Shown piece after piece: positions 1 to 64,000 of a stretch of 64,000 bases of DNA. The stretch lies in contig JAOQAI010000015.1 of NCBI GenBank assembly GCA_025963645.1, positions 137,827 through 201,826 on the forward strand, read 5' to 3'. A model generated the notes under the pieces. That model worked only from the letters and a program-made list of their open reading frames with translations, did not search any database and was not told the origin of the DNA. Position 1 is the stretch's first letter. Every line of letters starts with the position of its first letter. Position numbers and translations under genes: made by a program. Origin of the DNA: Flaviaestuariibacter sp. (GTDB lineage Bacteria; Bacteroidota; Bacteroidia; Chitinophagales; Chitinophagaceae).

Positions 1-8743: not shown

Positions 8744-11700
8744 ATGAAAAGGTTATTTAAATACTTGGTGTTAGTTGTGTTGTTACTTGGCGTAACACAT
8801 GTTTCCAAAGCCCAACTTTCTATAAGCGGACCGACTTGCGTGGACGCCGGGCTTACGTATCAGTATACGGCAAGCGGTGCTGTGGCGGGTACCCGGACAT
8901 GGTGTATCACGAATGGTACCTTCGTTGGCATTAGCGGTTCATGTGTTTCTGCGGTAAAAAATTTAACCTCTGTAGAAGTGGTGTGGAGTGGAACAGCGAC
9001 TAGTGGCACCCTTTCATTTTCGAACGGCGGCTTTACCACGACGATCACCGTCACTATGACCCAACCCTTGGATGGTGGAGCAATCAGCCAAGGCCAAGGT
9101 CAAACTATCACTTATAACACAACACCTGGCACAATACAATGTAGTCCTTATTCTGGCGGGGAGTGTGGGTCAACTTTCAGCTATTTGTGGCAGCAATCAT
9201 CAGACAATATAAACTGGAGCTATGTTTCCGGGGAAACCTCTCAAAATTTATCCTTTTCAGCACCTATCACCCAATCAACTTATTACCGCAGACGCGTTCA
9301 AGAAGCCAATAGTACTTATCAGGCAAATGCTTATTCAAACTCCATTTTAGTGACTGTGATGCCGCAGCTTGCCGGTGGTATGCTTTCACCTGCCTCACAA
9401 ACGATAGCACACGGCAACGTTCCCCAGGCAATGACTTCTTCAAGCAGTCTTTCCGGAAATTGCAATGGCAGTTACACCTACCAATGGGAGAGTTCCCCGG
9501 ATGGCACTACGTTTACCGCCATAAGTGGAGCTACTGCTTTGTCCTATACACCCGGGTCACTAACCGCTACTACTCATTACAGGCGGAAAGTTTTTTGCGG
9601 GAGTGAGCAAGCATACTCCAATGCTGTAATTGTTACTGTAATGCCTGCTTTAGTCGGAGGTACAATTTCTCCCGCTTCGCAAACCATTACGTATGGTACT
9701 GTTCCACAGACAATTACCCCAACCGGGAGCTTGCAGGGTAATTGCGGAAGCAACTATGCTTATCAGTGGGAGAGTTCCTTGGATGGTACTACATTCACCG
9801 CCATTAGCGGTGCCGCATCTTTAGCCTACACACCGGGTGCGTTAACTGTTACCACGCATTACCGCAGGAAGGTGACTTGTGCGAGTGAGCAGGCTTATTC
9901 AAATACCGTACTGATTACTGTAATGCCTGCTTTGAGTGGTGGAACTCTTTTGCCAGCCACGCAGACAATAACTTATGGAGCCATTCCACAAGAAATGACT
10001 GCGTCTGGCAGTCTCAATGGTAATTGTGGCGGCAACTATTCCTACCAGTGGGAAAGTTCGTCGGATGGAAGCAATTTTACAGCTATCAGCGGGGCGGCGG
10101 CACCATCTTTTACTCCGGGAGCACTTACCGCTACAACCTATTACCGAAGAAAGGTAACCTGCGGTAGCGAACAGGCTTATTCCGGTGTCGCGACCATAAC
10201 CGTAATGCCGCAGCTGGTTAGCGGGGTGCTTTCGCCAGCTTCGCAATCAATCACTTATAATACAGTGCCTCAGACGCTTGGTTCTTCGGGTAACACCGGC
10301 GGCAACTGTAGTAGTAATTACAGTTATCAGTGGGAAAGCTCTGCGGACGGCAGCAACTTTACTACTATAGGGGGTGCTGTTGGAGCTTCTTATTCCCCTG
10401 CTGCTCTTACTTCTACAACACACTTTAGAAGAAAGATAACTTGTGGCACTGAAGTAGCTTATTCTGCTACCGTAGTGGTGTCGGTTATGCCTGCATTAAC
10501 CGGTGGAAGTCTTTCACCATCTGCACAGACGATTACGTATAACACAGCGCCGCAGTCAATGAGCTCGGCCGGTGGTTTAAATGGCAACTGTGGTGGGGGG
10601 TATAGTTACCAGTGGGAAAGTTCGCTAAACGGCACCAGCTTTTCACCAATCAGTGGGGCTACAGGTTTGTTCTATGCACCAGGAGCCCTTACAGCGAATA
10701 CGCATTTCAGACGAATGGTTACTTGCGGCACAGAACAAGCTTATTCAAATAGTGTACTGGTAACGGTAGCGCCCCAACTAACCGGAGGTACAATATCTCC
10801 TTCGTCTCAAAGTGTTTCTCCGGGAGGCACTTCGCAAACCCTATCCTCTGGTGGCGGGCTTGGAGGAAATTGCGGTAGTAGTTATAGCTATCAATGGGAG
10901 AGCTCCGGTAACGGCACCAACTTCTCCGCAATCCCGGGTGCAACATCGGCGTCTTTTACCCCTTCTTCACTTTCTGGCACAACTTATTTTAGGCGTTTCG
11001 TTACTTGTGGAAGTGAGCAGGCTTATTCCAATAACAGCATTGTCAATTATGCTGCTCCTGCGCTCACCCCCGGCTCTTTCTCTGTGTCTTCCATCACCAT
11101 TGCGTTAGGGGATACCATCACACTGCTTAGTCCGGGTGCAGCGTCAGGTGGTAATTGTAGCGGAGCTTATCAATATAGCTGGCAGTATTCGTACGACAAT
11201 AGTGATTTTGAAGACGTATTTGAAGCAACCGGGGCCTCCCTGTTATGGGGCTCTACTATTGAAAAGGATATTTACATCAGGCGTAAAGTCCTCTGCGGTA
11301 CTGATTCTGCATATACTTCTGTCTTTAGTATTCTGATAGCTCCACCACTGTCTGCCGGGGTGATCACCACAGCTTCCCAGACAGTACAGCAAGGGTTTGT
11401 TCCTTCTGCAATACAAGCCACTGCCGCCTCACAATGTAGCAGTTCAATCGTATATGAATGGCAGGTGTCTAATGATGGATATAGCTATGCGATTCTACAA
11501 GGCGCTACCGGACAGAACCTTACTTATTCAAGTGCATTAACTCAAAACACTTACTTTAGAAGAAAGGCAAGTTGCGGAGATGAAAAGAAATTCACCCGAC
11601 CACTTCTTTTTTCTGTGCAGATGCCGGCACCCGACACAACCTATGTACCCACTTCACTCGATGTAGTGCTTGATTCGGTAGGAATTAACATCCACACACT

Positions 11701-14700
11701 CTTTCAGATTCCCAATGACAGTATTGCGAACAATCGTACGCCGAGGGATACTGCCTGGTTTCACTTAGATGATCAAACTTCCCTCACTCATTCTCTCAAC
11801 CAGTTGGAGGTGCAACAATTAGATATCAATGCCTCGCAATTGGCCGATTCTGCGCAAAAATTGGATAGTGTTGATTTGCTTTTGATAAAATTTAGTGCAG
11901 GTGGAGCGGGAAGTGACAGTGCGATAGCTCCGGCGACTTTTATGGATGATAACTTGGTGCAGCTTTACCGTTCTTCAGGAAATTTTGCTGCACTTGACTC
12001 CATAATCTCTTCGGAGCCGAAAGTCTCGTTTGAAGAGATAGCAGCAGTTCTCAATGAAACACTTCCCTCTAATTCGCCTTTTAAAAGGGTGAATGCTGTA
12101 TCGTACGTTGATTCTTTGGTTCAACCGGAACAGTCTTACATTATTCAGGGTGAACCGATCGTAAATAGAACCGGAACATTCCGTTATAGTTTTACAGGAA
12201 GCGGTTTAAGCAACTCAGGTGTGTTTTGGGTTGTAAAAGGGGGAAACATATTAGCTCAAAATGCGAATCCAGCAACGGGGCTTGTATATGCCGATGTACA
12301 ATGGGTATCGTCTTTCGACGTGCCATATATAGCGCTATTAGACTTGTCATCAGCACGATTCGGGATTACCAGTGTCGTATTTAATTTAAAGCCCTGCTTT
12401 ATTTTGCCAGCGGTTCAGAATGTAGCAATAGGCCAAGTGCCACAATCATTGACTGCTTCTACCTGCACAAATGTGACTGGAACTACAACAACCTACCAAT
12501 GGCAAGTCCTTAGTGTATATGGTAATGGTTCCTGGACCGACATTTCCGGGGCCACACAAGGTACATACCAGCCACCGGCATTAAATAATGTTTGGCTTAT
12601 GTATCGCAGAATTACTAAGGTCTATAATAGCTTGGGAAGTCTTCTTGGAATGAATGCAAGTTCAGCGGCAAGTGTTTTGGTAAAGCCAATAGTGAACCGG
12701 GTTGCTACAACCTCAAACTATGTTCCCAGAGGCTCGTCCCCATCTGTGAGTAGTGATATTCCAAGTGGCGGACTGATTGGTTTGTCAGGAACCACCACTA
12801 CTTACACATGGCAAGTAAGCTATGACGGTAGTAATTGGTGGTCCATCAACGGGAGTAGCGCTACATTTCCTGGTTACACTATTCTACAGAACAATACAAA
12901 GATCCGACGTTGGGTTCAAGTCACCGGCGGCCCTACGAACGGCATTTCCGAGACCCTCTGGTCTACTTATTCCAATGTGCTCGAATTTACCACGCAGTAC
13001 CAGACCGCAGATTACGAAAACAGGAACTACATCCGGGAGCATGTCGTACTCACCAGAGGAGTAGATACCTGGGAAGCGGCTGATGTTCTTGCTATTGATA
13101 AGAAGGCACAAACCACGACCTATCTGGATGGACTCAGCCGCCCGGTTCAAAAAGTTGGGAAGGGTACACATTACAATGAGCAAACCGGGCAGTGGTGGGA
13201 TATGGTACAAAACATTGACTATCAGGCAGGCGGGCAGGTTACAAAATCTCTGTTACCTTACCCTTCAACTGAAAACCTAGGGAAGTTCAAAAGCAATGCA
13301 GCAACTGATCAAATAGCCTACTATACTTCGAATTTCAGCGATGTCAATGCATTTGCAAAAGTGGAATATGATGGCAGCCCTTTAAACAGAGTGAAGAAAG
13401 CATTTTCGCCTGGGGATAGCTGGGGCGGAAGCAACAAAGGAGTAGCAGGTGACGTAGAACCTTACACTACATCAGAAGGGGTAAAACGTCTTACAATCGG
13501 ATTCAATGCCGGTGACTTACCGCAGGTAAAGCCTGCCTACCCGTCGCTTTGGCTGACTAAATATGTAGGAAAGGATGAAAAAGATAAAAGAGTAATTACG
13601 TATACAGATAAAAGCGGTCAGGTAATTTTAAAAAAAGTACAACTGGCTGATGACGTTAACTTGACACCTACCCAAGGCTGGCTGAGCACGTATTATGTGT
13701 ATGATGACCTGGGGCAGTTACGGGTGACGATTACTCCAAAGGCAGTGACTGAACTCAATGCCGCCAATTGGGTCATCTCCTCTCAAATCATTGAAGACCT
13801 CTGCTTCACCTATCAATATGATGAACTTGGACGCACGGTTGCCAAGAAAACACCTGGTAAAGCGATCGAGTATTTTGTATATGACAAACGAGACCGGTTG
13901 GTTCTGTCACAAGATGGAAATGGAAGGGGGAAAACCATCCCAGAATGGCATGCTACATTATATGATGAATATAATAGGATTGTTGCGACGGGTTTATACA
14001 AGACCACAAAAACATTAGCACTGCTTAAAGCGGATGCAGAAGTTGGAACGTGGGCGTCCATAAACGAAGGCTGGGTCCAGATAAATAATAGCCCCATTGA
14101 CTATAATGCGATCAACAATCCTAACTCCTTTACTCCCCTTGGCTTTTCTTATTATGATAATAAGTATTTCCAGGAAATGCGAACTTTTGTTTCGACTGAG
14201 CTTTCTTATAAGGGGGGTGATGTGGAAGATCATACTATTATAACACAACGGGTTATGGGTATGGCAACCGGATCTAAAGTGAGAGTTATGAAAGACGGCA
14301 CGCCTCAATACCTATCAAGTACAGTTTTTTATGATGAAGAAGGGCGGGTAGTTCAAACGCAAGGGGACAATATTGCGGGAGGCGTTGACATAAGTTCCAC
14401 GCAATATCATTTCGACGGGCGGGTCCTAAGTAACCTGGAAACCCATAACAACCCACTCTCACCCTATACAACCGTACCCATTCTAACCAAATACAAGTTT
14501 GATAAAACGGGAAGGGTAAAAGGTCTATTGAAAAAGATCGCATCTGATGGCCGATCTTATACAAGCACGACAGAAAATGGTGCTACTGATGAAGATGAGG
14601 ATGCTGGGTATAAATCTATCGCTTCTTACAGTTATAACGAGCTGGGAAGACGAACCAAAAAAGTGTTGTCACCGCTCTTTAATAATGGACTAGGGCTAGA

Positions 14701-17659
14701 GACCTTAAATTATGATTACAACATCCGCGGTTGGCTTACAGGCATTAATAAAGGCTATGTGCTAGGCGAAGCGGGCAGTAATCAATGGTCGCACTACTTT
14801 GGTCTGTACCTGGGATACGATAATAAGAATAACGAATGGGCTGCGGCACAACTAAATGGACAAATCACCGGGCTTCAGTGGCGTAGCCAAGGCGATAATA
14901 TTCGGAGGAAGTACGAGTTTCAATATGACAATGCCAACCGCTTAAAGCAAGCGAATTTCAGCCAGGAAGTTGAGTTTGAGCCGAACTCCTTCAGTAACCA
15001 GGTCATGGACTTCAGCGTGAAGGATATAAGCTATGACGATAATGGCAATTTGCTCTCCATGAAGCAAATGGGCATTTTGCCTGGCGCTGCTACTCCGGTT
15101 CTGATCGATAATCTTTCTTACCAGTATGCGGTGAAAAGTAACCGCTTGTTGAAGGTTACTGATGCAGGTGCTTTAGGTGCGGAAAATGGTAAACTGGGTG
15201 ATTTTAAAAAGGGTAACACCACCACCGACAATGATTATAGTTATGATACTAATGGAAATATAGTAGTAGATAAAAACAGGGGTATTGCCAGCATCGTGTA
15301 TAATTACCTGGATAAGCCTGAGCAAATTAATCTGACCCGAACTGTCGGTACTGCGACGGTGACCAATACCATCAAGTATATTTATGCGGGAGGCACCAAA
15401 GTCCAAAAAGTAATTACGGATAATTCAGCGGTGCCCGGTGGCGGTGTGGTTAGAATTACCACCACCAGCTACATAGGCGCTTTTGTGTATGAACAGGTAA
15501 CCACTGGTGCGAACGCAGCTGCGGAGACGCTTCAATCCATTGCCCACGAGGAAGGGCGCATTCGAATTATTACTCCTCACAATATCGATCCGGCTAATGT
15601 ACTTACCGGAGGTGGCTTTTTAAACCTGCCTGATGGTAAAGAAGGCGTATATGATTATTTTATAAAAGATCACTTAGGTAACGTACGAACCACGATTACC
15701 GAGGAGATCAACAAGGCTTCGATGGTGCTGACCATGGAAACTACCAATACAGCTATAAAACAGCAGGAGGAAGCAGTATTTGGTAACCCGGCTCCCAATA
15801 ACGAAGTGGTGGCTACCCGGGTGGCAAAAAGCGATGCTGCGGGCTGGAACTCCAATACGTCAGCTGAAGTGAGTAAGCTTGTATCCACAAGCGGTTCAGC
15901 TAAAGTAGGTCCAAATGTCATTTTACGGGTAATGGCAGGTGACAAAGTTAGCGCTACTTCTAAATATTACTATTCTGCCAATCCTGGCAGCAGTAATGGC
16001 AGCACCGGTCTTAACGGGATGCTGACCAGTCTTATGCTTGCTTTAAGCGGCGATAAAGGCGGTGCCTTGGCACACGGGCAATCAGCGCAGATCAATACGA
16101 ATTTAAACAGCTCTGTAAGTCTTCAAAACCTCTATAATAGTCAACCAAACTCGGGCGTAACCGCAGCTCCAAAGTCTTACCTGAACTATATCTTCTTTGA
16201 TGAGAATTTTAATTTTGTTTCCCAGAACAGCGGTTTTCATCGAGTGTCGCAGGCGGGTGATGGAGCGTCGGCACTCTTAATGACAGAGGTGAAAGCACCA
16301 AAGAACGGGTATGTATATGTGTACCTCTCTAACGAAAGTAGCACACCTGTTTACTTTGATGACTTCTCCGTGTCGCATAATCGTAGTGCGCTAATCGGCG
16401 AAGATCATTATTACTCCTTTGGGCTTAAGATTGCAGCCATTTCATCAAAGGCAGTGGCTACTTCGCTGAATGCAAAGCTGCCTACTTATGGTTATCAGGG
16501 TGCCTTTTCCGAGGAGGTAAGCGACTTTGAGCTAAACTATAATGAGTTTGATCTACGCACATACGATCCACAAATAGGACGCTGGACAGGCATTGACCCC
16601 TACGATGAATTTGCATCGCCATATACTGGTATGGGTAATGATCCTATCAGCAACGTTGATCCAACAGGTGGCTTCATTGGTGGGGCGCTTAAGGGGCTGT
16701 TCAGTGGTGCTGTAAAAGGAATGGGCTGTTGGGCCCCAGGGGCAGCAAGTGCTGGTATATCAGCAGGAACAAGTACGCTTGCATCAGTCCTCAGTGGTGC
16801 AGCTGCTTCTTTTTCCGTAGCAGGAGCGATTCAGGCTTCTGGCATATATCAAAGTGGTGCAGGGCTTTCTGAGGGTGTAGGTGGAAGCAATGTAACAGGC
16901 GGGGCTACAAATACCACTACTGCTGAGGGAAATAATATTAATACAACTGAGTCAATTAATCAGCAATTAAATGATGAATCTGGCGCAAAGGCCGGAGACT
17001 TACCAGATGAAAATACTATTAATGGTGCGCCACAAGAATACTGGATATTGTATAATGGAAAACAAGTTATAACTTATAAAGGTACTTATGGTGATGTCTC
17101 GAAATCTGTATTAATAAAAATTTATGGTGGGACTTCCGGGGCTCCTTATAAACAAAATGCTTTGTTTGTCGATAAAGTTGACGAAGGACCTGTTCCAGAA
17201 GGTGACTACTCTGTTAATTTAACTTTTGATTTTACTCGCAAAACGAAAGTCGATCCAAAGACTGGCGATCCAATAGAAAATCGGGGAGTTGAAGTTATAC
17301 CTTGGGGAAATGGAGCATATTATTCAGGTTGGGGGTTATGGCGTGCACGATTAGAAAAGGTTAATGTTAATTCAACTAGAGACAATTTTTACTTTCATGA
17401 TTCGTATAAGGGTGAATCTCATGGCTGTATTGAGACAGAAACAGAACTATATTATGATTTTGCGAAGTATAAAAAGTTAGGACAAAGGTCAATAAAGGTA
17501 AAGGTTGATTATCCACAAAATGCTAATGGTAATGCCCCAACTCGCGGCAATACATTCAGAGACCCTCGTCCTTGGGAATACCGGAAAAGAAAGGATGAAC
17601 GTGGGAATTTTTGGCCTGAGCCTAAACCTGGCGCTTTCCCAAATAGAAAAAGACTATAA
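8744..17659 (+). CDS. rhs: Rhs polymorphic toxin: signal peptide, Ig-like repeats, DUF6443-like region, RHS core, Tlde1/DUF2778-like tip
   Basis: YLDGLSRPVQ, YD repeats, KDHLGNVR, RTYDPQIGRW..DP..NDPISNVDPTG core end; tip with GPVPEGDY and FHDS..SHGCIE. Confidence 0.95.
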   Translation: MKRLFKYLVLVVLLLGVTHVSKAQLSISGPTCVDAGLTYQYTASGAVAGTRTWCITNGTFVGISGSCVSAVKNLTSVEVVWSGTATSGTLSFSNGGFTTTITVTMTQPLDGGAISQGQGQTITYNTTPGTIQCSPYSGGECGSTFSYLWQQSSDNINWSYVSGETSQNLSFSAPITQSTYYRRRVQEANSTYQANAYSNSILVTVMPQLAGGMLSPASQTIAHGNVPQAMTSSSSLSGNCNGSYTYQWESSPDGTTFTAISGATALSYTPGSLTATTHYRRKVFCGSEQAYSNAVIVTVMPALVGGTISPASQTITYGTVPQTITPTGSLQGNCGSNYAYQWESSLDGTTFTAISGAASLAYTPGALTVTTHYRRKVTCASEQAYSNTVLITVMPALSGGTLLPATQTITYGAIPQEMTASGSLNGNCGGNYSYQWESSSDGSNFTAISGAAAPSFTPGALTATTYYRRKVTCGSEQAYSGVATITVMPQLVSGVLSPASQSITYNTVPQTLGSSGNTGGNCSSNYSYQWESSADGSNFTTIGGAVGASYSPAALTSTTHFRRKITCGTEVAYSATVVVSVMPALTGGSLSPSAQTITYNTAPQSMSSAGGLNGNCGGGYSYQWESSLNGTSFSPISGATGLFYAPGALTANTHFRRMVTCGTEQAYSNSVLVTVAPQLTGGTISPSSQSVSPGGTSQTLSSGGGLGGNCGSSYSYQWESSGNGTNFSAIPGATSASFTPSSLSGTTYFRRFVTCGSEQAYSNNSIVNYAAPALTPGSFSVSSITIALGDTITLLSPGAASGGNCSGAYQYSWQYSYDNSDFEDVFEATGASLLWGSTIEKDIYIRRKVLCGTDSAYTSVFSILIAPPLSAGVITTASQTVQQGFVPSAIQATAASQCSSSIVYEWQVSNDGYSYAILQGATGQNLTYSSALTQNTYFRRKASCGDEKKFTRPLLFSVQMPAPDTTYVPTSLDVVLDSVGINIHTLFQIPNDSIANNRTPRDTAWFHLDDQTSLTHSLNQLEVQQLDINASQLADSAQKLDSVDLLLIKFSAGGAGSDSAIAPATFMDDNLVQLYRSSGNFAALDSIISSEPKVSFEEIAAVLNETLPSNSPFKRVNAVSYVDSLVQPEQSYIIQGEPIVNRTGTFRYSFTGSGLSNSGVFWVVKGGNILAQNANPATGLVYADVQWVSSFDVPYIALLDLSSARFGITSVVFNLKPCFILPAVQNVAIGQVPQSLTASTCTNVTGTTTTYQWQVLSVYGNGSWTDISGATQGTYQPPALNNVWLMYRRITKVYNSLGSLLGMNASSAASVLVKPIVNRVATTSNYVPRGSSPSVSSDIPSGGLIGLSGTTTTYTWQVSYDGSNWWSINGSSATFPGYTILQNNTKIRRWVQVTGGPTNGISETLWSTYSNVLEFTTQYQTADYENRNYIREHVVLTRGVDTWEAADVLAIDKKAQTTTYLDGLSRPVQKVGKGTHYNEQTGQWWDMVQNIDYQAGGQVTKSLLPYPSTENLGKFKSNAATDQIAYYTSNFSDVNAFAKVEYDGSPLNRVKKAFSPGDSWGGSNKGVAGDVEPYTTSEGVKRLTIGFNAGDLPQVKPAYPSLWLTKYVGKDEKDKRVITYTDKSGQVILKKVQLADDVNLTPTQGWLSTYYVYDDLGQLRVTITPKAVTELNAANWVISSQIIEDLCFTYQYDELGRTVAKKTPGKAIEYFVYDKRDRLVLSQDGNGRGKTIPEWHATLYDEYNRIVATGLYKTTKTLALLKADAEVGTWASINEGWVQINNSPIDYNAINNPNSFTPLGFSYYDNKYFQEMRTFVSTELSYKGGDVEDHTIITQRVMGMATGSKVRVMKDGTPQYLSSTVFYDEEGRVVQTQGDNIAGGVDISSTQYHFDGRVLSNLETHNNPLSPYTTVPILTKYKFDKTGRVKGLLKKIASDGRSYTSTTENGATDEDEDAGYKSIASYSYNELGRRTKKVLSPLFNNGLGLETLNYDYNIRGWLTGINKGYVLGEAGSNQWSHYFGLYLGYDNKNNEWAAAQLNGQITGLQWRSQGDNIRRKYEFQYDNANRLKQANFSQEVEFEPNSFSNQVMDFSVKDISYDDNGNLLSMKQMGILPGAATPVLIDNLSYQYAVKSNRLLKVTDAGALGAENGKLGDFKKGNTTTDNDYSYDTNGNIVVDKNRGIASIVYNYLDKPEQINLTRTVGTATVTNTIKYIYAGGTKVQKVITDNSAVPGGGVVRITTTSYIGAFVYEQVTTGANAAAETLQSIAHEEGRIRIITPHNIDPANVLTGGGFLNLPDGKEGVYDYFIKDHLGNVRTTITEEINKASMVLTMETTNTAIKQQEEAVFGNPAPNNEVVATRVAKSDAAGWNSNTSAEVSKLVSTSGSAKVGPNVILRVMAGDKVSATSKYYYSANPGSSNGSTGLNGMLTSLMLALSGDKGGALAHGQSAQINTNLNSSVSLQNLYNSQPNSGVTAAPKSYLNYIFFDENFNFVSQNSGFHRVSQAGDGASALLMTEVKAPKNGYVYVYLSNESSTPVYFDDFSVSHNRSALIGEDHYYSFGLKIAAISSKAVATSLNAKLPTYGYQGAFSEEVSDFELNYNEFDLRTYDPQIGRWTGIDPYDEFASPYTGMGNDPISNVDPTGGFIGGALKGLFSGAVKGMGCWAPGAASAGISAGTSTLASVLSGAAASFSVAGAIQASGIYQSGAGLSEGVGGSNVTGGATNTTTAEGNNINTTESINQQLNDESGAKAGDLPDENTINGAPQEYWILYNGKQVITYKGTYGDVSKSVLIKIYGGTSGAPYKQNALFVDKVDEGPVPEGDYSVNLTFDFTRKTKVDPKTGDPIENRGVEVIPWGNGAYYSGWGLWRARLEKVNVNSTRDNFYFHDSYKGESHGCIETETELYYDFAKYKKLGQRSIKVKVDYPQNANGNAPTRGNTFRDPRPWEYRKRKDERGNFWPEPKPGAFPNRKRL
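9062..11615 (+). repeat. Nine tandem ~94-aa (282-bp) Ig-like repeats within Rhs
   Basis: Units start at 9359, 9641, 9923, 10205, 10487, 10769 (exact 282-bp period) plus more divergent flanking units; consensus C..YxYQWESSxDG..FTxIxGA..YRRxVxC. Confidence 0.95.
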
Positions 17660-17668
17660 CTTGTAACA

Positions 17669-18067
17669 ATGAAATACTTTTTGACTATTATATTATCTAT
17701 TTTTTTAAGTCATTCACCATGTATCAAACTAAATATTATTAATAATAAAAAGAATAATAAGGAAGTTTTTTTGAAGGTTATAAATTGTGGGAAAAAGAAA
17801 TTGTATTATACTATCGGATTGGAAGCTAAAGAAAATGGTAAATGGTCTCAAATTGTTTCAGATATTAATAGTCTTGGAAAAAATACCTTTTTATACTACA
17901 AACCATTAAGCGTCAATAAAACAGACATGGCAAATTTAAATTTAGAAAAGATGCCAAGTCAATATGAAGGAAAGATTGTATCGCTAAGGTTAGTATTAAT
18001 GTATCGGACCGATATAAATAAAGTGGGTAAAGTAAAATTTTATGAAATTGGTAGCCGCCAATTGTAA
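17669..18067 (+). CDS. Probable cognate immunity protein (exported)
   Basis: 9 bp after Rhs stop, AT-rich, N-terminal hydrophobic signal, fits a periplasm-acting toxin. Confidence 0.75.
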   Translation: MKYFLTIILSIFLSHSPCIKLNIINNKKNNKEVFLKVINCGKKKLYYTIGLEAKENGKWSQIVSDINSLGKNTFLYYKPLSVNKTDMANLNLEKMPSQYEGKIVSLRLVLMYRTDINKVGKVKFYEIGSRQL

Positions 18068-18094
18068 CTATTTTCTGTATGATTTGGAATGTAT

Positions 18095-19364
18095 AAAAGT
18101 AGTACTCTCATTAGCTAAGATTAATATCATTCCTTTTTTTAAAGATTGTAGCAACCTTCTTACAAAAGCAGTTGCTACATCCCTCAATGCAAACTGTCTA
18201 AATATGGCTACCAGGTAGCTTTTTTCAGAGGCAGTCACTTACTTCGAGCTCAATTATAATGAGTTTGATCTACGCACTTATGATCCGCAAATAGGTCGTT
18301 GGACGGGTGTTGATCCTTATGATGAATTCGCTTCGCCTTATGTGGGCATGGGAAATGATCCTATCAACAACGTGGACCCTACAGGAGGCTTTACTGCTGG
18401 GGTAATAACAAAGGGGTTGTTTCAAGGCTTAACTCAGGCAGGTAAATCAGGAGTTATGGCCCTTACTGGGGCAATTCTTGGCGCTGGTATCGATGCTATG
18501 ACTGGTGTGATGGGTTTAATGGTGCTATAATAGGTGCAACTCTTGGATTTGGCGCTTCTTTCCATGGGTGGAACTACATTACAAGTCGGTACACAGATAG
18601 CAAGCATATATGCAGTCAGCAGTGCTTTGGAAGCTATAAAGGACTTTAAGCCTAAAGATGAAACTCATGCAAAAAACAAAAATGGTAATGTAATATTATG
18701 GTTGAACTACGAAGGGTATGATGTTCGTGGTGATGAAATTGCTGCAAATTCTATCTTTGATGTTGTTGAAGTAACTAATGCTGCGAATTCTTATAATGCA
18801 ATTAGTGCTTATTTGAAAACTAATAAAGTATCCCTAAAAAATCTAGTTGTATGGTCCCATGGAAACAAAGATGGAATTGAAACCGCAAGCAGTGAGGGAT
18901 GGCTCGCTGGTGATGACACCGAAAATTATATAAATAAAGTCCCTCTTAGAGAAAAAGCATGTTTAGCTTTTATCGAAAATATGACAGCCCTAGCTAAGGA
19001 AATGGCCCCCGGAGGAAATTTTGTTTTTTTGGCTTGTAATGCTGGAAGTACAGGAAGTATAACAAAAGACTTCGCTACGATTTTCGCTAAAGCTGGAGTA
19101 AGCTCTTTAAATATCTATATGAATAAAGACGAGTCACTATATAAAGAAGATTTAGTTACTGCTAAAAATTCATCAGTAGGGGTTGTAACTCGTTGGATGC
19201 TTTTTGATAAACCTTTAAATTATACAAAAAACTGGTGGACTAGTTATAAGGGTAGGCAACAGAGAACGATAAATGGAAATAGGCACTATGGTGATGTTAT
19301 AAGGAAAAGCCTAGTGATTTCTTCTACTAATGCAGCTAACCCATTTAGCTTTAGAAATTTTTAA
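18095..19364 (+). pseudogene. Orphan Rhs C-terminal module: decayed core end plus alternative toxin tip
   Basis: ~18095-18390 is homologous to ~16380-16675 (YNEFDLRTYDPQIGRW..DPTGGF); indels and TAA TAG at 18528-18533; tip has VWSHG..FLACNAG. Confidence 0.9.
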
Positions 19365-19384
19365 AATAGAATAAGTTTACCTAT

Positions 19385-27914: not shown

Positions 27915-30362
27915 TCACCCTTTTTTAATTCGGTCTTGCTCTTCTCCTGCACCCCCCTTGGTTCTACCTTCCAGTATTTTTAATGTACTTCCCAGGCGGT
28001 AGGTGAAGGTTAGTGTGGCAGTTCTTTGAAAATTATTGTTTACAATTTTAGCATCTATGTCCTTGTGTCTAACCAGTCCTGAAAATTTTTGAGAATTAAA
28101 AATATCCCGAATACCCAGCTTTAAAGCAGCCTTCCTTTTCAGGAGCTCTTTTTGTACGCCGGTGCTTACTACCCAGGCAGGTTCACTGATAACCTGCCCC
28201 TCAATTCCTTTGGATCGGTACCAACCATTAAGATCAGCGCTCCATCCTTTTTTAAACTTAAACTGGTTGCTCATATTTGTCATCAAAGCCGTGCTGCTTA
28301 TATTCAGTGCACTTCCATCAATACTGCCAATGAATTTATTATGTGCAAAACTTGCATAAACATTACAGTTCCATGTCCTACTAAGAGGGATAGTTGCACC
28401 TATAGAAAATCCAATTTCTTCTCTTGCAGCTATGTTATCATGGGTGATAATAAATTTTCGTTCACCAGTGTTCTGTTTGAAAACCTCAGCAAACAAATCG
28501 CTTGTTTTACTGTAGTTTACCGTAGTGGTTAAAATCTTTTTGTAGCTATGGAAAATTTCGATAGCGCTGGTGTATTGGGGTTTTAATTGTGTATTGCCAA
28601 TACGATAGGTATAATCATCAAGGAAATAATAGAAAGGGTTTAAGGACTGATAAGCAGGACGGCCAATCCTTCTTCCGAAGTTAAATGAAAAAGTATTATC
28701 ATCATTAGCATGGTAGCTTATAAAGACGGTGGGAAAAACTCCATTATAACTTCTCATAAAAGTTGAATCCTGATTCACTCCATTACCTGACTGATGGCCG
28801 GAAGCAGTCGTAGCCTCTACACGGATCCCTGTCTGGAACTCCCATTTTTTTCGCTGCATGGTATAGTTGATATACGCAGCCTGGATGTATTCCTTATAAC
28901 GAAAGTGGTTTGTCTTTCCATAATCCGGTTCCCACGAATTACTCAAAAAATTATCATACACTGCCTTGTTATCCGTTACTACGTAGCTGGATTTTATACC
29001 CATTTCAAACTTAGCGCCTTTTTGAAGGGGGTGAGTATAATCCACTTTAATCGAATACGCTTTGATACTTGCAGGAAGACTTCCCCTTAACTTGCTCGCG
29101 GGCTTTCTTACACTCTCATCAGCATTGAAGTAATTATTATTAAGCAATTGTTGATCCGCCTGTTTGAAAGCAATGATATCGATGTCAGATGTTAATTCTT
29201 TGCCGGTGCTATCAAAACGATGTTTAAAATTTGTATTAAAACTGGTGTTTTTAAAATGGCCTCTTACCCTGCTAATAGCTTTGAGCGAAGAATCTGTTTG
29301 ACCAAATGGGGTCTGTAATAGGGAAGTATTATCATCAGTGCTTTTGCTTTGCAAAAAGTCGCCATTGAAAACAACTCCGAGCGTAGTATTACCGGCATAA
29401 AAGTCAATTCCCACATTGGCATTTTGAGTGATTGATTTTTTCTTTAGGGAAGATTGCTGATCAAAGATGGTTTCGATTTCATTTGAATTTGCATTCCTGT
29501 AATTTCTAAGAATAGAGAGATCCCGGTATTCTGTTCGATCAGAAAAGGAATAGTTGCCAAATAAATTCAATTTTTCATTTCGGTAGTTCGTATTAATGCT
29601 ATTGTGATAATTCGATGAAATGTTTTGCCCGTAGCTTGTACTCCCGTTCGCATTGAAACCTTTTGTCTTCGTCTTTTTCGTTTTAATATTAATTATTCCG
29701 GAATTCCCGGCAGCATCATACTTTGCCGATGGATTGGTTATGATTTCTATTTGGTCAAGGCCCGAAGCCGGGATACTTTTAAGAAGATCAGTTAATTGAG
29801 GTCCAGACAGATAGGCCACTTTACCATCCATTATGATGTGGACACCAGATTTTCCTTTCAGATTGATATTGCCGTCCTTATCCACTGAAATACCAGGACT
29901 TGCTTCCAGGACGTCCATTGCAGTCCCTCCTGCGTTTAAAATGGAAGCATCAATATTGATTACTGTTTTATCAATCTTTCTTTCAATGAATGGTTTCTTG
30001 CTAACGACGAAAACCTCCCGTAGCGATTTAACTACCGTTGTTAAAAAAAAAGTGCCGAGATCAATATTAAATCCCTCCACTGTTATAGGCGGACTATAGG
30101 TTTTTTTATACCCCAGCGAAGTAGATAATATCCGGTAGGTTCCCTTAGCCACATTTTCTAGAAAAAAATTTCCTTCCCTGTCAGTAGAGGTAGCTTTTAC
30201 CAGAAATGAATCTTTCACCCTCACAATCGCTATAGTAGCGCCATCAATATCTTTTCCGGAGACGTCCTCTTTTACATTTCCTTTGATACTCGAAAGAACC
30301 TGTGCAAATCCTGTGAGTTGCAACAAAAGAAGAGCAAACAGGCCTGTAAGCGTTAGTTTCAT
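27915..30362 (-). CDS. TonB-dependent-receptor-like outer membrane beta-barrel protein
   Basis: Signal peptide from ATG 30362, carboxypeptidase-regulatory-like N-domain, plug motif IEIITNPSAKYDAAG.GIINI, barrel strands. Confidence 0.92.
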   Translation of the reverse strand: MKLTLTGLFALLLLQLTGFAQVLSSIKGNVKEDVSGKDIDGATIAIVRVKDSFLVKATSTDREGNFFLENVAKGTYRILSTSLGYKKTYSPPITVEGFNIDLGTFFLTTVVKSLREVFVVSKKPFIERKIDKTVINIDASILNAGGTAMDVLEASPGISVDKDGNINLKGKSGVHIIMDGKVAYLSGPQLTDLLKSIPASGLDQIEIITNPSAKYDAAGNSGIINIKTKKTKTKGFNANGSTSYGQNISSNYHNSINTNYRNEKLNLFGNYSFSDRTEYRDLSILRNYRNANSNEIETIFDQQSSLKKKSITQNANVGIDFYAGNTTLGVVFNGDFLQSKSTDDNTSLLQTPFGQTDSSLKAISRVRGHFKNTSFNTNFKHRFDSTGKELTSDIDIIAFKQADQQLLNNNYFNADESVRKPASKLRGSLPASIKAYSIKVDYTHPLQKGAKFEMGIKSSYVVTDNKAVYDNFLSNSWEPDYGKTNHFRYKEYIQAAYINYTMQRKKWEFQTGIRVEATTASGHQSGNGVNQDSTFMRSYNGVFPTVFISYHANDDNTFSFNFGRRIGRPAYQSLNPFYYFLDDYTYRIGNTQLKPQYTSAIEIFHSYKKILTTTVNYSKTSDLFAEVFKQNTGERKFIITHDNIAAREEIGFSIGATIPLSRTWNCNVYASFAHNKFIGSIDGSALNISSTALMTNMSNQFKFKKGWSADLNGWYRSKGIEGQVISEPAWVVSTGVQKELLKRKAALKLGIRDIFNSQKFSGLVRHKDIDAKIVNNNFQRTATLTFTYRLGSTLKILEGRTKGGAGEEQDRIKKG

Positions 30363-30428
30363 TTGATGTATTGATTTATGTAAATAGGACTTATTATTAT
30401 CCTTATTGCCGTATTGCATTAATGACGG

Positions 30429-31118
30429 CTATAGGTCCGGCTTTTTTCCAAGCGGGTTTTTCTTCCATGGGTTGAAAACAAGTAGACTGAGGCTTAAAGA
30501 CCGGTTATATCTTTCAATCTCCCTTGATATATTGGTTAACCCGTAACCATAGCGAACATCCAGAGCAAATCGGGTCTGCTTAACATCGAAAAGGTACCCT
30601 GCGCCTGCCTGTACACCCGTTTCCAACCTTTTGAATCCATCGGGTGAATTTTTAAATAAAAGTTTAGTTGATTTTTCAGGTATCGCCTGTGTGCCCGCTG
30701 TCTTAACGCGCCCGGCTAACGTGTAAGCAACGTATAGTCCTGAATTGATATATACGCGACCCAACTGAAACCTTGCCAGTACAGGTATTTCTGCCGTATA
30801 TAACCGCAAAGTCGATTTGTTACCCGTGATTGGGTTGTCTCTTTTGAGCGCACCACCTTTCATTATGAAATAGGTTTCTGTTACAAGGGAAAACCTCGGC
30901 GTGATACCTGCCTGCAATGATGCACCCAACTGCAGGCCTGTGATGTTCTTTTTATAGGGCTCCAGCGTACTATTTGCCTTGCCATAGTTTAAGTTCGTAG
31001 TTACCCCATTTACCAGTAGGTTAAGACGGGTTGTTTGTGAAAAGGAGCTAAGGGATAATATAGAAAAAATAAGGGCTATAGCCCCTGGTTTAGTAACTGT
31101 ACTGCATGAAGATCTCAT
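30429..31118 (-). CDS. Porin-family outer membrane beta-barrel (PorT-like)
   Basis: Signal peptide, EIPVLARF, DVRYGYGLTNI. Confidence 0.85.
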   Translation of the reverse strand: MRSSCSTVTKPGAIALIFSILSLSSFSQTTRLNLLVNGVTTNLNYGKANSTLEPYKKNITGLQLGASLQAGITPRFSLVTETYFIMKGGALKRDNPITGNKSTLRLYTAEIPVLARFQLGRVYINSGLYVAYTLAGRVKTAGTQAIPEKSTKLLFKNSPDGFKRLETGVQAGAGYLFDVKQTRFALDVRYGYGLTNISREIERYNRSLSLSLLVFNPWKKNPLGKKPDL

Positions 31119-31180
31119 TGTATTCTTTTTAATGGTTGATTGCTGATTATAGATTTGAAACAGTGCAATGGCCGGTACTT

Positions 31181-31888
31181 TTATTTAGAGAGGTATGTAG
31201 GATTAAACCCTTTGGCAATAAGCCATATCGCTAAAGTCATTTCATAAACAAATACAGGAAGAGCAAACAAAACTCCCCACAGGGATACTTGAGGAAAAAT
31301 GCCAAACATCTCTAAAAGCGAAGCAAGGAAGATTGTAATTGCTCCTGCTAATCCCAGGATCGAAATTTTTGTTGGAATAAGTTGGGTTCGATAAAAAATA
31401 TAACTGTATAAAAATGTGTTAATCCCTAACATAAAGTTTGGACCAAGTATGAACGTCCAGTCGTGCACAGCTTTTAGGACAGATCCATTCGTTTGAAAGG
31501 TGGCAATGTCCGGTGATGGAGCGTTTGTGTATGCCTGGCTTAAAGTAAGTAGTGACAAAACACTCAGTGCTCCAATTAAAATAAGAATAGCTTCAATGAA
31601 TCGAAAGGAGAAATAGGCCAAGGTCAGGCTTTCATTAAATTTTTTCAGCGTAGGAGAAAGCATAATTGCGGTGCCGGCTACAGCAACTACGGAGAGCAAT
31701 TCCAGGAAAGCTCCAAAAAGAATTTGGTTCGCATTCTTTGCACCTTCTAAAAGATAACCAGGGTCGAATAAAATTGGTTGGTAAAAGCTTAATGCAAATA
31801 TGGAAGCCACTGCAGCCACCAAATAAAACCACCCTGCAATACGGGCATTTGCCCTTTCTTTATTTTCTGTTGGATGTATCGGGTTCAT
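31181..31888 (-). CDS. DUF4386-family membrane protein
   Basis: ARIAGWFYL, FRFIEA, YEMTLAIWLIAKGF; start ATG 31888. Confidence 0.85.
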   Translation of the reverse strand: MNPIHPTENKERANARIAGWFYLVAAVASIFALSFYQPILFDPGYLLEGAKNANQILFGAFLELLSVVAVAGTAIMLSPTLKKFNESLTLAYFSFRFIEAILILIGALSVLSLLTLSQAYTNAPSPDIATFQTNGSVLKAVHDWTFILGPNFMLGINTFLYSYIFYRTQLIPTKISILGLAGAITIFLASLLEMFGIFPQVSLWGVLFALPVFVYEMTLAIWLIAKGFNPTYLSK

Positions 31889-32094
31889 TGAATTTACTTT
31901 TTTATGCAAGCAAACCGATCCGGGCAATATTCCCAGAATGGATTGAATGTTTTGTTCGTGATTGCTTTTAACCAGGCGTAACTGACAAAGCAGGAATAGC
32001 TACTAACTGTCGAAATTCAAAAAGCATGTTAAAGTGTTAGGAGGCAGTGGTGGTAATTTTGCTTTATGCGTCAACAAATAATGGCGAACCATTT

Positions 32095-32532
32095 TTAACT
32101 ATTAGCTGTGGTGTTGAAGGCCATACTTTTTATGCGCCTGATATGGGATATTGATTTTTCAATATCAATAAAGAGCCAATAAGTAAGCATTAAGATAATA
32201 AATACGACAACGGCTTTAATACAGTCAGCATAGCTTTGTATGGTATATCCTGATACAAAAGCAAAGATTACGTCAATGGTAAATGCTGCAAATACCCATT
32301 CCCTTAACCTTCGAAACATGGGAACTAAAAACACGGCCGATCCAATGAGTTTGGCCAGACCTAGGGTAGTAATGAAATAGGGAGGATACCCCATTCTTAT
32401 AGTTTTAGGGTAGGTTGCTGGATTTTTAGTAATCTCCATATAACCGCTTAGTATAAAAAAGGCACTGATCAAAACAGTGATTGTCCAAAAAACTATTTTT
32501 TTATGTTTTAAGGTGATTGTGGGAAATGACAT
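32095..32532 (-). CDS. DoxX-like membrane protein
   Basis: MGYPPYF..LGLAKLIG..RLREWVFA; start ATG 32532. Confidence 0.85.
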   Translation of the reverse strand: MSFPTITLKHKKIVFWTITVLISAFFILSGYMEITKNPATYPKTIRMGYPPYFITTLGLAKLIGSAVFLVPMFRRLREWVFAAFTIDVIFAFVSGYTIQSYADCIKAVVVFIILMLTYWLFIDIEKSISHIRRIKSMAFNTTANS

Positions 32533-32611
32533 AATGGATAATTGTTTATTTGTTAAGAAGGCAAAACTCACCTTCATTTCAAATAAAAAAATTACCAATT
32601 GGTAAAAAATA

Positions 32612-33187
32612 CTAGGACTGTGCTTTGATCCTGCTTAACGATTGTTCAGTAATGCCAAGGTAAGAAGCTACTATTTTGTTTGATATAGTTAAAACCATAT
32701 CTGAGCTGTTTAATAGGAGATTTTGATATCTTTCCTTTGCATTTAAGCTTATCAAGGTTTCAACTCGTGTTGCATAAACGAGCGCTATTTTTTCTAAAGA
32801 CAACATGTATCCCTTTCTAAAACTTGGGATGCTCTCAACAAGAAAATTAAATTTTTCTTTTGTAAAAACCAGTAGCTCCGAATCTGCCAGTGCTTCAATG
32901 TATTCATGAATAGGGAGATCATTTAAAAAATTGATTGCCCAGCAGTAACTATTTTCAAATGAAATACTCCGTGTACATTCCTTGCTGTTTTTATCGAGAT
33001 AGTATGTACGAATACACCCCTTATTTACAAAATATAACTCCTTAACCATGGAGCCGGCATGTTTAAAAATAGTATTCTTACTAACCTTTTTGACAGAAAT
33101 GTTTCTAATAATTATATCTATCTCCCGCTGTTCGAAAGGAACAATGGATTGGAGTATATTAATATAGTTTGCAAATACTGTTTCCAC
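32612..33187 (-). CDS. Crp/Fnr-family transcriptional regulator
   Basis: LYFVNKGCIRTY, AKERY, VASYLGITEQSLSRI. Confidence 0.93.
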   Translation of the reverse strand: METVFANYINILQSIVPFEQREIDIIIRNISVKKVSKNTIFKHAGSMVKELYFVNKGCIRTYYLDKNSKECTRSISFENSYCWAINFLNDLPIHEYIEALADSELLVFTKEKFNFLVESIPSFRKGYMLSLEKIALVYATRVETLISLNAKERYQNLLLNSSDMVLTISNKIVASYLGITEQSLSRIKAQS

Positions 33188-33414
33188 TCAAATTGATTGA
33201 ATTAGAATGCGATAATATTTCCCGTGTCAACGTAAAAGTTAATTTCTCCCTTACACAAATTAGCCATTCCAAATTTTATGATTCTAAATTAAGCATTATG
33301 GTCCAATTGGCTTAGCTTATCGAAAAAGTGTAACTGATGGAAAATATTTCGGAGTGAAGGCATGAACTAGTATTTTACTAAAATATATTGCCTGTTACCT
33401 TAGTCTTTCCCCAC

Positions 33415-33489
33415 CTGGCATGGCAAGTCGAGTTTATCTGTTTCAGGTAATCGAGAAGGGCACACTCCGTGAATCGCATTTTTCAATTT
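33415..33489 (+). repeat. Dispersed degenerate intergenic repeat, copy B
   Basis: gtttatctgtttcaggtaatcgagaagggcacactccgtgaatcgcatttttcaattt. Confidence 0.75.
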
Positions 33490-33614
33490 GATACTTTTTG
33501 AAACCCGGAGATAGAAATTTGGCAATTTGTTGCGCAACGTAAGGTCTAGTTTCTATAGCATTCTGTATATGAGTCGTGGGTAGTAAAATAAATTTAGTAG
33601 ACCATTTAAAAGTC

Positions 33615-34055
33615 ATGAATCAAAATAAGGCATCAACCCGTCTTGCTTATGCTGAAGATATTCCACCCCTTTCGGAACTAATGACAGCACTTGGTTATTC
33701 AACTACTGAGGCTATGCGCGGTCGTTTTTCTGTTTTAGACAGATATTCAAATTACCGCCTATTTGTAGCTGAATTAAACAGTGAAATTGTTAGAAGGGCA
33801 GGATCCCTTAAAAGTTATTATTTTGAAAGACCGGGATGTTATATAAGGCTCAGTGCCCTGATTGTTCAAGAAGGGTGCCGGCGAAGGGGGGTAGGTAAGG
33901 CGCTTGTGATGGCTGTTGAAGACTGGGGTAAGTCAGTAGAGGCAAAGGCAGTTATACTAAATTGCGGTAACCGGGAGGAAAGAGAAGCTGCGCATTTATT
34001 TTATAAGCAATAAAGCTATGAGCCAAAATCAACCGGCTACTTTAAAAGCATTTAA
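33615..34055 (+). pseudogene. GNAT acetyltransferase with premature stop
   Basis: RRRGVGKALV motif A; AHLFYKQ*SYEPKSTGYFKSI* continues in frame past TAA 34011-34013. Confidence 0.75.
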
Positions 34056-34184
34056 TAGCACTCTTACCTTAAAGGAAATGAGCAAATTCTTAACCACCAG
34101 TTTTCTTGGCAATAATAGTTGGATTTTTAGCTTTAAAAAGGCTGTAAAAATTAGTTCCTACGCAGTAATACAAAGCATGGATTT

Positions 34185-34784
34185 TTACTTTCCCCTTTCT
34201 GCCTTATAGCCTGATCCATCACTCGCCATTAGGGTTAGTATGGTGCCGCCATCGCTCAGTGAGGTAGTATATACTTTTGGTGCGCTGCCTTTTTGCAAAA
34301 GGGTGAGCTTATTGCCTGTCAGTTTATATGTACCTACTGTTCGCATATTATTGCTCCCGCCCAACCAGGTGTTGATCACATACGTGCCATCCGCTTTCAG
34401 ATCCAGTCCACTTTGCCGGTTTCGCAGTTCATCCCGAGTACCATTCTTATACAGAAGCGTCGTAAACCACCAGCTGCCCCTAAGTCCCGAAGAGGATGCT
34501 GCCGCACCTGTAGCTTTCGTGGCTACCTTCGGTTTCTGCGTAGTAATACCTGTACTAACGCCTTTACCTGCTGTAAATTCCTCTTTTGTAACCTCGTTGT
34601 CACCATTCGTGTCATAGCTTTTGCAACCACAAGCTTCTATTTCTTTACCTGAGAGCCACCCGCTTTGATTGCTGTCAAGTCTTTTAAACATTTGCTCGGT
34701 AAATGTTGTTTTTTGCGAGATGCTGCTAAGTGATAGGCATAGCAAAGGAGCGATGGAAAGGCGTAAGTTGATTCGAAGTTGCAT
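34185..34784 (-). CDS. Secreted protein with EF-hand pair and lipocalin-like C-domain
   Basis: DSNQSGWLSGKE and DTNGDNEVTKEE loops; LRGSWW..LKADGTY..GTYKLTGNKLTL; start ATG 34784 or 34820. Confidence 0.75.
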   Translation of the reverse strand: MQLRINLRLSIAPLLCLSLSSISQKTTFTEQMFKRLDSNQSGWLSGKEIEACGCKSYDTNGDNEVTKEEFTAGKGVSTGITTQKPKVATKATGAAASSSGLRGSWWFTTLLYKNGTRDELRNRQSGLDLKADGTYVINTWLGGSNNMRTVGTYKLTGNKLTLLQKGSAPKVYTTSLSDGGTILTLMASDGSGYKAERGK

Positions 34785-34822
34785 GATCAATAAGTTTTTA
34801 GTAGTAGGAAAAAAATCCAATC

Positions 34823-35578
34823 TTACAGAGAATAGCCTCCGCCGGTTGTGCTATTGAAAAAAGCATTGAACCAGCCATTAGGCGTCGGATTGGTTTGTTT
34901 CCAAGGCATGTCCTTTACACCATAACCTTCAAGGATAAGATAGGTATGATCCAGGCAGTTATTGGATATACCTTGAAATCCGGCCATCATAGTGCGCTGA
35001 GCCCGGGCTTTAGCAGAAGAAATACTTGGATTCTTTACCGTTACCCTTTTATAAGCACTATAACCCAGGTTTTTCATCTTGGCGAGCATCTGCGCTTCTC
35101 CCAGAAACATTTCGCCCCAAAAGTCATTGTCTTGCCCCGCCAGTCGGATATAAGTTCTAACGATGCCTTTTGTATTGGCTTCCGTTGAACCGGCATAGTA
35201 GCTGCCATCGGTGAGTTGAAAGCCCCAGCCGATATGTCCTAAGCCAACTACATTTTGTGGTTTAATGAAAACATATGCTTGGCCAGAGGAGCGGGGCTGG
35301 ATAAACTTTTGGGTGATCGCCCACTCCAGTTCCTTTTTATCCTTCCACCTGCCTCCATTCCAAAGCAGGATATTGCAATAGCCTTCTGCCGTACCGCCGA
35401 GCGTTGCAGGACAGGTGCCCCAGACGTTATAGAATACTTCGCCTACCCAAGGGTCCTGGCAAGGCTGGCAATCCCTCACATAACTTTTTTGATGGTTGCC
35501 TTGGAAGTAGGGCTGTTGTTGTGCCGAGGCGATATAAAATGTGAATACAATGAGTAGTAAACAAAGAATGCGTTTCAT
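34823..35578 (-). CDS. Secreted hypothetical protein, possible permuted papain-like (His..Cys) domain
   Basis: Signal peptide ASA-Q; LGHIGWG..NNCLDHT..L, TPNGWF. Confidence 0.6.
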   Translation of the reverse strand: MKRILCLLLIVFTFYIASAQQQPYFQGNHQKSYVRDCQPCQDPWVGEVFYNVWGTCPATLGGTAEGYCNILLWNGGRWKDKKELEWAITQKFIQPRSSGQAYVFIKPQNVVGLGHIGWGFQLTDGSYYAGSTEANTKGIVRTYIRLAGQDNDFWGEMFLGEAQMLAKMKNLGYSAYKRVTVKNPSISSAKARAQRTMMAGFQGISNNCLDHTYLILEGYGVKDMPWKQTNPTPNGWFNAFFNSTTGGGYSL

Positions 35579-35722
35579 AATGCAGCAGTTTGTGCAGGTA
35601 AGATCGGATAATTAATCCGGTATGATTTTTTATTTTAAAGCGTCTCTAAACGATTGCACACTTTTCTCAACATCAAAACAAACAATTATGGTATTTGGTT
35701 TGGGTTATTTCCCAATATTGAG

Positions 35723-35790
35723 GGCAACAGGAATTTATCTTTTTCCAGAATCGGAACAATACACTGCGATATATCTCACTCTTTCAATTT
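35723..35790 (+). repeat. Dispersed degenerate intergenic repeat, copy D
   Basis: atttatctttttccagaatcggaacaatacactgcgatatatctcactctttcaattt. Confidence 0.6.
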
Positions 35791-35938
35791 TTTCCATTGT
35801 GAAATTAAATGTTTAAACTAGGGAAAATGAATAAGGCGATACATTGTACATAATAAAATTTTTAATTTTCGATTACCTCTTACAATTGGTAACTAGCTTT
35901 TTAGCAATCAGACTATGCCGACTGACCTATTACTATCA

Positions 35939-37369
35939 TCAAACCAAGACTGATAATCTACCGAGTGTTTCTAAGGCATGTTCTACCTTATCGTTCCAGA
36001 TTAATCCATAACTCAAACGCATGCAATTTTCGAATTGATTTTTCAAAGTAAACATCTTGCCTGGGGCTATATTGATTTTATTCTTCAAAGCTTTTTTATA
36101 AAGTTCCGTAGTACTTATATTTTTTGGAAATTCTACCCATAAAACTAGTCCTCCTTGTGGCCTACTTACCGATGTGCCAGGAGGAAAATATTTACCAATT
36201 GCTTTGAGATACTGAAACAAATTAGCTTGTAAAGTTTGCCGTAACTTCATTAAATGATTTTCATACCGGCCACTTTCCAAAAAGTGAGCAATTACTTGGT
36301 GGGTAAGCGTTGTACTTGACATAGAGTGATTTAGCTTGAGTTGCAATATCTTTTCCTTGTATATCCCAGGCGCCACCCACCCAACTCTATAACCAGGCGC
36401 CAGTGTTTTTGAAATTGAACTACACCATAAAACATTTCCACTTTCATCATAGGTCTTACATGATTTCGGACGTTCCGAGCCAAAATAGATGTCCCCATAC
36501 AAATCATCCTCAATAATTGACACACCGTATCTTTCTGCCAGGGTTACCACTTCCTTTTTATTTTCATCCGGCATACAACTACCAATTGGATTACTGAAGT
36601 TGGAAATGAGAATGCAGGCTTGTATCTTACCTTTTTTTAAAAGTTGTTTAAACGCATCCATTTCAATTCCAGTTTGTGGATTTGTGGGCACTTCTATAAT
36701 AGTTAGTCCTAAACTTTTAGCCAGTTGAAGTATTCCAAAAAAAACAGGGCTTTCAACCGCTATTGTGTCTCCTCTTTTGGTAACCGAAATAAGGCTAAAA
36801 AGTAATGCATTCGAGCAACCGGCAGTAGAAATGATATCATCAGGTTTTATCTTTGCTTGCATAGCGTAAGCATGTCTCGCAATCTGTCTTCTTAGGCTCT
36901 CATTACCCTGTATCAAATCATATTCGGTACCGCCTCCCTTAATCACTCTCATCGCATTAATAATGCCTTTATTCAGCTTTGCAATGGGAAGTATTTCTTG
37001 GCTGGGTATGCTTTGTGATAAGTTAACTACATCATCACCAAGCACCCTATTGTATACACTCTGTATTAATACATCCACGTCATTGTTATTGCCCAAAATG
37101 AAGGGTTTACTTGAATGAGGAAGAGGTGGAAATTTATGAACTGAGAAGCAAACAAAGTATCCGGATTTGGGTTTAGATGAGATTAATGCCTTTTTCTCCA
37201 ATTGTAAATAAGCTTGTATGGCTGTACTTTGACTAACGCCAAACTCTTTGCAGATTGTTCGAAGCGAAGGCAATTTGTCTCCGACTTTCAATACATCATT
37301 TTGTATTTGGGATTCAATACTTTCTGCGATCTGGGTGTATAGAAAAGGATCATGCGGAGCTTTTTTCAT
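35939..37369 (-). CDS. MocR/GabR-type GntR regulator (wHTH + PLP aminotransferase domain)
   Basis: KLPSLR..GVSQST, NFSNPIG, IEDDLYG, SISKTLAPGYRVGW. Confidence 0.95.
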   Translation of the reverse strand: MKKAPHDPFLYTQIAESIESQIQNDVLKVGDKLPSLRTICKEFGVSQSTAIQAYLQLEKKALISSKPKSGYFVCFSVHKFPPLPHSSKPFILGNNNDVDVLIQSVYNRVLGDDVVNLSQSIPSQEILPIAKLNKGIINAMRVIKGGGTEYDLIQGNESLRRQIARHAYAMQAKIKPDDIISTAGCSNALLFSLISVTKRGDTIAVESPVFFGILQLAKSLGLTIIEVPTNPQTGIEMDAFKQLLKKGKIQACILISNFSNPIGSCMPDENKKEVVTLAERYGVSIIEDDLYGDIYFGSERPKSCKTYDESGNVLWCSSISKTLAPGYRVGWVAPGIYKEKILQLKLNHSMSSTTLTHQVIAHFLESGRYENHLMKLRQTLQANLFQYLKAIGKYFPPGTSVSRPQGGLVLWVEFPKNISTTELYKKALKNKINIAPGKMFTLKNQFENCMRLSYGLIWNDKVEHALETLGRLSVLV

Positions 37370-37559
37370 ATAATCTGCTATGGTACATATTCAATAATCT
37401 GCATCTGTACTTGTAAATGAAAATAATGCAATTTTGTGCAGAGACATACAAACAGGTTTCTTATTATTATAAAGTTGGGTTGCAGTAAACATGTTTGAAT
37501 ACCACACAAACGCTATTGATGTTGCGTAATTAAAAAATCAGTATAAAAAATAATCTATT

Positions 37560-38147
37560 ATGAAATCCATCAAAAAGTTATTCTTTTTTGCCTGTTTTCT
37601 ATTGGCATCTTATACAAGCTTATTAGCCCAGAACAGTAAGGTTAAAACAAAGCCAGCAAAATTTCTAATTACTGGCGCTTTAGAGCTTGGAGGTGATGAG
37701 ATAGCCGAAGTTTATTTCACTAATGGTGAAAGGCAAGGAGTAAGGGCAGGACAAGGAGGTTCAGTAGGGTTTGGAGGCCAGTTCCAAATCTCAGGAGCGG
37801 AGAAATTTTTATTGCGATCAACCGTTGGGATAAAATATGTTACCACAGCAGCAGACAATGTTCATATACGGTTAACACGTATACCAATTGTACTGAGTGG
37901 AAATTACATGGCAACAACCAAACTGCGGATAAGTGCAGGCTTATCCATGCATCGAAACATACAATTTAATACAGGTGGTCTTGGTGGAGACGCAAAGTTC
38001 AAAGCGGCTAGTGGTCCCATATTCGAGATTGCATATACTGGCATTGGTCTCTCCTATACTGCAATGAAATATAAAGACGAGTCGAACCATAGCTATTCGG
38101 CTAATGCAATTGGTTTGACATTTTCTATTGCCTTGCCACGTAAGTAA
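37560..38147 (+). CDS. Secreted outer-membrane beta-barrel-like protein
   Basis: Signal peptide LLA-Q; Gly-rich amphipathic strands. Confidence 0.7.
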   Translation: MKSIKKLFFFACFLLASYTSLLAQNSKVKTKPAKFLITGALELGGDEIAEVYFTNGERQGVRAGQGGSVGFGGQFQISGAEKFLLRSTVGIKYVTTAADNVHIRLTRIPIVLSGNYMATTKLRISAGLSMHRNIQFNTGGLGGDAKFKAASGPIFEIAYTGIGLSYTAMKYKDESNHSYSANAIGLTFSIALPRK

Positions 38148-38409
38148 TTATGAAGTTCATTAAATTCATACATTTCAATGCAGCGGCTAATGCTTTTTAC
38201 TATAGTGGTATTTTCTTCAATTGTTAGCAGGTCAGCTGAATTGTTGAATGGATATATAGTCATGACTAACAATGATACCGTAAAGTGTGATATCAGGTCT
38301 GATGATTTTTTAGGAGTCAGAATAACTGCTATAAACCTTTATATGGATTCTATAAAGTAATATCTGATAGCTTAGAAGTAACCCATCAAAATCCTGATAA
38401 GAAGAGCAA

Positions 38410-39141
38410 ATGGCATTATATGATTCAATAGGGGAAGGCTATATCAATTACCGCATTCCTGATAGCCGAATATCCTCACAGATAAATCTTGCTTTAGGAG
38501 GCGCGAAAAAGGTGGTGAACGTAGGTGCTGGCACGGGATCCTACGAACCGCTCGACAGAGAAGTGATCGCAGTAGAGCCCTCCGATCTTATGATCGCCCA
38601 ACGTCCCAGAGGGTCAGCGCCTGTAATCAAGGCATCTGCAGAAAGCTTGCCCTTCGAAAACAAAAGTTTTGATGCGGCAATGGCTATTCTTACCATTCAC
38701 CACTGGTCAGATTGGAGAGCGGGTATTCAAGAAATGCTACGGGTAGCTGGTAAGGTAGTAATCTTTACCTGGGACCCGGTATTTGAAGGCTTTTGGTTGA
38801 CACGCGATTACTTCCCGGAGGTGCTTCGCATTGATAAGCAGATATTTCCACCGGTTGATAAAATCATTTCTCTCATTGGGAACGCGAATTCCAAAGTCAT
38901 TCCGATACCAGGCGATTGTACCGATGGTTTTGGATCCGCTTATTGGAACCGTCCCGAGGCCTACCTGAATGAGAGCGTGCGGAAATCCATGTCCACCTTC
39001 GCGAGGCTCGGAAACATAGAAGATGTTATCCAACGATTAAAATCGGACCTTGATACCGGAATGTGGCAGGGTAAATACGGGCATCTGCTCACTTTAAAGG
39101 AAATGGATTTGGGTTTCAGGATTATTTCCTCTGTTGAATAG
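38410..39141 (+). CDS. Class I SAM-dependent methyltransferase
   Basis: VNVGAGTG, AVEPS, AESLPF..FDAA, IHHW. Confidence 0.93.
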   Translation: MALYDSIGEGYINYRIPDSRISSQINLALGGAKKVVNVGAGTGSYEPLDREVIAVEPSDLMIAQRPRGSAPVIKASAESLPFENKSFDAAMAILTIHHWSDWRAGIQEMLRVAGKVVIFTWDPVFEGFWLTRDYFPEVLRIDKQIFPPVDKIISLIGNANSKVIPIPGDCTDGFGSAYWNRPEAYLNESVRKSMSTFARLGNIEDVIQRLKSDLDTGMWQGKYGHLLTLKEMDLGFRIISSVE

Positions 39142-39392
39142 GTATGGTAAGTAACCAAAAAATAAATGTTGTTTTTCAAAAATCCGTAGCAATTGGAAAG
39201 TAGAAGTCCTGTTGATTTTCGTAAGATTAATCATGGCAGAATAAAGAGGCTATCTTAATCCCTTTCAAAAAAAGTAGCATAGACAGAATGCAAAATGTTC
39301 AATTTTATGAACAGAAATATGCTTTTAAAATACACAGGATGACACTACTGAATTAACTTTAAGCAGGAAATCACTTTATTGAACCTGAAAAT

Positions 39393-40418
39393 ATGACTAT
39401 GCAAATGAATAGCTTTCGATCAAGAATAACAGCTTGCTTTGTTATTGTTTATCTTATAATGTCAACGATATTTATATCCTGCGCTGACAATAAGGCACCG
39501 GAGCAGACGCCACAATCCAAAACAATAACTGAAGAACACCTGGATTATTTTAGTACTGCCCTTACTGAGAAGTCTATCCCTGTTGCATCAAATGCAGATA
39601 CGATTGGATTGGGAAGCGGTGTTAATGGTTTTTTGCTTAGAAAGGCTTTTCCAAATCTGGTCCCAGCCGATTTTGAAGGTGTTCTGGGCCGGCAAGGAAA
39701 TTATTCCGTTCGTAATGGTGAACTTTCCTTTGAAGGAAACGCTGCTTCCACGTCAGCTAACCTGACAGAAGAGGGTTTTAAAAGACTGTTGGAAAACTGT
39801 TCAAATAGGTTGAAAATACCTGTAACGGGGCGGCGGGATGTTGACACTATCCTGTCAAGACTATCCGGGGGGCAGACGGATTCAATGGGAGGTAGTGAAC
39901 AAAAAGCTGGTACCTGGGATGCTGTTTATAAGAAGTATATTCCTTTAAACCTGAAAGATTACATCATAAAAAATCATCCCGGGTGGTCAATTCCTGACCG
40001 TTATAGATGGCATCCGAATTTATTTGATAAATACAGGACCGAAAATGCAGTTCCACCAATAGTTTCCGGCGACTTTGACTGCAATGGAAGTACGGATTAC
40101 GCTCTCTTAATGGATAAGAATAAAAAAGGCCTGGCAGTCATGCTTTTCCTGGGGAACGGGCCATCCTTTTCCTCCCAGATCCTGACCCAGAACCTCGTAC
40201 ATGATGTGCCTAAAATTGAATATGTTTTAAGCATCGTAAAGCCCGGGGTCTATAAAACCATTGACCCGGACCGGGAGGCAGATTCGCCGCCTGTGAAGCT
40301 TCAATGTCCTTCTATCGGTATCGGACTTTTCAAAGAACTGTATGACGGGAGCCGGGATGTATATTACTTCGACAAAGGAGAACTTAAGTCTTGTCTCATT
40401 GACAACACTTATAAATAG
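39393..40418 (+). CDS. Lipoprotein with FG-GAP-like GDFDCNGSTDY motif
   Basis: Lipobox FISC; Ca-loop-like motif. Confidence 0.7.
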   Translation: MTMQMNSFRSRITACFVIVYLIMSTIFISCADNKAPEQTPQSKTITEEHLDYFSTALTEKSIPVASNADTIGLGSGVNGFLLRKAFPNLVPADFEGVLGRQGNYSVRNGELSFEGNAASTSANLTEEGFKRLLENCSNRLKIPVTGRRDVDTILSRLSGGQTDSMGGSEQKAGTWDAVYKKYIPLNLKDYIIKNHPGWSIPDRYRWHPNLFDKYRTENAVPPIVSGDFDCNGSTDYALLMDKNKKGLAVMLFLGNGPSFSSQILTQNLVHDVPKIEYVLSIVKPGVYKTIDPDREADSPPVKLQCPSIGIGLFKELYDGSRDVYYFDKGELKSCLIDNTYK

Positions 40419-40505
40419 AAAAACCGACAGTAAATAAGAAGTTAATCACTCTGAAATTAATTGGTCAAGCAGTTAAAGTCACCTTCAAAACATACCTATA
40501 GTGCG

Positions 40506-41522
40506 ATGAAACTTCATGCCTCCATGTGCTTATTCAGGTGCGCCTCTAGTGTCCTGTATTTTGTAGCCTTGGTTGGAACGGTTTCCCCTTCTTGCCATCA
40601 AAAGGAGCCAGAAATACAAGAAAAAAGGTCAGCTTTACCAGCTTCTGAATCTTACAGAATCAGTAAAGAAATACCAATTTGGACCGGCTCAATACCCGAT
40701 TCTCATTTGATAAACGGCAAGGAAACCTACAATGATGGAATGGTAAGAGATGTTTCTAATCCTACCATTAAAATATTTTCTCCCGTCAAAGAGAAAAATA
40801 CTGGCGTTGCCGTTTTTGTCTATCCGGGCGGAGGATATACCAAACTGGCCATCGAGTTAGAAGGTTCAGAAATATGTGAATGGTTAGCCTCCATCGGTGT
40901 TACCGGCATATTGCTTAAATACCGGGTACCTGCATCAGGTCCCTATCACAACCGTGAATGTGATTGTGAAAGGGACCCGGTTAAGCCCCTGGCGTTGCAG
41001 GATGCACAGCGAGCTATGGGACTTGTTCGTCACCGGGCAAAGGAGTGGGGGATTGATCCGGAAAAAATTGGAGTGATGGGTTTTTCAGCCGGTGGCCACC
41101 TGGTGGCAGATGTAGGTACCAATTACAGAAAACGAATTTATTCTTTAAGGGATGAAGCAGACCGGGTAAGTTGCCGTCCAGATTTTGGAATCGCCATGTA
41201 TCCCGGACATATGACTTTCCATACGACAAAGCCTTACGAGTTGAATAAAAACCTGCCCGTAGACCAGGAGACACCTCCGATGTTTATTTTGCAGGCAGGC
41301 AATGATAATATAGATACGATACAACATTCACTGGTCTATTATATTTCACTTAAAAAAGCGGGCGTGCATGCTGAATACCATATTTATGCAGAGGGCGGAC
41401 ATGCCTTTGGCTTAAATGAATCCGCCCAAAAAGTTCCCAATTGGAAAGCGTTGCCAATTGCAGATTGGGAAGCATTGGTGAAACGTTGGTTACAGACAAT
41501 AAATATGACACCTCGAAAATAA
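40506..41522 (+). CDS. Alpha/beta hydrolase (carbohydrate esterase-like)
   Basis: PGGGY, GFSAGGH nucleophile elbow, GGHAFG; start probably ATG 40506. Confidence 0.9.
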   Translation: MKLHASMCLFRCASSVLYFVALVGTVSPSCHQKEPEIQEKRSALPASESYRISKEIPIWTGSIPDSHLINGKETYNDGMVRDVSNPTIKIFSPVKEKNTGVAVFVYPGGGYTKLAIELEGSEICEWLASIGVTGILLKYRVPASGPYHNRECDCERDPVKPLALQDAQRAMGLVRHRAKEWGIDPEKIGVMGFSAGGHLVADVGTNYRKRIYSLRDEADRVSCRPDFGIAMYPGHMTFHTTKPYELNKNLPVDQETPPMFILQAGNDNIDTIQHSLVYYISLKKAGVHAEYHIYAEGGHAFGLNESAQKVPNWKALPIADWEALVKRWLQTINMTPRK

Positions 41523-41772
41523 GCGCACATTATGTTGCTCAGAAGTTTGGATAATAGGTGCGACACTATTTTTAAGATGTTACGATAGAACCAAGAATTG
41601 TGAAAACGTTTGTTAACTACATTCATGGTAGTAAAGACAGGGAGACTTTCGGATTGGAAGTCCGGAATAAACATTCCAATTTTACGTTCATATAGTTTGA
41701 ACCTATAATTTCTCTTTAGGATTGTTTGTCTAACAACTACGCTTGTTGCTAATGCGGAATTCAATAATTTAA

Positions 41773-42646
41773 ATGATGAATACTCGAGCCTCTGTGACAA
41801 TGCTAATTTGTTTTCTGCAGCTTTCTTGTGGAGTAACCTCCCGAACAGTTGTACAGGGCAAGCATAAGTTAGATAGTCAAAACTCTGTACAGGTTATCAA
41901 AGAAGTAAACAGGCATTTTCAGATATGGCGTTCAGGGTAGCATCACCCTTTATGATAACAGTAAAGGCATTTATATTACCAGTGATTCCCTGGATATGCG
42001 ACGCATGAATTATCCTGCGTCTACCTTCAAGATTATAAATCTACTGATCGCTCTGGAAACTGGTGTCGTCAGCAATATAGAGGAGATAATTAAGTGGCAA
42101 GGAAATGTACCTGATTCCTCACGCTATGGACTGCGTCCATCCATTTACCATGATATGACGGTAAGGGAGGCCTTTACGGTTTCGGCAGGGTGGGCTTTTG
42201 CAGATTTGGCAAAAAGGGTTGGCAAAAAGAATTACCTGTACTATCTGAAAGCCTGCGGTTATGGAAATGCAGCGTATTCCCCTGATGATGTTGACTTCTG
42301 GAATTTTGGTCCCCTGCAAATCTCACCTCTTAACCAGGTACAATTTCTCAGACAGATGTATGAGGGTGAGGTACCATTTTCTAAAAAAAATATCGACATT
42401 GTAAAAATTTTAATGGTCACCGAAAAAACAGCTGATTACATCATTCATTCCAAAACCGGATGGTCAAAACAAGGGGAGCGGGAACTGGGCTGGTGGACGG
42501 GCTACCTGGAAAAAGAGGGTAAGGTTTACTTTTTTGCAACCCGTATCACACAGCCATCTAAAAACAGTCGGTCCTTTGATACAAAATTTGGAAAATCAAG
42601 AAAAGAGATCACCTTTCTTATTTTAAAGGATCTGAATGTCATTTAA
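41773..42646 (+). pseudogene. blaOXA: Class D (OXA-type) beta-lactamase-like lipoprotein, frameshifted near 41925
   Basis: ATG 41773 leader with LSC lipobox shifts into GVQGSITLYD..PASTFK; YGN, FW..GPLQISP, KTG, GWWTG. Confidence 0.85.
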
Positions 42647-42968
42647 TTTTTCTTTCCGGATAGGGGAGCAATGTCATACAATCTTTTTACTTCAGCTATA
42701 CTCTTAATTGAGTAGTAGGATAGAGTGCATTCATTTAAAAGATCAGTGTAATTCAAAAATACAGCTTTAAAAAAAAGCTTCAACCATTCCATCTATTCAC
42801 GTTATTGTAGTTTCAGCTTCCTGCAAATCTTGTCAATTTGTCCTCTTTGGTGGAGGTGGTCCAAAGTAGTTCCTATTTCTTCCTGTCCATACACTGTGAA
42901 GCCATTATAGGATGATCAGCGAATCTTATTTAGGAACAGTTTTATATTTTTACTTATACTCATACATT

Positions 42969-43868
42969 ATGAATGAATTTTTAAAAACTTCAAACAAAAA
43001 ACAGTACAAACCGGAACTAACAAATTCAGTAAAAAGAATAGGTAGCACAATTTCAGTTAATCACTTTGCCCCATTTATTCCGTTACCAGCAACCATCCTG
43101 GGAACTTGTACAATGATATATTTTGATGTACCAACTTATATTTGGCTATTAAACATAACTTTTGTTTGTCTTGGCACTTTCACTTCACTATTCTTTTTAA
43201 GAAATCCAATCCTACCAAAGAAATCCAATCCGTTTATAGTTTTTGTAATCTTAATAATTTTACTGTTAGGGACTTTCTACGACAATGGAATTATGAATGT
43301 GCATCGCTGGATAAATTTTGGGTCATTGCAACTGAACATAGGCTTACTTGTTTCTCCCTTGATGCTGATACAAATTTCAAGGATTACCAACCCTAAACTT
43401 GCTATTTTATTTAGTGCCATAGCAACAATAATTTTTTTTCTGCAACCGGATGCATCGTTGGTATCAGCATTTTCTGTTTCAATCTTTGTTTTGTTGCTTA
43501 GAAAATTCAAAGCCGAGGTTTTTACAATATCATACTTGCTTTTCACCTTGTTTATGGTCAGCTACGCTTGGTACAACTTAGATAATTTAGAACCGGTTAG
43601 TTATGTGGAAAACATCATTAGTTTGACGAAGGAAATTTCAATGGCTTTATATTTGGGATCATTGATTTCGTTGCTTTTATTGATCATTCCATTTATATAT
43701 TATTCTAAGAAAGATGACTTATCTATTTCTTTGGGCATCTATTTCTTAGTGTTACTACTTGCCACATTATTTGGGCATTTTCCTGTTATGCTAATGGGGT
43801 ATGGAATTTCACCTATAATTGGGTATTTCATCGGTTTAATTTGGCAAATCAATACTAGTAAAACATAG
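42969..43868 (+). CDS. Short FtsW/RodA (SEDS)-like membrane protein
   Basis: VHRWINFGSLQL, LQPDA, PVMLMGYGIS resemble SEDS motifs; start uncertain. Confidence 0.6.
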   Translation: MNEFLKTSNKKQYKPELTNSVKRIGSTISVNHFAPFIPLPATILGTCTMIYFDVPTYIWLLNITFVCLGTFTSLFFLRNPILPKKSNPFIVFVILIILLLGTFYDNGIMNVHRWINFGSLQLNIGLLVSPLMLIQISRITNPKLAILFSAIATIIFFLQPDASLVSAFSVSIFVLLLRKFKAEVFTISYLLFTLFMVSYAWYNLDNLEPVSYVENIISLTKEISMALYLGSLISLLLLIIPFIYYSKKDDLSISLGIYFLVLLLATLFGHFPVMLMGYGISPIIGYFIGLIWQINTSKT

Positions 43869-44288
43869 TGCCAAAGGAAAATATTGCTGAAAGAGGTGAT
43901 AAGTAACAACGATCTGGTACCCCCCGTTTTGTAAAAGTCGGGCTTACGATTTCTATGAAAGTGAGATGCTAAATTCAAGCTTTTTGCTAATGAGGTTTTG
44001 TGCTGAAAAACCTTGCCTTTACATGGGGTCAAACGTTATAGGCAATGTTAGATGACCTCATAATCCCACACTTGTAAAGTATGCAGTGGGTTACCCTGAC
44101 AAACTTTCATCGCAAATTGCGCGACAACCAGAGGCAGCTTTTTATCAACTTTTAAGGGGCGGTCCTTCTCTGACTTTTAAAGTTTATCACTGACAGGTAA
44201 ACATCTAACACGACTATAATGATTGGCACCAGGACTTTTTTTGCCAAATGAAAAATGCCAGGCAAATAACGATTTCTAACCTTGTTTA

Positions 44289-44357
44289 ATCGAGGAATTT
44301 ATTGACTACATTTTACAGTTTGGCAATTTGAACAATCAACAAATGGACTTGATATAA
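44289..44357 (+). pseudogene. N-terminal remnant of a Crp/Fnr-family regulator
   Basis: Reads (I)EEFIDYILQFGNLNNQQMDLI*, like the N-termini of Bacteroidetes Crp-type regulators (cf. 58671). Confidence 0.5.
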
Positions 44358-44403
44358 CGTAATTCAAATATAGCTGCAGTTAAATATGCTGCAACCATTT
44401 CAT

Positions 44404-44964
44404 CTATTCATGCTCTTGTGGATTCAGGATCCTCCAAATGCTGTCAATTTTTACTTTTTTGTTAATATGATACAAAGTGGTAGTAGTATCTTCCACCCCA
44501 TATTCTATAAGCCCATTGTCATTTTTAAGGAGGAGCAAAGGTTTAGATTTGACATTCGAAATTTGCAATGCAGCGGTTTTTGGTACAACTTTATGGACTT
44601 CATAAGATGTATCTGCCACAAATCCAAAAGACTGTATTACCTCAACAGAATCAAAATGCAATAAGAGATCCTTTTCCTGCACCGAAAATTTTCCTTTAGA
44701 AAAGTTATCCCCTTCTAAACAGTAGGAAATAAAAATAAAGCTACTGTCTTTATAAAAAGCAAGATTGCTTGTACAACAATCGCAGGGCGCTTCCCCCTTA
44801 TAGGCAGCAGAATCTAAAAAAGGGCTAAAGGAAAACACTTTACCAGAGAAGCCTGGTATTGGGTTTCCTTTTCTATTCGAAACCTTGGAAGTGCAGGCTA
44901 TAAATAGAACAATAAGCAGCCAAGCGATTATTTGCGATTTAATTTTCATTATTATGTAGTTCAT
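44404..44964 (-). CDS. Hypothetical lipoprotein
   Basis: Lipobox FIAC; CDCC..C motif. Confidence 0.75.
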   Translation of the reverse strand: MNYIIMKIKSQIIAWLLIVLFIACTSKVSNRKGNPIPGFSGKVFSFSPFLDSAAYKGEAPCDCCTSNLAFYKDSSFIFISYCLEGDNFSKGKFSVQEKDLLLHFDSVEVIQSFGFVADTSYEVHKVVPKTAALQISNVKSKPLLLLKNDNGLIEYGVEDTTTTLYHINKKVKIDSIWRILNPQEHE

Positions 44965-44981
44965 TACAAAAACAAAATAAT

Positions 44982-45055
44982 CTGGCCAGCAAGTGTTTAT
45001 CTTTTTTCAGCAATCGAGAATACCCTCACTTCGGGTATCGCATTTTTTCAATTTT
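44982..45055 (+). repeat. Dispersed degenerate intergenic repeat, copy C
   Basis: gtttatcttttttcagcaatcgagaataccctcacttcgggtatcgcattttttcaatttt. Confidence 0.75.
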
Positions 45056-45898
45056 CTACTCCAAAATTATATGATTCGAGTTCGGGGAAAGAGTAGGGCA
45101 AAATTCAGCATTTTGCTTTAGAACATAAAATTTAAAGCATTTAATTTCAATGTCTTATAATTACTACATGTGACTTATATCATAAGTATAAAGAGTATAC
45201 AAGACTGCGGCACGTTCAACTTTTTATTTTATAAAAAATGTGATGAAATACTAGAGCATAATACATTATTTAAAATACGTTTTCAAAGCATGTTCTATGT
45301 TGTATTATGGTGGGTTGTTCTTGATTACAAGCAATAATAAATTTCGTGCTGCCTTTTTTGGATAAAGGCAAAAAACAGTTCGGATTTGGTTAATTGAAAA
45401 AAATCAATTCTCTTTAGTATTAAAATATTCTTCTAAAAGTCAAACTTATTGCTTTTTGATACTGGGAACACGGTTGTACGACTTCAATGGTCACCAAACC
45501 TCCAGTAGTGCTAATTCGGCCCCTGATTGTGATTACTAATAAGACGTTCTTTAGTTGGTTGTATAAGGGTTATTTTTTTTAATGCTGTTAATTACTAAAG
45601 TCTCACCTTCCAGATACTAACTAAAGGGGGAGCGTTGTGCTGATTGGAGCAAGTAAAATATCACTATTTAGACGTATGGCAAACAGAAGGTATTTTATCT
45701 TCTTCTAAGTAATATGTTGCATTCATGAACCATTCCGCAAAGGCTTCATACTAGCTGTCCTATTACTACTTTGATGTTTTTAACCAGAAATCTAACTGAT
45801 AATTGATGTATAATAATTACTCAATGATGGCACTTTAGAACAGGCATGGATTCTTATACAAGAAAATAAAAACTAAAACCAAAACCAAAACTACCAAT

Positions 45899-48424
45899 AT
45901 GCAAAAGTCCACACCAATCAAAACCGACTTGTTTCGCTTCATAACTTTCAGGAGCCCGGAACAGCTTACGTTTCAAAATAAAAACCTTCGGTTTGTAACG
46001 CATCCGGATTTGCAAAAAAGCATTGTCAATGCCTGCCCTTTGCCAACAGGTAAAGAAGCTACAAAAGTTAAATTGGAAGAATTTACCAAACGGTTTCCAG
46101 CATTTTCAAGCAAACTTGAAGTAAGAAACATAAATCCTGCATTATTTGATTTTGCAAATAATGCGCTAAAGAAGAAGATATCCCTTAATGGCATTGAACA
46201 AGAGGGAAAAGAGAAGATGCAAACCCTGTCGGCCGAACAGGAAACGAAACTTTTTGATGCATTGATAGGGGAAGTCATTTCAAAAAAATCGAAAGAGGTA
46301 AGACAATCTATTGGTCAATTATTAATCGTAAATCACGCTTTAAAGCATTCTAAGCCTTTGGTTGAAATAGGGGTTCGCAAACTTGCCGATATAAAAATTG
46401 AAATCCCCTATCAGGCAATAGAATGCTACAAGCCGTGGTGGTTCAATCGTTGTGGTGGGAGCCTGGAGGGTGTTCAAAATTTAGGTATTGCAGATTTCAG
46501 AAGAGTTGAACAAGAAGTATGTTGCTATGTGCCAGGTGAAGTGTCCCATATAGAAAATATCATGGCAAAAGAATACAAAGAACGCAGTACAAGAAATTAT
46601 GTGAGAACCGAAATTTCACTCGAAACAAACCGAGAAACGGAAATTGAAACCCTCAACGATGTAACAACAGCTACCAGGAATGAAATTAGTTCTGAAATAG
46701 CACAAGTTTTGGAGCAGGAGAAAAGTTCTAACTATGGCGGTTCCTTAGGTGTTTCAGCTGAATATATGAAGGCACAGATTGATGTCAACGCCTATGCTGA
46801 TTTTGCCACTTCTAATTCATCTTCCTATTCTAATACGGAAGCCAAAACCTATGCAGAAGACGTCACCAAAAGGGCACTAGAAAAAATAGTTCAAAAAACT
46901 TCAGAAAAAAGAACCTCAAAAATCATAAAAGAATTTGAGGAAAATAACAAGCATGGCTTTGACAATAGAAACGGCGATAAGCATGTAACAGGTATTTACA
47001 GGTGGATTGATATAATCTATACGAACAGACTGGTGAATTATGGCAAACGCTTAATGGTTGAATTTATGGTTCCGGAGCCCGCTGAATTCTATAAGCGTGC
47101 TCTAAAATATAAACCCATCGATACAAAAAACGAGTCCGTTGATGTCTCAGATCCTCCTAAGAAACTGGAAGAATTTCAGCTTACTAAACCGGCTGATATT
47201 ACCGCGCAGAACATCTCCAATGCAGCAAGTTACTACGGTGTTACCCTGAATACTTTGCCTGCAAGCGAAATTATCCTTACAAAGGATTTATCGCCGATCT
47301 CTATGGTGGACCATAACCGAAATATCAACACGCAAAGTCTATCTGCTATTAATGTTCCAAACGATTATGAAGCCGCTACGGTTATTGGTTCTTATACTTA
47401 TGAGTACCGTGCTGGTAGTAGTACAAGTGCGCAGCAGGCATTTTGTGATTTTACTTTTGGCGGAAATATAATTTATAGCGGGAAAGATTACTCTGGCACG
47501 AAGAAGTCAAAAACCGTAAGCATTAGTGTGACTTTCAATCCAAATATTGGTGGCACCATTCCGGTAAGCGTTGGCTATTCGGGTTGCTTTGGGTTTTACG
47601 GGGCCGTGAGCGTTAAATGCGTTTTAAAGGCCTCAGTAACATCGGACTGGCAAACTGAATGTTATAATAGGCTATTAGCGGCATACAATAGAAAACTGGA
47701 TGACTACAATGCGGAACAGGCAGCAAATTCCCAGGCAGGAGGTATCACCGGCTCAGAGGAGGAGAAGCGTACAAACCCGGCACTAAACCGCATCATTGAA
47801 CAAAGAGAATTGAAAAGGATTTGTATTGAAATGCTCATTAAGCCCTTTTGCAAAGTTCAGGGCAGAAAAAATTTTACGGATCAAAACGCTTGCGATTTAT
47901 ATCAAATACCACAAGTAAATCAAACTAAAGAATTTACGGAGTATGCTTCAATGGTTAAGTTTTTTGAGCAGGCAATCGATTGGCAAATCATGTCTTATTT
48001 GTTTTACCCCTACTACTGGGCAGACAAATGCGATTGGGCGGGTTTAATGCAAAGCGAAAGTGATGATGCTGTATTTCAGGCCTTCTTACAAAGCGGAATG
48101 GCCAGATTAGTGGTACCCATCCGTCTTCAGTTTACCGAAGCCTTTGCATATTATTTAGAAACGGGAGAAATATGGTTGGGTAATGAACTGGTGGCAGGTA
48201 CCCCCAGCGATTTATATTTATCCATAGCGGAGGAAATGCAAACCCTTGAAGGAGCCGTTGAAGAAGAATGGGAAACAAGGGTGCCTACTAGTTTGGCAAT
48301 TGTACAAGATAAATCTGCAAAATTGGAGGAAGAAGGCTTGCCTTGTTGCCATAAAGTGGAAAACGAGGAAACTACCACTAATATTTCGGGATCGGAAAAT
48401 ATTTTGGAAATTATAAAGCCCTAA
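45899..48424 (+). CDS. Large uncharacterised protein, possibly pore-forming/toxin-like
   Basis: 841 aa, no signal peptide; GIADFRRVEQEVCCYVPGEVSHIEN and FFEQAIDW..YPYYW..FLQSGMAR blocks; Ser/Thr-rich alternating hairpin. Confidence 0.8.
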   Translation: MQKSTPIKTDLFRFITFRSPEQLTFQNKNLRFVTHPDLQKSIVNACPLPTGKEATKVKLEEFTKRFPAFSSKLEVRNINPALFDFANNALKKKISLNGIEQEGKEKMQTLSAEQETKLFDALIGEVISKKSKEVRQSIGQLLIVNHALKHSKPLVEIGVRKLADIKIEIPYQAIECYKPWWFNRCGGSLEGVQNLGIADFRRVEQEVCCYVPGEVSHIENIMAKEYKERSTRNYVRTEISLETNRETEIETLNDVTTATRNEISSEIAQVLEQEKSSNYGGSLGVSAEYMKAQIDVNAYADFATSNSSSYSNTEAKTYAEDVTKRALEKIVQKTSEKRTSKIIKEFEENNKHGFDNRNGDKHVTGIYRWIDIIYTNRLVNYGKRLMVEFMVPEPAEFYKRALKYKPIDTKNESVDVSDPPKKLEEFQLTKPADITAQNISNAASYYGVTLNTLPASEIILTKDLSPISMVDHNRNINTQSLSAINVPNDYEAATVIGSYTYEYRAGSSTSAQQAFCDFTFGGNIIYSGKDYSGTKKSKTVSISVTFNPNIGGTIPVSVGYSGCFGFYGAVSVKCVLKASVTSDWQTECYNRLLAAYNRKLDDYNAEQAANSQAGGITGSEEEKRTNPALNRIIEQRELKRICIEMLIKPFCKVQGRKNFTDQNACDLYQIPQVNQTKEFTEYASMVKFFEQAIDWQIMSYLFYPYYWADKCDWAGLMQSESDDAVFQAFLQSGMARLVVPIRLQFTEAFAYYLETGEIWLGNELVAGTPSDLYLSIAEEMQTLEGAVEEEWETRVPTSLAIVQDKSAKLEEEGLPCCHKVENEETTTNISGSENILEIIKP

Positions 48425-48428
48425 AGAT

Positions 48429-49556
48429 ATGGCAGGTAATAAAAGCATTTTTGAATTTGCTGAAAAATTCGGGTATGAAAGTCCCTGGGACAGCTGGTTC
48501 CCGGAGAAGCAATCTGCCTCCACCCGTGCAAAGATTACAGAAGCAAGGATTGAAAAAGCTGCCCTGAATCCATTTCCTAATTTTATTAAATCCGAACCAC
48601 CAAAGGATTCATATGTTATTGTGCCCGTTATAATAAAGGTTGGTATTTACGGGGAAGCATCCAGGGTTATCATTTCCAGCGATGGGCAAACCAAAATAGC
48701 ATCGAAAGGAGGGTCTACTGTAAATACCTATGAAGCTGTCTTCAATGTAAGGGTGCAAAAATCTTTCATTAAAACGGATCAGAGCAATGCACAGGGGGTT
48801 GAATTTAAAATAGTCGTCACCGATAGCCATTCCAAGACGGTCAGTGATACACGGTATCTTAAAACGGTTATGGATACGCGTGGCAACATCACAGATTCGG
48901 AAAACCAAACTGCCAATGAGCATTGGCTAAACTGTAACTTCAGACTGAACAATCACTTCCTCGCTGGTTCTAATGTGGCTACCTCTCGTACGGATAGTCT
49001 GGTCAAACCGGGGGGCACGTTAAAAACTCCTGTCAAAGCCATCGTTTTGCACAGAACGGTGGGGACAAGTATTTCAGGAGCTATTAGCCATAGCAAAGGG
49101 ACCCACTTTTACGTGGAAGGAGGGAGGAAGGGAAAAGACGGTGAAGTATTTCAGGCCATTTCGCTCAAGAAAAGCAGCAATCATATTTTTGATACAGATG
49201 ATCGGATCGGTCATCTGGATGTTAAAACAGATAATTCTATCGGGATAGAAGTGGTGGGTTTGGCATACCTTAAAAAGGATGGCAAATATTATAAAAATGT
49301 CACCGGCCAACCTGAAATTACTTCAGTGCCACCTTTGTCTAAAGAGTATGTTGATATTAATGGAAATAAGAACTATTGGGACGCCCTGACCGAAGCGCAA
49401 ATAAAATCCTTGGTTTGTCTTGTCAAATTATTGATGCAAGAGTTTTCGATTCCTTCGGATATGATACTTACACACGAAGAGATTCAACGCAAAACTGCTG
49501 GGGAGGGCCAGGCGGTTAAAGATGCTATCTTTTCCTACTTAATGGCCGATCAATAA
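48429..49556 (+). CDS. N-acetylmuramoyl-L-alanine amidase (Amidase_2-like) with unknown N-terminal domain
   Basis: AIVLHRT, HFYV, NSIGIEVVG, TEAQIKSL, ILTHEEI. Confidence 0.85.
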   Translation: MAGNKSIFEFAEKFGYESPWDSWFPEKQSASTRAKITEARIEKAALNPFPNFIKSEPPKDSYVIVPVIIKVGIYGEASRVIISSDGQTKIASKGGSTVNTYEAVFNVRVQKSFIKTDQSNAQGVEFKIVVTDSHSKTVSDTRYLKTVMDTRGNITDSENQTANEHWLNCNFRLNNHFLAGSNVATSRTDSLVKPGGTLKTPVKAIVLHRTVGTSISGAISHSKGTHFYVEGGRKGKDGEVFQAISLKKSSNHIFDTDDRIGHLDVKTDNSIGIEVVGLAYLKKDGKYYKNVTGQPEITSVPPLSKEYVDINGNKNYWDALTEAQIKSLVCLVKLLMQEFSIPSDMILTHEEIQRKTAGEGQAVKDAIFSYLMADQ

Positions 49557-49832
49557 TTAGGAAAGATGAACCCCAAAAGGATATAGGATTAAGAGTGTCA
49601 TAAAGCTTCCCTTTAAACTGAAAATTTGTAATGCAAAGCTATTCACCTACCCCGCTGCAAATTTTATGATGGAAATGAACTCTAAAACCATTTATAGCTT
49701 CTTCCCACACATTGGGACCTTAAGCTTCAATTGTCACACGTCCTAACACAATGACCTAAGTTCCAATTGTAAAAAAGTAAAGTTCGGAGTTAGAGAACAC
49801 TCTGCTTAGAGGGGAAAGGGTCATAAGGCCCT

Positions 49833-51044
49833 TCAATTATTCTTACCTAATAAGACATTCAACTTTTGCCTCGTTTCGGAAATTTCTGTAATGGACAATG
49901 CTTTCTGATACCAGGCGATAGCGTTTTTTTTGTCACCCATAGCATTATAATAATCGCCGAAAGAGTCTTTTAGATTTGCATCCCCGGGATAATGGAGCAC
50001 ATTACTTTCAAATAGTTTCTTTGCTATGTCAAATTGCTTCTCCCTCAACGCACGATAGCCTAGGCTGTTAATTAATGATGCATCGGGCAACACTTCGTAA
50101 CCCAGTTGCTTTGAAATAGTACTATAATGTTGGGTAATCAATGAGAGTAGATTAGGGTTCTGGGTACTATAACTTGAATATTTAGGCAGTGGATAATAGT
50201 CAAAGATGAACCGGAGGGCATCATAGGCTGAAATAAAAGAAACGGTACCATGGCTTTCCTTTTCATAGTATGCATGATCGAATCGTAAATTATTGTCATG
50301 ATGTTGTTTAATAGAATGGATTAAGTCAAGATTATACCGGATAAGTTCTGTATTATCAGATGTATCTGATTGAACAGCTGCGGTGTCTACCCCTTTTTCC
50401 ATGCGGTTAGCAATAGTCAAAAACAATGTTTTATTTTGATAGCTGTCTTTTTTTAGAGCAAGTTTGGCTTCTTTTAAAATTTTATGATTATCCCACCAGA
50501 TTGATGCATCAATCGAAATATAAGCGTTAAATAAATGCTTATGGTGGACTAGGGTTTGTATCACCATTAATCCACCAAGGGAATGCCCCATAAAAAGCTT
50601 GTAAGGGGCCGTGGGATAGGACGAATCCATATAGGGAATCAATTCTTTTTCTATGAAGGAAAGGAATCGCTCACCCCCGCCTGAACCATCTATTCCATTA
50701 CTACTACTTGGGGATGCCGTAGGTGTTAAATCTCTGACCCTATTAGTATTTGATATACCGACGACAATCATAGGCGGGCAAACTCCACTGACAATCATAC
50801 TTTCAACAATTGCTGCAACTGAGCGAAAATGGCTTTCTCCATCTAATACATATAATACAGGGTATGTGTTCTTCGAGGGGAGTTTCACCTTTTTACCAGA
50901 GTAGGGTGTATATACCAACAACTGGCGCTGTTGATTAAGTAGGGCAGACTGGATACTATCAGCAAAACCCAGCGTAAAGTCTGTTTGTGATCGGACTTCT
51001 GAAAACGAATAAGTAAAGAATGCAAGAAAAATAAGTTGCTTCAT
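49833..51044 (-). CDS. Secreted alpha/beta esterase (IroE/BesA-like) with C-terminal TPR
   Basis: YPVLYVLDG, RVRDLTP, GHSLGG, ESHG; INSLGY..DSFGDYY..AIAWYQKAL. Confidence 0.92.
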   Translation of the reverse strand: MKQLIFLAFFTYSFSEVRSQTDFTLGFADSIQSALLNQQRQLLVYTPYSGKKVKLPSKNTYPVLYVLDGESHFRSVAAIVESMIVSGVCPPMIVVGISNTNRVRDLTPTASPSSSNGIDGSGGGERFLSFIEKELIPYMDSSYPTAPYKLFMGHSLGGLMVIQTLVHHKHLFNAYISIDASIWWDNHKILKEAKLALKKDSYQNKTLFLTIANRMEKGVDTAAVQSDTSDNTELIRYNLDLIHSIKQHHDNNLRFDHAYYEKESHGTVSFISAYDALRFIFDYYPLPKYSSYSTQNPNLLSLITQHYSTISKQLGYEVLPDASLINSLGYRALREKQFDIAKKLFESNVLHYPGDANLKDSFGDYYNAMGDKKNAIAWYQKALSITEISETRQKLNVLLGKNN

Positions 51045-52047
51045 TTATTTAGTGATTTAAAAAGTAATTGTAATTATTTCGTTTCCCCTCCAATAAAATA
51101 ATTTAATTGTACTTGTTGATCATTATACAAAATGTGATTTCTGAGGATTTATTCCGGGTTTTGTTGGTATGGTAAATTCAGTACAATGAAAATCCAAAAT
51201 CACTTGCTTTGATTTACCCGTATAATCACTTCGGAAATTGATTTTTAGTCGCGATTCAAAATAAAAAATGGTGCGTTGGTGTTCTTGGGAAAACTGTCTT
51301 CCTATTTGACGCAGCTGATTCTGCAAGAAAATTCATGCTTTTGCGAGCAATACTTAACCCTAGTATAGGCATTCTTATTATTATTTTTTTCTGTCATTAA
51401 TAGGGTCAAAAATACTTAGTCAAAATTTCGAACTCATTAACTTTAGTTAATAAGCATAATTCTAGAAAAAAGCTGATTGCATACAATTTTGTAAAAGGTG
51501 CATTTTAGGCTTCTATTTTGTGAAGTGCTAATCAAAGCTCTGGGTTTTATTGAGGTTTTACTAAAGTTCACCGAGTTGCCATAGCGTCAAAGCGATATAA
51601 CTAATTATTTGCGATTACTGAAACTGTGCAAATGAAGACAAAAAGATTCATTTTTTTATCCAGTTACATTTAAGGATTTAAAATCTGAAAAAAAGATATC
51701 CATTGCTATATATCTATACCCGGACGAATATGTACCTTGTTTTTGATGTTTTTGCTTTTGGAAAGACTATTATTTTCATTATAATTGCTTTGCTCTCTAA
51801 ATTTAAAAGCTCTGATATAACAGGGGTATTCGGTACAAAATGCCACTTACTAACTATGAAGATGTAGGACTAGTGGAAAGCAAAATATTTTTATCCCAAG
51901 ATAAACGTATGGTGATCAGATTGGTGCTATAGATACTGAGGATAAGGAATTAGCTGCTACGTACTAAGAGAAACAACCGGCGCCTATAGTACATATAACA
52001 GGGGTTAATGATTAATCTATTTGTTTACTTTGGTTATATCACTTTAA

Positions 52048-53492
52048 ATGAAAACAGTACACAAAAAGCATAAGTATCTTCAGATTGCTGAGAAGATTGA
52101 GGAATTAATAAACGATGAAACCCTTAAAATTGGCGAGAAATTGCCATCAATCAGAACGGTCAGTACAGAGCAGGGTATCAGTATGGGAACTGCTTTTCAG
52201 GCGTATTATAATCTGGAAGCAAAAGGGCTGATTGAAACAAGACCCAAATCGGGCTATTATGTACGTCTCAACAATGTAAGATTTCCTTCATTGCCAAAGG
52301 CACATCCCCTGGAACCTATCGTTAATGAAGGCAGCGTACAGGAAATGATTGATGCGGTATTTAAACATTTGGGAACTAAAGACTTAATAAATTTTTCCAT
52401 TGGCTCCCCATCAATGACCTTGTTGCCTGTTGCCAAGCTAACTAAATCGATTGTGCATGCCTTCCGTAGTTCTCCACATAATTGCATCGCTTACGAGGAC
52501 ATTCAAGGTAACCCTGAACTGAGGAAACAGATTGCCAAATTGTCTTTCAATTGGGGAGGTCGTACCAAGCCGGATGACGTCGTGGTAACTTCTGGCTGTA
52601 TGAAGGCATTGGTCATGTGCTTAAAGGCAGTAACAAACATAGGTGATGTAGTTGCGATAGAAAGCCCCACCTTTTTTGGTATATTTCAGTTGATCCAAAG
52701 CCTGGGATTAAAAACTATAGAAATTACAACTGATCCTTTTGAGGGTATCGATCTAAAGTACCTTGAAAAGACTATTAAAAAGTTTAAAGTCAAAGCTTGT
52801 GTCTTTGTTACCAACTTTAATAACCCGTTGGGTAGCTGTATGCCTGATAATAAAAAGAAAGAATTAGTAGAGGTGTTGGCTAAATATCAGCTCCCTTTAA
52901 TCGAGGATGATATTTATGGTGAATTATACTATGGTAAACAACGGCCTAAAACCTGTAAAAGTTATGATACGGAAGGATTGGTTTTATACTGCTCGTCCTT
53001 TTCTAAATCATTAGCCCCCGGTTATCGCGTTGGGTGGTGCATACCCGGAAAGTTTACCGATAAAGTAAAACAACTAAAACAGATCCATACAGTTGCAAGT
53101 ACAACCATTACCCAAGTGGCGATTGCCCACTTTCTGCAGATAGGGAGATTCGAATATCACTTAAGAAGTCTTAGAAAGTCCTTGCATACCCAATGCTTTC
53201 GGTATACGCAGGCTATTTTAGCGTACTTTCCAAAAGACATCAAAGTAAGCCGACCCAAGGGTGGATTTGTTTTATGGATCGAATTACATGTAAACGTGAA
53301 TTCTTTTGATCTTTGTCAAAGGGCTATCAGGCAGGGTATTTCTATTGCACCGGGTAGAATCTTTTCCGCTGATGAAAAGTACCGGAATTATCTTCGGATA
53401 GCTATAGCAGGCCTTATGATCCGGACGTAGACTATGGTCTAAGAGTTCTGGGTGAACTGGTCCATAAATTAACCAGGGCACCTGCTCGTTAA
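52048..53492 (+). pseudogene. MocR/GabR-type regulator with frameshift near 53400
   Basis: Paralog of 35939-37369; alternate frame continues SYSRPYDPDVDYGLRVLGELVHK to TAA 53492. Confidence 0.85.
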
Positions 53493-53645
53493 GTAGGGCT
53501 TTTACAAGGTATATCCAGTAAAGGATAGAATATTCTGAAGTCGAAATGTGCGTTTTGCAGTAAACGGTTTCAACCGTTTGATAGCAAAAAGTTGTTGAAA
53601 TGCAGGTTTCGCAGAAACGCTGATACAAATCAAACGGAAGTAAAA

Positions 53646-53984
53646 ATGGTAAAATCCATTAAAAACGCAGAGCATTACACCTGGGGAGGCAGTTGTGATG
53701 GTTGGCATTTAATAAAGACAGATCCTTTAAGTGTTATTCAAGAAAGAATGCCAAAAGGGTCGGCAGAAGACTTTCACTTTCACAACATGGCACAACAAGT
53801 TTTTTATATTCTTTCAGGAGTGGCTACTTTTTATATCGACCATAAAGAATTTATTGTTTGTGCAAATGAAAGTATTTATGTTCCCCATAGCACCATTCAC
53901 AAGATCATGAATAATTCAGAGGATGATCTGCACTTTCTTGTTATATCCGCTCCGAAAGCACATGGAGACAGGGTCACCGTCTAA
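53646..53984 (+). CDS. Cupin domain protein
   Basis: HFH..QVFYILSG..H; start ATG 53646. Confidence 0.9.
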   Translation: MVKSIKNAEHYTWGGSCDGWHLIKTDPLSVIQERMPKGSAEDFHFHNMAQQVFYILSGVATFYIDHKEFIVCANESIYVPHSTIHKIMNNSEDDLHFLVISAPKAHGDRVTV

Positions 53985-54157
53985 GTTTCATTTATTAGGA
54001 CGGTTCACTATGAGTACTATGTAGTTCCCGCCTAACATTACCTCCGCTTGGCTGAAAAAGGAAACCAAAATAGGTTTGTCAAGGGCAACTGATATAGCCA
54101 GTTTTTAAAAAACTGCATCTGTTTTTTTACTCCTGCATTAGTCATATTTGCACTATC

Positions 54158-54553
54158 ATGGACAACGGAAATTTGGCGTTCGGAATTCCCTTTCAAAGCA
54201 TAGATTGGAACACCATTGAAAAAGTAGTGTACAAAGGGGAAAGGGGTGCTGCCTACTGGCAAACCCTTCATTATGCGGGACTTCGAATTCGTGTGGTAGA
54301 ATATTCAGCGGATTATTTTGCGGATCATTGGTGTAGAAAAGGGCATTTCGTGCAGTGCCTGGAGGGAGAGTTTCTTTCACAAATGGAGGACGGAAGCAAT
54401 GTTCATTTGAAAAAAGGCATGAGTTATATCGTATCTGACGAACTTAGCTCGCATCGCTCCCTTTCCATCACCGGAGCCACCTTATTAATAATCGATGGAG
54501 ACTTCCTAAAAATTAATCATCCGGGGCTTAATATGGATTTGTTGTCTGAATAA
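54158..54553 (+). CDS. DHCW-motif cupin-fold protein
   Basis: ADHWCRKGH..CLEG, GMSYIVSD..HRS. Confidence 0.9.
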   Translation: MDNGNLAFGIPFQSIDWNTIEKVVYKGERGAAYWQTLHYAGLRIRVVEYSADYFADHWCRKGHFVQCLEGEFLSQMEDGSNVHLKKGMSYIVSDELSSHRSLSITGATLLIIDGDFLKINHPGLNMDLLSE

Positions 54554-54653
54554 GAGGAAACGATGAAGAATCCTAAGAAAAGTCATGCAACCTGTAACAA
54601 TCTGGAAATATTGGCATCTAAAAAGCAATCCTATCAGGAGTAAAACTTACAAA

Positions 54654-55259
54654 ATGAAAATTCTTTTATCCTTCTTAATGTTATCCTTCATATCCTGTGG
54701 ACAGGAAAACAATAAATCCAATAATGAAAGTACCAGGGAGCAAATGACAGACACGGTAAAACATAACGGTCTTTCCGCAAAAGATACATTACTAAGGGCT
54801 GCCCCACCTGCGGATTCCACAGCGCAAATATTGAATGAGCGCTTAAAAACAGTATTCGATGGAAAGCTTCATATTTTGACTGACAAAGAAGCAAAGTGGA
54901 ATAAGGAGGACCTTGATTTTATTATTCTTCCTGCCAGGAAGAAGGACCCCCTGTTTCCCATTATTGCAAAAGGAGACTTTAATTGGGATGGAAAGGAAGA
55001 TTATGTGGCACTCGTAAGTGACGTAACCAATAGTATCTATCGTGTTGCCATATTCCTGAATTCAGGTAAAGTGATCGTTTGGAAAGAAGATGTAAAAGGC
55101 GCAGGTATTGAAACCTATAAATCTCCTGATTTAAAGAATTTATCCGGTAATAAGATCGTATTAAAAGGTAATGGCATTTTAGTTCAATGGTTTGAATCCA
55201 GTTCCTATGTTATTTACTGGAACGGAATGGAATTTACCAGAGAGTGGACCGGGGATTAA
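54654..55259 (+). CDS. Lipoprotein with FG-GAP-like GDFNWDGKEDY motif
   Basis: Lipobox FISCGQ from ATG 54654. Confidence 0.75.
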   Translation: MKILLSFLMLSFISCGQENNKSNNESTREQMTDTVKHNGLSAKDTLLRAAPPADSTAQILNERLKTVFDGKLHILTDKEAKWNKEDLDFIILPARKKDPLFPIIAKGDFNWDGKEDYVALVSDVTNSIYRVAIFLNSGKVIVWKEDVKGAGIETYKSPDLKNLSGNKIVLKGNGILVQWFESSSYVIYWNGMEFTREWTGD

Positions 55260-55295
55260 TTCAGATCCCAATTAGCGATCCTTAAAAAGACAGGT

Positions 55296-55871
55296 ATGAA
55301 TCCTTTTGATTTGTTTTCCAATTGGTATCGCGAGGAACTTGAAAGAAATACTAATGCTATTCCTGCCGCCTGCTGTTTATCAACCGCTGGCTTAGATGGC
55401 TATCCTAATGCCCGATTTGTTGCCTTAAAAGAAGTTAAGGACGAGAGTTTCATATTAACAGGTTCTCTTCAAACGCGTAAAGGAAAGGAAATAACTATGT
55501 CCTCTAAAATAGCCCTCACATTTTGGTGGACAAATACACAACGGCAGGTGAGGATACAAGGTGAAGCAACACTACTTTCCAATCAAATGGCAGATGGTTA
55601 TTTTCAAGCAAGACCCATGGATGCCCAGATCATTTCTACAATCAGTAAACAAGGGCAGGCGTTGGAGAATCCCGAATTGTTGCAACGTCAGTTTTATGCA
55701 TTTGAAAGACCAGTGGAAAGAGCATTCATTCCTCGTCCACCAGATTGGGGCGCATATATGGTTAAGCCTATTCGATTGGAGTTTATGGCATTTAAGAACA
55801 GCAGGTTTCATGAAAGAGTATTGTATCAATTGGACCATGGAAAATGGGTCACAAGCCTGCTTCAACCCTGA
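55296..55871 (+). CDS. pdxH: Pyridoxine/pyridoxamine 5'-phosphate oxidase
   Basis: LST..PNARFVALK, RKG, FWW..RQVRIQG, YF.ARP, RPPDWG, EF..RFHER. Confidence 0.9.
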   Translation: MNPFDLFSNWYREELERNTNAIPAACCLSTAGLDGYPNARFVALKEVKDESFILTGSLQTRKGKEITMSSKIALTFWWTNTQRQVRIQGEATLLSNQMADGYFQARPMDAQIISTISKQGQALENPELLQRQFYAFERPVERAFIPRPPDWGAYMVKPIRLEFMAFKNSRFHERVLYQLDHGKWVTSLLQP

Positions 55872-56008
55872 TTCTATTATCAAGGTCCGGCTTCCTTTTT
55901 AAATAAATTTCTTTTAAACGTTTTTGGCATAAGTCCCTCCTCTCTTTTTCTGTATTAAAGCTGTAAATGATAATAGCGAACTCTATATAAAAAAAGATCT
56001 AAAAGGGC

Positions 56009-56839
56009 ATGGAAATTAAAACCTATATCGTTGACGCTTTTACCAATGAGCCCTTCAAGGGCAACCCCGCTGGAGTTTGTTTGATAGAAGAAGAAATAGA
56101 AGCGCATTTAATGCTTTCCATTGCACAGGAACTAGGGCTGTCGGAAACAGCTTTTGTCAGGCGGATGGCAGATGATCATTTTTCTATTCGGTTCTTTTCC
56201 CCAAAAATGGAGATACCCCTGTGCGGGCATGCTACCCTGGCATCTTCAAAAGTCCTGTTTGAGAGGTTCCCTGCACTTCAGAAAATTCAGTTCAGTAACA
56301 TCCAGAAACTGGACCTTGTTATTACAAAAGAAGGAAATGATATCGTCATGCAATTTCCGGTTTATGACACGAAGCCTTCCACCTTCCCTGATGCATTAAG
56401 GCATGCCCTCGGAATTCAAAGTATTACGAATTGTGAATACAATAAAGAGTTCAAGGTCCTGGTTTTGGAAATTGATGACAGCGAAGTGCTTGGTAATCTA
56501 AAGCCTGATTTTGAAGCATTGTGTAAGTCCCATACGGGTATTAATGGCGTTGTGGTTACGACATTATCAAATAGAAGGGATTTTGATTTTGAGTCACGTT
56601 ATTTCTGGCCCTGGAGTGGAACCAATGAAGACCCGGTAACCGGCGGTACACACACGTTTTTAACGAAATACTGGAGTAAAAAACTGGGTAAGAAAAAAAT
56701 GCGTTCCTATCAGTGTTCCCAAAGAAGCGGCCATATGGAAGTTGCGTTAATAGACGATAAAAAGATGACGATCAAAAGCAATGCGCATATTATACTTAAC
56801 GGGGCCATTAAAATGCAAAGTGTAAATCATGATAACTAA
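56009..56839 (+). CDS. PhzF-family isomerase
   Basis: VDAFT..GNPAGV, LSETAF, LCGHATL, EDPVTG. Confidence 0.95.
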   Translation: MEIKTYIVDAFTNEPFKGNPAGVCLIEEEIEAHLMLSIAQELGLSETAFVRRMADDHFSIRFFSPKMEIPLCGHATLASSKVLFERFPALQKIQFSNIQKLDLVITKEGNDIVMQFPVYDTKPSTFPDALRHALGIQSITNCEYNKEFKVLVLEIDDSEVLGNLKPDFEALCKSHTGINGVVVTTLSNRRDFDFESRYFWPWSGTNEDPVTGGTHTFLTKYWSKKLGKKKMRSYQCSQRSGHMEVALIDDKKMTIKSNAHIILNGAIKMQSVNHDN

Positions 56840-57275
56840 TTCACTGATAGCCCTTTTTAAAGAAGATTTGGGTATCCTTAAAAGGGAAATTGAATCTTAC
56901 CGGGTCGAAAAAAACCTATGGAAGGTGAGCGAAGGGATTTCGAATTCAGCTGGTAATTTGTGCCTGCACCTTATTGGAAACCTCAATACCTATATCGGCG
57001 TGGTCTTTGGCAAAACATCCTATATAAGGCAACGCGACCTGGAATTCTCCTTGAAGAATGTGCCCAGGGTAACGCTTTTGCAGCAACTTGAAGAGGTGAG
57101 TATGGTAGTTGAGAGGGCATTGAATTGCTTGGCAGATAGCCAATTCGAGGTCCCGTATCCACTAGCGGAGCAGGAAAAGCCGACAAATAACGGGTATATG
57201 CTGATACACCTGGTAAGCCACTTGAACTATCACCTTGGCCAGATTAATTACCACCGGAGGGTATTTGACGTATGA
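56829..57275 (+). CDS. DinB-family protein
   Basis: NSAGNLCLHLIGNL, RQRDLEF, HLNYHLGQI. Confidence 0.9.
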   Translation: MITNSLIALFKEDLGILKREIESYRVEKNLWKVSEGISNSAGNLCLHLIGNLNTYIGVVFGKTSYIRQRDLEFSLKNVPRVTLLQQLEEVSMVVERALNCLADSQFEVPYPLAEQEKPTNNGYMLIHLVSHLNYHLGQINYHRRVFDV

Positions 57276-57975
57276 GACGGATCGCTTTTTTAACGGATAT
57301 TCATCTACACGAAGCTTTTCCTTTGGGAAAGAAAGTCACTCCGGAAAAGAATTTAGAGGTGATTATGGCAGATCTGTGGAAGAAAGGTATTCAGGAAATA
57401 GTTTTTGGAGGGGACATCGGAGAATCTTCTGCCCATCCTTACTTTTTTCAAAGAATAAACAATTACCCATTAAAAGTAATCCTGGGCAATCATGACTGCT
57501 TTAAAACGGTATCGGATTATTTTAATAAAAGTGATAAAAGGGACGAGTTATATTATCAAGAAGAAGATGAACATTTCAAGTATCTCTTCCTGGATTCTTC
57601 TTCTGATACCATAAGTGACAGTCAATTGGAATGGTTGCGCGTGGAATTGGAAACAATTAAAAAGGTAATCCTTTTTATACATCATCCAGTTATCGAAATT
57701 GATACTCCTGCAGATAAGTTATTTCCTTTAAAAACAGGTTATTGCTAAGAGACCTGTTAGTTGAAAAGAAAAAGGAGGTTGCCATATTTTGTGGGCACTA
57801 TCATATGGAGGATGAGTGTAGCTATAAAAACATAAAACAATTCACAACTCCATCTTTATCATTTCAACTGGTAAAATATGCGACTGGGTTAAAAGTGGAC
57901 AATACCACTTTTGGTTACCGAATAATAGAAATTGAAGGCGGGGATATGCATACCAAGGTTATCTATTACACATAA
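57272..57975 (+). pseudogene. Icc/CpdA-like metallophosphoesterase split by a frameshift near 57730
   Basis: DIH, GGD, GNHD, HHP in the first ORF; GHYH in the second; one extra A in ttaaaaacagg fuses them. Confidence 0.88.
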
Positions 57976-58670
57976 CCTAAGTATGCAATGATCAGTTGAG
58001 GATAAAAAATATTGATCATGGGTAGGAAGAAATTTTCGTTTCTTTCTTGGCATGTTTCTGCTTTTGGAAAAGATCAACTTATTTGTTTTCTTGTTTCCGA
58101 CCGCTTTCTTTAGCAAAATAGGCGCCGGCGACAGCCATGAGTCCTAAGTAGATGGATCAGTGGGCCCGCATGGATTATCTTTATTCCACTCAAATAAAGG
58201 TGGTATTAATAAAATAATTCCAAATATTCTATCAATCGGAATCTTTTACTTGGCTTTTGGCATTTCCATAATTGAGTCTTATACTGTTAACTAGCCTTTA
58301 TTAGGATTAGTATATTACACCTTGGCTTGGATAAGTGATAATTTATTGTAACTGCAGGGAATTAAAGAATTGGTTCTTAAGATCATTATCCTCTCCTTTT
58401 GTACCGCGAGTTTACGATAACTGAATAGGGAAATGTTTATAAAACACGGCCCTTACTACAAAGGAAGTCACTGTACTCTTGGTGCGCATTTCAACAATAA
58501 ACAGGTAAAAGTTTGCCCCTTTATTGAAGAAAAAGGTTTTATAGATTTATTAAAACACCTTGATCGGGAGTTATACAGGTGGAGCAATTCATTATGGTTC
58601 TGGCTGAAAAACCGGTTCAATATGGCGCTGCTTGTGAAAAACCGGTGTAAATTACAACAGACAGGAACTT

Positions 58671-59246
58671 ATGGAAGATAAAATAATACAATTTATTAAG
58701 AGGTACATTGATCTTTCTGATGCCGAGGCAGATATAGTCAGAGACAGCAGTCATATTGAATCTTTTAAGAAGAATGATATCTTATTGTCTGAAGGGGAGT
58801 ATTCCAAAAATCATTATTTCATTTTAAAAGGGTGTGTTAGAACTTATTACATCATCGATGGTAATGAGAAAACAACAGAGTTTTATACTGAAAATCAATC
58901 AATCGTTCCAGCCAGTATGGTAACGAAAGAGCCATCTGAGTATTTTATTTCTTGCCTTGAAGATTGCACAATCGCTATTGGTTCAGAAGAAAGAGACCTG
59001 GTGTTGATCGAACGCATTCCGAAACTCAAAAACCTGATCATGAAATCGGATATCCAGGTAAGGATACATAATCAGGTGATGTTTGATAACTTCAAAAGTA
59101 AAACTCCTGAGATGCGGTACCATTTCCTGCTGGATACAAGACCTGACTTGTTCAATAGGGTTCCGCTTCATCAATTAGCTACCTATCTGGGTATTACTCC
59201 TGTTTCCTTAAGCAGGATGCGCAAAAGAATTTCAACAAAACGATAG
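58671..59246 (+). CDS. Crp/Fnr-family transcriptional regulator
   Basis: YFILKGCVRTY, PEMRY, LATYLGITPVSLSRMR. Confidence 0.93.
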   Translation: MEDKIIQFIKRYIDLSDAEADIVRDSSHIESFKKNDILLSEGEYSKNHYFILKGCVRTYYIIDGNEKTTEFYTENQSIVPASMVTKEPSEYFISCLEDCTIAIGSEERDLVLIERIPKLKNLIMKSDIQVRIHNQVMFDNFKSKTPEMRYHFLLDTRPDLFNRVPLHQLATYLGITPVSLSRMRKRISTKR

Positions 59247-59348
59247 TAAGCGGGGTTCTACTGCTTTTTTTTATTAATTATCCAAGGTTAAGTTTTATAA
59301 AAAACTGGCGGGCTACGTTTGTGTCCGAATTTATTCAACCTCAAAAGA

Positions 59349-59813
59349 ATGAAACCGCTAATAGTTTTAATAGGTGTATTTGGGATCACCTTGGTGGTAA
59401 CCAAAATATTTCAGGGCAGGTACAAATTCCTTTTATCTGGCAGAATAGCATTGTCAGCAATGCTTGTATTTACGGCTATGGCACATTTTGCTTTTACCCA
59501 AGGAATGACAATGATGCTACCCTCATTCATTCCATATAAAACTGAAGTGATTTATTTGACTGGAGCAATTGAATTTGCGGCTGCAATCGGAGTTCTTATT
59601 CCAAGATTAAAAGCTGTCACGGCTTTCCTTTTAATTGTTTTTTTTCTACTTATACTTCCTGCAAATATTTATGCGGCATTGAACCACATTAACTACCAGA
59701 AAGCAACCTATGATGGCAGTGGGACAAATTACTTATGGGTAAGAATTCCCCTGCAAATGCTCTTCATGCTGTGGACGTACATATTTGTAATAAAATTTTG
59801 GAAGCCAGGATAA
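59349..59813 (+). CDS. DoxX-like membrane protein
   Basis: AHF..MLP, TGAIE, PANIYAA, YLWVRIPLQ; start ATG 59349. Confidence 0.85.
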   Translation: MKPLIVLIGVFGITLVVTKIFQGRYKFLLSGRIALSAMLVFTAMAHFAFTQGMTMMLPSFIPYKTEVIYLTGAIEFAAAIGVLIPRLKAVTAFLLIVFFLLILPANIYAALNHINYQKATYDGSGTNYLWVRIPLQMLFMLWTYIFVIKFWKPG

Positions 59814-59927
59814 TAATTAAGTAAGGGTAGTAAACAGCGCTTTAACAGAACGACATTAAATTAAAAAATGATGCATGGCGGTTCACTAACGTGGCTCCAG
59901 ACAATAATTCAAAATAAATTTAAAAAG

Positions 59928-60593
59928 ATGAAACTGATTGCAAAAGATGTTTATCAAATCCCATTGATGCCTAGAAATAGCATAAACGCATACTTGGTTG
60001 AGGATGTTCTAATTGACGCAGGAATCAGAAGTTCTTCCAGCACAATATTTAGAAGTATTTCCGGGAAGCAGGTTTCCACACATGTTTTAACGCATGCGCA
60101 TGCCGATCACCAGGGGAGCAGTAAGGTGATTTGTGAGCAATTAAACATACCTCTTTGGTGTAGTCCACCAGAAAAGCCACAGGCTGAAAATGGAAATGTC
60201 ACAAAGGAATATCCAAAGCAAAATCATATTGTTACAAAGTTTCAAAAGCGCTTTTGGGCGGGAGAAGGGTATAAAGTTTCCAGAACGTTAAAGGAAAATG
60301 ATTACATCGGAGATTTTGCTGTTATAGAAACGCCCGGTCATTCAAGCGGCCATCTGTCGTTCTATAGAGAAAAAGACGGGCTATTGATTGTTGGCGACGC
60401 TCTGGTTAATATGAATTTATTAACTACCGTTGTGGGTTTACATGAACCGCCCTCCTTATTCACGGCGGATCGGGAAGTAAATATAAAATCAATAAAGAAA
60501 CTGGCATCCCTGCATCCTAAAATCCTTTGTTTTGGTCATGGTCCGGTATTAAACAATGCTGGCAAGTTCGAGCTATTCGCTAAATCTTTATAG
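59928..60593 (+). CDS. MBL-fold metallo-hydrolase
   Basis: LIDAG, THAHADHQG, TPGHS.GH, GD, FGHG. Confidence 0.93.
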   Translation: MKLIAKDVYQIPLMPRNSINAYLVEDVLIDAGIRSSSSTIFRSISGKQVSTHVLTHAHADHQGSSKVICEQLNIPLWCSPPEKPQAENGNVTKEYPKQNHIVTKFQKRFWAGEGYKVSRTLKENDYIGDFAVIETPGHSSGHLSFYREKDGLLIVGDALVNMNLLTTVVGLHEPPSLFTADREVNIKSIKKLASLHPKILCFGHGPVLNNAGKFELFAKSL

Positions 60594-60596
60594 GGC

Positions 60597-61166
60597 ATGT
60601 GTATGATACGTATTGATACAGACCGGCTAATGATCAGGCCACTCAGGATTGAAGACTTATCTGCTTTTCATTTTTATCGCTCCAACCCGGAAGTAACAAA
60701 ATACCAGGGCTTTGATGTCTTTACTTTAAAGCAGGCTGAAGCATTCATTAATTCTCAGACGGACAAAGAATTTGCGAACCCAGGTGAGTGGGTGCAGTAT
60801 GGCATTGAAAATAAAGAAACAGGTGTTCTAATTGGGGACTGTGCGATCAGACTTGGCTTGACAGATAACAGACTGGGGGAAATTGGGATCACCATTTCTC
60901 CAAAAGAACAAAAGAAGGGGTACGCGAAGGAAACGTTACACGCTATTCTTGATTTTTTATTTGGAATTGATGGATTTCATAGAGTTACTGAAATAGTTGA
61001 CACAGAAAATGTCGCCTCAATTCAACTGCTTGAAAGTTTGGGGTTTCGACGGGAGGGGCATTTTGTTGATAACATTTTTTTTAAAGGTGCCTGGGGAAGT
61101 GAATATCAATATGCTATGTTGAAAAGTGAATGGCTCCATAAAAAATTATCTAATAGAAACTCTTGA
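60597..61166 (+). CDS. RimJ/RimL-type GNAT acetyltransferase
   Basis: TDRLMIRP, QKKGYAKE, NVASIQLLESLGFRREG. Confidence 0.93.
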   Translation: MCMIRIDTDRLMIRPLRIEDLSAFHFYRSNPEVTKYQGFDVFTLKQAEAFINSQTDKEFANPGEWVQYGIENKETGVLIGDCAIRLGLTDNRLGEIGITISPKEQKKGYAKETLHAILDFLFGIDGFHRVTEIVDTENVASIQLLESLGFRREGHFVDNIFFKGAWGSEYQYAMLKSEWLHKKLSNRNS

Positions 61167-61197
61167 AGACATAAAAGTTTTGCATCCAACTAGGTAA

Positions 61198-62214
61198 ATG
61201 ATGAAGAAGTTAGCAATTATAGCGATTGGAAGTATGCTTCTGGGCTTCAGCCAGCAAAGCAGTTTTGCCCAGTCTTGCGGAACACGGCAGTTAGACCCGG
61301 AAGTTGCCGGCTTCTTAAAACTGATTGAGTATAAGGACCTGAGTTTAGAAGAACTTAGGAACTTACCGATCGAACGAATCAAATACCCATCACTCCCACA
61401 GTTTCCTTATCCAAAAGAAGATGTCAAAAGGATAAAGGTTACAAAGGACAGCATTCCTGTGTTAGTCTTTAATCCAACTCATGAGAAGAACCTGCCAATT
61501 ATTATTAGTTACCACGGTGGTGGCTTTATTTCACCACTGGTACCAGGGTTGGAGCATTCACTTTGGCTGGAAGCCAAAACCTTTAAGTCCATAGTCTTTG
61601 CTGTTGACTATCGGGTGGCTCCAGAGCATAAATTTCCGGCTGCTGTAAACGATAGTTACAATGCCTTCAAGTGGATATCGGAACATGGCAGCCAGTTTGG
61701 TGCAGATACAAACCGAATTGTACTGATGGGCAACAGTGCAGGCGCCAACCTAGTGGCAGTAATTGCACATAGGGCAAAGCGAGATAACATCGTTCGCAGG
61801 ATAAAATTACAAGTACTCAACGGCCTGCCAGGTGATTTGCGTCCAAAACATATGGAGGCCTCCTTTTCTTATCAGCAGAATGCAACTGGCTATTTTCAAA
61901 CGAAAGCAGCCTGCTCTTTATCGGCAGAAAACTATGCGCCAGGCCAATTCGACCTTGTGGAGGTGTCACCTTTATTAACTACAGATTTTAGCAGCTTACC
62001 GCCGGCAGTTATTATCAACGCAGAATTTGATCCACTACGAGATGATGGCTCCTTGTACGCTTTCAAGTTAAAAAAAGCTGGTGTGAAAGTTTGGGAGAAA
62101 TGCTTTGCTGGGCAGATCCATTGCTTAATTGGCGCTTCACCGAATGGGGAAGCGGTAAGAGCCTATGAAGCACTTGTAAAAGCGGCTATGAACGATACTT
62201 TTTCCAAATTTTAG
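61198..62214 (+). CDS. Secreted HSL-family esterase/lipase
   Basis: HGGGF, DYRVAPEH.FP, GNSAGAN, DPLRD, H. Confidence 0.93.
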   Translation: MMKKLAIIAIGSMLLGFSQQSSFAQSCGTRQLDPEVAGFLKLIEYKDLSLEELRNLPIERIKYPSLPQFPYPKEDVKRIKVTKDSIPVLVFNPTHEKNLPIIISYHGGGFISPLVPGLEHSLWLEAKTFKSIVFAVDYRVAPEHKFPAAVNDSYNAFKWISEHGSQFGADTNRIVLMGNSAGANLVAVIAHRAKRDNIVRRIKLQVLNGLPGDLRPKHMEASFSYQQNATGYFQTKAACSLSAENYAPGQFDLVEVSPLLTTDFSSLPPAVIINAEFDPLRDDGSLYAFKLKKAGVKVWEKCFAGQIHCLIGASPNGEAVRAYEALVKAAMNDTFSKF

Positions 62215-62379
62215 AAAACGTATGCCTCAAAGGTAGGGAATAGGAAATGGAAGAAGAATGCTTCGTATCAACTCTTGATTCTTAAACGAAAAAAATAGCC
62301 CAATAGAAAAATAGATGTGCACACACCTAACCTCTCTGGCTAGAATACGAAATAACTAAACCGGCAAATCTGCTTCAAC

Positions 62380-63339
62380 ATGAAAGCGTTTACAAAAAAT
62401 AAATATGGAGGCCCCGAAATACTTCGATTTCAAGAAGTAGAGAAACCAGCAGTCAGAGATGGCCATCTTCTGGTAAGGGTGATGGCAAATTCAGCCAATC
62501 CAGTTGACTGGCATATTCTCAGGGGCAAGCCTTTTTTTGCACGTTTCTCTTTCGGCTTATTCCGGCCTAAATATAAAATTCCGGGCGCTGATTTTTCCGG
62601 GGTGGTAGTGGAGACAGGAATCGGGGTAAAGCATTTTAAGATAGGAGATAGGGTATTTGGTGAAACCCTTAGTGGAGGCTCTTTTGCAGAATACACTTCT
62701 GTGCCTGAAAGCGTTTGTGGATCTATGCCTGCAGGGACGGATTTCATTGAAATGGCTAGCGTGCCAATTGCAGGGTTAACGGCCTTGCAGGCACTTATTA
62801 CTCATGGAAAACTCAAATCAGGGGAATCTGTTCTAATAAATGGTTCTTCAGGAGGGGTAGGTCATCTGGCAGTGCAAATTGCAAAAGCCTATGGTGCTAA
62901 AGTCACTGCCGTTTGTTCTGCTAAAAACATTGAGTTTGTGACCCTATTGGGAGCTGACCATGTGATTGCATATGACAAAGAAAGCATCCACCGCCACACA
63001 GGGAAATACGATCTTGTTATCGATACTCATGGCAATCTTGCTTATAAGGACTATGTACGAATGGGCCGGCGCGGTGTGATGGTTGGTTTTACCACTATGG
63101 GTCGTATGGTCTCTCTCCTTTTAAGAAAAAGCATAGGCAAGTTTGAGATAGCCCAATTTACGGCGGATGCCAACACCAAAGATTTGGAGGCATTAGGCGG
63201 GTTAATTAAAAACGAGAAAATCCAAGTTCACATAGACAAAACGTACACTTATAAAAGCATACCTGAAGCTATAAAGTATATAGAAGCACTACATACTAAA
63301 GGCAAGGTGGCAATGGTATGGGAAAACATTGAAGACTGA
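62380..63339 (+). CDS. NAD(P)-dependent MDR oxidoreductase (quinone reductase-like)
   Basis: YGGPE, NPVDW, GADFSG, INGSSGGVG, GKV. Confidence 0.95.
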   Translation: MKAFTKNKYGGPEILRFQEVEKPAVRDGHLLVRVMANSANPVDWHILRGKPFFARFSFGLFRPKYKIPGADFSGVVVETGIGVKHFKIGDRVFGETLSGGSFAEYTSVPESVCGSMPAGTDFIEMASVPIAGLTALQALITHGKLKSGESVLINGSSGGVGHLAVQIAKAYGAKVTAVCSAKNIEFVTLLGADHVIAYDKESIHRHTGKYDLVIDTHGNLAYKDYVRMGRRGVMVGFTTMGRMVSLLLRKSIGKFEIAQFTADANTKDLEALGGLIKNEKIQVHIDKTYTYKSIPEAIKYIEALHTKGKVAMVWENIED

Positions 63340-63511
63340 CCTAAAGTGGTCATCTATTTTTTTCTATTGAATATGTCGCTAAGGCTCAAGTATGCACGAA
63401 TTTATCCCCAACCTATAGAACTTTCTAAAAGAACCTCTACTACTTTTTAGGTATCAATGAACCTGCTTTGCCCTGGGCAATAGACGCGGATGAATATTAT
63501 AACAAGCTCAG

Positions 63512-63694
63512 ATGGAAGAAGATTTAAGCCAATTAGAATTTAATAATTTGGTTAATGATTTAATTAATAAAAAGGTTGAATTCGAGAATGCAGTGGCAGT
63601 GAAAAGTGCTCATGATGAAATCAACAATATTTATAATGAACTTAAGAGGTTGCAAAATGTGATGAACCGTGTTATCATTAAAAAGCAAGAGTAG
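63512..63694 (+). CDS. Small hypothetical helical protein
   Basis: 60-aa ATG-started ORF with amphipathic pattern; no family recognised. Confidence 0.4.
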   Translation: MEEDLSQLEFNNLVNDLINKKVEFENAVAVKSAHDEINNIYNELKRLQNVMNRVIIKKQE

Positions 63695-64000
63695 TTGTAC
63701 CGTTTGAATCTTTGATAATCTGCTGCCAAGAAGCAGCGATTATTTAAGGTGGTTGAGACGCTTTAGCTGTAAAAAGAATACAAAAAGCGCTTTAAACCGT
63801 TTACAGTTACAGTGTGCATCATGTGACTAGTCTTTTGTCCTGGTTTTATATCTCTGGGAACCTTAAAGAGCTTAGGTGCATTAAAGATCCACGAAAAGTA
63901 GTATAGCGGTTCTATTACAAATTAAGTCCTTAAGCCAATTAGGCAACCTTATGGGTAAAACAGATATGTGCCAAACAATAAACTTCCCTTTTTGTAACAA

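Follow-up and report, generated by a model that had tools for sequence, protein, structure and literature searches.

The window, the whole stretch of Flaviaestuariibacter sp. DNA that was analysed (64,000 nucleotides), contains two forward-strand genes that encode an 841-aa protein and a 375-aa protein and are separated by 4 bp (Table 1). Both this pairing and the ~930-bp AT-rich non-coding stretch that the original prediction had placed in front of it were confirmed; the gap spans 934 bp and has a GC content of 0.30-0.35, compared to 0.37-0.43 in both genes. It contains no ORF longer than 55 aa, matched no family in an Rfam search, and has promoter-like sites that are no commoner than in shuffled sequence. 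This gap is probably the promoter region. Direct inspection of the two translations revealed no N-terminal hydrophobic stretch in either, in agreement with the predicted lack of signal peptides. The divergent 186-aa ORF on the far side of the gap begins with a signal and a Cys, as lipoproteins do, and is treated here as a neighbour only. It has no Pfam domain, does not resemble the conserved gene of ~235 aa that is described below for related amidase loci, and is absent from all other loci compared.

Table 1 Coordinates of the gene pair, its domains and its surroundings in the window.
Feature	Position	Strand	Remarks
Divergent 186-aa ORF	44404-44964	-	Lipoprotein-like; neighbour only
AT-rich non-coding region 5' of the pair	44965-45898	none	GC 0.30-0.35; no defined element
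841-aa partner protein ORF	45899-48424	+	Short-form member of a large unnamed family
N-terminal helical domain, aa 1-185	45899-46453	+	Variable; model pLDDT 65-91
Most conserved segment 1, aa 186-232	46454-46594	+	GIADFRRVEQEVCCYVPGEVSHIENI; long β-strand, invariant Cys-Cys
Amphipathic β-hairpin, aa 277-303	46727-46807	+	Candidate membrane-inserting element
Most conserved segment 2, aa 351-395	46949-47083	+	KHGFDNR...GIYRWID...NYGKRL; long β-strand
Jelly-roll insert, aa 455-577	47261-47629	+	Hypervariable; candidate receptor-binding domain
C-terminal helical hairpin and α/β domain, aa 578-800	47630-48298	+	Aromatic blocks (FYPYYWADKCDW)
Second invariant Cys-Cys, aa 816-817	48344-48349	+	GLPCC, C-terminal tail
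375-aa effector ORF	48429-49556	+	Leader-tagged; Amidase_2 warhead
N-terminal leader, aa 1-25	48429-48503	+	SIFEFAEKFGYESPW; common to otherwise unrelated downstream proteins
β-rich spacer domain, aa ~45-170	48561-48938	+	Possibly Ig/Fn3-like; Fn3-like match E 0.19, below threshold
Amidase_2 catalytic domain, aa 200-355	49026-49493	+	PF01510, 46 bits vs cut-off 26
KTAGEG motif	49491-49508	+	Follows the Amidase_2 domain

Architecture and conservation of the large protein

The 841-aa protein belongs to a family with at least 963 homologues, which comprises 3,864 clusters at 50% identity and is present in 432 species genomes, mainly of Bacteroidota; many of the family loci come from MAGs, and kinship among loci inflates the counts. 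The protein itself has no sequence match in Pfam, NCBIfam, PADLOC, PHROG or PDB. Neither the short nor the long forms of the family carry a Pfam or NCBIfam domain, and hence they lack a recognised trafficking or secretion domain of the kind by which polymorphic toxins are identified. The distribution is patchy (11 carriers among 299 good Bacteroidota genomes, with none among the 16 of the host's own taxonomic family), and Tn7-like, integrase/RteC and excisionase-type mobile-element genes lie near family loci. Among the loci compared, no further conserved gene accompanies the pair. Long-form relatives have ~300 extra residues after the N-terminal helical domain and align to aa 3-175 and aa 190-822 of the short form as separate stretches.

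Conservation is unevenly distributed along the protein. The N-terminal domain is variable, with a top-residue frequency that averages 0.34, and is followed by the first of two highly conserved segments (conservation 0.75), in which C208, C209, E214, S216 and N220 are invariant. The modelled strand of this segment (192-212) pairs with that of the second (365-392), which has a conservation of 0.80 and invariant residues H352, G353, D355, N356, R368, W369 and D371. The C-terminal tail contributes a further invariant set, G813, L814, P815, C816 and C817. The aromatic C-terminal blocks noted in the original prediction are among the best conserved columns of the family. Although aa 578-757 of the C-terminal domain are confidently modelled (sub-model pLDDT >90), the fold search with this domain gave a top VIA match of Z 3.2, with no chain at Z >=5, and a top Foldseek match of E 0.2.

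The β-rich insert predicted at aa ~450-575 was identified as a jelly roll. Its top VIA match has a Z-score of 9.7 (rmsd 2.9, 111 aligned), and the matches from Z 9.7 to 8.1 comprise a nanovirus capsid, the P domain of birnavirus VP2, PorU and tail proteins, while TNF/C1q and carbohydrate-binding modules appear at Z 7-7.7; the Foldseek results agree with those of VIA. The insert is the least conserved part of the protein (0.24). When the 841-aa protein is compared with P0024, the core is 92-98% identical and the insert 27%, showing that the jelly roll is exchanged as a cassette. Known fold within the 841-aa protein is thus limited to its hypervariable insert.

Between the two conserved segments lies the alternating hairpin, which had been described from the single sequence and proved to be a feature of the family. 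In an alignment of 130 representatives, hydrophobic columns (0.64-0.98) alternate with small-polar columns (0.00-0.30) across aa 279-286 and 294-303, and the period-2 signal is strongest across aa 270-310 with helix-type periodicity on either side. The pattern is kept across the family even though identity in the hairpin is low (0.36). Aromatic residues occur at both ends of the hairpin, and its flanks are amphipathic helices rich in Ser, Thr and Glu in the protein and S/T/N-rich in the 130-representative alignment. The large protein thereby shows the features that characterise the hairpins of β-barrel pore-forming toxins, namely two stretches of ~10 residues, alternating faces and Ser/Thr-rich flanks. 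Fold searches with the whole model and the C-terminal model, in which the hairpin region of the monomer was modelled at pLDDT <50, gave matches in Foldseek PDB, VIA wide and BFVD among which folds of the aerolysin, MACPF or anthrax PA type did not appear. The oligomeric β-pore that was originally proposed retains its conserved amphipathic hairpin but gains no pore-former fold from any of these searches, and the alternating hairpin could also be a strand pair of the ordinary kind, buried or at an interface.

A swappable amidase behind a shared leader

The 375-aa protein ends in an Amidase_2 domain. Its ~170-aa N-terminal part, initially regarded as a single domain of unknown type, resolves into a ~25-aa leader and a β-rich spacer, the latter being common only to the closest amidase effectors. 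The C-terminus of the protein is HEEIQRKTAGEG, a string that is invariant in its subfamily, as is the KTAGEG ending that had been singled out at the start; H208, E274, H349, K355 and E359 are likewise invariant there. As in the Amidase_2/PGRP/AmpD/T7 lysozyme family (PF01510), the two His, the Glu of IGIE and the Lys are conserved. We take the zinc and catalytic positions to be those of the T7 lysozyme and AmpD motifs, and on this assignment the third zinc ligand, normally the Cys or Asp of the KxCPG/TDPG motif, is replaced by Ala357. The invariant Glu359, two residues further on, may take over the role of this ligand. The nearest solved amidases match the effector domain at E ~1 only. The invariant HE..KTAGEG amidase domain occurs behind two leader types, A and B, and at Rhs C-termini, where it ends the RHS-repeat proteins P0306, P0312 and P0313; the toxin domain is thus common to other delivery classes, as is typical of polymorphic toxins.

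The survey of genes downstream of homologues that the original prediction had proposed revealed variable enzymes recurring behind family members. These genes are headed by a leader of ~20 aa with the consensus SIFEFADKFGYxSPF. A regular expression for the leader, applied to 1.13 Mb in six frames, gave 37 matches, 36 of which are N-terminal in ORFs that lie on the + strand and follow a family member, and it matched once only in the 2.57-Mb genome to which the window belongs. Similarly, a leader HMM detected 37 ORFs at E <=2e-5, with the next-best at 0.006, and both matches of a reverse scan that began with the leader lie directly behind a family member. The remainder of the leader-headed proteins is unrelated (mean column identity 11%). 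Across loci the downstream genes encode 267-885 aa with domains of the amidase, Col-Pyo DNase, Muramidase, GH19, DUF3289 and Peptidase_C39 types, together with a Tox-MPTase4 match that falls under the Pfam cut-off. The toxin gene adjoins the partner gene at distances ranging from a 7-bp overlap to ~400 bp, and in another genome a 56%-identical partner is paired with a C39-peptidase effector. No fused partner-effector proteins were found, and the leader is missing from the extensions that long forms have at their C-terminus. The combination of a constant N-terminal trafficking part and variable toxin domains that defines polymorphic toxins is therefore present here in the form of the shared leader.

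Immunity-like genes and the role of the pair

All four related amidase loci have the gene order partner, amidase, ~235-aa gene. Three of the ~235-aa products were read and are exported lipoproteins that are 35-53% identical to one another. At short-form loci more generally, a regular expression marks the following ORF as lipoprotein-like in 12 of 19 cases, and inspection by eye does so in ~15 of 19, whereas at long-form loci it is never so (0/10) and SUKH-type cytosolic immunity is found instead. The ~235-aa gene is missing behind the amidase that ends at 49556, where 276 bp of non-coding DNA precede a convergent gene, and the genome, which is 63% complete, contains no homologue of it. The cognate immunity gene that polymorphic toxins carry directly 3' is thus present in the relatives and absent from the locus at 45899-49556, which is unusual for an active weapon.

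Because the downstream genes vary, share a leader and precede immunity-like genes, and because the same domain ends Rhs toxins, we read the amidase as an exchangeable antibacterial warhead and not as a lysis enzyme. On balance, we consider it probable that the pair is central to a polymorphic antibacterial toxin module not described before, with the 841-aa protein as carrier partner and the 375-aa protein as amidase toxin. The toxin would combine the leader and β-rich spacer with a peptidoglycan amidase acting in the periplasm of a rival cell, and the large protein would be a conserved, non-enzymatic partner needed by every leader-tagged toxin. The partner most likely works as a carrier outside the producer, from which both proteins would presumably have a route out. 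Its exchangeable jelly roll would bind a surface receptor on the target, and its conserved hairpin would insert into the target outer membrane, probably once the protein had oligomerised into a putative pore. Through its leader, and possibly by direct binding, the effector would be coupled to the partner and thereby carried across. The conserved hairpin and swappable jelly roll are compatible with such an extracellular, receptor-binding and membrane-inserting carrier, and the original proposal of a delivery partner gains partial support from the interchangeable leader-tagged genes, the immunity-like genes and the conserved hairpin. Against it stands the lack of signal peptides in both proteins, together with a search in which no export or lysis function was found near the short-form loci (0/28) or in the window's own 63%-complete genome.

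A more specific form of this reading, which we regard as possible but tentative, is a two-component bacteriocin of the anthrax type, in which a carrier with a fold of its own would bind the target by its swappable jelly roll, assemble, push its hairpins through the outer membrane and thread leader-tagged enzymes into the periplasm. In the long forms, the extra ~300 residues and the larger effectors would carry cargo into the cytoplasm.

Alternatively, the large protein could act within the producer, as an adaptor, chaperone or gate. It would then recognise the leader, pass effectors to an export route encoded outside the locus (vesicles, for instance, or an unknown secretion system) and itself stay behind. 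The lack of signal peptides in both proteins and the strict linkage of the leader to the partner gene are in keeping with this role, the conserved polar segments at aa 186-232 and 351-395 resemble a binding or catalytic site, and the short-form loci have no lysis genes nearby (0/28). However, a jelly roll of the fibre-tip or capsid type that is hypervariable and swapped as a cassette has no obvious use in the cytoplasm, a conserved hairpin with a small-polar face would not be needed, no other conserved gene lies beside the pair, and TssC was not found in five carrier genomes. We therefore consider a producer-side role rather unlikely.

The original prediction had also offered an amidase that frees the large protein by lysis in a type 10-like manner. 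In a broader lysis and release module, the large protein would be a giant holin of the producer inner membrane and the amidase its endolysin, and the pair would serve altruistic suicide or let out other goods in a type-10-like way. Signal-less amidases, muramidases and GH19 enzymes are typical endolysin types, the hairpin could insert from inside, and at 10 of 35 long-form loci there are phage-type CHAP and Phage_holin_4_1 genes no more than 7 kb away. These holin-endolysin pairs accompany none of the 28 short-form loci, the window's own genome gave no match to Phage_holin_4_1 or CHAP, and where the pairs do occur the locus keeps a separate effector as well. In addition, a colicin-type DNase, C39 peptidases, the weak Tox-MPTase4 match and cytosolic SUKH partners would make no sense for endolysins, and the effector leader, the partner gene behind the amidase at all four related loci (exported in the three read) and the reuse of the domain as an Rhs warhead speak against a release enzyme, making this explanation quite improbable.

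It is highly improbable that the pair provides cargo and adaptor to a contractile injection system whose genes lie elsewhere, be it a T6SS or an extracellular system. The wall hydrolases, nucleases and lipoprotein immunity do resemble T6SS effector-immunity pairs, as judged from established Tae/Tge-type effectors, but TssC (PF05943) was not found in the 63%-complete genome of the window or in four other carriers, three of which are single-chromosome records, in a search that covered the sheath gene of T6SS and had a positive E. coli control. Neither the partner nor the effectors contain VgrG, PAAR or Hcp domains. Finally, it is scarcely credible that the large protein has a structural role in a virus-like particle or mobile element, with the toxins as incidental island cargo, since the viral capsid and tail proteins among the best jelly-roll matches are tied in Z-score with TNF/C1q and carbohydrate-binding modules, and the Tn7-like, integrase/RteC and excisionase-type genes next to the loci come with no PHROG match and no other virion genes, while a leader-tagged toxin gene adjoins the partner at many loci (7-bp overlap to ~400 bp).

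Relation to known systems

Polymorphic toxin systems, as described by Zhang, de Souza, Anantharaman, Iyer and Aravind in 2012 (PMC3482391), resemble the module in having a constant trafficking part with interchangeable toxin domains, immunity genes directly downstream with tandem spare cassettes, warheads common to Rhs toxins, and a patchy, mobile distribution. The module differs in that its constant part is split between a ~20-aa leader on the toxin and a separate protein of 840-1,500 aa, and in that it lacks the trafficking domains described for polymorphic toxins (T5SS, T6SS, T7SS, PrsW, MuF, TANFOR and signal peptides); the locus at 45899-49556 further differs in the absence of an immunity gene. 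If the proposed reading is correct, Bacteroidota and scattered other phyla possess, in several thousand protein clusters, a device that delivers antibacterial enzymes, lies outside all numbered secretion systems and has a fold absent from the PDB. The polymorphic-toxin catalogue would gain a new trafficking mode, many pairs of a hypothetical protein and an orphan lysin in marine and freshwater genomes would be accounted for, and the 20-residue tag could in principle address other cargo.

In type 10 secretion, a holin-endolysin pair releases Tc toxins, for example in Yersinia entomophaga (PMC10101115). The large signal-less proteins and the CHAP and Phage_holin_4_1 genes at 10/35 long-form loci recall this system, but the short-form loci (0/28) and the window's own assembled genome lack such a cassette, and the amidase is, on our reading, the effector and not the release enzyme.

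Parallels are also found among toxins that act from outside. BSAP, the MACPF toxins of Bacteroidales, provide a precedent from the same phylum for attack on the outer membrane of rival Gram-negatives from outside, although each BSAP is a single MACPF protein with no separate effector and the 841-aa protein has no MACPF match. Pesticin and colicin M, enzymatic bacteriocins of the periplasm, parallel the proposed toxin: they are signal-less wall-targeting enzymes that have to enter the target through its outer membrane, are countered by exported immunity proteins in the periplasm and carry a short linear motif at the extreme N-terminus. In colicins this motif is a TonB or Tol box, and the receptor-binding and translocation parts lie on the same polypeptide; unlike colicins, the module has a separate large constant partner, and its leader is found only beside that partner. 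The split between exported and cytosolic immunity in short and long forms offers a handle on the crossing of one or two Gram-negative membranes. For the anthrax-type binary AB toxins (PA with LF/EF), to which no fold or sequence similarity of the partner was found and from which it differs in that its predicted targets are bacteria, the likeness is one of analogy for the possible mode of action: a separate receptor-binding component has a single amphipathic hairpin in each subunit, and the enzymes, which can be exchanged, dock through an N-terminal part they have in common and enter with the N-terminus leading.

Setting and distribution of the gene pair

The pair formed by the large protein P0001 and the amidase P0002 is best read as a polymorphic antibacterial toxin module with a split constant part, which would comprise a short leader on each toxin and a separate large partner. 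Upstream of the pair lies a 934-bp non-coding stretch with a GC content of 0.30–0.35, compared with 0.37–0.43 in both genes. This stretch contains no ORF longer than 55 aa, matches no Rfam family and has promoter- and terminator-like sites at a level not above that of shuffled controls. Inspection of the two protein sequences by eye revealed a hydrophobic N-terminal segment in neither. The PBP-type ORF further upstream is very short for a PBP and may be a gene fragment adjoining the locus.

Searches of P0001 against Pfam, NCBIfam, PADLOC, PHROGs and PDB sequences gave no match, and no description of the family was found in the literature searched. A word-indexed search returned at least 963 relatives of about 830–850 aa, all annotated 'hypothetical', and an exhaustive profile search, with clustering at 50% identity, gave 3,864 clusters, of which 2,223 had values below 1e-30. 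When one genome per species was scanned, 432 species carried relatives, mainly Flavobacteriales, Chitinophagales, Cytophagales and other Bacteroidota, together with a few MAGs labelled Rhodobacter, Planctomycetota, Desulfobulbaceae, Gammaproteobacteria or Saccharibacteria. Cultivable carriers include Olleya, Dokdonia, Tenacibaculum, Taishania and Chryseobacterium sp. MFBS3-17. Of 299 high-quality genomes sampled evenly across the phylum, 11 had the family, as did none of the 16 genomes from the taxonomic family of the window, so that it behaves as a sporadic accessory gene. Neighbours of family loci include Tn7-like genes, RteC with an integrase, and excisionase-type HTH genes, and the short-form module (P0001-like, ~840 aa) is carried on mobile elements.

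Coordinates of features in the window and in fetched loci (L numbers)
Feature	Record	Position	Strand	Remark
PBP-type ORF, 216 aa	window	41996–42646		match limited to positions 42–283 of the 299-position profile of the penicillin-binding-protein transpeptidase domain
Polytopic membrane protein, 318 aa	window	42912–43868		no Pfam match; between the PBP-type ORF and the AT-rich gap
Divergent lipoprotein, 186 aa	window	44404–44964		no Pfam match; between the PBP-type ORF and the AT-rich gap
P0001 ORF, 841 aa	window	45899–48424	+	co-oriented with P0002
Invariant Cys-Cys pair, aa 208–209	window	46520–46525		within P0001
Invariant Cys-Cys pair, aa 816–817	window	48344–48349		within P0001
P0002 ORF, 375 aa	window	48429–49556	+	4 bp from the P0001 ORF
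Non-coding interval, 276 bp	window	49557–49832		behind the amidase
Esterase/TPR gene	window	49833–51044		convergent with the amidase
Surroundings of a related short-form module	L086	7872–12005		Tn7-like genes for transposition (TnsA-like, Mu-type transposase, TniB, TniQ) next to the module
Surroundings of a related short-form module	L089	11164–12963		RteC and a tyrosine integrase next to the module
Conserved long-form block	L074	13593–17504		marine Flavobacteriaceae
Conserved long-form block	L083	14494–17432		marine Flavobacteriaceae
Conserved long-form block	L067	12930–17484		marine Flavobacteriaceae

Architecture of the large protein

The conserved core of the family spans aa ~186–840 and is preceded in the short forms by an N-domain of 185 aa. 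Long forms (1,100–1,540 aa) carry ~300 added residues between aa ~175 and ~190 and, in some cases, a C-terminal extension; six of them compared with Pfam gave only a sub-threshold DUF3570 match over a Ser/Thr-rich region. The AlphaFold2 model of P0001 (mean pLDDT 69) was confident at aa 11–210, 370–610 and 630–800, and fell below a pLDDT of 50 at aa 213–367 and 799–841. Comparison of the full model with the PDB (Foldseek and VIA wide), BFVD and the ESM Atlas retrieved only matches to the jelly roll or to unnamed clusters, and an ESM Atlas feature search returned hypothetical clusters only. The C-terminal half, folded separately with 106 sequences, reached a pLDDT above 90 at aa 578–757 and had no counterpart (best VIA Z 3.2, none at Z ≥5; best Foldseek E 0.2).

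The jelly roll occupies aa 455–577. Its top VIA match was a nanovirus capsid (Z 9.7, rmsd 2.9, 111 aligned), followed by the birnavirus VP2 P domain, PorU and tail proteins (Z 8.1–9.4), and by TNF/C1q heads and carbohydrate-binding modules (Z 7–7.7), scores at which these classes are not separable. It is the least conserved part of the protein, with a mean top-residue frequency of 0.24, as against 0.75–0.80 at aa 186–232 and 351–395. The homologue P0024 and P0001 share 92–98% identity over the conserved segments and only 27% over the jelly roll, where other close relatives retain 60–74%. The jelly roll is, from these alignments, exchanged as a cassette.

A second feature is an amphipathic hairpin (aa 277–303); a period-2 signal dominates aa 270–310, between segments of helical periodicity. 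Among 130 cluster representatives, columns 279, 281, 283 and 285 were hydrophobic in 83–89% and columns 280, 282, 284 and 286 in 0–5%, the latter being mostly Gly, Ser or Asn. The same alternation returns beyond a short turn at columns 294–302, with aromatic residues at either end of the hairpin and flanks rich in Ser, Thr and Asn. Residue identity is low (0.36) and the alternation pattern is retained, as would be expected for a strand pair with one lipid-facing and one water-facing side, a pattern that falls short of proof of a pore. The hairpin region is poorly modelled, and none of the pore-former folds named in the original prediction came up in the Foldseek and VIA searches.

Across the family, some ten cysteines are strictly or almost strictly conserved, among them the vicinal pairs C208–C209 and C816–C817; P0001, which has no signal peptide, thus holds two Cys-Cys pairs and about eight further conserved cysteines. 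They may constitute a metal site, or disulfides formed after release.

Effectors, leader and immunity-like genes

A survey of the genes downstream of homologues, also part of the original prediction, bore out the expected recurrence of variable enzymes (DNase, muramidase, GH19, amidase and C39 peptidase). In the 80 fetched loci the ORF directly after the large gene encodes 267–885 aa, and 39 downstream proteins had a mean column identity of 11%. Pfam matches among these 39 were Col-Pyo DNase, Muramidase, GH19 (twice), DUF3289, Amidase_2 and Peptidase_C39_2, and downstream proteins elsewhere added Peptidase_C39 and, just under the cut-off, Tox-MPTase4. In one complete genome, the gene behind a partner of 56% identity codes for a C39-peptidase protein of 716 aa and not for an amidase. 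Tandem sets of two or three leader-tagged genes occur at some loci.

The first ~20 residues of the downstream proteins are alike, with the main form SIFEFADKFGYxSPFGNW and the variant DEYWKSSPFGEDSIF. A regular expression for this leader had a single match, at P0002, in the 2.57-Mb genome of the window; across 1.13 Mb of loci it had 37, of which 36 were on the same strand as the large gene and downstream of it, all within 67 residues of the preceding stop codon and 33 within 16. A leader HMM placed 37 ORFs at E 2e-5 or better and the best of 1,648 others at 0.006, a separation that is partly circular because most of the matched ORFs were in the training set. Both metagenome matches of a leader-first scan lay directly behind a family member. 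These searches show, at the level of sequence, a leader specific to genes behind the large gene. A protein search with residues 1–40 of the effector recovered the query alone, a loose DNA pattern was no more frequent than its control, and a profile of effector N-termini run on 300 genomes was uninformative, having no match even in family carriers. Eleven long forms were searched for a fused partner–effector, and their C-terminal extensions contained no leader. Complex prediction with alignments of the whole partner and of effector aa 1–60 gave no answer (score 0.00), which speaks neither for nor against binding.

The first downstream ORFs of L051, L040, L026, L032, L069, L073, L081 and L083 lack the main leader. 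Downstream proteins of this kind have other starts in common, RITHNSRPHxxF...W..Y or YEYGMxxFxFK, and several leader classes therefore probably exist.

The amidase is the predicted warhead of the window pair. Residues 200–355 of P0002 match Amidase_2 at 46 bits (cut-off 26), and the catalytic domain recurs in proteins with leader type A (P0271, P0272) or type B (P0273, P0274, P0277, P0278) and as the C-terminal part of the RHS-repeat proteins P0306, P0312 and P0313, with H208, E274, H349, K355, T356, G358, E359 and G360 invariant. Given this recurrence, the unusual ending KTAGEG belongs to the conserved features of a toxin-type subfamily and does not reflect decay. By comparison with the T7 lysozyme and AmpD motifs, Glu359 may replace the usual Cys/Asp zinc ligand.

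All four related amidase loci have the order partner (839–900 aa), amidase, ~235-aa gene; three of the four ~235-aa genes were read as DNA and carry a lipoprotein signal, with 35–53% identity among themselves; in L086 the gene lies at 7116–7829. This gene is missing behind the amidase in the window, where a non-coding interval follows, and a tblastn search of the genome, which is 63% complete, recovered none. The divergent lipoprotein upstream of the pair is unsupported as the missing immunity gene, being dissimilar to the ~235-aa gene and absent from the other loci examined.

Among loci L006–L085, the ORF after a leader-tagged effector was lipoprotein-like in 12 of 19 cases at short-form loci by a crude test (~15 of 19 by eye) and in none of 10 cases at long-form loci; the loci are related, so the counts are not independent. 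At long-form loci the corresponding ORFs encode small proteins of cytosolic type, of which one tested elsewhere is SUKH, and the effectors have about double the length of short-form ones. From these differences in immunity-type ORFs and effector length, we infer that the toxins served by short forms act in the periplasm and those served by long forms in the cytoplasm.

Site of action, release and relation to known systems

The partner would be a candidate receptor-binding, membrane-inserting carrier working outside the producer. Such external action is indicated by the exchangeable jelly roll, the conserved amphipathic hairpin, the abundance of conserved cysteines and immunity-like neighbours that are exported; an intracellular adaptor role of the partner is a serious rival to it.

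The other possibility raised in the original prediction, that the amidase releases the large protein by lysis in a type 10-like manner, is unsupported at the window locus. A CHAP endolysin with a Phage_holin_4_1 holin was not found in its genome, nor within 7 kb at any of 28 short-form loci. Of 35 long-form loci, 10 have the two genes within 7 kb. A search for TssC was negative in the genome of the window and in four further carriers, of which three are single-chromosome records. In the conserved long-form block of marine Flavobacteriaceae, a 166-aa endonuclease V-like gene is accompanied by genes for a CHAP hydrolase and a Phage_holin_4_1 holin, and for one or two proteins that start with MKQNKETLKKYFETGD. 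These last proteins (137–598 aa, no Pfam match) may be fibre-like accessory proteins.

The delivery idea of the original prediction is thus supported in outline, with no pore-former fold retrieved. The nearest framework for the module is that of polymorphic toxin systems (Zhang et al. 2012, PMC3482391). By analogy, the carrier logic of partner and effector would resemble that of a binary AB toxin, and the partner may be likened to the receptor and translocation domains of a colicin that have become a separate chain.
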